Shown: one piece after another, positions 1-64,000 of the stretch
Layout of the letters: every line of letters begins with the position of its first letter
Position numbering within the stretch: position 1 is the first letter of the stretch
Notes under the pieces: model-generated
What the model was told of the DNA's origin: nothing
Database searches by the model: none
Seen by the model: only the letters and a program-made list of their open reading frames with translations
Assembly (NCBI GenBank): GCA_030390025.1
Contig: CM059431.1
Location: 123,692,001-123,756,000 of the forward strand
DNA length: 64,000 nt
Source: Squalus acanthias
Lineage: Eukaryota
Reading direction: 5' to 3'
Program-made: the position numbers and the translations under genes

Positions 1-1074
1 CAAGGGATATTCGGGCCTCCTCAGTCCCGGCCTTGCCTCTCCCTCTGGCATGATGGCATTGGCTGCAGAAGCCCTTGCCTGGAATTAAGGAAGAGAAAAT
101 TGGCATGGGGTATTGCCCCTGATCTCTATATAGTGTTGTCTAGATAAACACTAAATCCTGCATAATACACCAAATGTATTGGAAGTATATTAAAACATCC
201 AAATCTGTAACCTATATTAGTGGAAGGATATCAGATGAACTTTCTCCCTTTCCTGACATGTACACATTAGAAAATTAGATCAGGCTGATCTATTTTATGT
301 TTTGAGATTCATATAGGATGACTAAATTCACTAACTCCAGATTCCCCTACATAACCCAGCCCAAATGATACCAATGATTAAGGAAAACAGATCAGTCAAC
401 AGCAGGACCACAGTACCAGGCTAAGTGGAGTGCAAATTAACTCTTGTTTGCCAGAGACATCAAAGAATGAGGTGGACATAGCAATGCATTACTAATACTA
501 CTTCGTTTAACTATAATTGCAAGGATATGGTCAATGCTATTACAAGGTTAATTGAATATTCAATGTAAATCAACAGAATCTGAATCATTGTAAGCACAAC
601 AGCAGCTTAATTATAACCATCACAATATCTCAGCATGAGCTGAGTTTTGCTTAGTAACAATATAACAGCATAATATGGTCGGTGTCCAAAAGTACTGTAC
701 AGCCTTATGAGTCGAAGTTCAAAGTTCAAATATATTAAGTATATCATCGGTAAACCTCCAGTATTAAGACTGTCTCTTGGTGACATAAGCATTAAATCAT
801 AGAACGTCTCCTTAAGTAATAGACTGTAGAGTCTGCCAGTGCAGCTCTCCAGTGATGCTCTGGGGTCACTTATAGGACATCTCTGTAGCAAGTCTCATCA
901 TCATCTTTAGTCATCTTCTTTCTTCCTAATTTAGCTAACCCAGCATGTATTGTAATTTCCTTGGTGGACTGTTATACTGAACTGTGCCTAGTGCTTAAAT
1001 ATGGGCTATTAACTCTTTGAGCTCTTAAAAGGTCTTGCTGCTTCCAAGAACCTTTTTGTAAACCTTCCATGTAC

Positions 1075-2693
1075 TGTAGGGGGTGGTGTGGTAGGGGTCA
1101 GCCTCACCTCTGACTTAGTGAGCAGTTCGAATCGCTCCCACGCCCCTGGTTCTAGACCTTGGACTTATTTGGGGGTTGTGAACAAAGATGCAGTAGACAA
1201 CAGGTTTGGATGAAAGAGTTTTGACTTTTATTAAAAGAAAAAGGTAACAAACTTAAAACACACATAACACTTAAACAGGTTGGGGAACACATGGTACAGG
1301 CGAGGGAGAATGACAATATACCAAAAAAAACTTATCCCTCCCAAAAATCCCACTATCTAGCTAAGTTTTGATTTCAGGAGATCAGGGATAATGCTCACCA
1401 AACAGGGGTTTTGACAGTTCGAAATCCACCCAGGTAAGTTGATTGCGATTTTGGGGTACTCTCTTTTTGCCCTTTGGGGCCTGCCGTCCCCACATGGTAC
1501 GGGTCTGTGGAATCTGTGAGGGCTCCTCAGTCGGGTGGAGTCCACAGATGCGGTAGGGCGCGGTTGTGGAATTATCAGGTAAGTACCCGATTTCTTTGCT
1601 TTTAGCTGTAGGTTTAGAGTCTTTGCATGCAAGTCTTACCCAGGGGTAAGCCAGGAGTAGCTGTAGGGTTGGCGATTCTTTGTGTTTCCCCTGGTTGGCT
1701 GATTTAGGTCGTGGTTGCCTGGTGGTTTATCGTTGCGCGGGGCCTTGGTCCCCGCGGTACCTTTGAATGGCGGTCTACCTCGTGGAGCCAATGGTGGCTC
1801 TGGCAGTTGATTTGTTGCATTGGAGGCCTGTCGGGGCTGGACCGTGTGCTGAGCGATGCCGACTCGCTCCCAGTGGTCTCAGCTCTAGCCCTTGCCTGGC
1901 CTTGTCTGTCGCTGCCTCTGATCTCACCCCGGGTCTGCCTCGTGGCCTTGCTGCTTCTCTCCTCCTCCTGCTCGTGTCGTGTAGCCCTCTGTAGCTGTGA
2001 GTAGCTTGCTGTGTGTGCTGGGGGAATAGGCCCTCAATTATACAGTTCCAGGCCCATTGTCTTAGGTTTTGGCGGGCTCGTAAAGTTTTGATGGCTTCAA
2101 CTTTATGTTTATTTGTCCTGATGGCTTCCGATGTCTTCCGTTTAGGCAGGGCCTTTATCTACGCGCCAAATCTCGCCCCCTTTGTCTTAGGTTTTTGGCG
2201 GGCTTGTTAATATGTCCCTGTAGATACTTGGCTAATTGGTTTTTGATGGGGTGATGGGTGTACTGGATGTTTTATTGTTTTCAGGCTTCTAGCATCCTGT
2301 TTGGGCCTGGGGATTTTCAAAAGGGGTCTTGGATTGTTCATTTTTGGATGTGTTTGTGAGGTTTTGGATGAGGCTCTTCCTCTGCTTGGATTGCAGTGCA
2401 AACATTTTCCAGACAGCCTGACTGGGCCCCTATAACCAAAAGCTGTCCACTGCCTCGCCACACCCCTCCTCAGCCTGTCTTGTCTCTGTGAAAGGTGTTT
2501 CTCCCAATAGTAATATCCAAAAGTCATTTTCCTCAGGGGTTTTCTTCCCTGACCCTTAAAAATGTCCAAAACTGAGGTTTTTGCCTCAAATCACTTCATT
2601 TAGGTCCCATCATCCCAAATTCGTATGAAAAATCCAAAAATCACCCCTTTTAGGGTTCTATACGAGTTTCTGGGGAATTTTGCGAAGCCTACA
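1075..2693 (-). mobile_element. Solo LTR, family A copy 1 (1619 bp)
   Basis: TGTAGG...CCTACA termini; 4-bp TSD GTAC (1071-1074, 2694-2697); minus-strand AATAAA at 1227-1232; first ~150 bp nearly identical to 57044 onward; no gag/pol ORF. Confidence 0.9.
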
Positions 2694-5600
2694 GTACCAA
2701 GGCCTTTGATTAACTTTCACAACAAGTTTTTAAAGAAAGTCTCACTTCAAATACCTTAACTGTCAAAAAAGAATTCACCTTCAGATGACCTGACCAATAA
2801 ATATCCAATTTGGTTATGTAGACCCCTTTCTAAGATACCATTCAACTACAGACATGTCTTAGAAAGTTGTAACTGTCAACCTGTATCAACCTTAGTGATA
2901 TAGTAAATGATAGTGATAGCAGACTACAGGAAGCTCATTACACAGTGCCCTGGTTCTTTATTTTTATCGAAGATTCGAAAATTCCTTCTTTATCTGGTCA
3001 ACACCACCTGCTGCAAGATGTAGTGAACTGTTATTTTGTCCGAATACTAAAATCACGTAATTGGAATTAATCCATTGCGCTGGACTACAACTTTCCTACA
3101 ACAGATCTGATGTCTGCTGAAGTGTGTATGAGAAGACGTTGCATGTGGACACAGTCAGGCTCAGCTGCAGTGTTGCCTCCCCACCCCCCACAATCAAATA
3201 ACATGTTGACATTCACTGCCAATGCTCACACATGAATAATGGCCTGTTCGGCAATTACATCCGAGAACTGTACCCAGCCAGGAATCAATGCCTTCAGGAG
3301 AGATGGGGAGAGGAGAAAATTTGAAAGAAGAAAAATTAGTACATATGCAACCTAATAAGTAAATTGAACAAGTGCTATTTACAACAGAAGGAAAAGGTTA
3401 GAAAAATGCTGAATGGCATAAAGACAATTGCTGCAGATGAACTGACAGGATTTTATTAATGAATTCCATAAACGGAAACAACTTGGCCTTTACTCTCCCC
3501 AGTCTGTCATTAACAGTCTCTGCACTGCCTCAGTGGTACACTTCAGCATGAGAGGTGTAACAGAATAATAAAAATGTTAATGGAAAGCTGCCACTTTTGC
3601 ACACTAACACAGGAGGTAAACAACATCTTTGGTGTTTTATTGAAAGATCAACAAGTAGAAATGCTGGAGATGGGCAGAAAATATCAGTTTGAAAGCAACT
3701 GGTACAACAAGCCATGAAGACAAATAGATCCTACAAAAAACACATATTAAATTTATATAAACTAGTGCATCTCCTGTGACGTTGATTACACAGCAGAATG
3801 TAAAAATAAATTAATAAATTAATGAATTAATCATCATAAATAAAGGTCGATTGGTGGAATCCATGCAGCAACGCAGAAGTTGGGCGAGGAGTTGGTGGGA
3901 GTCATTGGCACCACAAACTCAGCATTGAACGGATAGCTTGCTTTTTTAAAATAAAACTTTCCTGTGTCTCCTTTCTCTGCCTTTCCTTCACTCTGCTATC
4001 TTTTCTGTCATCTGCCCCTCTAGATTTGATCATTTCTCCCTCTCTCTTTCTTTATTGTCTTTTTTTTCATTCTGCAGAAGCAGAACTGAAGCTCAGATTT
4101 ATATATTTCCAATTTTAGATGGTTGTCTTTTAAATTATGCTGCCGATTAGTTGATTCAACGAATGGGGAAAACAATAATTCAAAGTCAAAATCGCAGTTG
4201 AGAACTATGGATAATTTCAAATAGACTTACTGCATTTGTTTATGTTGCTCCTCTCTGCTCGAGAAATGTCAGGATTCAGATTCCCCAGGTGCCATTATCA
4301 GGATCTAGTTTTCACACATCAGACATTGTCATGTTCTCTACAGCATAGTCATCACCAAGTCCAGAGCTGCAAGTTTCTTTTAACTGGAGTTAGAACTGGG
4401 TAATTTTGTACAACTATGTGGCAGACCCAAGCTATGAAACTGGCTCGAGGCTGGAGCTTACAGACTAGTCTATGGAGAACTGATGGTTTGTCAGGTGTCT
4501 GAGCCAGGTCAGGAGAGGCTTTGCTACATTTCCAGCAACCCATGTTGCACTTGACAGCAGCATAGAGATAGAACATTAGCATCAGCTGCAGAAAAAATAC
4601 TAAAAGTCCTTTAGTTGTTGGGTGAAGGAAGTGAACTTCACACACAAGCAAATCCACAACGATAAATCTTGGAGATAAAGGGGCAGCTCAAGGTAGTAAG
4701 GAACTGGGACTCCTGCAGCTTGAGCCAATGAAAAGATTCTAGGTATACTAATTCTAAGTCATGGAAAGGAGATGAATCAGCTAAGCTCTGAGATGGAGAT
4801 AGTCAAGCACCTGTGGGATGTTACCTGCAAATAAATGTTACAATGCAGCGTGATTGAGATAGCAAAATGTAGTCTTCAAATAACGAGCATTAGTTTGGTT
4901 AAAATATATTTCCTGTCCTGATTCTGATTAATAATATCAGTTGATTATGTGCAATTATTTAACAATGTTTAAATCAATATCCTACGTCTGATTAAAAATG
5001 CTGCCACAATGAATGAATAAATTCACCCAAAAAATACAATAATTGATTGAAATACATTTCAGTTACAATCATTTTACTTGTAATTCCACACATTTCATTG
5101 AAATAAACATAGAAGAAGAAAAAAAACAGTGTGTAAGATTCACACAATTTTATCTCAATAGAAAACACATTTTCAGATACTCTCTTGGTTAAATGGGTTG
5201 GAGTCATTGGGGAATGAGGGTAGGGAAGGAGGAGCACAACATCAGGAAATGGGAAAAGAAAGGTGTGCAGTATCAAGGCATCAGGCAGGACAGAAGGAGC
5301 ACAAAATATGAGCAATCAGACATGAGAGAAGCAGAAGAACATCAGGGAATCAGATAACCGAGATGTGGCACAACAGTAGGAAACTGAGTGAGAGAAGAAT
5401 GGTTTGATATCCAGAATTGGGCATGGAAGAAGGAGCACAACTTTAGGGAATTTAGTGGAAGGTGCAGTAGGAGCCAGCATTGAACTTTAAGAGCTGCCAA
5501 TCGGCCATGCATGTGCAATGACCCTCCCTACCCCAAGGAAACATTAATAGGGTCAACCCTTGTACATTCATCAAGCACAGGAAGGATTGAGATGGATTGC

Positions 5601-5991
5601 TAGGGAAAGGGTGAAAGTGGCAGGGTAGAAGTAGAACTGAAGCCCCAGGCACTTGTCAGAAGGTAGGCCTCTTAGGGTAAAACAAGTTGAACAGCTATGA
5701 AACAAGAGATGGGAAATTTTATGGGTAAGCTGAAAGATTTTTTGCTGAATTATTTCAGTACCTCAAGTTAAAAATAGATTTTTGGTGGTTTTACCTCGTT
5801 AACTGGCCACTGAAAGAATCTGGCAAAAGTTTGTTTGAACAATTTGACTGGACAGTTTTGAAGTACTGCTGGGCTATCAATGATAACTTTAAAAGAAAAA
5901 AATTAAGGAATTTAATTGTTCTTTTTTCTGCTCATTACTCATGCCTCATTATTACTTTCTGTTACTTTGATTCATTCCTATTAGACATATT

Positions 5992-6187
5992 AGGACCAAT
6001 TCCCCGATTGGCACTCCCAATAAGGAATGACGCTAACAAGGAAAGGCTGGTCAGTAAATCACCAGCTTGTAGCTTCTGATTTTTCACCCATTAATGTAAA
6101 TGAACAGAAAATTAAGGTCCATTTCCTGACCAGTGCTCCCTACCAGCATTGCTCATCAGCAGAAGCATTAAATCAGGAAATCAGCCG
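5992..6187. mobile_element. Degenerate hairpin MITE (Harbinger-type, tentative)
   Basis: Inverted arms CTGGTCAGTAAAT/ATTTCCTGACCAG around a central CCATTAATGTAAATG. Confidence 0.35.
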
Positions 6188-7235
6188 TAATACTCATTCA
6201 TTAGTTAATCATATTTATGCGATGGTTTTGAAGTGCAGTACCTTTGAGATTCCACACTTTGAAGTGTGATGCCTTTGAAAAGTGTAAAGCTATGGATACA
6301 CACTGGACACAAGGGGCTCAAAATACCAGTATGGGCCAAGGCAGAAACCTGGGATTGAGGAGTGGAAAATGGGGTGGAACTCAATTATCGGCATTTCACC
6401 CTGTCTCTAATGCACTGCCATTTTTTTGGTAGGTGGGTGCGGATGGATCTTCTGCACACCCCTCTACATCAAGAGGTTGTGCCTGGGGAGTTGCTGGGCT
6501 ACTCTGGAAATTCTGCCCATTTTGGGGAATTCTCACCGGCTGAGAATTGGAATCAGTCCCGCTGAGAACCTTATGAAGGTGCCAACTTATCATAACTTGT
6601 GGTTTTCCCTGTTTCAATACTACCAGTGCCTCTAAAATCCAGTAACACAAAATATACCACTCACAAACATGTCAATTGGATCCAGCATTGTAAATGTTGT
6701 TATATAAAATCATATTTTTGCTGACTAATGTTTGTTTATACAGTAGGGATAATTTTATTAAAAATGTGTCAGAAAATTGTGGCAGCACATATCCAAGTTT
6801 CCAATATTTGCTGCTGGGAATTGAAGCACGAGCGCTGCATCCCAGATTTGCAAAATGACCCCTATTAATGAGTCTTTACACATAAAACTGACAACTTTAA
6901 TCATCAATCACATTGAAAGTGTTAGGTAAGTTATTACAGAAGTAGTTAACATTTCTAGTTTGGTGACACCCTGAATATTTTTTAATTATATATTAGATGA
7001 CCTTCCATAACTTTAATCTGGAGCATGGTAGTGATGTTTAGCTATGTGTTTAACTTGGACTGTCCCTTTAAGACCATTGCTTAACTAATACTTGTGACGA
7101 AGTGCTCACAATAAGGTTATCTTGCAGTTAATTAGAGGTTAATTTGTGAATCACTGCTGCTTCTTTTAGGATGAGACCAGGTTATCAAAGTTGGCAGAAA
7201 GCAAAAATAAATGACTTTCTTTATTTCTCTTTGTT

Positions 7236-8381
7236 GGACCAAATCCTGCTGGAGCAGGGCAGCTCGCAGAGTACTTATTCCTGCACCCTTCAGTGTGAAA
7301 AATGTTTATGCTGTAACTTGCTGGAAGTGTGAGCTAATAACAGAATGGCAAGGGGACCTTAGTGAACAGTGGGACCTACAGTGTATCTCCTTAACCAATG
7401 AGATTTAAGATTTGAGAAAGCAACAGAGGAACAATGGAGAAGGAGGGTAAATTAAACATTATTACACCTTAAACATTCACTCCCTCCACCACCGGCGTAC
7501 TGTGGCTGCAGTGTGTACCATCTACAAGATGCAGCAACTCGCCAAGGCTTCTTCGGCAGCACCTCCCAAACCTGCAACCTCTTCCACCTAGAAGGACAAG
7601 GGCAGCAGGCACATGGGAACACCACCACCTCCAAATTCCCCTCCAAGTCACACACCATCCTGACTTGGAAATATATCGCCGTTCCTTCATCGTCGCTGGG
7701 TCAAAATCCTGGAACTCCCTTCCTAACAGCACTGTGGGAGTACCTTCACCACACGGACTGCAGCGGTTCAAAAAGGCGGCTCACCACCACCTTCTCAAGG
7801 CCAATTGGGGATGGGCAATAAATGCTGGCCTTGCCAGCGACGCCCACATTCCATGAACAAATAAAACAAATTAGAATGGGTGACCTAGAGTCAAATCAGA
7901 TAAATAAAGCAAAATAAAGAGAGTGAAAGAAAGATTAGATTAAGATAGAGAGAAAAAAAGAGACAGAAAGGCAAAGTAAGAAACAATGTTCAACATTTTT
8001 AAAATCTCTAACAACAATTTACTACATGTAGGAATAAGATTAAACAGTTTAAATTGTTCCCTTTCCAGGCCAGAGAGTTTGATTGGCATTGTATTTACAA
8101 TTATCACATTGTTAAAAAGGTACTTATGCTGTTAAGTTCCAGCTCTAAATTTCTGCGGTGAGTTTAATGAGCATTTAATGAGCAAATCCAGCAAGTTCTT
8201 AAAAATAACGGGGGGTCTAAGGGCGCAATGTCATTTGTGCAAAGTTAATGGTGGAGCAGCAAGTTCTGGAGATTCACAACTCACAGTTTATCTCTTAATC
8301 CCCTGAACCTGCTGGCAGATTTGTTATTGATAATGGCGTGCGTCATTAACGCGCCATTATTTGTCCAGCAAGATTCGGCCC
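7236..8381. mobile_element. Old non-autonomous PIF/Harbinger-type element, interrupted by a LINE 3' end
   Basis: Imperfect TIRs GGACCAAATCCTGCTGG / CCAGCAAGATTCGGCCC; body matches the reverse complement of 49382-50142. Confidence 0.6.
7455..7868 (+). mobile_element. CR1/L2-group LINE 3' end
   Basis: Matches 32975-33350; ends GGGATGGGCAATAAATGCTGGCCTTGCCAGCGACGCCCACAT-like tail. Confidence 0.8.
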
Positions 8382-8494
8382 ATTATACTTTTTCAGGATT
8401 TTCAGTTGATTTATTGTTGTTTTGTGAATGTAATTCTTGAACTAATCAGGTGACATTAACTTTCCATGTGTAACATTTTCAAGTATGCAAGAGG

Positions 8495-9110
8495 CAAGAG
8501 CCCACAAACAGCAATGGCCACTTTGTCTTTAATCATGTTGGTTGAGGGAGCACTGTTGGCCAGGACACCAGGAGAACTCTGGTCTAGATGAATAGTGTGA
8601 AATCTTTAACATCCAGCTAAACAAACAGAAAGGGTGTCAGTTTAACATCTCAGCTGATGGGTGGTACACCTGACAATGCTGCACTCCTTTAGCACGGAAA
8701 TAGAATGTCAACCTAAATTAGAAGAGTAACGTTATGAACTGGTGCTCCTGTTGTGGAGCTTCACCTGCTGGAAGCACTTATCAGGAATTTGGACAACAGA
8801 AGACTGAATTCAACTTACGGCAATGGCAAAAAACGGTCGGTAGCGGATCAACCGCCATTAAACACCCCGCCCGATTTTCCTTTCTATTGACTTCAATGGA
8901 AAATTGGGCAGGGTGTATAATGGGGGGCCGTTTCACTGCTGCCCATTTTCTACCACTGACGAAAGTTAATATCAGCTCTGCGATCTCAATGATTTTCTGT
9001 CAATTAAATTCATAAAATAACTTCGTATGTGCTCAAACCCAGAGGGAGACTCAAACTCACAATCTTATGGATCAGAAACAAGAGTGCTACCAACTAAGCC
9101 AAGCTAACAC
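8495..9110 (-). mobile_element. Degenerate Deu-domain SINE (AmnSINE1/SacSINE1-like), split by an insertion
   Basis: 8530-8720 resembles the reverse complement of the Deu core (GGCCAGGACACCAGGAGAACTC, GTTTAACATCTCA, GACAATGCTGCACTCC); head-like segment at 9030-9110. Confidence 0.55.
8800..8978. mobile_element. Hairpin MITE with central ATTGACTTCAAT palindrome
   Basis: Arms ACACCCCGCCCGATTTTCC / GGAAAATTGGGCAGGGTGT; relatives at 23423 and 30648. Confidence 0.6.
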
Positions 9111-11784
9111 TTTTATAAATCGATTGCCAAAAATTTGGGGATTGTATTCTCACCAGAGACATTCATTGCTGCATTGCTTCGCCTCTGTATCTCAGTGAAG
9201 GGAGCTCTGCGCATTCAAACCTTTCACTGAACAGAGTGGTCTTTACTGAATTGCCGTGATATGATACTGGAGCGGTAACTGTTACTGGTAAGATTTCAAT
9301 CCAATGAGCTTTAACTTTTTTCACATTATTAAAAAGTATAAAATGGGAATAAGTGGCACAGCTATCAATTAAAATGAGCTTTGTGACAGCTTACTTAAAT
9401 ACTGTAGGATTCAGAAGACTGAACTGGAGAGCAGGTAGTTGCTTAGACTGAGAGACCAATAGGAAAAATGACCTTTAACCTATGTCATTATGAATAACTA
9501 CTCAGCCTTTCTTCAAGATTTAGCATAAAAATAAGCTTTATGACTTAATACTCATATTTAATAGAGACAACAAGCAATACAACAGGAACTATCGACATAC
9601 ATACATACATATATATAAAATCTATATCAATAAATATTTGGAGATATGTCTGTTAGATTTCAGCCTTTGCACTTAAAAAATTATACCAAAAAGGAAAGTT
9701 GATAATTCCTGCTGTTTCTCTAACCTTGAAATAACCAGGCTTCACCCCAAGGAAAGGAGCCAATCTGGAGAATATTCTAATAGTAATTAGGCTCTAGCTG
9801 ATTTCAAGATGTGCCCATTTATACTGCTTCCCCACCGTGAGTTACCTCAGCAATTGTTTTAAAGGGACATGCCAGATTAGCAACCGCACATCAGAACTAT
9901 GCTCCAGATTGCAGATTACGTATGAACAATGCCAAATGGGGGATCAGCAAATTACATAAAAATAATCATTAACCCAAGATCAGTACCTAGAGGAAAAGGG
10001 TTAAGCAATTCAATGTAACTGAATGGCTCCTTGCATCTTAAGAACCTGAATTTTACACTGGTTTAAAATCGATGTAGTTGTTCCACAATTTGATTACACT
10101 GCATTTATACAATCTCTTTTTCTAGGGCAGTGTGCTGGCTTAAAAAAATTGGTTATCTATATCTTCCCAACTTTAAGTCTTCAACCTCTTGTCCAGTTGA
10201 TCTTATAATCCCTGAATATACTGAAACACCTCATTATCTGATCTATTCATCTGTCTATTCATTCCTCTTTAGTCATATTTACTTCCCTGAAAGCTCAGAA
10301 CTCTGACTGCTCCTACCTGCCCCGCTCTGCCTGTCCAGTAACAGATTTTCTTTCTCTCTCTCTAGTGACACAGGAATTCTTGCAGGTTCCATAAGATTCC
10401 TGCATATGTGTTCCTCTCTACTTATAATTTGAACTGTGTGCACAATGTCAGCAGTGATGGCATAACATGATTTGGGTAACATTGCTACAGGCAATACCTT
10501 TAATTAATGGAAAAGCTATGACATCCACAGTGTAGCTCAGAACACGCTGTGACCTGACAGGCACTGCTCAGACATCAAACACATAGAAACATGAAGTGTA
10601 ACCCAGCTTTCCTTCTGTACCACACCTCACTGTAGCATCAAAGGAATTCAGGTTTGAAACCTGACCATATGTAATTGATAATCGTCTGTTTTTTGCAGCC
10701 AATTTGTTGCTTTCTACTGAGAGTGAATGATAATATTTAGCAGGTTAGCTAGGTATAAAATAAACCAAAACAGGAACTATTTGCATGACATGCAAGTGTA
10801 ATTTTTTTATCCTACTTTTCAGTAATAGTATTCTTTTTAAAATAATTTTTTTACCCAAAAACTCAATAGAATTCTTTCCCTCTGAGAGCTAGATTCATAA
10901 AATTCTGTAGTGCCAAAAAGATGTACCTATCTCATTTTGTCTCTGTTAAGGGTAATACCAACCAAAAAGAGAAGTCAGATGGCAGGTGAAGCCAATAATT
11001 AGATCTTCAAATGTAGTTAGCTTTCATCTTTTACCCAGGGCACAGTTAGGATGTTCCAATGGTGAAGACTATTTATTCCAGGCCACTAGATATGTGTCAG
11101 GTACTAGATTTCCATTGTTTGGAAGCCCCGTTACATTTTACTGGGGTATATTTTCTGGGCACTAAAGCTGGTGGTACAGCAGTGGAGCAGACTCAGGAAC
11201 AGAGTAGAAGGTCTGGCCTAGGCCCATATAACACCATAGTACCAAGCTCAATTTTATGGCAGGGCATTTAGACTCACAGAAGTGGTCTCACCAAAATGGA
11301 GTTGTACTTTTATTGAAGTATTTTTATGCATTGAACTATAGCCCAGTGGAATCACCCAGCTGCCTTGAATAGGATTAAGCTGGACACTCCTTTTATTCAT
11401 TTGGCATGGACCTTAGGGAAGCTCCATGAGCGATGGAATTCCAAGGCTAATTAGTCTCTTTTTAAATTTTTCAGCTTTAAAGAGATTTTCTACTGCCTTC
11501 TGTTATTATTTTTTTTATGGTATTGGTATTTTTATGTTTTTCATCAATGTTAACATATTATCAGAGATTTGTATTCTCCTAATACTATGCAATATTTATG
11601 TGGAACCTAAAGTAGATGAATAATTTCTCCTAATTCATTAAAATACTGAATGCAATTGAAGCTTTTCCAAAACTTCACCAGAACAGAAGAACTGGAAAAT
11701 ATACAGAACATTGACAAAGGGTCTTTACAATAAAAACATTCCTGAGAGCTATAAAGTAAGTGAAATAATCTGATGGTGAAACCC

Positions 11785-12122
11785 GCAACCATGCTTCGGT
11801 TACCTCCAGACTTGACTATTCCAATGCACTTCTGGCCAACCTCCCATTTTCCACCCTCCATAAACTTGAACTCATCCAAAACTCTGCTGCCCGTATCCTA
11901 ACTCACACCGAGTACTGCTCGCTGACCTATATGGGTCCCTGGTCCACGAACGCCTCAAATTTAAAATGATCTTCCTTTTGTTCAAATTCCTCCATGGCCT
12001 CACCCCTCCCTATCTCTATAACTTCTTCCAGCCTTACCACCCTCCAAGAACTCTGCATTCCCCAACTCCAGACTCTTATGTATCCTTCACTTCTTTTTCC
12101 CCACTACTGGAAGCCATGCCTT
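11785..12122 (+). mobile_element. L2 LINE 3' fragment
   Basis: Encodes [15 protein letters not shown]...[14 protein letters not shown], typical of the L2 ORF2 C-terminus. Confidence 0.75.
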
Positions 12123-13447
12123 CACAATAGTGGAATGTTACAGATGGAATTAATCCAAAATATAAATTTACTGCAACTTCACCATATTTATTTCCTATTG
12201 ATCTAGTGGTGTGCTCATACCACTGGTTCATGACACACAGGTCCCTGTAGCCAGTGACAGCTGGAATGTTAACTTGCCAGATTTGCTGAGGCCAGTGGCC
12301 AGGAAGACCCAGTTAAAAAAAACAAGACTTTCTTGCTGCAGGTATTAGTAAATATTTTATTCTAATGTTGCTGCGGGCTGTACAATACTCGCGTATTACA
12401 AGCCTATGGCACCAAATCAATCTGAAAGTGACTATTAAAATCAGGCTTAAAGAAATTATGAATTTAATAACACACCAATTAAAGCAATTTCTCGTGGTAA
12501 GACCTCATTTGAATAAGCCAGACTGATATTTTCCACACTTTTAGGGGCTGTTAAACATGAGCTAAGACATGTTTGAAACAGTTTTTAATGCTTCCCTTTC
12601 TGTTACTCTGATATTTGTACAACTGCTTTTGTTAAATATAAATCTGTTGCAGTGGTAATAACAACACTGGATGCTTGAAGTAACAAATAAATTAAATAAA
12701 GGATCTCACTTACAAAAGAGGTATTTAACAACACACAGGAATTTCTGTGCAGCTCTAACATCAAACGTGTGGATAAGAAGAGAATGCTTAAATGATATGC
12801 ATGGATGTGAAAACTGGATGTTGAATGTTGAAGAAAACAGAAGTCTGGGGACTTTTGAGTTATGGTGCTACAGAACTTTTAAGGGTGTCTGCTTGGTGAC
12901 GTTTATAGATATGGAGCGATATGCCCGATAGTGTAACTAGGAGATTGACTCAGATAACCGTACCCAGACTAATTACTTGGATGGAAGATGTTTTGACATT
13001 ATGCAATTGAACAGCAGGTTGTGCAACTTCACAAGCTCCATGACAGACTGTGTATCCTGACTCCTTAGAGCACCCTCTTGCTGCTGCTGACTGTGGTGTG
13101 GGTGATGGATGGAGCGCAATGCTGAGAAAAGAGCTCCTGACCCTCTGGCTGATTTGTCCTCCAGCTGAGGGAGGAGGTGGCCTTGACTACAGCCAGTGCC
13201 ATCTCTATGGTGCACGTTGGCTGCAGGTGTATTTGCAATAGAAAGCTTATATCTGAAGGCTCTATGCTGACTTGGAGCCTGTGGAACCAGTTTCTCAAGG
13301 TCATTGTCAAGTAGGTATAACAGGGCATACATATAAGGTTGGTGGCATAATGACATTGTGCTCATTCCAACTCTGGTGCCTGATGATCTCCCTGATATGC
13401 TTTATTCTGCCGTGTACTATTTTAACCATAAACTATTACTTATTGTA

Positions 13448-13872
13448 CAGGAAACTTTCGTTTATCCGGCATCGACGGGACCGGCGTGGTGCCGGTTTAT
13501 CGAAAGTACCGGATAACGGAGAGTTATATCTACCGAGGCTATTTTTAACAAAGAGACTCCAGGCAGCGCGGGAGAATCAACTCCTGCTACTGCAGTGTTT
13601 CGGACTTCCGACAGCGCCAGGAGGCCGAGTAGTGGCACTTTTGAAAAGTACCCCTACTGACTAAATCGGCGTTCGCGGACTCGGACTCAGACTCGGGATC
13701 GGCAACATTGCCGGTTATTTGAGAGGAGTTTTCGGAGCACTCGGCGTTCGCGGAGACTCGACTGTGACTCGGCAACATTGCCGGTTATTTGAGAGGAGTT
13801 TTCGGAGGATGATTTTTGCCGGTTAAGCGAGAATTCCGGATATTTGGGTTCCGGATAAACGAAAGTTTCCTG
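13448..13872. mobile_element. Tc1/mariner-superfamily (pogo/Tigger-like) MITE, 425 bp
   Basis: Perfect 22-bp TIR CAGGAAACTTTCGTTTATCCGG; TA TSD at 13446-13447 and 13873-13874; CpG-rich; internal ~70-bp duplication. Confidence 0.9.
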
Positions 13873-15908
13873 TACTTAAATAACAACCCCTGTCATTAAT
13901 TTTAATTTGACTTGCTGATCACCATCAATAAATATTGCCTTGCCTGTGTTACCCACATTCCAAGAGCATTTATAAAAATAATTTTTATCATTCAAGTGCT
14001 CAGGCCAGTAGCCACCTTATGTGAGTTTTGAATATGCAGCATTCAGGTTCCTTGTATTGGTATTCATGCTTTGTGTTTGTTCTTTGCCACATTAAATGGA
14101 ACACTGAGCAAACGCATTGCAAACTTTTGTAAAATGCATGAAGTGTTGCCAGGGTCTGTGCATTCTGTCTCTTTGATGGACCACCAAGCTGGCAGCAAAT
14201 TGTTGTTAAGGCAATATTGTACTAATTAAGCAATATATGAGCACACTTAGCTTGGAAACAAATTTCTTCCTCACCTGCTCCCAGGTTCAGGGCACAGGTG
14301 ATAGACCATTTGTTCTTTCAGCATGTTCCATCCAAGCTGATTTAATGGTTCTCTTAACTAGAGGATTGGCCGCTGCCCCAAAAAAGGACCACCCTTCTTT
14401 GCAGGACATTCAAAGGTTCTGACTGCCACCCTTGCAGTAACCATTTTCAGTAGCAGAACAACGTTAAGGGTGACCAGAAGCCACTTAAGAGCAACTAGGA
14501 CTGGAAAACCCCAGCCTTCGACACTAGTGCACTCCCAGCGCATCATCCACCATGTTCCAGAAACGTGCAAATTCATTGTAATTAGCTCACCTCGCAATAT
14601 AACACTGGTCAGCTCACTGCAGGAACATACAGTACCCAAAAAACAGCAGTTCTGCATTGCACTGGGATGGCATTATCGGTCGATATAGGTTTTGTAGATT
14701 TTAAAAGTCCGTGACCAGCTTGCATTTAAATACATAGATATGGCCATGTAGTAACCAACCATGGAGGCTCTTATTTCTCTTGAAGACTTATAACAGTATT
14801 TGTTAGCTCAAAACATTCATGTATTGAACTTGGAAATCAGTACAAACCTGTAATATTATATTTTGGGCCTGTACTTGCATAGTGGTAGCCCTTACGTTGT
14901 ACATTTGCAATGACATTGTGTGTTAATAGGACATTGATCTCCAAATGGATATGCACCCAGAACCAGTGGAAATCCTTTAATGGCAATAAAAACATTACTG
15001 TGTCGCTTCCTGTTGTGCTTTAGATTTTGCAAAATGAATACATTTGGCAGTGTTCATTATCAACACAGCTATGATTTCCTGGACACAGTTTGACATGGAG
15101 GAAATCAGTATAATCATTCCCTCATGTCCATAAGAAGTCTGCAGGATAAAAATCCATAACTGCATTTACCTTCACAGCTATGGGTTATGCAGTGGCTATT
15201 AATGAGTGTGATTTCAGGTCAGCATTTAACAGATGAGAGATGTCAGTAAGAATGTCTCTGTTGAGACCAAAACACTGCAAGCACTGCTGTTCTGTCAGTA
15301 CTGTGAGGCTTATTCTTGGCATGTAAATTCTCTAGAAGGATAATATCCTTGTTCACCTGGTCTTCTGTCTCTGATCTCTCTTTACTGCAATTAAGCAATA
15401 GCAGCCAAGATGAACAGTCCTCATTGAATGAGAACTGCTGGTATTTATACCTCCTTTAATATGGGTGATTTCAATGGAGAAAATGTCAGTTTTACTTAAT
15501 AATTGGCATGATTAGTGCTTTAATTATTGTTCCCTGTTGTACAGGTCGTTGTTTTAGCTCAATGCATCAGATAAAATTTGTGATAATTATGCTAAAGATA
15601 ACATTACCAGTACATGACATTTTCAATACAACAGCTCAGCTCAGAAATTATTATAATACAGACCTTGCTAACTCACTGCTGAGTTATTAGGGTTTCCTCG
15701 TGCTTGGGCTAAATTCTGTATACGATAAACTCACTGCCTGTCTTCTGTTTGCTGGTTTCTATAAACTCACTGTTACATTTTCTGGATATTTCTACTGTTC
15801 TTATAATCGATTTTTCAGATCCTATATCTTAGATCATTTTCATCAGTGAGGTCCAACTACCTATGTCTTCTTGAATATCTCACCAGCCTTGATATCTAAG
15901 TAAACCTA

Positions 15909-16193
15909 GGGTATGGTAGCAGAGTGGTTATAGTATTAGACCAGAAACTAGAGGTTACAAGTACATGGTTAGTTGTTAAATTTAATTCAATAAGTTTGGA
16001 ATTAAGTAGGCCAGCACCAGAAAAAAACCATTAAAAGCTGTTCGAATGTTGTAAAAACCTAACTTACTTATGGCTTGGTCTGGCCTACAAAAGCCTATGA
16101 AGTCCCATATTATATAGTTGAACCATAATACACTCAATAGCCTCAGGGCAGTGAGAGGTGGTCAATAAATGCAATCTGGCCAGTGTTGCCCAC
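15909..16193 (+). mobile_element. Degenerate tRNA-derived SINE with a CR1/L2-group tail
   Basis: A-box-like head GGTAGCAGAGTGG; tail CAATAAATGC...GGCCAGTGTTGCCCAC matches the LINE tail near 7815-7850 and resumes after the MITE at 16993. Confidence 0.5.
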
Positions 16194-16989
16194 GGGGGTG
16201 ATTTTGCCAATGGGGAGCTTTTGGAGGCGAGACTCCCACTTGTCGGATTTCAGTCCCACCTCCATCAACCTCTGGCCAACCCACGCTATTTTCCCTTGAT
16301 TGACCTTGTTAAGCCCGCCCAGCGGGCTTAGCAGGCCAATTAAGGGGGAAGCCGGTTGCAGACAACGTCAATGTATGACGTTTCATCTGTCAAAAACTTT
16401 TGACAGATGAATTGTCATCGTTTGACAGCTCTGTGAAGCTGTCAAACACTGACACTGATATTCTCTGTAGTTTGATGAGGTCTTGAATTCAAGATCTCAT
16501 CAAACTTCTTTCTTTTGCAGAAATGAGATGGTTGTTGCATTGGAGAATGCAACGGCCATCTGTCATCTTGACCGCGGAGGTGCGAGAATCTCCGCATACC
16601 CACCGACTGAAGCCTGCAGGAAAAAACAAAGGTATGTACACTTTTTCTAACACTTTGCACTTACCTCAGATACTCACCTCTCCACACTTGCACCCATCAC
16701 TGACCTTCACACCACACTTTTGGACCCTTCCAACCCCCGCAGACCCTCGCCTTGCTGACCTGGTGGGTTTCGGAGCCTTCGGGAAGCCCGCACTTGTGAG
16801 GGCAAAAAGGGAATAATTCTATTTTTTGCCTGTTAACTACTTATTAATAGGCGGTTAATTGGCTTTAATCCCTACCCGCCTCCTGGCAAGATGGCTCGGG
16901 GGTGGGTTGGGCACCCGCCCCAAATTCTGCCATTTTCCCGGCAGTCCCGCCTCCATACCCACCTCCCCAGGGCTGGCAAAATCGCCCCC
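16194..16989 (-). mobile_element. ~800-bp PIF/Harbinger-type MITE (family M1)
   Basis: TIR GGGGGTGATTTTGCCA / TGGCAAAATCGCCCCC; 3-bp TSD CAC; reverse complement of 54823-55669. Confidence 0.85.
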
Positions 16990-17083
16990 CACAACCCAAG
17001 AAGAAATTTTGGCCGCAAAATCGGAGCCGGCCGTTAAGGTCAGTTTGGAACAAAAAATGGCGGCCACCTCGCTTCCGCCCACT

Positions 17084-17812
17084 TCAGGAAATCATGGTCT
17101 CCAAAATCCGTGCAAAGCCCCGTGCAACGTTGGAACCGGACTCCTCCATGTTCCTTGACACTGACAAGAGGCTCTCTCGCAGGCTTGCCATTGCACCAAG
17201 CATTTCTGTATGCATGCCTATCACCCTTCTTCTGAAGGCCGCCCCTTCGAGGCCATCATCTGAGTCTTGTGAAGCAGAACTCATGCGCGGACTTGTCATC
17301 TGCGGAGCTGGCACCCAAGCTACCCTTTCCCCCTGGCCTGGCTGCAGCCCACTCGTGCACAGTGACTCACCACATGCAGATCCCACCTCTATACTACCCT
17401 CTAAAGTGCATGCAGTGCCATTTTCTGAGCTGATGTCTGCGATTGTCTGATGCAGTGCCAGTGTGTCTTCTTCTCCTCCATCACTTTCCTCCTCCATCAC
17501 TTCAGGGATAGGCTGGGCTGCTGGCAGTTCTTGGGTATCTGAAAGGAGAAATGCACAAGGGTAGGGTTGTGGTGAGGGGATGGGGGGGGGGGGGAAAGCA
17601 AGTTATCCGTGCATACACCATCAGCAGCTTGTAAGTGGGAAGAGATTGTGGGATGAGGGGGAAGTAGGATGTAAGAAGAAGGATTAGGTATGAACATGCC
17701 ATCATCATAACAATGCTTTCCACTTCCCCACTTGCCACGAACTCTGTGACTGCCCCTCATTGCCCTCCAACCATCTGTTGGTGCTCCCAGCGGTTGTGCA
17801 CCACCTTTGCCT
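17084..17812 (-). pseudogene. Spliced remnant of a Harbinger Myb/SANT-like accessory gene (C-terminal exons)
   Basis: Acceptor TTTCTCTTGTAG then AKVVHNRWEHQQMVGG; second acceptor TTCTCCTTTCAG near 17540; acidic, low-complexity ORF 17084-17500. Confidence 0.5.
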
Positions 17813-18288
17813 ACAAGAGAAAGGGAAGTGTGTCAGTGAGTGTGGTGCAGTAATGTGCCTGCCATGGTTGAATAGCTGGCAGTGTGTGCAAGGTGTGCGA
17901 TGTGGGTGTGAATCTTCCAGCAGTGGTAAGTGTGTGAGGGTGAAGTGAAGCTGTGATTGTGGCAAAAGCTCTGTTGGGCAATGGCTCTGTTCAGAATGAC
18001 AATGAGGTGCTTCTGTAACAATGTACCTCCCCTTTAAGTAGTGGAGAGAGCCTAGGCCAAACTTTATTGGCCAGTAGACTGCACCCGATATTGGTCCCCC
18101 TGTTGAGCGCTAAGCCAATCAACAGTGTGTTTAGTGCTGAGATCAGCGCTGCAATCATTATACTGAGCAGGGAGCACAAATTTTGGATGCCTGATCCAAT
18201 TTCTAGGCCGTATTTTTTTGAAAAAGCACTTTTGCTAATCTGCCAGAAATAACAAACTTTTCATTAATTATTTTAGCGACACCATAAT

Positions 18289-19034
18289 GGGCCGTATTTT
18301 CCAATCAGAGGCTTCCCACGTGCGGAGGCCTCTGATCTGGAAAAAATCTAGGCAATTACTTGAGGGCTCCCGAGGAGCGTATAGTTCCGATGCTGGGCCT
18401 CACCAACTCCAAGTGCGCAGGGCCTTCATATCCCAGGGGCGCATGCGGTTTGCAAGCGTCCCTGGGATCACGTGGGCCATGGGGAGCCGATCAAAGAAGG
18501 GAATCTCCCTTCATACACTTGACAGATAGACCTGTCAAATATATGAATGGAGATCAATGAAAAAACATAGTAAAACTTTAAAGACATTTTTTAAAAACCA
18601 TCACCTTTTTAAAATTAGTTGAAATTACAATAAATTAAATATTTTAAACAAAATTTTAATTTTTTGAAAAAAATAATTAAAGTTTTTTACAGGGCTAAAA
18701 ATAAACTTACCTTTTTTAAAGTATTTTTAAATGATAAATGACTGAAACATTTTTTTTTTACTTTTTTCAACTGTTATCCCGTTAAAAGCAGGCCTTACAC
18801 CTGCTTTTACCAGGCATAAGATTTCTAAGGGTTTTCTGCGGGCAGAGGGTCTCCAGAAAGCGGAACTATCCGCCCGCAGAGGCCCTTCTCTAGGGCAGGC
18901 GTCCGATCTGTCAAGAACATTCTTGACAGATCGGAAATGCCGGTTTTCAGCGCATGCTGAAACCGGCATTTTCGATGTCCCTATGGGTGGGTACACAGCG
19001 CATACCCACCCGTAGGGATCGGAATATCTGGGCC
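18289..19034. mobile_element. Non-autonomous Harbinger-type element
   Basis: Imperfect TIRs GGCCGTATTTTCC / GGAATATCTGGGCC; GC-rich arms, AT-rich core, TTGACAG palindromes. Confidence 0.6.
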
Positions 19035-19704
19035 ATTATCTTTCTCCTATCTTTGATAAGCAGTAGAGGAACACAACATCAGATCTCATTTTAAGTTTAA
19101 ATTATTAATCAAATATATTTAACAAAAGACAGACAAGCAAATAAATAACAATAATAAAAGACACTCATATATTTACAATAGAAATCCATCTCTGCAGCTC
19201 CTTGAAAGGAAATTAACAAAAAGGTCGTAATTTAAATGCTAAACTATTCTTTTCCAAATAACATATTTTTTTTTGCAATGTTTCTTTTCTTGTATTTCGT
19301 CCCACTGCAGGAGCTGCACTGATCGAACTGGATCTCTTAAAAGTCCCAAAGTGATTTTCCCAGATCCGAAAAGCTACAGCTCCTCAAATAGCCTTAAACA
19401 TAGTTGCCGGAACTTCCTGAATTTTGATAAACTTTCGAAAATAACAGATGTCATATACATAATGGAAAGAATTGCACAATTTTGTGCTTGTTCAAAAGTT
19501 GCTTGGGACCTCAATAAAGCTGTGTGGACAATGAGCAGAACTTGTAACGTTTTATGGAGTTAAGCTTTGAACAAGATTCTGACTGTGACTATTTTTCTTA
19601 AACTCCAGTGGCTCTACAAAGCTAAAACAGGACAGAACTGCTTTGTTTTTGTCACAATCACCTGTTGAAAGGCTCTTCTGTATAACTTTTGTCATTCATA
19701 CTCA

Positions 19705-20030
19705 TGCCAGTAATTTCCATGGGGGTTCTTTAAATCTCCTGTTGTAAATTTGGGGAAGATCGGCAGAAACCACAGAAAAAGGGCGTGAACACAGCTGTTT
19801 ATACTGATTCTCCAGGGTTTCATACAAATACAGAATCATACAGCACAGAAGGAGGCCATTCAACCCATTGTGCCTGTACTGGTCCTTTGAAAGAGCGATC
19901 TAATTAGTCCCACTCCCCTGTTCTTTTACCACAGCCCCGCAATTTTTTTCTTTTCAAGTATTGGTTTCTGCCAATCTTCCAGCAAAGTTACAATGGGAGA
20001 TTGGGAAACCCATGCAGAAATTCTAGCCCT
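19705..20030. mobile_element. Hairpin MITE containing a CR1 3' tail (about 19829-19960, minus)
   Basis: Arms GGAAGATCGGCAGAAACC / GGTTTCTGCCAATCTTCC; inner ACAGCACAGAAGGAGGCCATT matches the CR1 tail near 54300. Confidence 0.55.
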
Positions 20031-20122
20031 TTGTATATAAAGTTTTGGTGAAAGGAAACACAGGAAATTGACTTTTCTAAGCATCTCTGGAACAACAAAG
20101 CCATAATTTCACAAAACTCTTG

Positions 20123-20751
20123 GGGCTAAAAATTAAGTCGCGCCCCCTTTGGGGCGCTAACTTCCCTACTTTTAGCGCCCCGGAAAAATTAGCGCCCCCA
20201 CAACGGAAATTGAGTGGTAGCGCCCCAAGAGGGAAGCGGGACGCTACTGGAATTGCCCCGCCTCCCTCTTGGGGCACTGCGAGGGAATATCGCGGTGCTA
20301 CATGCCACAGCGCCATGCGCCGCGGCACATAGCGCCGCGGTATTGCAGGACTTCCCCCCCTTCTGAATGGGGAGGGGCCTTGCACAGCGCGGCCCGGGTG
20401 CTGGCAGGCAGCCAGCAACAAAAATGACCGCCCGGCACCTCACCTTTAAATAGCGCCTCCCCGGCCGCAGGTAGGTCCTCCTGACCCCGTCGGACATAGC
20501 GTCCGGCGGTAAGTCAGGAGGCGCTACTGAAGATCGCGGCCGAGGCAAGAGCGGGGCGCTGCGCACGGCAATCACGTCATCGCCGGCGGCGCAGCACCGC
20601 GGGGCGCTATCAGTTACCGCCGCCGCTAACCTCCCGCTGAATTTTGCGGGAGGCGTTGGCGGTGCCGCGCCCGGGCACTAGTTGCTTTGCGCCCCATTAG
20701 TACCCTCTTAGGGCGCTAATGGGAGGCGCAAAGCAACCAAATTTTTCCCCC
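20123..20751 (+). mobile_element. GC/CpG-rich Harbinger-type MITE (family M2), internally deleted
   Basis: TIR GGGCTAAAAATT / AATTTTTCCCCC; TSD TTG; homologous to copies at 39958, 50587 and 63717. Confidence 0.9.
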
Positions 20752-21966
20752 TTGAGCCCTTGTATAATATCTTCTCACATGTACATTATCCATCCCCATC
20801 TTATTTCTTATCTAGTCTGTCACAGATGAAATGCCCTGTCTGTGTATGTTAATTAGTAGGTTCCTTTTAAGGTGGGTCTGATGATGTATCAGCTCTCTAT
20901 CCAGCCAAGTGACCATTTTACTTTTTCAGCTGTTCGGTTCTTCCCTGCCACATGCAAAAGAGGACGGGGGGAGTGCTTTGCTGCGTTTGACTCATTTATC
21001 TCCCCAACTGCCCGGTAATTGCCGGCAAGAAACGAGCCTGATTGGAAAGGATATTAAGGCCTGGCCGATGTGTTGCAAGCCAGAAGACCAGAAGGGATCC
21101 AGAGCAAGCTGCAGGTAAGGTTTTTTTTTAACACACATATATCTTAAGTGTATTTTAAGTAGGTTTAGTGTTTTTAACGTCAATTTAATATTTTTAAAGT
21201 AAAGTTAAGTTTTTTTAAGTTCCTATTTGTATTTTTTAAATCATTGTAATGCATTTCCAATTTTTGCTTTAGATTTCTGGCTCTTTCAGTGGATATTTTC
21301 AGTGAGTCTGATCCAGACGTCAGACTTGGGTCAGGTGTCAGACTTAGCTCAGTGATAGCACTCCCACCTCAGTGACTATACTTCAAAAGTAAAGTGCTTT
21401 GGGACATCCTGAGGTGATAGAATGTGCTATATAAATGCAAGTCATTCTTCTTTGTTTCCTTATACTATCTCAGAACACAAAGTTGGCAGTTTGACCTCTG
21501 ACTTTCTTCCTGTTGGCCTGTAGGACTGCCAATTAACCTGCCCATTGCACCTCCCAAAAGTACATTCTGACCAGACAACCCCCTGAGGTGTATGCAAGAA
21601 GACTATTACTCCCAAAACCTCATGTTTCAATGGCTACTGGAAGTCTGAAACAACATATCTAGTTGTGATGGCTGGCTCATTAACTCCTGGATGAGCTCTT
21701 GAACACATCAATGCTCTCTTTGTCTGGGTAACACCAGTATGCCTCACATTGTCAAGGTGACAGAAAGATTGCTGGACTTTTTCAGAATTAACCCTTAAAA
21801 ATCTTAAACCTGACTCATATCAGAATATATTGTAGTTTAAAAATCCTTGCAAGTTCAAATAGTCAATATTCCCCAGTTGTGACAACAGTAAAGTTTTTAA
21901 CATCTTCACGGGCCCAGGCGATGATACCTGTTGGACAGTGGGTTGATATGTCCACTCTCAGTCAAT

Positions 21967-22810
21967 GGGCTCGATTTTCCAAGCCCCGTGGAGGCGGGTT
22001 TGGAGGCGGGAGTGGTGGGAAAATTGCAGATTCGGGGGGCACGTACCCATCCCGCCCCCAACCCGCCTCCATGCCAATGTACCAGGAGGCGGGTACCCGA
22101 CCTGTGCTGGGAGCTGCCTCCCCGAGGCGGGAAGGGGATTAGTGCCAATTAACTGCCTGTTAACAGGTAGTTAACAGGCAGTTTTTTTGCTAATCCTTAT
22201 TTTTAGCCCTGAAGTGTGGGCTGCCCGACGGCTCCAAACCACGCCAAGTTAGCGAGGCGGACCATCGGTCTGCGGGGCTTGGAGGGGTCGAGATGTCCGG
22301 TGTACAGGTGAGTGATGGGTGCATGAGTGCAGAGGTAAGTGTGTTTGGTGTGTGTAAAGTGTTTTAATAAGTTTTACTTACCTTTACTTTCTCCTCCAGG
22401 CTTCTTCCCTTCAGTTCTCGGGAGTCCCTCAGCTCACCGGCACAGAAAGCAGAATGGCCGTTGAGCTGTCAAAAGCTGCAGCCTTTGCTTTCTGGTCTGG
22501 AGAGCTCTCGAACTGAGCCTGAGTAGAAGGACTCAAGTTAGAAGACAGATTTTCAGTGTTTGACAGCTTCACAGAGCTGTCAAACGCTGATATTTCATCT
22601 GTCAAAAGCACTTGACAGATGAAATGTCAATCGCTGACGTCACCAGTATCCAGGTGTCCCTTAATTGGCCTGCTGAGCCCGCTGGGTGGGCTTAACAAGG
22701 TCAATCAAGGGAAAGTAGCGTTGGTTGGCCACAAATCGATGGAGGCGGGACTACAACCCAAAAGGTGGGAGTCCCGCCTCCATCACGTCCCCATTGACAA
22801 AATTGAGCCC
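21967..22810 (+). mobile_element. MITE family M1 copy
   Basis: TIR GGGCTCGATTTT / AAAATTGAGCCC; flanks AAT/AAC; collinear with 54823-55669. Confidence 0.85.
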
Positions 22811-23422
22811 AACGTATCAATCCACAGCTCCTTCACCAGGTAGGGGACCAGAAAACTCACAGCCTGTGAGTGCCTATCCCTGGCAATGGCTCCTCTAACA
22901 TGAGGGGTCCATTTTATGGGGCAGGTCTGTGGAAACTGACAGGGAAGGATGGGTCCTGGCATATCCAGGTCCCAACCTAATTTATGGCCCTTTTATCATT
23001 CTGCTGATGGGCACAAGTCATTCATACAACTCTTGTGATTCACTTGATGTTAAACATTCCCTTCAGCGACTCAGAATTGCAAAGTTATACAACTGAAATA
23101 TTTTGTCCCTGTTACATTACTCTTCTGATACTTCTATCTATGCAAGCAAAATAACTGATAGCATTCTAATTGAAATTGAAGGTTCCATAACAATTTCTCA
23201 TTCCGTTAAAATCTTGGTTCAATCCTACCTGCTGTTCTGCTGTCTTTCCTAAATATTCTATCACACCTGCCATTTTGATATTCAGTACATCTGAGCCACG
23301 TTTATCTTTGCTTGTGACCTCTGCAAATCCACTACAGAGCTGCCAAATGAAACTTTATCAAAAAATAAGTGTCAACTGTTATTTTTCTTCCATCCCGATG
23401 GTACAGTTGTGAGATAATCTAT

Positions 23423-23608
23423 GGGCGATTTTAACCCAACTTGCTCGGTAGGGAATGGATGGAATCGGGTCGGCCGCCTATTTTACACTGCGGCCAATTT
23501 TATTTTCCATTGAGGTCAAATGGAAAGAACAATCGGACAGGTTATAAAATGGGGGGCTGACCCTATTCCATCAGATTCCCGCCAAGAGTAATTAGGTCAA
23601 AATGACCC
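23423..23608. mobile_element. Hairpin MITE
   Basis: GGGCGATTTTAACC / GGTCAAAATGACCC termini; central TTTCCATTGAGGTCAAATGGAAA. Confidence 0.6.
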
Positions 23609-24178
23609 TAATGGCTCATTTTATGCTCCAACTTTGATCAAAAGAACTCGGTGAATTAATTTTTCTATTCTCTTCTAGTATTGGGTTTAAAATTCAAAGT
23701 CAGCAAGGGTGCAAAATGGGTGGTATCGTATTAAAGTCAATGTTAAGGGGCATCGGGTGAGATGCATAACGGGCAGCCGATCTGCTACAGCCCGTTTTGA
23801 GCCCCTGCAAAAGTTTAATTTTATCCCCATTATGTCCAGACCAAGCTTTAATTTTTTCAGGTCTGTTGGTCATCCGCATCTCTGCTTTAACAAAACCTCT
23901 GCACTAATGCCCATCTCTTCAATCTCCGCAACCGTGACCCTAAGGGCTCGATTTTACTAATGGAGGCGGGTTGAGGGCTCCTCTAGATCCATCTTTTGTT
24001 TCTTTACTTGTCCCATTAAAACCCCCTTTTGCCTTGCACCATCATCACTTTTGTCGTTTAATCACTCCTGCCTTCGAGGTTTGTTCTTTCCTCCCCCTCC
24101 CCGCTTTCCCTGCCTCTGTACTTGCTTAAAACCTGTTACATCTCTAACTTTTTCCAGTTCTGATGAAGCATTAACTTT

Positions 24179-24388
24179 GGGCTTGATTTTAACATCCCTG
24201 AGGAGGCGGGTTTGGGCTCGATTTTAACAGCCCTGAGGAGGCGGGTTTGGGCTTGATTTTAACAGCCCTGAGGAGGCGGGTTTGGGCTCGATTTTAACAG
24301 CCCTGAGGAGGCGGGTTTGGGCTTGATTTTAACAGCCCTGAGGAGGCGGGTTTGGGCTCGATTTTAACAGCCCTGAGGAGGCGGGTCT
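24179..24388 (+). repeat. Six tandem 35-bp copies of the transposon left end
   Basis: Unit GGGCT(T/C)GATTTTAACAGCCCTGAGGAGGCGGGTTT starting at 24179, 24214, 24249, 24284, 24319, 24354. Confidence 0.95.
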
Positions 24389-25335
24389 GTAGGCGGCTCA
24401 GCTGCTAAAATTGGAAAAAAATGGCTTCAGAGAAACAACCCACCTCCATCCCGCCCCCACGTGATTTTCGGGAGTGTCTGTTCAGCTGCTCCCAAACTGA
24501 CCCGACTCCAACCGGAGGGACAGGTAGTTAAGGCAGTTAAGAGCCTGTTAACTGCCTTGATAATCCTATTTTGACAGAGGTTTCCCATTTTCGTGCCTCT
24601 GGCTCCTGTTTCCCGTCTTGTCAGAAACAATCCTGCTGCAAGGAGGCGAGTTGATGGAGGACATGATCTGTAGTCATTATTGGTGCAGAACTTTATAAGT
24701 TCTCCTGTAACATGGCTGGCATTCAAATGCAACAACTTTGTTGTTGGAAGTTTAGGATAAGATTGGGCAAATCTACTGACCTTGTGACGGGTCAAGCTGA
24801 CACACATCTGCTGTTTGAACTGATTGGGAATAATTTCAGGCCACTTTGAGTGTGCGCTTGCAAGCTTCTTGCCTCAACTGAAATCTATAACAACGGGATG
24901 GGAACCGTTTACATCCTCTCATCCTGGTCATCAGATTCGGAGGAAGAGCAGCGCGGCTTAGTGCTGCCGGATGAACAAGTGACTCAGCACACAGCCTCCT
25001 TGGAGGAAGATGAAGAGGACGAGGAAGAGGACAAGGAGGAGGACGTGGAGTGACGCCTTGCGGGGCCGGATGTGGCCAACCCAGCAGCAGGCGACCACAT
25101 TGCTGGCCGTCAGGCAAAGGATGCTCTCATCCATGCCAGATTTGCGTAAGCTTACACTTCAACCACAGGTGGCTGGCACCTGCAGATGAATATAAGTCCG
25201 ACATTCTCAAAACCCCAGGCATCATCTGTCCAATAAATGGTGGTTTGCGCTCAGTCTCACCACCAACATTCTACATGGACATTGCCCTGAGCCCTCACTC
25301 TTGAACTTCCGTTTCCCAGAACACAGAGGCCACAC

Positions 25336-25554
25336 TTTAGGTGATCTCAGCAGATCATTAAACCTTTTTCCACACTGAACCCATGTGCGTCTGCACACAG
25401 ACCTCGAGCTCACCTCCTCAGCAATTTAAAGCCAAGCTGCCTTGGTTTGCTGAGGAAGCCTCCTCCTTCCGTTTCCAGGAAAGAGGAGCTCCTGACGTCC
25501 TCTAACTCCCTCAACAAGAGCATGGAGAGAGCCCTCATTGAACCTGGGTGCATC
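25336..25554 (-). pseudogene. Harbinger Myb/SANT-like (trihelix) DNA-binding domain remnant
   Basis: Hand translation APRFNEGSLHALVEGVRGRQELLF...KAAWL*IAEEVSSRSVCRRTWVQCGKRFNDL, one internal stop. Confidence 0.8.
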
Positions 25555-26856
25555 CTTAGTTATTGGGGCTGCTGTTCCTGCAGCAGACAGCATCTTGAAG
25601 AGAAAAAAGCATTAATATTACTAAGCCAATGACTGGAACAAATCTGGCATCTTTTCATTTCATAGTCAGATAATAAATTGATATATAAAAAAATCATAAA
25701 TATCATTCTGGAATAATATGACCAGCAATTTCATTCATTAAATTTTGTTCAGAACAGACGCTGTCAACTCCCCTTTCTATATAATACAGCACCAATCCAT
25801 CCCATTGACTTTTTTTCCAAAGGGGACATGGCCCCTTTAAATTTTCATTCAAACAACGCGTCATCAGACTCGAGAAACTGACAGCCTCCAAGCAATTGCC
25901 TGGAGGGACCCGCACGTCAGCCGTAACGAGGCCAATCAAGCCAAAATAGTAACTGATGGGAGGCGGCAGCCAGGAGTGGGTCAGAAAGCCGCCGAGCAGT
26001 GGGCTCGCCCTCAACCCGCCTCCATTAATAAAATCGAGCCCTTTGTCTCTCTCTGCACAGATGGTGCTGGATCTGCTGAGTATTTCAGCATTTGCTGTTT
26101 TTATTTCTTCAATCTCTCTTACTCGCAGTCAAACTTTATTTTTGAAATATGCTGCTGTTCACCCGAATCCCAAAAAAGTTGATTACTCTTGCATTCCAAA
26201 CCTTCCTATTGCTCATACATTGATACTTTTTAAAGCTGTGTAAGCTAACGAGTCATTTTCTAATTTAGCACTTCATAAAATTGCACTTTTACTGTTAGCG
26301 TCACATTATCTATCACTTTGGAAATTCTAGCCTAATACATTATTGTCAGTATTGTTTTTGACATGGCTATTCCACTGGTGATCTTGTTGCCTACGCTATG
26401 CAACTCTGTAGAACCATATACAGGGATGGTTGATTGGTGCTCAGGGATATCACCTGCAGTTATGCCTTATGACTCTAGTAAGGCTACTGCAGACAGAGGT
26501 GGGAGGGGAGGGACCACAGATAATGAGGCCCATGGGGGCTAAATTAATTTTGATAAAGCAGAGCAGAGCCAATTTGAAGTCTTGATTTAGGCACCTGGAT
26601 AAACCTGGTGAAGCTCCACAGCAGGAGGGTACACAAGGAGGGGAGGAGGTAGAGCAAGAGAGACAGCAGCCAGCATTCAGAGTAAGGAGATAGCAACTTC
26701 TAGCTGAGTGTTCTCAGTAAATAAAAGTTGAGAAATAAAATTAAATCCCTCCCCCACCTGTACCTCCGCCCACCCACAACTACCTGCATTACTAAAGGCA
26801 GTACACTCAGCGCCTTGCCTCAATAACAGAGACCTCACTTTCTGATGTTATCAGCT

Positions 26857-28458
26857 CATAGAAACATAGAAGATAGGAGCAGGAGTAGGCCATTCGGTCC
26901 CTCGAGCCTGCTCCGCTATTCGATGAGATCATGGCTGATCATCCAAACTCAGTACCCTGTCCCTGCCTTCTCCCCATATCCCTTGATACCTTTAGCCTTA
27001 AGAAATATATCTAACTCCTTCTTGAATATATTTACTGACTTGGCCTCAACTGCATTCTGTGGTAGAGAATTCCACAGGTTCACCACTCTCTGGGTGAAGA
27101 AATTCCTCCTCATCTCTGTCCTAAATGGCTTACCCCTTATCTTTAGACTGTGACCTCTTGTTCTGGACTCACCCGCCATCGGGAACATCCTTCCTGCATC
27201 CAGTCTGTCTAGCCCTGTTAGAAATTTATAAGTTTCAATGAGATCTCCTCTCATTCTTCTAAACTCCAGCGAGTATAAGCCCAATCGACCTAATCTCTCC
27301 TTGTGCGTCATTCCTGCCATCCCAGGTATCAGTCTGGTGAATCTTTGCTGCACACCACCCATGGCAAGAACATCCTTCCTCAGATAAGGTGACCAAAACT
27401 GCACACAATACTCAAGGTGTGGTCTCACCAAGGCCCTGTACAGCTGCAGCAAGACATCCTTGTTCCTGTACTCAAACCCTCTTGCTACGAAGGCCAACAT
27501 ACCATTTGCCTTCTTAACCGCCTGCTGTACCTGCATGCTTACCTTCAGCGACTGGTGCACAAGGACACCCAGGTCTCATTGCACTTCCCCTTCTCCCAAT
27601 CTATTGCCGTTCAGATAATAATCTGCCTTTCTGTTTTTGCAACCAAAGTGGATAACCTCGCATTTATCCACATTATACTGCATCTGCCATGCTTCTGCCC
27701 AATCACCCAACCTGTCCAAATCATACTAGAGTTTCTCGGCATCCTCCTCGCAGCACATACGCCCACCCAGCTTTGTGTCATCTGCAAACTTGGAGATATT
27801 ACATCTAGTTCCCTCGTCTAGATCATTAATATATATAGTGAATAGCTGGGGTCTTAGGACTGATCCCTGCGGAACCCCACTAGTCACTGCCTGCCACTTG
27901 GAAAAAGACCCGTTTATTCAAACTCTTTGCTTCCTGTCTGTCAGCCAGTTCTCTATCCAAGTCAGTACCTTGCCCCCAATCCCATGTGCCTTAACTTTAC
28001 ACGCTAATCTCTTATGCGGGACCTTATCGAAAGCCTTCTGAAAGTCCAAATACACCACATCCACTGGTTCTCCCTTATCTATTCTATCAGTTACATCCTC
28101 AAAAAATTCCAGTGGATTAGTCAAGCACGATTTTCCTTTTGTAAATCCATGTTGACTTTGTCCAATCCTGTCACTGTTTTCCAAGTGCTCTGCTATTACA
28201 TCTTTTATAATGGACTCTAGCATTTTCCCCACAACCGATGTCAGGTTTACCGGTCTATAATTCCCCGTTTGTTTCTTTACCACCTTTTTTGAACAGTGGG
28301 GTAACATTAGCTACCCTCCAATCCATGGGAACTGTTCCAGAGTCTATAGAATTTTGGAAGATGACCAGCAAAGCATCTACTATTTCTAGGGCCACTTCCT
28401 TAAGTACCCTAGGATGTAGATTATCAGGCCCTGGAGATTTATCGGCCTTTAATGCCAT
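26857..28458 (-). mobile_element. 5'-truncated CR1 LINE (RT and C-terminus, frameshifted)
   Basis: KSPGPDNLHPRVLKE, NYRPVNLTS, YLDFQKAFDKVPH, LVRPHLEYCVQFWSP; 8-bp CATAGAAA tail repeats. Confidence 0.95.
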
Positions 28459-30647
28459 CCACTAAATTGGCTACATCTAGAAAAATGAACTCCGAAGGCT
28501 CTGTAGTCAATGAAGTTTTACTTCCCATTGTAATATTTTCTACCTGGTAATAATTTCAAATACTAACTACAGCCACTTTATAATCAGCCTGGGGTTCCAT
28601 AAAATGAAGGCTTTGTGACAAGCATCCACTTGCTTTATGATGTGCGGCTGCTTGTAAATGTATTGCACAATGGGAGAATAGAATTCTTTGCTATTGATTT
28701 AAGTATAGGCTTTGAACAAGGGAGCCTGTAGGTCCACGTGGGTATAACCAATGACCCCTTGGACCTTGAATTTTCCTGCCACTGTGTAAAATTGCAGTGT
28801 CTTTCAGGTTGCTATTGGGAAGGAGATGAATTTGTTAGCTTTAGAGAATTGTCTCCATGACTTGCTCAATGCATTTGTGCACAGCTATGTGGCTATTGTT
28901 ATAGATGTCCCCAATGGCAGTTTTGAATTAGTATAGAAGTTAAGGGCAGTTGTAACCTTGATAAGCACTAGCCTGTGGTGGAGGTGGGTGGCAGGTCAGT
29001 TTGCAGCACGGGACAGAACTAACTAATTGTGTCCTTAGCAGGCACTGTTCCTTCGTCAAACGCCTATATACTCTATTGAGTGGGTATCAACGTCTCTGAT
29101 GCAACTTCACCTAACTCATATTGATCCATTGCTCATCTTTGTCTTCCAAGAAGCTAAGTATAAGGTGTATTCCCCAGGGGAAAGTCACTGTAACCCGTCT
29201 GAAATTGGATGCGGGGGGTGGGGGGGTGGGGGGTGGGAGGGCGGTGGTGTGGTGGGAGTGACAGTCCCTCAACAAATGGCACAAAGACAGAAGAAAAAGT
29301 AGTTGGCAATAGCAGAAAGATGAAAAAATGCAAAAATAACTGAGAAATAAGCTTTTAACTATACTTGTATGCATTGAAGGTAGGCCCTTTAAATCTCCAT
29401 TTTCCTTCTCCAGATCACATAGCAACCCTTATCACCCATTCTATTTGGACGTAAACATAATTCTACACAAATGAGGCAGAAATTATGGAAAATAGGGCAG
29501 ATGAAATCACAGCATCATAATTACCTCATTTACATATTCCTGCCAAGAATAGTAATGAGAAGTGGGGATAAAGTGGGCATATATCCAGGATATCAGCACA
29601 CTATTCAATTATGTGATTCATCACAGTAAAGCCCAATTCTGTCCTCAGCTGACATGAACAAGCACAATAGTGACCAGGAGCAGGAATCCTAACTGATTAT
29701 TTCCCTCCTCGTCAGGGGCACTGAGGCCAATTGTAGCACACTACCTGCGATCAGAAGCCATCATAGACTGGACATTCATTCTGAGACCTTGATGCTCTGT
29801 GAGGCTCCGTGCTACAGTAGGCAAGTAAGGCAATTGGAGAGCCATTCTGGCACTTCAATTTACTTTCTCTCCAATTTAATTTGGTGTTAAAATATGTGTA
29901 TTGGCCTGGTAATATATATGGGGATATCTCACATTAAAATGAATCCCCTTCCAAAAACCCTGCAGAATTGTACTGTAAAACTGAAAAATTATTTTCAAGG
30001 TAATGAGCTAATAATGTGCATCAGATCTAAAAAATCAACTTTCTCAACTAGATGTTGAGTTGTTCACAGCAAAACAAAATGATTTTGACCACCATGCCAT
30101 ATAAAATTAGCTACTTGGTTGAGTATATGTTTAGAACATGGATATCTTGATATGACATTAATTATTATGTAGATATGAAATTCTGCACAATTTGTTTTCA
30201 ATTTACAAAATAATACTATACCACTTAAAATAGCTTTACTAGAAAAATGTAGTTTTATAAGTTACAATAGGAATTTTTAGTAATGCCTAAAGAGCTTACT
30301 GTACATCATTTACACTGATCACAACTGTAAAGTGAATAATCATTTCTTTGTCCTCGGTTAGACCACAATATCATGGCAGATAATGTGACCCTGGCACAGC
30401 ACTGCTGGGACTACTACTCCTGAATTTTTGCATGTGCCTACGTAAACCTTGCATAATAGCTCACTTTGATATTTGTGTGGTACTCTCAGCCCTCAGCACA
30501 TGAATCATTGGGAGCAACCTGAGGATAGAGTGTCGGGCACCAGCAGCTAGTGAAGGGCTGCTGTATTCCCTTGAAGCACTGCCCTTGCTTTTGATTTTGA
30601 AGAATTGGCCATAGAAGACCAACAAGAAACAGCAGCAGAAACTAAGA

Positions 30648-30823
30648 GGGATCGTTTTAACCGAACCTGCCCAGCGGGCATGGGTCGGATGACCATTTCT
30701 TACCCCATCTGATTTTACTGTCCATTCATTTCAATGCAGAGTAAAATGGGGTGAGGTGTAAAATGAGCATCTGACTCGAACCTGCCCCGTTCACATCGGG
30801 TGGGTTAGGTTGAAATTACCCCC
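30648..30823. mobile_element. Hairpin MITE
   Basis: TTTTAACCGAACCTGCCC / GGGTGGGTTAGGTTGAAA arms; central CATTCATTTCAATG. Confidence 0.55.
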
Positions 30824-31981
30824 TAAGGATACAAACACAGGGCCAACAAGGAGTGCAGTCCATAATTTTATATATTTTTTTTAAGTAGGTGTCACATTGC
30901 TAGATATCTTTGACCATTTTTCAACAGAACGAATATGGAAAAAAGAGTTAATTTTAATGCTGGGTTTCTAAAAGCAGTGTTGCGATTGCATGAGTTTTAA
31001 AAGAAGAAGCACCTGGACAAAAGGCAGTTAATTTACTAAATGGACATTGTTTCTCTGGAGACTGAGCAATAAGTGATTCATAAGCTTGTCTAGGTCTTCG
31101 GAAAGGCAACTCTCAACATTGTGTTGGAAAATCTTTTGATCTGTCAGTCTGTGAGAGGGAGAGATTGAAGAAATATATGTGTAAAAGGCATGGCCATCCA
31201 GTTCAGGGCACAATAGGGTTTTATTGTCACACTATAACACAAGTAGATATGGGACAGTGTCAGTCAACTCATCTAAAATTACAATGCTCACTGATTACGG
31301 AAACAACTGACACCACTGAATGTGAGAAGGTATCTACAGCAGACCTGAATTCAAAATAGCAGGTCTCTCTTGAAATGCCTTTGGAATTAGATACTCAGCA
31401 CCTGGAGTGCTGCTCAGATGCTCTAGCCATATAATGGGGAGACCATATAATTTACATGGAATATTGGGCCTTGATAAGCTTGTGTAGAGTTACTGCAAAG
31501 GTTATAGGTATTTCCCACCCACATTTCCCAAGTGATCAACACGTTGGATGAGAAATACATCTAAGATCTCCAATAATATGGGCTCCCATGTTCAGAGTGC
31601 TGTGAGATTCCAGCTGCATCACAGTGCATTATCAGGCTAGATCTGTACTTAACATGAATGTATTTTATGACAATTCCATTTCACATATAAATGAATGAGG
31701 AAGTGTTCACTTTTAACAAACTGGACCACAAATTGTTCATTGAAAACTCTAGCTTTTATTCATCGATCTGAATATATATTCATTTGTGGTTTTTTTCTCC
31801 TTAGATGTGTGTACTCTGGGTGAATATTATTACTGGAAATGTATTCTTGTATTTTCTTCTATTATTTAAACATCTATGAAGTGGCATAGACTTCTTATAT
31901 AAAAAAGACATCAAATATATAAAAGTAGTAATGATTACATTTTAAAGAATGAATTGGTTTATAAAACAGTGGGGTGAAATC

Positions 31982-33350
31982 CGACCAATTACCACCCCAT
32001 CAGTCTACTCTGAATCATCAGCAAAGTGATGGAAGGTGTCGTCGACAGTGCTATCAAGTGGCACTTACCCACTAATAACCAGCTCACTGATACTCACTTT
32101 GGAGTCTGCCAGGACCACTCAGCTCCAGACCTAATTACAGCCTCGGTCCAAACAAGGACAACAGAGCTGAATTGCAGAGGTGAGGTGAGAGTGACTGCCC
32201 TTGACATCAAGGCAACATTTGACCGAGTGTGGCATCAAGGAGCCCTAGTAAAATTGAAGTCAATGGGAATCAGGGTAAAAACTTTCCACAGGCTGGAGTC
32301 ATACCTGGCACAAAGGAAGATGATTGTAGTTGTTGGAGGCAATCATCTCAGCCCCAGGACATAGCAGGAGTTCCTCAGGGCAGGGTCCTAGGCCCAACCA
32401 TCTTCAGCTGCTTCATCAATGACATTCCCTCCATCATAAAGTCAGACATGGGGATGTTCACTGATAATTGCACAGTGTTCAGTTCCATTTGCAACTCCAC
32501 AGATAATGAAGCAGTCCATACCTGCATGCAGCAAGACCTGGATGATATTCAGGCTTGGGCTGATAAGCTGATAAGTAACATTTGTGTCACACAAGTGCCA
32601 GGTAATGACTATCTCTAACAAGAGAGAGTCTAACCACTCCCTCTTGACATTCAATGGCATTGCCATCGCCAAATCCCTCACCATCAACATCCTGGGGGTC
32701 ACCATCGACCAGAATCTTAACTGGACCAGCCACATAAATACTATGGCTACAAGAGCAGGTTAGAGGCTGGGTATTCTGTGACAAGTGACTCATCTCCTGA
32801 CTCACCTCCTGACTCACCTCCTGACTCCCCAAAGCCTTTCCACCATCTACAAGGCACAAGTCAGGAGTGTGATGGAATACTCTCCACTTGCCTGGATAAG
32901 TGCAGCTCCAACAACACTCAAGAAGCTCGACACCATCCAGGACAAAGCAGCCAGCTTGATTGGCACCCCATCCACCACCTTAAACATTCACTCCCTCCAC
33001 CGTGGCTGCAGTGTGTACCATCTACAAGATGCACTGCAGCAGCTCACCAAGGCTTCTTCGGCAGCACCTCCCAAACCCGGGACCTCTTCCACCTAGAAGG
33101 ACAAGGGCAGCAGGTGCATGGGAACACCTTCACCTCCAAGTTCCCCTGACTTGGAAATATATCACCATTCCTTCATCATCGCTGGATCAAAATCCTGGAA
33201 CTCCCTCCCTAACAGCACTGTGGGAGTACCCTCACCACACAGACTGCAGCAGTTCAAGAAGGCAGCTCAACATCACTTTCTCAAGGGCAATTAGGGATGG
33301 GGAATAAATGCTGGCCTTGCCAGCGATGCCCACATCCCATGAATAAATAT
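31982..33350 (+). mobile_element. CR1/L2-group LINE, RT through 3' UTR, decayed
   Basis: ALDIKATFDRVWH, GVPQGRVLGPTIFSCFIND, MFTDN, YKAQVRSVMEYSP; same tail as 7455-7868. Confidence 0.9.
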
Positions 33351-33359
33351 TTTAAAAAA

Positions 33360-33990
33360 GCATTTATTTAGCACCTTTAACATAGAAAAACATTCCAAGG
33401 TGTTTCACAAAGGTGTAAGGAAAAAACTTAAGGCTGAGCCAAACAAATAGATATTCAGAATGGGTGACCAAATTCGTGGAAATGAGGTGAGTTTTAAGAA
33501 GGGTCTTAAAGAAGGAGAGGAAGGTGGAGAGGTAGAGGTGTTTAGGGAGAGAATTCAAAACATGGAACCAAGATGACTGAAGGCACAACTGGCAATAGTG
33601 GAGTGAAGGGAGCAGTGGATACATAACAAGATGGAGTCAGAGATTTTGGAGGGAGAGGTATTGTAGGGCTGGAGGAGGTTATAGAGATAGGGAGATCATG
33701 AAGGAATTTTTAACAGAAGGATTAGAATTTTACATTTAAGTCTTCGGCGGGGCCAGGAGCCAAAGTAGGTCTGAAAAGACAGGAATGGTGGGCAAGTGGA
33801 ATTGGTGCGGGATTGATTCAAGCTGCACAGTTTTGAATGAGTTGGTCTACGGTGTGGGAGGATGAGGAAGTCGGTCAGCATTGGAATAATCAAACCTGAA
33901 AATAACAAAGGCATGGATGAAGGTTTCAGCAGCAGATGGGCTGAGGTAGGAGAGGAAGAAAACAATATTACTGAGGTGGAAGTAGACCAA
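33360..33990 (-). mobile_element. L2 LINE 3' fragment
   Basis: Reverse complement resembles 11785-12122 and runs into an L2-type tail (AAAGGTGCTAAATAAATG). Confidence 0.7.
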
Positions 33991-34129
33991 GAGAGCATTG
34001 GAATAGCTGAGTTTTTATAATTAGCAAAATTGATCTGGTCTCAATAATTAGCAAAATTGATGGTTTAAGCTAACTGGTTATAAATCAATTCTATGTCAAC
34101 TTGAGAAACCTGTCAATGAATGCAGGCTA

Positions 34130-34435
34130 TATGTAAAATGATGAGGGGTTTCAATAAAGTTAATTGGGAAAATGATTTCAGTTGGTAGATCATTACAGAA
34201 TGAAGGGAGTGGTTAGGAATTTTTTTTTAATGTGGGTTGTTAGAACACAAAATGCCATACTAGAAACAGTGGTGGAAGCAGAATCCATAATAGCTTTTGA
34301 AAAGGGATGTAGATAAATATTTGAAGAAATAAAACTTTAAAAGGGTAGGGAAACCAGGTAAGCAAGTAGCTCTTTCAGAGAGCCAGAACAGACGTGCTAG
34401 GCTGAATGAACTCATTTTGTGCTGTAAGATTCTAT
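34130..34435 (+). mobile_element. Old CR1 3' fragment
   Basis: GTGGTGGAAGCAGAATCCATAATAGCTTTTGAAAAGGGATGTAGATAAATATTTG and tail TGTGCTGTAAGATTCTATG. Confidence 0.6.
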
Positions 34436-34779
34436 GGCCCATGCAGCCCTAATTTTTCAGCCCTAAGCTTTCAATATGGCGGGAAGGAAGCGCAAGCTCA
34501 TTACGAGCCGGAACTATGTTGTCCGCCATAATAATGTACGTGGATCCGCTCGTGCCAGGAGCACACGTTAGATTTGTGCAAGCAGCATAATATCTTATTT
34601 AAATTAGGGTCCTGCGCATCTTTCAACAGCTGTTTTCAATATTGGAATGCGCAAGTGCATTACTCATCCCATATTGAACAACACGCCCAATAACATATGT
34701 TGCTAACCAGCAGGGAGGACTTGTTGCAAGGAATCATGCAGTACTTATAGATTAGTTGCTGATTTGTCATTTCAGCAAG

Positions 34780-35115
34780 CAGGTTAACTAGAGAGCTACG
34801 TTTCAGGTACCTTTGCTTCACAAAGGAGGATATCACTGATCTATGTCACCTGTTGAAGCCACAATTCAAGCATTGCACCAGGGCATGGATAGCACTGCCT
34901 GTGGCTGTCAAGCTCACCGTGGCCCTTAACTTTTAAGCCATGAGCTCCTTTCAGGCTGCAGCAGGAGACATAAGCAACATCTTACAGGGAGGTCACCGAG
35001 GCTCTCTATACCAGGAGGAACACCTACATCGCCTTCCTTACGGACAGAGAGATGCACAACAAAAGAGCACTAGGCTTCGATTGCATGGCTGGCTTCCCCA
35101 GGGTGCAAGGTGCAA
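34780..35115 (+). pseudogene. Harbinger (HARBI1-like) transposase N-terminal fragment
   Basis: ALPVAVKLTVALNF, SFQAAAGDISNI, AGFPRVQGA; truncated just before the catalytic IDCTH motif. Confidence 0.75.
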
Positions 35116-35873
35116 CTTACCTGGTCTGGCCTATACGTGACTCCAGACCCATAGCAATGTGGTTGACTCTTAACTGCCCTAGCAAGCCACTCAGTTGTAA
35201 CAAACCGCTACGGAAAATAATAATAAGAATAAAACTGGACGGACCACCAGGCCTCGACCTCGGCATCGACTTCAGACACGACAAAGGCACACCCAGCCCA
35301 GTTGACCCTGCAAAGTTCTCCTCACTAACATCTGGGGACTTGTGCCAAAATTTGGAAAGCTGTTCCACAGACCAGTCAAGCAACAGGCCTGACATAGTCA
35401 TATTTAAAGAATCTTAACTTTCAGCCAACGTCCCACACTCCTCCATCACCATCCCTGGTCCCACCAGCAGGACAGACCCATGAGAGGAGGTGGCACAGTG
35501 GTATACAGTGGGAGCAGCCTGGGAGTCCTCAACATTGACTCCGGATCCCATGAAGTCGCATGGCTTTAGGCCAAACATAGGCAAGGAAACATCCTGCTGA
35601 TTATCATCTACCGCCCTTCCTCAGCTGATGAATCAGTGCACGTCCATGTTGAACACAACTTGGAAGAAGCACTGAGAGTAGCAAGGGCACAGAATGTACT
35701 CTGGGTGGGGGACTTCAATGTCCACCACCAAGAGTGGCTCGGTAGCACCACTACTGACCGAGTTGGATGTGTCCTGAAGGACATAGCTACCAGACTGGGC
35801 CTGCGGCAGGTGCTGAATGAACCAACATGAGGGAAAACCTACTTGATTGTCCTCACCAATCTATCTGTCACAG

Positions 35874-37124
35874 TTTCCAGTTTGTTCTGTAAATTAGCTC
35901 CACTCCAGCGGGGAGCTTGCTGAGGGTGAGATGGAGCATTGCAGCAAGGAAGATCGAGAAGAGCGTTGGTGCAATGACACAGCCTTGCTTGACTCCTGGT
36001 CTGTACATGAATTGGGTCTGTGGTGAAACCGTTGATCAGGAACAAACGGGAAACTGTTCAACCTCCGTCGCCTCCAGTCCAGATCCAAGGTTGTCCCATC
36101 CTCTGTCGTCGAATTACAATATGCAGATGATGCTTGCGTCTGCGCTCACTCAGAGGTCGAACTCCAAACCATCGTCAGCACCTTCACCGAAGCGTACGAG
36201 AGCATGGGCCTTACACTAAACATCCGTAAGACAAAGGTCCTCTACCAACCTGCCCCCGCCACACAGTACTGCCCCTCAATTATCAAAATCCATGACAAGT
36301 CCTTGGACAACGTAGACCACTTTCCATACCTCGGGAGCCTACAGTCAACAAGGGCAGACGTCGATGACGAAGTCCAACACTGCCTTCAGTGGGCCAGTGC
36401 AACCTTCGGTCGCCTGAGGAAGAGAGTGCTTGAAGACCAGAACCTCAGACCCGGCACGAAGCTCATGGTTTACAGAGCAGCAGTGATACCCGCCCTGCTT
36501 TATGCCTCAGAGACATGGACCATGTACAGCAGGCAGCTCAAAGCACTGGAGAGGTACCACCAACGCTGCCTCCGCAAGAACCTGCAAATCCATTGGCAGG
36601 ATAGGCGCACCAACATCAGTGTTCTCGCTCAGGCCAACATCCCCAGCATCAAAGCTTTGACCACGTTCGATCAGCTCCGATGGACGGGCCACATCGTTCG
36701 CATGCCCGATATGAGACTCCCAAAACAAGCGCTCTACTTGGAGCTCTGACACGGCAAGAGAGCCCCAGGTGGGCAGAGGAAACACTTCAAGGAAACCCTC
36801 AAAGCCTCCTTGAAAATGTGCAACATCCCCTCCGACACCTGGGAATCCCTGGCCCAAGACCACATGAAGTGGAGGAGAGGCATCCAGGAAGGCGCCGAAC
36901 ACCTCGAGTCTCTTCGCAGGGAGCAAGCGGAAGCCAAGTGCAAGCAGCGCAAGGAGCGCACGTCAACCCAAGCACCCCACCCACCTGCCCCTTCAACCAC
37001 CGTCTGCCCCACCTGTGACAGATACTGTAGGTCCCGCATTGGATTCATCAGTCACCTGAGAACTCATTTTTAATGTGGAAGCAAGTCATCCTCGTTTCCG
37101 AGGGACTGCCTAAGATAGAGAGAG
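35874..37124 (+). mobile_element. RTE (BovB-like) LINE, 5'-truncated with 5' inversion
   Basis: ELQYADD, GLTLNIRKTKV, FPYLGS, LLYASETWT, C-terminal CPTCDRYCRSRIGFISHLRTH; (AG)n tail; 11-bp TSD ATCTGTCACAG (35863-35873, 37125-37135); ~35874-36037 inverted, encoding GVKQGCVIAPTLF. Confidence 0.92.
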
Positions 37125-37263
37125 ATCTGTCACAGATGCATCTGTCCATGACAGTATTGGTAGCAGTGACCACCGCACAGTCATTGTGGAGACAAAGTCC
37201 CGTCTTCACACTGAGGACACTCTCCATCATGTTGTGTGGCACTACCACTGTGCTAAATGGTAT

Positions 37264-37501
37264 GGACAAAAGTGAGAAGTCGCACAACACCAGGTTATAG
37301 TCCAACAGTTTTATTTGAAATCACAAGCTTTCGGAGCTGCTGCTCCTTCGTCAGGTGAAGTGAAGGAATACAAATCGGCAAAGCATATATAGACAGAGAA
37401 CAATGCATGTGTAGCGTACCTGACGAATGGGCAGCAGGTCCAAAAGCTTGTGATTTCAAATAAAACTGTTGGACTATAACCTGGTGTTGTGCGACTTCTC
37501 A
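37264..37501. mobile_element. Inverted pair of Penelope-type terminal repeats (238 bp)
   Basis: ~60-bp perfect inverted repeat (37271-37331 / 37443-37503); 11-bp TSD CTAAATGGTAT (37253-37263, 37502-37512); hammerhead core in each arm. Confidence 0.85.
37321..37358 (-). ncRNA. Minimal type-I hammerhead ribozyme motif
   Basis: Minus strand UCAC-CUGACGA-A-GGAGC-AGCA-GCUCC-GAAA-GCUU-GUGA: intact core, stems I and II, palindromic loopless stem III. Confidence 0.8.
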
Positions 37502-37975
37502 CTAAATGGTATAGATTCAGAACAGATCTAGCAGCTCAAAAGTGGGCATCCATGAGGTGCTGTGGGCCATCAGCAGCAGCAAAATTGTACTCCACCACAC
37601 TCTGTATCCTCATGGACTGGCATATCCCTCACTCTACCATAACCATCAAGCCAGGGTTCAATGAGGAGTGTAGAAGAGCAGACCAGGAGCAGCAACAGGC
37701 ATACCTAAAAATGAGGTGCCAACCTGGGAAACTGCAACACAGGACTAGATACATGCTAAACAGCGGAAGCAGCATGCCACATTTGGTCAAATGCTTGGAC
37801 AGAGCAAAGCAATCCTACAACGAACGGATCAGATCAAAGCTCTGCTGTCCTGCCACATCCAGACGTGAATGGTGGTGGACCATTAAAAAACTAATGGGAG
37901 GAAGAGAGTCCATGAACATCCCCATCCTCAATGATGGCGGAGCCCAGCACGTGAGTGCAAAAAAAAGGCAGGCAT

Positions 37976-39667
37976 AGCCCATCCACCACCACCCTCCTCC
38001 GCCTGGCTGAACTTGTTCTCACATTGAACAACTTCTCCTTTGACTCCACTCATTTCCTCCAAATCAAAGGTGTTGCTATGAGTACCCGCATGGGTCCTAG
38101 TTATGCCTGGCCTTTTCGTGGGATATGTGGAACACTCTTTGTTCCAGTCCTACTCGGGTCCCCTCCCTCACCTCTTTTTCCAGTACATTGATGACTGTAT
38201 CGGTGCCGTCTCCTGCTCTCGCCCTGAACTAGAAAATTTCATTCACTTTGCTTCCAATTTCCACCCTTCCCTCACCTTCACATGGTCCATCTCTGACTCT
38301 TCCCTTCCCTTCCTCGACTTCTCCGACTCCATCTCTGGGGATAGGTTATTGACAAACATTCACTACAAGCCCACTGACTCCCACAGCTACCTGGACTACA
38401 CTTCCTCCCACCCCGCCTCCTGTAAGGACTCTATTCCATTCTCCCAGTTTCTCCGTCTCCGGCTGCTCTGATGATGCCACCTTCCATACCAGTGCTTCCA
38501 ACATGTCTTCCTTTTTCCTCAACCGAGGATTCCCCTCTACAGGTGGTTGACACGGCCCTCGACCGTGTCCGTTCCATCTCCCGCGCTTCTGCCCTCACCC
38601 CTTCCCCTCCCTCCCGGAACCACGATAGGGTTCCCCTTGTCCTCACCTTTCACCCCACCAGCCTCCACATTCAACGTATCATCCTCCGCCATTTCCGCCA
38701 CCTCCAACGTGATCCCACCACCAAATGCATCTTCCCCTCACCTCCCCTTTCAGCATTCCGTAGGGACCGCTCCCTCTGCGACACCCTAGCCCACTCCTCT
38801 ATCACCCTCAACACCCCTTCCCCTTCGCCCGGCACCTTCCCGTGCAAGCGCAGGAGATGCAACACATGCTCTTATACCTCCCCGCTTCCCACTGTCCAGG
38901 GCCCCAAACACCCCTTCCAGGTGAAAAAGCGATTTACTTGTACTTCTTGCAATTTAGTATACTGTATTCGCTGCTCACGATGTGGTCTCCTCTACATTGG
39001 GGAGACCAAACGCAGATTGGGTGACCACTTTGCAGAACACCTCCGTTCAATCCGTAAGGGGGACCCTGAGCTCCCGGTGGCCTGTCACTTTAATTCACCG
39101 CTTCACTCCCATTCTGACCTCACCGTCCTCGGCCTCTTGCATTGTTCCACGGAAGCTCAGCGTAAGCTCGAGGAACAGCACCTCATCTTTCGATTAGGCA
39201 CTCTACAGCCCTCTGGACTCAACATCGAGTTCAACAATTTCAGATCATAACCTCGACCCCTATCACATATATATATATTTTTTTATCCACACTTTTTGTT
39301 TGGCCTTTTTTCTTCCCTCCCACATGGCAGCTGTCCTTCATTCTGCCAGCACATTTCACACTTCATCTAGAGCCATCCTTTGTTCCTTAACCTGTCATAT
39401 TACCATCTCCTCTTGCCTTGAATATCTCTTAATGTCTCTCAATGTCTCTCAATCTCTCCTGCTTTCTATCCTATCACTGTCCTTCCCTTTTGTTCTTTCA
39501 TCCCCTCCCCCATTTCCCCACCCCTAAACCTGCTTTAAAATCTATTCCATTTCCTGCTTTTTTCCAGTTCTGACGAAAGGTCTTCGACCTGAAACGGTAA
39601 CTCTGTTTCTCTCTCCACAGATGCTGCCTGGCCTGCTGAGTTTTTCCAGCGTTTTCTGTTGTTATTT
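37976..39667 (+). mobile_element. Penelope-like element copy 1 (RT + GIY-YIG), 5'-truncated and frameshifted
   Basis: QIKGVAMSTRMGP, FQYIDD, CKRRRCNTC, LVYCIRCSRCGLLYIGET, EEQHLIFRLGTLQPSGLN; stop at 39250; terminal repeat with mutated hammerhead core 39566-39602. Confidence 0.95.
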
Positions 39668-39669
39668 GC

Positions 39670-42600
39670 AGGAAGACTTCCCTACTTTTATAATCGATCC
39701 CCCTTGAAATAAAGGCCAACATTCCATTTGCCTTCCTAATTACTTGCTGCACCTGCATGTTAACTTTTTGTGTTTCATGTACGAGGACACCCAAAACCTT
39801 CTGTACCGCTGCATTCTGTAGTCTTTCTCCACTTCAATATTTTTCTTTTCTATTCTTCCTACCAAAGTGGATAACTTCACATTTTCACACATTATACTCC
39901 ATCTGCCAAATTCTTGCCCACTCACTTAACCTATCTATATCTCTTTGCAGACTCTTTGGGGGCAAAATTGGGTCGCGCCCCCTTTGTGGCACTAACTTCG
40001 CTACTTTAGCGCCCCGAAAAAGTTAGCGCCCCCGCGCCCGAGATTCACTGGTAGCGCCCCAAGAGGGAGGCAGGGCGCTACTGGAAGTGCCTCACCTCCA
40101 TCTTGGGGCACTGTGAGTGAATATCGCGCACTGCGACACGTCGCACCGCGGTACTGCAGGCCTTCCTCACCTTATAAAGGGGAGGGGCCGAGCACAGCAT
40201 GACCCGGGGCCCAGCTGGGCCACCAGGGATCGGAGGGCCGGCAAAAGAGCTCAGCACTCAAGAGGAGTGCCGGGCTCACGGAGCACAGCTAGCACCCTGC
40301 AAGGGGGGGGGTGGGGGCGCTTCACAGGAGGCCGGGGACAGCAACGGGGGCAGGCACTGGCAGGCGACCAGCAACAAAAATGGCCACCCGGCACCTCCCC
40401 TTTAATTTGCACAGCCCCGGCCGCACGTACGCCCCCCTGACCGTGTCAGACATGGCGTCTGGCGGTAGGCCAAGGGGCGCTACCGAAGATCGTGGCCGCG
40501 TGAGCGAGGCACTGCACACGGTGATGACGTTATCGCCGGAGGCGCAGCGCTGTGGGGCTCTAACGGTTACCACCGCCGCTAACCTCCCGCTGAATTTCGC
40601 GGGAGGCATTAGCAGCACCGCCCCCGGGCGCTAGTTGCTTTGCGTCCCATTAGCGCCCTCTTAGGGCGCTAACAGGAGGTGCAAACATCCAAATTTGTCC
40701 CCCTTTATGTCCTCCTCACAACTTGCTTTCCCACCTATCTTTGTATCATCCACAAATTTGGCTACAATACACTCGCGTCCTTCATCCAAGTCATTAATAT
40801 AGATTGAAAATGGTTGAGGCCACAGCACTGATCCCTGTGGCACCCCACTAGTTGCAGACTGCCATCCTGAAAATGACCCATTTATCTCGACTCTCTGTTT
40901 TCTATTAGTTAACCAATCCTCTATCCAATCTAATATATTACCCCCAACACCACGAGCTCTTATCTTATGCAATAACCTTTTATGTGGCACCTTGTCGAAT
41001 GCCTTTTGTAAATCCAAATACACTACATCTACTGGTTCCCCTTTATCCACCCTGCTCAATACCTCATCAAAGAACTCTAATAGATTTGTCAAACACGATT
41101 TCCCTTTCATAAAACCATGTTGACTCTGTTTGATTGTATTATGATTTTCTAAATGCCCTGCTACTACTTCCTTAATAATGGATTCGCACATTTTGCCAAT
41201 GACAGATGTTAGGCTAACTGGCCTATAATTTCCTGCTTTCTGTCTCCCTCCTTTTTTGAATAAGGGCGTTACATTTGCGGTTTTCCAATCCGCTGGAACT
41301 TTTCCAGAGTCAAGGGAATTTTGGAAGATTACAACCAATGCCTCCACTATCCATTATCACTGCAGCCACTTCTTTTAAGACCCTAGGATGCAGGCCATCA
41401 GGTCCAGGGGACTTGTCAGCCTTTAGACCCATAATTTTACCTAGCACTTTTTCTCTAGTGATAGTGATTGTATTAAGTTCCTCCCTCCCTTTTGCCCCTT
41501 GATTTTCTACTACTTTTGGGATGTTTTTAGTGTCCTCTACTATGAAGACAGATACAAAATATTTGTTCAATGCCTTAGCCTTTTCCTTGTTCCCCATTAT
41601 TATTTCCCCAGTCTCGTCCTCTAAGGGACCAACATTTACTTTAGCTACTCTCTTCCTTTTTATATAATTGTAGAAGCTCTTACTGGCAGTTTTTATATTT
41701 CTTGCTAGTTTACTCTCATAAGCTATTTTCTCCCTCTTTATTATTTTTTTAGTCATCCTTTGCTGGTTTCTAAAAATTTCCCAATCTTCTGGCCTACCAC
41801 TAATCTTTGCAACATTGGATGCCTTTTCTTTCAATTTGATACCATCCTTAACTTCCTTGGTTAACCATGGTTGGTTCATCCTTCTCTTCGAGTCTTTCTT
41901 TCTCACTGAAATATATCTTTGTTGAGAGTCATGAAATATCTCTTTAAATGTCTGCCACTGATTTTCTACTACCTTACCTTCTAATCTATTTTCCCAGTCC
42001 ACTTTAGACAACTCTCTCCTCATACCTTTGTAATTGCCTTTATTTAAGTTTAATACTCCAGTTTCAGACCCAAGTTTCTCACCTTCAAACTGAATTTGAA
42101 ATTCCAACATGTTATGATCACTCTTCCCCAGAGGATCCTTTACTATGAGATCATTAATTAATCCTGTTTCATTACACATCACCAGATCTAAAATAGCCTG
42201 TTCCCTGGTTGGTTCCACAATGTATTGTTCCAAGAAACTGTCCTGAATACACTCTATGAACTCATCCTCAAGGCTGCTATTGCCAATTTGATTTGTCCAA
42301 TCTATATGAAGATTAAAATTGCCCACGATTATTGCACTCCTTTCTTACAAGTCCCCATTATTTCTTGATTTATACTCTGTCCTATAGTGTAGCTACTGTT
42401 AGGGGGCCTATAGACTACTCCCACCAGTGCCTTCTTTCCCTTACAATTTCTTACCTCCAGCCCAAATTGATTCTACATCTGGAACGTCCGAGCCAAGATC
42501 ATTTCTCACTATTGTACTGATCTCATCCTTTATTAACAGAGCTACGCCACCTCCTTTTCCTTTCTGTCTATCCTTCCGAAATGTCAAATAACCCTGAATA

Positions 42601-42830
42601 TTCAGTTCCCAGCCTTGGTCACATTACAACCACGTCTCTGTGATGGCTATTAGATCATAGCTATTTATTTCAATTTGTGTTGTCAATTCATCTATCTTGT
42701 TATGAATGCTGCATGCATTCAGATAAAGAGCCTTTAATTTTGCTTTTTTATCATTTTTCCCTACTCTGACCTTATTTGCTGGTGCACTCTTATGTTTGTA
42801 TGCTCTGTCCCTTCCTGCGGCACTCTGGTT
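39670..42830 (-). pseudogene. CR1 ORF2 (AP endonuclease + reverse transcriptase), disrupted
   Basis: LYLNACSIHNK, DLIAITETWL, GNFNL, LGKSDHN, NYRPVSLTS, GVPQGSVL, AKFVDDTK. Confidence 0.9.
39958..40703 (+). mobile_element. MITE family M2 copy inserted in the CR1 RT
   Basis: TIR GGGGGCAAAATT / AATTTGTCCCCC; TSD TTT; CR1 sequence rejoins across it. Confidence 0.92.
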
Positions 42831-42922
42831 TTCATTGCCCATATCGCTACCCTGCACTATTGCCTTGTCCTTTCTCTTTAACTTTCTAAGTTTCCCCTCA
42901 CTTGAACCCTCCCCCCTACTAT

Positions 42923-43878
42923 TTAGTTTGAAGCCCTATCTACAGCCCTAGTTATTCGATACGCCAGGACACTGGTCCCAGCACAGTTCATGTGAAGGCC
43001 GTCCCAACAGAACAGCTCCCTCTTTCCCCAGTACTGGTGCCAGTGCCCCATGAATCGAAACCCATTTCTCCCACACCAATCCTTGAGCCACGCATTCAAC
43101 TCTCTGATCTTATTGACCCTATGCCAATTTGCTCGTGGCTCAGGTAGTAATCCAGAGATTATTACCATTGTGGTTCTGCTTTTTAATTTAGACCCTAGTT
43201 GCTCATACTCCCTCAGCAGAACCTCTTTCTTAGTCTTACCTATGTCATTGGTTCCTACGTGGACCACGACAACTGGATCCTTCCCCTCCCACTCCAAGTT
43301 CCCCTCCAGCCCCGAGGAGATGTCCTTAACCGGCACCGGGCAGGCAACACAGCCTTCGGGACTCACACTCTCGGCTGAAGAGAACAGTATCTATCCCCCC
43401 TAACTCTACTGTCTCCTACCACTACGACATTCATTTTTACACCCCCCACTTGAATGGCCCCCTGTACCATGGTGCCGTGGTCAGTTTGCTCATCCTCCCT
43501 GTAGTCCCTGTTCTCATCCACACAGGCTGCAAGAACCTCGTAACTGTTGGACAAGTGCAAGGGTTTAGACTCCTCCAATGCTACCTCCTGGATCCCCATA
43601 CCTGCCTCACTGACAGTCATACCCCCCTGTCCCTGACCACGGACCAAATTTGAAGTTTTTAACCTAAGGGGTGTGACTGCTTCCTGGAACAAAGTGTCCA
43701 GGTAACTTTCTCCCTCCCTGATGTATCGCAGTGTCTGCAGCTCGGACTCCAGCTCATCAATTCTGAGCCGAAGTTCCTCGAGCTGCCGACACTTACTGCA
43801 GATGTGGTCACGCTGGATTACACTGGTGTCCACCAACTCTCACATGCTACAGCTGCAATACATCACCTGCCCGGCCAT
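42923..43878 (-). pseudogene. CR1 ORF1 (zinc finger, coiled coil, SGNH/GDSL esterase), disrupted
   Basis: MAGQVMYCSCSM*...HICSKC, heptad LEELRLRIDELESELQTL, VVVGDS, VHVGTND, DGLHMN. Confidence 0.9.
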
Positions 43879-44159
43879 CTCTATTGTATTTTGTTTAATA
43901 AATTATGTCAATATCAATCAATTGTCTATTTATAGTTTTTAATCTCGGTAAACTAGGTAATAAGCTTGTTTAATTTATTAAATTTATTAAAATAAGTTTA
44001 GTTAGTTATAAGTGTAGTTATATGCTATAGGTCTTTACTGTAACTTAGCCCTCAGTCCTAAGAGAAAGAAATACTCACCACCAATCACCTACCTGCTTAC
44101 CTGTGACATCACACTTTGATTTTTTTTGTTACTGAATTGGAGCCTCGCTGCTCCTCCCC

Positions 44160-44303
44160 CGCTGGCTCTGCTCTCAGCCCTCCTCTCGCTGCGCTCCTTA
44201 TTCTGTTCCCGCTGCCACTCCGGTTCCGCCCAGCTCCGCTGGCTCTGCTCTCAGGCCTCCTCTCGCCATGCTCTTTATTCTGCTCCCGCTGCCACTCGGT
44301 TCC
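44160..44303 (-). repeat. Two tandem ~77-bp GC-rich monomers at the CR1 5' end
   Basis: CGCTGGCTCTGCTCTCAG...CCCGCTGCCACTC...GGTTCC starting at about 44160 and 44237. Confidence 0.8.
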
Positions 44304-44439
44304 TCCCAGGTCCACTGGCTCGATAGTGTGTGGTGTGAGTGAGAGCAGAGAGAGAGAAGTGGGTGGTGAAAGCATCTGCAGCTTGTCATGCAGAGTATGT
44401 GGGGTGAGATAGAAGTTAGAAGTGAAAAAGAGGATTAGG

Positions 44440-44960
44440 TACGAGGAAACACTGTGTCCCTGCCCATGATGGTCAGCACACTTTCTTCAAGTGGGGGAGA
44501 GGGTATGCAGGTGGGCTTGTCCTTGTCTGGTGGCAGCCTGCTGCCTGGAGTTGTGTGCAAAATTTGGCTGCAACAAAGAAGGAAATGTGTTAGTGAGAGT
44601 TTTGTGAGGTATTTAGAGAATGTGCCTATCATGCCGATGTGAGGTGTGAGTAAGTGAGTGGTGAGATTTTGAGTGTGTGAAGAATAGGATGTGTAGTGAA
44701 GAGTAGGATGTGTAGTGAAGTGTAGTCCAGTAATTGTAGGAGAGTGAATGGAAACGGGGAGGGAGGAGGGTTGGGGTGGAGGTTTGTGAATGCTGTGACT
44801 AGTGAGCTGTAGTTGGTGGAGATGAGAGAAGAGAGTAAGAGAGCAATATTCTTACCTTGACTACTCTACTGAGGTCATTGAATTTTGTCCGCCATTGCAG
44901 CTTTGTTCTTGGAGCTAAACTTCAAATAGAGCCATCAGCAGCCCCTCTCCATGCAACCAC
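44440..44960 (-). pseudogene. Harbinger Myb-like gene remnant (two exons)
   Basis: LQWRTKFNDLSRVVK followed by donor GTAAG near 44855; acceptor TTCCTTCTTTGTTGCAG near 44570, resembling the one near 17812. Confidence 0.6.
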
Positions 44961-46129
44961 GAGATGATCTGTCCTGAATTGGTATAATCTAGCAAGGTTA
45001 GGAACGGAGATCAGTGGTGCCTGTTTTGCCATCCTCATGCTGGTGCAGTGAGACTGAGGATTTTCAGAACCATAGGCAAGGGCCTCTTGCACTCAATTTA
45101 TTCCCTCCCACATTACCCCTCATGTCCTGAGATAACTGGGGCCAAGCTCTTTATGTGGAACAAGGAAACAAGTACTGGGGATATATTCTGAGCTGAGAAG
45201 TTAGAATTCAAGGAAAAACTTCTTTATATTAATGTTGGTGAACTTTTGGAAATAAAGTTTCCAGTGACTGTAGTGAATACAGACAATTGAAACATCCAGT
45301 GGGTATATTCCTCATTCCACAAAGATAGAGGATATGGTCCTGAAATGAGGGAGATAAAAAGTGATTTATTCAGGGCCAGAAAACAGACTGAAACAACAAG
45401 TTGCACTGGCTGAGTGGTCATTTCTCATTCCTGCTTTCCTATGTTCTTATCTAAATGGTCCATTGGTGTTGAATAGTATGTGTAAACAGGCTGTACCATA
45501 GTGTAAGGTTATACACGATGTATGAGGAAGTATGAGTAAAAATTGTTGTAGACACCATATTTACTTGGTTTCTCTCTGTTGTAAATATTTTGATGGTTTC
45601 CTTAAGATAAGTATAAAGTCAAGTCCCTGAATTTTCCTTAGGGAAAATCGCCCAAAAACAGACAGTTAAGAGGTAATCTGGCAAGTAAACTGTGGCAGAG
45701 AGCAGATCTGCCAAACCTCCTCCCTTAAAAATGGCCGCCATGATTTCCCTCCATGACCCTGCTGTGATCCTGAGCTGCCTGTCAAAAGCCCACCCTGCCA
45801 CATGCAGATGAAGGCCCCAGTGCTGCCCAGATTGTCCTTTCTTTCTTCCCGCTTACCTTCCCTGCAAATCACCACTATTCTAAAGGTGGTAATGCCCACA
45901 GAAAGGAAGAGGTCAGGAAGGTGATCAGTCACACTGGAGTGCAATTTTCCAACACAACCTTGGCTGGGAATCATTTCCATTACTTAGAAGCTGCAGCATT
46001 TCAGCATTTAAAAGTACATTGTGAAATAATTTAAAGGCAGTTGCGCATAGTGAAATAATGGATTTCCTTTTCGAGATTCCATTACTCCTGCACTTTGAGG
46101 AGGATGATGAGGACATGGAGGAGGAAAGG

Positions 46130-46950
46130 TTGGAAGCCTGGGGGGTCTTTGCATCATACATGAACTGATCTTTAAATATCCACAGCTTTTTGGTCTACAG
46201 ACCATGGAGGTTCTATCTGGATTTTTCCAACTGACAGTGTCTGAGAGGGCTGTGGTTTTTCTGGAGACCATGACTGAGCTATGTCAGTTGATTTGCAGCC
46301 TCTTTCCACCAGGGTCGGAGCCTTGTCTGTGGCTGTGAAGGTGACAACATCAGCACATCTTTATGTGTCAGGTTTCTTCCAGACAGTCTTAGTGGCATTA
46401 GTTACATCAGGCACTCAGTGGTTCATTGCTGCATTCAACAGGCCATGGATGCCCTGTTCAGGCACATTTTTGAGTTTATTCAGTTACATATGGACCCAGA
46501 AATGAGAAAGAGAGAGAGGGTCATCAACTTATTCTGAGCAGTTGTATTCCCCAAAGTACAAGGTTCCATGGTACCACCTATTTGACTATAAAGGCCTCAT
46601 CTAAAATCCCTGTCAACTTCATCAACAAGAAGGGATTAATTCTCTGAATATCCAGTTAGGAAGTGATGCAAGCCATCTCATTCTGCATGTCAATGCATGC
46701 TACCCAGAAAGTAGTGATGATTCAGTTATTCTCAGGCAATCCAGGAGACCTGCACTGCTCAGTCACAGCAATACAGCAGAATGGCTCATAGGAAACCAAG
46801 GATGCTGGCTTCGACTTTGGCTGATGGCACCTTCTTTGGCATCTGAGGACAGAGGCCGAAAACAGGTTCAATGAAACATTGCGCACTACCAGGATCATTG
46901 TAGAACAGACATCAGGGTTTTCAAGTAGTTGTGACTGAACAGTTAGACAT
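46130..46950 (+). pseudogene. Harbinger (HARBI1-like) DDE transposase, heavily decayed
   Basis: ALSVAVKVT, FPKVQGS, FINKKG, SLNIQL, ILHVNACYPESSDDSVILRQS, WLIGNQG..LRLWLMAP, AENRFN, TRIIVEQT, with frameshifts. Confidence 0.8.
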
Positions 46951-47118
46951 GGCCTTTCAAGTCATCAGAATGTCCATAGACAGCAAAAACTCCAGTTCTG
47001 TGAGTGCTCCCTCCTATGATCAACCTGAACCTGACTGCTCTCTTCCAGCTTCTCCAGTTCCCACAGCTTCCCCGCTGTATCTACTTAGACATTTCAGAGC
47101 TTCTTCCTCATGCCTGCT

Positions 47119-49258
47119 TGTAAAGTTTCGCAATTATCGCGATTCAAAATAACGAGAGAGAAGCAGATTCGTTTGATCAGTTTATTTAAACGAAATGCTG
47201 TCATGATTAAAAAGGACACAGAAGCCTGTAAAATGGCTGCCGCGCATCGTGGCAGAAGCTTCCAGAATTACAGTGGGCAGACAAGATGGCGTTCGAATAA
47301 ACATTTCAATATAAGACTGGATCATACTCGATAAACACTGATAAAGACAGGATGCAACCTGTTTGCATTCGAAACAATAGCAAAAGATATGAGTGCTGGA
47401 ATCGTTTTCCATGCACAAGTAAGGACCATTGTACTGGGCAATCGAAGGCCCATCCAGACACAGCAATACACATATACCCCCACGGCTCTACAATGAGAGA
47501 GCCATTCTCGGGTGATTAAACAAGTATTCAGGGGCCCCCAAAACCAGTCAGGGAGACGATTCATACGATCCTGGCTGGGTCAACAATGGGGAAAACATTA
47601 ACGGGTAGTTGGCCAGTTTCAGGTGCTACCGAAACCCGTTAAAGACAAGAATCGCCCCATGCTGGGAGTTTTGAGTGCCAATATTTCACAAAGGACAAAC
47701 ATTAAGATTTGGGCGGGAGATAAGGGAACACAGCACTATAACTATAGTGAACAAATGTCCATCGCTCTCTTATTTCTCTTGTCCTTATCCTCGGGTATCG
47801 CTCTGCTGGACGAGCAGCCTTTTGTGTTTCTCTGGACTTTGCTGACTTTTTGACTTTTAGCCGTACTGGTCGGTTATTCGAATGTTGGGTGGAGCTCAAA
47901 CGGAACGAGCCGCCTCGACAAGGGCAAGTGACCGGGTGCACCATCCCGAGGGTCGGTAAATGGTGTCTGGACCCGAAGGCCCAACAAGACAAGACGAGAC
48001 GAGAAGAAAAGAAGAAGAATCCACGTGCCGCCGCGGTCAGTAAACGCCGTCCACGCCCGAAATTATAGGACTCATTTTTGAATTCTACAGGTTATTGCAT
48101 GAACCAGTTTTGGGTCCATCGAACTCCTCATAACAACAACAAAGACTCTTCTTTGAATTCTACCGACAACTGGTGTCGGTACAGGAAGACTTTTCTTTGA
48201 GTTCTACAGCCGGGCCCGAGTTCTGTCGAGTTCTTCATGACAACGGGGAGCCCGGCCTGCTTGTCGCAGCAGCGAAGATAAACAAGTGGGGTACAGAGAC
48301 CCCTCCAAACACGTGACAGTCAGGCGTTGCAGCGAACGAGCCGAGTGCCTCACTTTAAAATTTTCCGAAGTATCACGAGTGGTGAGCATGTTTCCCGATC
48401 CTACAAATCTAGATGTAGTGTAGGTATTGATAAGGAAGGGTGGTTTTATTAAGGATAAAGTATAATGTGTTTCCCTTTTTACGATGTGCCGTGCGTTCTT
48501 CATTACCATAGACCAAGCTTTATGAATGTATGTATACTTGTACTCTCGTTAATTTGTGCCTATGACATGTACTTCATGATTTTGGACGCTATAGAAACAT
48601 AGAAACATAGAATCTAGGAGCAGGAGTAGGCCATTCGGCCCGTCGAGCCTGCTCCGCCATTCAATACGATCATGGCTGATCATCCAAATCCAGTACCCTG
48701 TCCCTGCTTTAATCCCCACAGTACACATATCCCACCCTACCCCCGTAACCCCACGTATTTAATTCCCCCTAACATATCCCATCCTATCCCCATAACCCCA
48801 CATATTTAATCCCCCCTAACACTAAGGGTCAATTTATCATAGCCAAATCAACCTAACCCACACATTTTTGGACTGTGGGAGGAAACCGGAGCACCCGGAG
48901 GAAACCCACGCAGACACGGGGAGAATGTGCAAACTCCACACAGACAGTCACCCTAGGTCAGATTCGAACCCGGGTCTCTGGCGCTGTGAGGCACCAGTGC
49001 TAACCACTATGCCACCGTGTTGCCCAATGCAATAAAGATTTCCATTTCGTACTATTCAACCGGGTCTATTTGAGTTTTTCTCTGCATTACTGCTCTCGCA
49101 CCTAAGTCCAGTGTTAGAACCGTAAGGGTCGAACCACTCACAGGTGCTTATTGCAACAAGGCTGGCCGGAGACCAGAGCAAGCAATAGTATTAGGCAACG
49201 AAGGCCTAACCTCGCACCAGCAGTGTCTGCGATACAAGCACGACAAAAAACCCTTACA
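47119..49258 (+). mobile_element. Solo LTR, family B copy 1 (~1.7 kb plus a SINE insertion)
   Basis: TGTAAAG...CCCTTACA; 4-bp TSD TGCT (47115-47118, 49259-49262); TATAA at 47737; AATAAA at 49031; reverse-complement homolog of 62153-63716. Confidence 0.9.
48591..49025 (-). mobile_element. HE1-like V-SINE (tRNA head, V-domain, CR1-derived tail)
   Basis: Head GGGCAACACGGTGGCATAGTGG...GGTTCGAAT; V-domain GGGTTTCCTCCGGGTGCTCCGGTTTCCTCCCACA; tail matches CR1 26857-26970; absent from the other B LTR. Confidence 0.92.
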
Positions 49259-49381
49259 TGCTTATGGGCCCTGATGCTTGCCATTCCTTCACCCATGGCA
49301 GTCTTTTGCCTCTGGTCGTGCACATGCCTCTCCTTTGCAAAGATCACAATGATTTAGACATGTTACACACATATTTACAAT

Positions 49382-50142
49382 GGGCCATAATTTGCTATCA
49401 AAATAATGGTGAGGCTAATGGCACTCACTGTTATTCATGCGCAAATGCGGCAGCAACTTCAGGCGAGGGCAGATGCGAGGATAAATGAGGAAATCTAAAA
49501 GTTGCTGTCCGAGATGTATCGCTCTGCCATTAGCTTCACAAAAATGACATCTGCCTCACCAATGAAATACGTTGAACAGCATGAAGTTCCTGTATTTGCG
49601 CGATAGATATGAACTAAACTCACCACAGAACGTTAAGTCTTGTCCATTTCAGTCTAAGTACCCTTTAACGATGTGATAAGTATTAATAACTACCAGTCAA
49701 CCTCTTTGGCACTAAAAATTAACTATTACAAGTGTGGAGTCTCATTCCTTCAGCTTTTAGTTTTTGTTGGAGATTTTAAAAATGCCAAAAAAAATGTTAC
49801 TTTTCCTTTCTGTCTCTTTTTGCTCTCTCTCTTAATCTAGTTTTTCTTTCCTTCTCTTTATTTCTCTTTCTGCACCTGATTTGACATTGAATTCACCCAC
49901 TCTAACTCACATTTCCTTCTCAGTCCTTGCGCTATTAATTTCGCAATCCATCAATCTGATTGTTTAAGAAGAAACACAGTTGCTTGCCCTGTTCACTTAA
50001 ATCCCAAATGTCCTGTTTCCCTCACTGCGATGTCATCAGCTCGCACTTTCAGCAACTTGTCACAAATAAACTTTTATAACCTAAACGTGTAAGCACAAGT
50101 CTAACTAACGGCAGATGCTCTGCTATAACAAATCATGGCCCA
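49382..50142. mobile_element. Non-autonomous Harbinger-type element (761 bp)
   Basis: TIR GGGCCATAATTTG / CAAATCATGGCCC; TSD AAT; relative of 7236-8381. Confidence 0.8.
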
Positions 50143-50586
50143 ATGTCTTTTCATTCAGTTTTCTGCAGACATTCTCTTGTAAACATGCTATCAGGTGAAG
50201 GCAATACAGCAGACTCTTCCCTCCTTACTGAAGCATTGCACCAACTGCCATATGGAAGAGTGGAATGGTAGGAGAGGAGGTATGTGAAGGGGGTGTGGTG
50301 AGGGTCCCTTGTGTGTACTAGTGGTCTCATTCATTTCTTCTTTTACACTGTGTGGTCCTGGATTGTGTGGATGTGAGTCATGCTTCCAGCATTATTCCTA
50401 TATCTGCAGGGGCACTCATGCCTTTACTAGTACCTTATCAACTTGGCAAGGTCATTAAAATATTTCTGGCATTAAATAACCATTCATGGGGTGATAAAGT
50501 TGGCACTGACTCCCTTTGCAACTTCCTCCAGACTGCCTGTATAGTCTTGTCCTAGGACAACATTCCCTGAGTGCCAAGGAGACTTT

Positions 50587-51336
50587 GGGGGAAAAATTCA
50601 GCTGCTTGCGCCTCCCGTTAGCGCCTTAAGAGGGCGCTAATGGGGCGTAAAGCAGCTAACGCCCGGGCGCAGCGCCGCCCACGCCTCCCGTAAAATTCAG
50701 CGGGAGGTTAGCGGTGGCGCCAGCCGGTAGCGCCCTGTGGCGCTGCGCCGCCGGCGATGACGTCATCGCCGTGCGCAGCACCCCGCTCGCGCTCCAGCCG
50801 CGATCTTCAGTCGCGCCCCCTGATTTACCGTCAGACACTATGTCCGACGGGTTCAGGGAGGCGTACGTGCGGCCGGGGCGGCGATATTTAAAGGGGAGGT
50901 GGCAGGTGGCCATTTTTGTTGCTGGCCGCCTGCCAGCACCTGCCCCCGTTGCTGTCCCCGGCCCCCGTGAAGCCCCCCCACCGTGAAGTGCCGGCTGCGC
51001 TCCAAGAGCCCGGCACTTCTCTTGAGTGCCGGGCTCTTTTGCCGGCACTCCCGATCCCTGGGGGCCCAGCTGGGCCCCGGTTCGCGCTGCGCAGGGTCCC
51101 TCCCCTTTAAGAAGGGGAGGAAGGCCTGCAATACCGCGGCGCGACGTGCCACAGCGCCTGGATATTCCCTCGCAGCGCCCAAGAGGGATGCGGGGTGCTT
51201 CCAGTGGCGCCCCGCTTCCCTCTTGGGGCGCAACCACTGAAGTTCCGGCGCGGGGCCGCTAATTTTTTCGGGGCGCTAAAAGTAGCGCCCTGGCGAGGTT
51301 AGCGCCCCAAATGGGGCGCGACTCAATTTTCAGCCC
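50587..51336 (-). mobile_element. MITE family M2 copy (750 bp)
   Basis: TIR GGGGGAAAAATT / AATTTTCAGCCC; TSD TTT. Confidence 0.92.
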
Positions 51337-51449
51337 TTTGTCTTTTAGATTTTATCTCTGCCAACATGACATCTATTGCATGTTCTGAGAACCTTAGGGC
51401 CTTGGTCATTGTACACTCTCTAGATGATGTATCTCTCCCCACACCCCCC

Positions 51450-53350
51450 TTCTATTTTTTCTCCCACCTACATCCGCGACTCTTCCGACACCCTCCGCCA
51501 CTTTAACAGTTTCCAGCTTCCTGGCCCCAACCGCCTCCTTTTCACTATGGACGTACAATCCCTCTACACCTCCATCCCCCACCAGGTTTACCTGAGGGCG
51601 CTCCGCTTCTTCCTTGAACAGAGGCCCAACCAGTCCCCATCCACCACCACCCTCCTCCGCCTGGCTGAACTTGTTCTCACATTGAACAACTTCTCCTTTG
51701 ACTCCACTCATTTCCTCCAAATCAAAGGTGTTGCTATGGGTACCCGCATGGGTCCTAGCTATGCCTGCCTTTTTGTGGGATATGTGGAACACTCTTTGTT
51801 CCAGTCCTACTCGGGTCCCCTCCCTCACCTCTTTTTCCAGTACATTGATGACTGTATCGGTGCCGTTTCCTGCTCTCGCCCTGAACTAGAAAATTTCATT
51901 CACTTTGCTTCCAATTTCCACCCTTCCCTCACCTTCACATGGTCCATCTCCGACTCTTCTCTTCCCTTCCTCGTCTTCTCGTCTCCATCTCTGGGGATAG
52001 GTTATTGACTAACATTCACTACAAGCCCACTGACACCCACAGCTACCTGGACTACACTTCCTCCCACCCCGCCTCCTGTAAGGACTCTATTCCATTCTCC
52101 CAGTTTCTCCGTCTCCGCCGCATCTGCTCTAATGATGCCACCTTCCATACCAGTGCTTCCAACATGTCTTCTTTTTTTCCTCAACCGAGGATCCCCCTCT
52201 ACTGTGGTTGACACGGCCCTCAACCGTGTCCGTTCTATTTCCTGCACTTCTGCCCTCACCCCTGACCCTCCCTCCCGGAACCACGATAGAGTTCCCCTTG
52301 TCCTCACCTTTCACCCCACCAGCCTCCACATTCAACGGATCATCCGCCGCCATTTTCGCCACCTCCAGCGTGATCCCACCAGCAAACGCATCTTCCCCTC
52401 ACCTCCCCTTTCAGCATTCCGTAGGGACCGCTCCCTCCGCAACACCCTAGTCCACTCCTCTACCACCCCCAGCACCCCATCCCCTTTGCCTGGCACCTTC
52501 CCGTGCAAGCGCAGGAGATGCAACACATGCCCTTATACCTCCCCCTTTCCCACTGTCCTGGGCCCCAAACACCCCTTCCAGGTGAAACAGCGATTTACTT
52601 GTACTTCTTGCAATTTAGTATACTGTATACGCTGCTCACGATGTGGTCTCCTCTACTCTGGGGAGACCAAATGCAGATTGGGTGACAGCATTGCGGAACA
52701 CCTCCGTTCAGTCTGTAAGGGGGACCCTGAGCTTCCAGTTGCCTGTCACTTTAATTCACCGCTCCATTCCCACTCAGACCTCACCGTCCTCGGCCTCTTG
52801 CATTGTTCCATGGAGGCTCAGCGTAAGCTCGAGGAACAGCACCTCATCTTTCGATTAGGCACCCTACAGCCCTCTGGACTCAACATAGAGTTCAACAATT
52901 TCAGATCATAACCTCGGCTCCTATCACACATATATATTTTTTATCCACACTTTTTGTTTGTGCCTTTTTTTCTTCCCTCCCACATGGCAGCTGTCCTTCG
53001 GTCTGCCAGCGCAATTCACACTTCATCTAGAGCCATCCTTTGTTCCTTAACCTGTCCCATTACCACCTCCTCTTGCCTTGAATATCTCTTAATGCCTCTT
53101 TACTTCTCCTGCCTTCCATCCTATCACTGACCTTCGCTTTTGTTCTTTCATCCCCTCCCCCATTTCCCAGCCCCTAAACCTGCTTTAAAATCTGTTCCCT
53201 TTCCTGCTTTTCTCCAGTTCTGACGAAAGGTCTTCGACCTGAAACGTTAACTCTGTTTCTCTCTCCACGGATGCTGCCTGGCCTGCTGAGTTTTTCCAGC
53301 ATTTTCTGTTGTTATTTCGGATTTCCAGCATCCGCAATATTTTGCGATTG
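51450..53350 (+). mobile_element. Penelope-like element copy 2 (RT + GIY-YIG), 5'-truncated and frameshifted
   Basis: PTYIRDSSD, FTMDVQSLYTSIPH, GVAMGTRMGPSYA, YIDD, LVYCIRC...LYSGET; stop at 52911; collinear and highly similar to 37976-39667. Confidence 0.95.
53216..53252 (+). ncRNA. Minimal hammerhead ribozyme motif in the Penelope terminal repeat
   Basis: AGUU-CUGACGA-AGGUC-UUC-GACCU-GAAA-CGUU-AACU. Confidence 0.8.
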
Positions 53351-53535
53351 TAAAAGATTCTGACAGGTCACATAACTCAGCTGCAACTATTTCTTACCCC
53401 GCTGTCACCTTTTGTCCTAGCTCCCTTACTTTCTCTGGCTCCTACTCTAATATTTCTATGAGATGCTTCCCAAGTTGAGAAGTGGATGACTGGAAAGATT
53501 CCTCTGGGGTCTATGAGGACTGATGAAATGCTTAC

Positions 53536-53634
53536 CTTAATGAACTGATGTCCCTGAAAGACCACTGGTCTTGCATTGCCAAGGTTGTCAGGCTCAGGTC
53601 TAAAGTTCCCTCAGGCGCTATCAGTGGAGCGGGC
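53536..53634 (-). other. Candidate internal exon (99 nt) of an unidentified gene
   Basis: Branch point TACTAAC (53655-53661), acceptor TCTACTTCTTTAAG, donor AG/GTAAGC; open frame PAPLIAPEGTLDLSLTTLAMQDQWSFRDISSL. Confidence 0.45.
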
Positions 53635-53839
53635 CTTAAAGAAGTAGATACATTGTTAGTATTGTGAGAGACAGCAACATCTGTTAACAATTCTTGCAGT
53701 GCATTGTTTACAATGGAATGAAAATCGGACAGATTCTAGAATGAGCAGTTGTTGAAGTTAGATGCCAGGATAGAATTGGTAGGCATGGAGTAAATATAAT
53801 GTCTCTGATCAGTCTGGCTGTTCATAGAATCATAGAATC

Positions 53840-54287
53840 ATAGAAACATAGAAACTAGGAGCAGGAGTAGGCCATTCGGCCCGTCGAGCCTGCTCCACCA
53901 TTCAATACGATCATGGCTGATCATCCAAATCCAGTACCCTGTCCCTGCTTTCTTCACACAGAATCCCCATCGAGCCTGCACCGACACATATCCCACCCTA
54001 TCCCCTTAACCCCACGTATTTAATTCCCCCTAACATATCCCATCCTATCCCCGTAACCCCACATATTTACTCCCCCCCTAACACTAAGGGTCAATTTATC
54101 ATAGCCAAATCAACCTAACCCGCACATTTTTGGACTGTGGGAGGAAACCGGAGCACCCGGAGGAAACCCACGCAGACACAGGGAGAATGTGCAAACTCCA
54201 CACAGACAGTCACCCGAGGCCAGATTCGAACCCGGGTCCCTGGCGCTGTGAGGCACCAGTGCTAACCACTATGCCACCGTGTTGCCC
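53840..54287 (-). mobile_element. HE1-like V-SINE inserted in the CR1 tail microsatellite
   Basis: Closely similar to 48591-49025; host CATAGAAT repeats on the left and TAGAATGGTTACAGC on the right. Confidence 0.9.
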
Positions 54288-54822
54288 CTAGAATGGTTAC
54301 AGCACATAAGGAGGCCATTCGGCCCATCGAGCTAGTGCTGGCTCTCTGCAAGAGCATTTCAGCTAACCCCACTCCCCCGCCCTTTCCCCGTAGCCCTGCA
54401 AATTTTTTCCTTCAGGTACTTATCCAATTCCATTTTGAAATCCATGATTGAATCTGCAACCACTACCCTTTCAGGCAATGCATTCCAGATCCTAACCACT
54501 CGCTGAGTAAAAAAGCTTTTCCTCATGTCGCCTTTGGTTCTTCTGCCAATCACCTTAAATCTGTGTCCTCTGGTTCTCGATTCTTCCGCCAATGGGAACA
54601 GTTTCTCTCTATCTACTCTGTCCAGAAGCCTCATGATTTTGAACATCTCTATCAAATCTCCTCTCAACCTTCTCTGCTCTAAGGAGAACAACCTCAGCTT
54701 CTCCAGTCTTTCCACGTAACTGAAGTCCCTCATCCCTGGAACCATTCTTGAGAATCTTTTCTGCACCCTCTCTAATGCCTTCACATTCTTCCTAAAGAGC
54801 GGTGACCAGAATTGGACAGAAA

Positions 54823-55669
54823 GGGCGCAATCTTGCCAGCCCTGGGGAGGCGGGTATAGAGGCGGGACTGCCGGGAAAATGGCAGAACCTGGGGGCGGGT
54901 GCCGATCCCGCCCCCAACCCACCTCCATGCCATCTTGCCAGGAGGCGGGTAGCCAATCCGCGCCGGGTTCCATCTCCTTGGACGTGGGAAGGGAATTACA
55001 GCCACTTAACTGCCTGTTAACAGGTAGTTAACAGGCAGATAAGAGGATTATCCCCATTTTACCCACACAAGTGCGGGCTTCCCGAAGTCCGCGAACCCCG
55101 CCAGGGCCACCGAGGTGAGCAGTGGATCTGCGGGGGTCAGAGGGGTGCAAAAGTCCACTGTGAAGGTAAGTGATGGGTGCAAGTGTGGAGAGGTGAGTAT
55201 GTGAGGTAAGTGGAAAGTGTTATAAAAAGTTTACTTACCTTTGTTTCTTCCTGCAGGCTTCAAGAGTTGGGGATGCAGAGACTCTCGCAACTCATCGGCA
55301 GAGATGCCAGATGGCTCCTCCATTCTCCGATGCAACAACCATCTAATTTCTGCTAATGAAAGAGGTTTGATGAGTCTTGAAATCAAGAACTCATCAAACA
55401 ACAGAGAATGTCAGTGTTTGACAGCTTCACAGAGCTGTCAAAGAATGACAATTCTTCTGTCCCAAAATTTTTGACAGATGAAACGTCGTACGCTGATGTT
55501 CTCTGTAACTGGTTTTCCCTTAATTGGCCTGCTAAGCCCGCTGGGCGGGATTAAGAAGGTCAATCAAGGGAAAATAGCGTGGGTTGGCCAGAAGTCGATG
55601 GAGACGGGGCTAAAACCCGACAAGTGGGAGTCCCGCCTCCAAAAGCTCCCCATTGGCAAAATCCAGCCC
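54823..55669 (+). mobile_element. MITE family M1 copy inside CR1
   Basis: TIR GGGCGCAATCTTGCCA / TGGCAAAATCCAGCCC; CR1 resumes at 55670. Confidence 0.85.
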
Positions 55670-55739
55670 AATACTTCAGTTGAGGCCGAACCAGTGTTTT
55701 ATAAAGGTTCATCATAACTTTCTTGCTTTTGTACTGTAT

Positions 55740-58654
55740 AGCTGCAAATTTAATGGAGGAGGCGGGATGGTGGCGGGGGAGCTGGTTTTCGGGATCCGGT
55801 CCCGCTCCCAGCTGCAGCTGCTCTGCAAACGTGATCTTCCCTTGATTGGCCTTGTTAAGCCTGCCCTGCGGACTTCCCGGCCAATTAACAGGAAGCGGGT
55901 CTGATGATGTCATTTGATGACACATCATCAACCGGTTTCCTTAAAGGGACCACGTCCACATGGAGTTTGACAGTTGTTCTGTCAGTGTTTGACAGCATTG
56001 AGATACTGCAAACACTGACAAGCTCTGTACAAAGGTGAACTCTTGCACCCAGACTCTCCAATGATTCCCTCCACATGTTTATGGAGGGAATCACAGCACG
56101 CAGGAAGGTTCTCTTCCCTTCCAAGAGCGGAAGAGACCTCCCCAGGACACCAACTTACCTTGCTCCTCCACCCAACCCTCTCTATCTACTTTATCACTTC
56201 CCCATCTCACTAGCCACCCCTCACACTCACATTCATCCTACTGCAAGAATACCAACTAACAACACACAAGAGTAGGCACTTGAGAGGTTTAGCCAATGTC
56301 CATGTGAAGTTTCTGGTAATGTGTTGTCATACAGTGAAATCTCTTTTTCCAAAAGTGCCTCTATTGGACGGATCTGAGCGCACCTTGAGAAGAGTCTTAC
56401 TGAGTTCCAGTGATTGTTCAGTCATAACTTCCCGCCCCCTCCCACTATAGCGATGAGTGTGCATGGAATGGCTTGGACATTAAAGGGATGCTTCACGGTG
56501 CTAGTGTGGGATTGTGTCAACCTGGCGCATCATGTGGCAGCCAAAGTTTACAGTGTCAAGTGAAGAAAATCTGGCCATGGTGATGCCATCGCTGGCCTCC
56601 CGTGCAGCAATGTTGTCAGGGGCTGATGGCCTGTGTCCAGTGCAGCATCAGGTGATGGCGGAAAAGGTTGGTGATATTGATGGTGATGTTGGTGTTGGGG
56701 CTGATCGTGGAAGGATTCGGAGGACCAAGGTCTGATTGTTTCAATGGCACCGATGTTGCTGCAATAGATGGCAGCTGCAGGTGAGATGACAGAAGTGATC
56801 TGTCAATGGTGAGAGAGGTTGTCCCAATGAGATGACACTGGACATACAGTTCGATCTAAAATCTTGTAAGCTAAAGAAATCTCTATATGTATTAAAAATG
56901 CTGTAACCAACATTTTCTGCGCTCTGAAACTGACCATCTGCAACAGGGCATCCTTTACACCACTTCTGCAGCTGTCAGCTTTTCACAAACATCAGAGCAG
57001 ACTCAAAACACACCAGGTTGAGCTGGCGTGTTCCCCAAACAGCTGTAGGGGGTGGTGTGGTAGGGTCAGCTTCACCTCTGACTCAGTGAGCAGTTCGAAT
57101 CGCTCCCACGCCCCTGGTTCTAGACCTTGGACTTATTTGGTGGTCGTGAACAAAGGTGCAGTAGACAATAGGTTTTGATGAAAGAATTTCGATCTTTATT
57201 CAAGAAAGTAAAACACAACACAAATACTTAAGTACACGTGAGGGAAATAACATTAGAAGAATACTTCACCCCTCCCAATCACACTTCACTAGCTAGGTTG
57301 GACTCTGGAGAACCAGGGATAATGCTCACCAAACAAATCCTTGACAGTTGAGAGTTAGGGTTTAGAGTCTTTTGAGTAAAAGCTTTCATAAGGCCCTTGT
57401 TGCCGCGAGGTGTCCGATGGTCACTGAGGCGGTCGCTCTGGTCTCTTCTTGCGTGTCGGCCTACTTCTGGAGCTGTTGGCTTTCTTTGTTGAACTGCTTT
57501 CTGTTTAAACTGTCTTCTTCCGAGTTGTGGAACTGCCTTCTTGCAGAACTGTGGAAACTGTCTTCTGCCTGCTTGTTGAACTTGAACTGTTTTACTGGAG
57601 AACTCCCTTCTTACTGAACTGTCTTCTTTAACTGCCCAACTTGCTTCTCCTGAACTCTGTAATTCCAGCACTGACTTCTGCTGAAAAACAGGCTTTCAAA
57701 GTGAACTGCAGAACTGCCTTCTGTTGAACTTGAACTGTTGTTCCTGGTTTTTTTGAACTTGTAACTCTTGAAAAACTGCTGAACTGCTTGATGGGCCTTC
57801 AATTATACTAAATTGAAGTGGCCTTATCAAAACCAAATCAAATCCCGGTCATTGTAAGACCTCATTAACAGTAACGACTTTACTAGCGTGTTAACTGGTT
57901 TTGTAAATGTGTGAAGTGGTTTCAGGATAGCTCCATCCTGTCGATCTGTTGTTTAATCGGAGTTTGAATTGTCCTCATGTTTTGGGTTTCTTGACTGCGC
58001 CTTGGACTTCGATCGAATATTTGCTTTATGCATGTCTTTAATGGGTTCTGTAAACGGTTTGATGGGGCCTGTTGGTTTGGGTGGGACTGTCTTCTCCTAG
58101 GGTCTATTGTCAAAATGTTAATGCATGCTGGGGCTTTGAGTGAGGTCATTCCGGTTACCCAGACATTGCAATTAACTGCAATACCCAAACTGCTTTTACA
58201 GAGGTCGAACCCAACTTCCTTCGCAGCCTTTTCTCCCTTTACAGGCCCAGACATGTTTTTAAAATGCCAAAACTTGGTTTTTGGTCTTAAATTCCTTAGG
58301 TTAGGCCCAAATGCATTTTTATCACTCTGAGTTAGTTCCAAAGTCCTTTTTCCTTAGGTTTTGGGGATCTGCAAATTTTGGAAACCTTACACAGCGGGTA
58401 ACCCGTGGGGGAGAGCGTAAAATTAGAAGTAAGCCTCAAAATACTCTTAAATTTATTTTAGCAAGCATTTAACAGTCTAAATTGAAACGCCCGCCGTTTG
58501 GTGTCGGGTCAGTTCTCCGCTGACAGACCCGACACCTGGGAGACTCGTGTGGAGGCGGGTTGACAACAGGTTTCCGACCCACTGTCAATCTTTGCTATTT
58601 TGACAGCAGACCCACCTCCAAACCCACCCCCTGAGCGCTATTAAATTCACGGCC
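55740..58654. mobile_element. Deleted Harbinger-type element inside CR1, hosting an LTR
   Basis: Imperfect TIR AGCTGCAAATTT / AAATTCACGGCC; TSD TAT; Myb-like start APRLSNDSLHMFMEGITARRKVLFP near 56045-56120. Confidence 0.75.
57044..58391 (-). mobile_element. Solo LTR, family A copy 2 (1348 bp)
   Basis: TGTAGG...CCTTACA; 4-bp TSD CAGC (57040-57043, 58392-58395); minus-strand AATAAA at 57195-57200. Confidence 0.9.
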
Positions 58655-60312
58655 TATGCCTCTATTTATAAAGCCCAGGATTCTGTATGCATTTTTAACA
58701 GCTTTCTCAACCTGCCCTGCCATGTTCAATGATTTGTGCACATGCACCCCCAGGCCTCTCTGTTCCTTCCCCCCCGCCCCCCTTTAGAATTGTACCCTTT
58801 AGCTTATATTGCCTCTCCTCATTCTTCCTCCCAAAATGTATCACTTTGCACTTTTCTGCGTTAAACTTCATCTGCCACATGTCCGCCCATTCCACCAGCC
58901 TGTCTATGTCCTCTTGAAGTCTATCACTATCCTCCCCACTGTTCACTATACTTCCAAGTTTTGTGTCTTCTGCAAATTTTGAAACTGTGCCCTGTACATC
59001 CAAGCCCAAGTCATTAATATATATCAAGAAATGCCGTGGTCCTAGTACCGACCACAGTATACCGGCCTCCAGCCTGAAAAATAACTGTTCACCACTACTC
59101 CTTGTTTCCTGTCACTTAGCCAATTTTGTATCAATGCTGCCGCTGCCCTTTTTATTACATGGCTTCAACTTTGTGGCAAGTCTATTATGTGGCACTTTAT
59201 CAAATGCCTTTTGGAAGTCAATGTACACCACATCAACTGCATTTGCCCTCATCAACCCTCTCTGTTACCTCATCAAAAAACTCAATCAAGTTAGTTAAAC
59301 ACGATTTGCCTTCGACAAATCTGTCCTGGCTTTCCTTACTTAATCCACACTTGTCCGAGTGACTGTTAACTATGTCACTGATTATCGTTTCTAAAAGTTT
59401 CTCCACTACCGAGGTTAAACTGACTGGCCTGTAATTGCTGGGTTTATCCTTACGTCCTTTTTTGAACAATGGTGTAACATTTGCAATTCTTCAGTCCTCT
59501 GGCACCACCCCCATATCTTAGGAAGATTGGAAGATTATGGCCAGTACCTCCGCAATCTCCACCCTTACGTCCTTCAGCATCCTAGGATGCATCCCATCTG
59601 GTCCTGGTGACTTATCTACTTTTAGTACAGCCAGCCTTTCTAGTCCCTCCTCTTTATCAATTTTTATTCCATCTAGTATCTCAACTACCTCCTCTTTCAC
59701 TATGACTTTGGCAGCATCTTCTTCCTTGGTAAAGACAGATGCAAAGTATTCATTTAGTACCTCAGCCCTGCCCTCTGCCTCCATGTGTAGGTTTCCTTTT
59801 TGGTCCCTAATCAGCCCCACCCCTCCTCTTACTACCCGTTTATTATTTATATGCCTATAGAAAACTTTTGGATTCCAATTAATGTTAGCTGCTGGTCTTT
59901 CTCATACTCTCTGTTTGCCCCTCTTATTTCCTTTTTCACTTCTACTCTGAACTTTCTATATTCATCTTCCTCCATGACATCCCTAGGATTTCCAAAACAT
60001 AAAAGCTCGTTTAGCTGTGAGTGACCACATACATAACTCCTGGAAGAAATAACAGTTGAGTGCATGATCATTGCTATATTTTGAAAACTACATGAAGCTA
60101 AAATGACCTGTGCTCCCCCTTGCCCTGTCCTTGCCAACCTTATCTTGGTAGACCACCTTTTACTTTTCCATCTCCTACAGCCTTTTCTGTTGGTCTGCTT
60201 ATGAACTACAAAGCTTCATCCTCATACACAGGCAAAATATTCATATTCGGTCTTCGTCTTCCACTGCAAAGGGGAAGAATCAGCCCTCATGTCTCATTTT
60301 TAACCAATATTT

Positions 60313-61010
60313 GGGGGGAGAAATTCCCCTCGAGGCCATTTGGGGCAGTTAGTCAAAAAAATTCCAATGTTTGCTCCAAGAGGAAAGTGGAGCACCAAAT
60401 CAAGCGCTCCACTTGTCTCTTGGAGCGCAAGAGGTGGGGAATGACCTGATCCGGGGCGATGTGCTCAGCAGCGCCACTTGTGGCCATGCGTGGCGCTGCC
60501 ACGTTACAGGGGCTCTTCTCTCAATTAAAGGGAAGGGCTCCCTGCTGTGAGCTCTGCATTTTTTTTGGCATCTGCTGGAGCACCTGGTGTGGGAGTGCCG
60601 CACGATCAGCCCGATCGCAGCATTCAGCCTGTGTCCAGTGCTCAGAAATTATTATTTTTTTTAATTCAGTGATTTTTTTTCATGTCAGCCGGCCACCGCG
60701 CCTTCAAATAGCTCCCCACGAGCGGCCGGCCTCCCTGTTCACGACCCCTGCAGCAGTCGGTAACATCGCCCGGCGCTGCTGCGGGGCGTGAGGGGGAATT
60801 TTTCTCCCGAGGCGCTACCGGGGCGTTGCGCCCGGAGATGACATCATGATCTCCAGGCGCAGAAGATCAGAGCGATACCCGGTAGCGCCGCCACTAACCT
60901 CCCGCGGAATTTCACGAGAAGCGTGGTTAGTGCCTCGGTGGTGCGAAAAGCCATTTGTGCCCCGTTAGTGCCTCCCACCGGAGGCGCTAACGAGGGGAAT
61001 TTCGCCCCCC
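60313..61010 (+). mobile_element. GC-rich Harbinger-type MITE related to M2
   Basis: TIR GGGGGGAGAAATTCCCCTCG / CGAGGGGAATTTCGCCCCCC; shares CTAACCTCCCGC.GAATTT with M2. Confidence 0.8.
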
Positions 61011-61864
61011 AGGTGTTTACCTTCATCCCAATGTGAGCCCCAGATGTGACCAGTTGTCACCTAACATTTTATTATGCACTTTTCCCTCAAATTGTATGAC
61101 ATTCTCCTGACACCATACCACACACCTGGAAATAGTGGCAACCTACCTTGTGCTTTCCTTACCTGTTAATTAATTCTTAATGGCACCTTGTCCTAATCCC
61201 AACACTTAACTTATGTTCACTTGGCATCCTTTGTTCTGTTTTTCTCTTTAGTTGTATGCTTTCCTGGCACCTTACCTTGTACTTCTAGGTTGTTGGTTGG
61301 TGTTTCCCTGGAATGTTGGTTTGATACGTATCTGTCACCTTCCTCCTGCTCGCATAGCCTATTACTTCAACAGGATAGGATTGGATTATCTTTTTGTCCT
61401 TCATCAGAAAACTGTCTCCTTTTAACCTTCACTAAGAGATTCCCTTTGTCTCATAATTACAGTGCAGTCTTTCTGTTGTAGAAGCTACTGTCAATCAGTA
61501 AGAGTGTCAAGTTGAAGGACAACAAGGGAACAATTTGGTGTTAATCAAAGTAAGTGCACTGAATCAACCAGTATAAACATTACAGGCACAATCTGCAAAG
61601 AGCTGGAAGGAATATATAGACTATTATTTGATTCAGCTGGCAAACTCTATAATGCAAGGGTTTGGAAAACTTGTGACATGCTGTTATTGAGTAATCTCTA
61701 GCAATGAACCATAAACCTTCCATACATTATTTTTTGCACTGTATTGGTACCAAACATAGTCAGCTACTTCTAAGACATTAGTGACAATTTTTAGCATTTT
61801 GAAATAGTTTATGGAATTCCTTGATGTCCCACCTCTTTTCAGCCTGCCTACTGTCAGACTCAAA

Positions 61865-62152
61865 GGGTTGTATTTTCTCAGCCCCGAGGAGGCGGGCAAG
61901 GAGGTGGGACTGCCGGTAAAGTAGCAGAAAGTGGGGGCGGATGGCAAAGCCGCCCCCATCCCGCCTCCGTGCCCTTTTGCCAGGAGGCAGGAAGATGTGC
62001 TGCTTTGGGTCCCGTCTCCTGGAGGCGGGAAAGGCTTTAAATCCTTTTAACTGCCTGTTAACAGGTAGTTAGTTAACAGACAGGAAAAAGGATTAGTGCC
62101 ATTTTGCCTTCTCAGGTGAAGGCTTCCCAACCTCGGAGAACCCCGACGGGTT
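61865..62152 (+). mobile_element. MITE family M1 left part, interrupted by an LTR
   Basis: Collinear with 54823-55100, including TTAACTGCCTGTTAACAGGTAGTTA. Confidence 0.75.
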
Positions 62153-63716
62153 TGTAAGGGGTCACGGTACTGGTGCGAGGTGAGGCCTTCGTTGCCTATA
62201 CTATTGCTTGCTCTGGTCTCCGGCCAGACTTTTTGCAATAAGCACCTGTGAGTGGTTCGACCCACTCGCCCTTACGGTTCTGACACCTGGACTTAGATGC
62301 AAGGCGCAGTAATGCAGAGAAAAGACTCAAATAGACCAGGTTGAATAGCACAAAATGAATATCTTTATTGCATGGCGTCTAAAATCATGAAATACATGTC
62401 ATAGGCGCAGATCAAAGAGAGTACAAGTATACACACGTTCATAAAACTTGGTCTATGGAAATGGGGAACACACGACACATCGTAAAAGGGGGAACACATT
62501 ATACATTAACCTTAGAAAACCACCCTCCCTTAATATACCTAAACTACGTCTGGATTTGTAGGATCAGAAAACATGCTCACCACTCGGCTCACTTCGGAAA
62601 TTTAAAGTGAGGCACTCAGCTTGTTTTGCTACAGCGCCTGATCGTCACGTGGTTGTAAGAGTTTCTGCACCCTACTTGTTTACTCTCGCTGCCGCGAAAG
62701 GTAAGCCAGATTCCCCGATGTCATGAAGTGGTCGATGGATTCAGACCGGATCGTGGAGTAGTCCGTAGAATTCAAAGATGGATTCTGTCATTATATCTTC
62801 GGGCGTGGTCGGGGTTTACTGACCGCGGCAGCACGTGGAATTTCTTCTCGTCTTTCTTCTGGTTGCTCGGGCCTCTGGGTCCGGACACCGTTTACCGACG
62901 CTCGGGATGGTGTACCCTGTTACTTGCCCTGTCGAGGCGGCTCGTTCCGATTGAGCTCCACCCAACACTCGAATAACCGACCAGCACGGCGAAAAGTCAA
63001 GAGCCAAGAGAGCCCGAGAGGGTCCAGCCCGAGAGAGAGAGAGAGTCAAGGAAGAGCCCAGGAAGAGAGAGAGAGCGATGGACATTTGTTCCCTATAGTT
63101 ATACTGCTTTGTCGGCCTTATCTCCCGCTCAAATCTAAACGTTTATTCTTTGTGTGATTTTGGCGCCCAAAACTCCCAGCATGGGGCGATTATCTTCTTA
63201 ACGGGTTTCGGTAACACCTGAAACTGGCCAACTATCCGTTAATACCTTCTCCATTGTTGAGCCAGCCAGGATGTGTATGAATCGTCTCCTCGACTGGTTT
63301 TGGGGCCCCCCGAATACTGGCTTAATCACCCGCCAATGTCTCTCTCATTGTTGAGCCGGGGGGGTATTTGTGTATTGATGTGTCTGGATGGGTTCTCGAT
63401 GGCCCAGTTCAATGATCCTTACTGTGCGTATGAAACGATTCCAGCACTTATATCATTGTTATTGTCCAGGATGCAAACGGGTTGCATCCTGCCTTTTCAA
63501 TGTGTACCGAGTATGATCCGATCTCATACTGAATGTATATTCGACGCCATCTTGTCTGCCCACTGTGTCTCTGGAAGCTTCTGCCACGATGCGCGGCGGC
63601 CATTTTACAGGCTTCTGTGTCCTTTATTATCAGGGCAGCATTTCGTTTAATAAAAATGATCAATTGAACCTGCTTCTCTCATATTATTTTGAATCGCGAT
63701 AATTGCGAAACTCTAC
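62153..63716 (-). mobile_element. LTR, family B copy 2 (terminal base displaced by a MITE)
   Basis: Begins TGTAAGGG, ends GCGAAACTCTAC; reverse complement of 47119-49258 without the SINE; minus-strand AATAAA at 62364-62369; right TSD outside the window. Confidence 0.88.
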
Positions 63717-64000
63717 GGGGGAAAAATTCAGCTGCTTGCGCCTCCCGTTAGCGCCTTAAATGGGCGCTAATGGGGCGTAAAGCAGCTAACGCCCGGGCGC
63801 AGCGCTGCCCACGCCTCCCGAAAAATTTAGTGGGAGGTTAGCGGCGGCGGCAGCCGGTAGCGCCCTGTGGCGCTGCGCCGCCGGCGATGACGTCATCGCC
63901 GTGCGCAGCGCCCCGCTCGCGCCCCGGCCGTGATCTTCAGTCGCGCCCCCTGATTTACCGCCAGACGCTATGTCCGACGGGTTCAGGGGGGCGTACGTGC
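63717..64000 (-). mobile_element. MITE family M2 copy, runs off the window
   Basis: Closely similar to 50587-50870. Confidence 0.9.

Follow-up and report, generated by a model that had tools for sequence, protein, structure and literature searches.

Primer-activation pairing is a well-known class of mechanism. For the avian sarcoma and leukosis viruses, a U5-TΨC loop interaction and a U5-IR stem and loop were described (Aiyar 1992, Morris 2002, cited in PMC3185550 and PMC3601003). The primer activation signal (PAS) of HIV-1 pairs with the T-arm of its primer, a model that is disputed (PMC3185550), and contacts of the T-stem and the anticodon loop upstream of the PBS are described for HIV-2 (PMC3185550). 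A PAS was reported for all retroviral genomes examined, according to PMC11181671.

The window, by which the whole 64,000-nt stretch of DNA analysed here is meant, holds four LTRs of two families (A and B) that share a box near one end. We consider it probable, at roughly 60%, that this U5 box is a docking hairpin of the U5-TΨC/PAS type for a candidate tRNA-Arg primer, helping to select or activate the primer. Relative to the avian U5-TΨC interaction, the candidate primer here is tRNA-Arg and the pairing is putative, the 11-base site includes a bulge, and the site sits in a hairpin loop inside a closing stem. As in HIV-1 and HIV-2, it would complement the 5′ strand of the T-arm of the candidate primer and is partly hidden in a stem (PMC11181671 and PMC3185550). 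The HIV-1 PAS, in contrast, comprises 8 nt in a long-range helix (PMC11181671), whereas the present site spans T-stem and T loop and lies in a local hairpin. Family B could also meet the anticodon loop through a second loop, which would resemble the contacts described for HIV-2 in PMC3185550. No description of such an element in fish or shark LTRs was found in listings of open-access literature, and PMC12193657 does not give the primer identity of the snakehead retrovirus.

Each stretch singled out by the original prediction proved to be one end, the same in every case, of an element 1.35-1.7 kb long. The four elements, termed A1, A2, B1 and B2, have the following features:

1075-2693, sense strand probably minus: solo LTR A1, 1619 nt, TGT..ACA ends, GTAC on either side.
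57044-58391, minus strand: solo LTR A2, 1348 nt, CAGC on either side; box at 57044-57135, hairpin at 57088-57105.
62153-63716, minus strand: LTR B1, its far end interrupted at 63717 by another repeat.
47119-49258, plus strand: solo LTR B2, 2140 nt including a 434-nt insertion at 48593-49026, TGCT on either side; box at 49103-49258.
1227-1232, minus strand: poly(A) signal AATAAA of A1, with an equivalent site in all four copies.
2037-2042, minus strand: TATA-like TATAAT of A1, in a context matched in A2 (57802-57807).
1391-1400 (A1, minus strand), 57322-57331, 62573-62582 and the B2 equivalent: 10-mer common to all four LTRs, exact in each.

The LTRs start with TGTA in all four copies and finish with TACA in the three complete ones. 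Target duplications of 4 bp accompany TGT..ACA ends in three of the four, the far end of B1 having been lost to the insertion. On the strand opposite the T-loop motif, AATAAA lies 150-225 nt from the box-bearing end in every copy, and because of this strand and position that end is taken to be U5. By their anatomy, the four elements are most readily read as solo LTRs in which the box-bearing end is U5. None of the ten ORFs inside the LTRs reached the Pfam cut-off, and no internal (gag-pol) region is present inside the 64-kb window, where all four copies are solo. In A1 and A2, a TATA-like site lies on the AATAAA strand 600-800 nt further in, a position that would imply a long R region in family A. 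This putative R region (57500-57790 and 1775-2030; 600-800 nt) is purine-rich on the sense strand, contains short repeats in A2, and is only ~49% identical between A1 and A2.

The shared 10-mer is found 127-209 nt upstream of AATAAA in A1, A2 and B1, and on the sense strand it resembles a 5′ splice site. In foamy viruses, a 5′ splice site suppresses polyadenylation at the 5′ LTR, and by analogy the 10-mer could suppress polyadenylation at the 5′ LTR here.

Other repeats interrupt or surround these LTRs. The insertion at 48593-49026 inside B2 consists of a LINE tail and a tRNA-derived SINE, with a similar copy at 53832-54287; although box A is perfect in the head of this SINE, no tRNA model was reached at E 10. 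A GC-rich repeat family with internal palindromes occurs at 63717-64000, 50587-50940, 20397-20751 and 40357-40705, and one of its copies truncates the far end of B1 one base inside the terminus. Two copies of a further repeat (37978-39667 and 51636-53317), 93% identical and with broken reading frames, resemble by eye a Penelope-type RT with a GIY-YIG nuclease. A tandem array of about eight 35-nt units occupies 24141-24420.

The joint pattern of the box (GTTCGA, GGTTCT and TGGACTTA) has four matches in the window, one per LTR, and the letters of one motif pair within it are identical in all four copies:

1125-1167, plus strand: joint-pattern match in A1.
57093-57135, plus strand: joint-pattern match in A2.
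62255-62295, plus strand: joint-pattern match in B1.
49103-49134, minus strand: joint-pattern match in B2.
1148-1167, minus strand: invariant motif pair of A1, sense AAGTCCA ... AGAACC.

In 100 shuffles the pattern gave a mean of 0.00 and a largest count of 0, against the 4 observed, a contrast that is inflated and shows recurrence only, because the pattern was written from these same copies. That the box is common to the four copies of both families, as originally proposed, is borne out by this count. The families had also been described as otherwise unalike, which proved incorrect: A and B1 align above shuffles in the box (z 3.7-3.8) and outside it as well (z 4.5 and 3.6 over 216-307 nt). 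From AATAAA to the shared 10-mer the alignment reaches z 6.4 and 3.7, the next 400 nt are unaligned (z 0.9 and 0.7), and the last 300 align weakly (z 2.4 and 0.9). The families are therefore regarded as distant relatives that share the box by descent.

Better conservation of the box than of its flanks was found in family A, where A1 and A2 are 97% identical in the box (90 of 93 columns) versus 86, 62, 49 and 48% in four other segments. It was not found in family B, in which the box (77% between B1 and B2) falls below three of the four other segments (86, 83, 54 and 84%). Family A is abundant: 2515, 230, 769 and 170 matching contigs were obtained from four runs (organisms A, A, C and E) out of 20 belonging to eight studies. 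Summed depth, which does not equal copy number, peaks at 1146-1207 in three of these runs and at 1332-1393 in the fourth. Joint-motif matches were also sought in three contig collections, with 0 in viral_contigs, 11 in metagenome_contigs and 3 in genome_contigs; the 14 were dismissed as chance because none has an LTR end, a hairpin or BLAST similarity to the window.

Read on the antisense strand, the core of the box in B1 and B2 consists of TGAG, one extra pyrimidine, and GGTTCGA; in A1 and A2, an A replaces the first G of this core. At the corresponding position 1124, G is the majority among contigs in all four runs (in run X1, 85 contigs with 298,575 of 317,977 summed depth), while both window copies have A. 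Because this is a CpG position of the commoner form, the A was left unused as strand evidence.

Read on this strand, which is not the one that carries the poly(A) signal, the core is identical to positions 48-58 of tRNA-Arg(UCG/CCG) except for one extra base. In family A the match runs on to position 61, and the letters shared between the families end after A58, where the would-be PBS pairing starts. A human tRNA-Arg(TCG) segment, 39-61, with the matching T-arm is printed in the primer table of PMC11980442. Among 261 human tRNA sequences (supplement 5 of PMC13023127; a human set and not that of the host, with 60-letter line breaks that may mask matches in long tRNAs), the core T-arm occurs in five, all of them Arg (TCG-2, -3, -4, -5 and CCG-1). 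The heptamer GGTTCGA is unbroken in 144 of the same 261, and five of the 144 carry the core T-arm. Since GGTTCGA is common to most tRNAs, specificity rests on four bases and an allowed bulge. Unbroken 9-base matches point to other tRNAs, namely tRNA-Sec for family B, and Asn-GTT-10 and Val-AAC-4 for the commoner form of A.

Because the core is the complement of tRNA-Arg 48-58, the U5 RNA could pair over 11 bases with a part of such a primer that a PBS would leave free. An 11-bp duplex with one bulge is predicted between sense U5 and this part of tRNA-Arg in all four copies, even in B2 with its broken hairpin. Families A and B differ at the base that bulges out of this duplex, and within the hairpin stem that base covaries (C-G in A, T-A in B). 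The sites and a second tRNA-like loop are placed as follows:

1119-1130, minus strand: anti-T-arm site of A1, within the hairpin 1120-1137 (5-bp stem, 8-nt loop).
62249-62260, minus strand: anti-T-arm site of B1, 11-bp one-bulge duplex, -15.3 kcal/mol.
62187-62193 (B1) and 49197-49203 (B2), antisense: CTTCGTT loop with TCG in the anticodon place, absent from family A.

The predicted duplex energies (-12.3 kcal/mol in A, -15.3 in both B1 and B2) are unremarkable. Among 1024 possible T-arm probes, the duplex ranks 139 (A1/A2), 14 (B1), 10 (B2) and 42 jointly; the site is the best of its LTR in one copy of four (B1), and 22 of 12,796 windows of the 64 kb, in about eight separate places, beat the B duplex. 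Weaker hints toward tRNA-Arg come from two other matches. The 7-nt loop of family B exposes, in sense, CGAAG, the complement of tRNA-Arg(UCG) 32-36, and positions 1109-1115 of A1, on the plus strand, equal the anticodon arm of tRNA-Arg(UCG) at 27-33. This 7-mer match is not significant alone, the 7-mer being found in 13 of the 261 human tRNAs, with Arg-ACG, Arg-TCG and Trp among the matches listed.

Of the two options left by the original prediction, primer activation gains support from the complementarity of the core to tRNA-Arg(UCG/CCG) 48-58 and from the bulging of the family-variable base. In the full-length RNA, the PBS after the LTR end would take tRNA positions 59-76, which would free the 5′ strand of the T-arm (48-58). 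Pairing would then begin between the T loop and the exposed loop of the U5 hairpin, whose 5-bp stem would yield to the 11-bp duplex; in this way the primer would be selected and activated. A role like that of the avian U5-IR stem would fall to the closing stem, which would keep the site near the PBS, and the tRNA-like look of the antisense strand would be the mirror image of complementarity to the primer. The PBS itself was not seen, the four copies being solo, and the loose ends before 1075 were mixed (agreement 0.4), with no common PBS among those listed. An Arg-type PBS scan of viral_contigs returned 24 loci, which were rejected because in none of them was there an RT motif, an AATAAA further upstream or any resemblance to the window; eight of them carry ARAGORN tRNA genes.

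The T-loop hairpin consists of a 5-bp stem and an 8-nt loop, with 4, 4, 5 and 3 of the 5 pairs formed in A1, A2, B1 and B2, respectively. It is intact in three of four copies, with one compensated pair between the families. In the tRNA register (5-bp stem, 7-nt loop), just two of five pairs form in each of the four copies; the hairpin of the original prediction is therefore real as a 5-bp stem in three copies, but not as a tRNA T-arm. The hairpin quoted for B2 actually belongs to B1, at 62250-62267, whereas the copy at 49104-49258 lacks the 3′ arm: eight bases are gone from B2, and the anti-T-arm site is intact. The closing stem, which stops 1-3 nt short of the LTR end, stays paired with different letters in A and B, in agreement with the proposal that pairing with the LTR terminus is kept despite changed letters. 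In A1, the remaining elements of the fold, neither assigned to a strand, are:

1078-1086 with 1138-1147: closing stem around two hairpins, with a single base bulged; it stops 3 nt short of the LTR end.
1097-1114: inner hairpin, 5-bp core and 8-nt loop.

Predicted folding does not single out one strand. The T-loop hairpin on the sense strand, in 200-nt context, reached 0.90, 0.95 and 1.00 in the three intact copies, compared with 0.11, 0.19 and 0.99 on the antisense strand; the stem probability of the site hairpin in A1 is 0.90 sense and 0.11 antisense. The closing stem favours the antisense strand in three of four copies (0.64-0.93 versus 0.03-0.33 sense; in A1 ~0.65 on plus and 0.33 on minus). 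Strand evidence is mixed, because the hairpin favours sense and the closing stem antisense. As RNA, sense folds are slightly lower than antisense folds in all four copies. The inner hairpin has an occupancy of 0.08 on plus and 0.11 on minus in A1, and 0.61 on plus in A2. Short folds of the GGTTC..GGACT part show a G.U hairpin, whose occupancy on plus in 200-nt context is 0.00-0.13. The mini-cloverleaf drawn for family A is the minimum-energy fold of A2 and not that of A1.

The description of the box as structured fits family B marginally (z -1.45 to -2.26), while for family A shuffled sequences fold equally well (T-loop strand, z +0.47 and +0.52; sense strand, z -0.35 and -0.73). A z about 0 in family A would be expected if the box had no function and reflected shared ancestry together with chance folding in a G-rich stretch; likewise, the window has 70 GTTCRA sites, of which 8 form four or five of the five pairs in the same register, five of these outside the boxes. 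Such an account is hardly credible, given that the A box stays 97% identical while flanks drop to 48-62% and that pairs are compensated between the families.

The same compensation would suit a U5 element with a structural role alone: a multi-branch fold by the attachment site that serves packaging, strand transfer or protein binding, with a loop that looks like a T loop but does not pair with the primer. The closing stem and the hairpin keep their pairing with changed letters, the duplex energy is ordinary, and the PBS segment of HIV-1 is described as containing a three-way junction, the tRNA-like hairpin of which is recognised through its shape (PMC11181671). However, the loop letters are invariant between families, beyond what mere pairing would ask, the invariant letters extend 5′ exactly along the Arg T-arm, and B2 retains the site where the stem is lost, which makes a structural role without primer pairing unlikely.

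The other option of the original prediction, an antisense tRNA-like or B-box module, would make the box a captured, degenerate antisense tRNA gene that supplies a B box (TFIIIC) or a small antisense RNA, as a long-LTR counterpart of Helenus. Its best layout is in B1:

62154-62275, plus strand (antisense): tRNA-like layout with 7-bp closing stem, TGGT loop, CTTCGTT loop, long arm, and the T-loop hairpin 62250-62267.

The B-box consensus is present in all four copies, tRNA parts stand in tRNA order, the 7-nt loop of B holds TCG where an anticodon would be, and the closing stem is antisense-favoured in three of four copies. In family A, an A box with two mismatches stands 41 nt ahead of the B box, and no T4 run precedes the latter. 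In Rfam, both B copies match the tRNA-Sec model as their best hit (B1 15.5 bits, E 1.6; B2 14.4 bits, E 6, at 49153-49235, without the T loop). These scores are far under the gathering score of 47 bits and are no better than the chance matches of a control stretch, where unrelated Rfam families appeared at E 0.46 and 2.4, so that only the identity of the family, tRNA-Sec, is notable. Nothing reached gathering score in Rfam, family A had no match to the tRNA clan even below threshold, and ARAGORN found no tRNA. Counted against the full box A consensus, mismatches number two in A and at least three in B, compared with 0 in the tRNA-derived SINE of the window, which served as control. In B1 the B box comes after a T5 run, none of the four copies keeps the register of a T-arm, and the orientation is the reverse of that of the poly(A) signal. 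The antisense option is weakened by these results, its B box standing in every copy and its A box and T-arm register failing, and we regard it as unlikely.

The resemblance to Helenus (TRIMp3) is partial. Both have tRNA-like sequence in the LTR with the B-box GGTTC and, in animals, a 4-bp target duplication (Kojima 2024, PMC10886601). Helenus LTRs are at most 323 bp long and keep box A (PMC10886601), whereas those described here measure 1348-1706 nt, box A fails in B, and, unlike in Helenus, the tRNA-like sequence and the poly(A) signal lie on different strands. Membership in Helenus/TRIMp3 was rejected on LTR length and box A, the B box being present in 4/4; a term search of PMC10886601 found no mention of sharks.

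Captured tRNA and docking may also be combined. The sense RNA would then grip tRNA-Arg(UCG) at both the T and the anticodon loops, and the antisense strand, as minus strong-stop DNA or as a product of Pol III, would fold as a degenerate tRNA, with its TCG loop and a working B box, derived from the element's own primer captured into U5. The U3/R of HIV-1 holds a sequence like a tRNA-Lys3 gene, which is tied to strand transfer; there too the LTR antisense resembles the element's own primer tRNA, although in U3/R. This combined account appears quite unlikely as a whole; capture of the primer as origin and docking as function are mutually compatible.

Docking of tRNA-Arg, the preferred reading, leaves the AAGTCCA..AGAACC part without explanation. 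Self-priming would account for it: the invariant sense AAGTCCA, which ends in CCA in all four copies, would form the 3′ terminus of a primer that is released from the element's transcript by a cut guided by the enclosed fold, and the PBS would be complementary to this sequence. The bin that holds AAGTCCA has the highest summed depth in three of four runs. Tf1 self-primes from the 5′ end of its transcript. Unlike in Tf1, the site here lies downstream of AATAAA and not at the transcript 5′ end, and the distance from AAGTCCA to the LTR end is 92 nt in A but 143 and 156 nt in the two B copies; self-priming is very improbable.

Related LTRs could be traced by the box as a short marker, and such U5 ends can pass for tRNA genes or SINE heads. 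If the docking of a tRNA-Arg primer is true, primer-activation pairing, for which avian viruses and HIV have been the main subjects and which is still contested in them, would extend to an abundant lineage of LTRs in a genome that looks like that of a cartilaginous fish. The many diverged families of this lineage would provide a clean natural test of whether the site changes with the primer.
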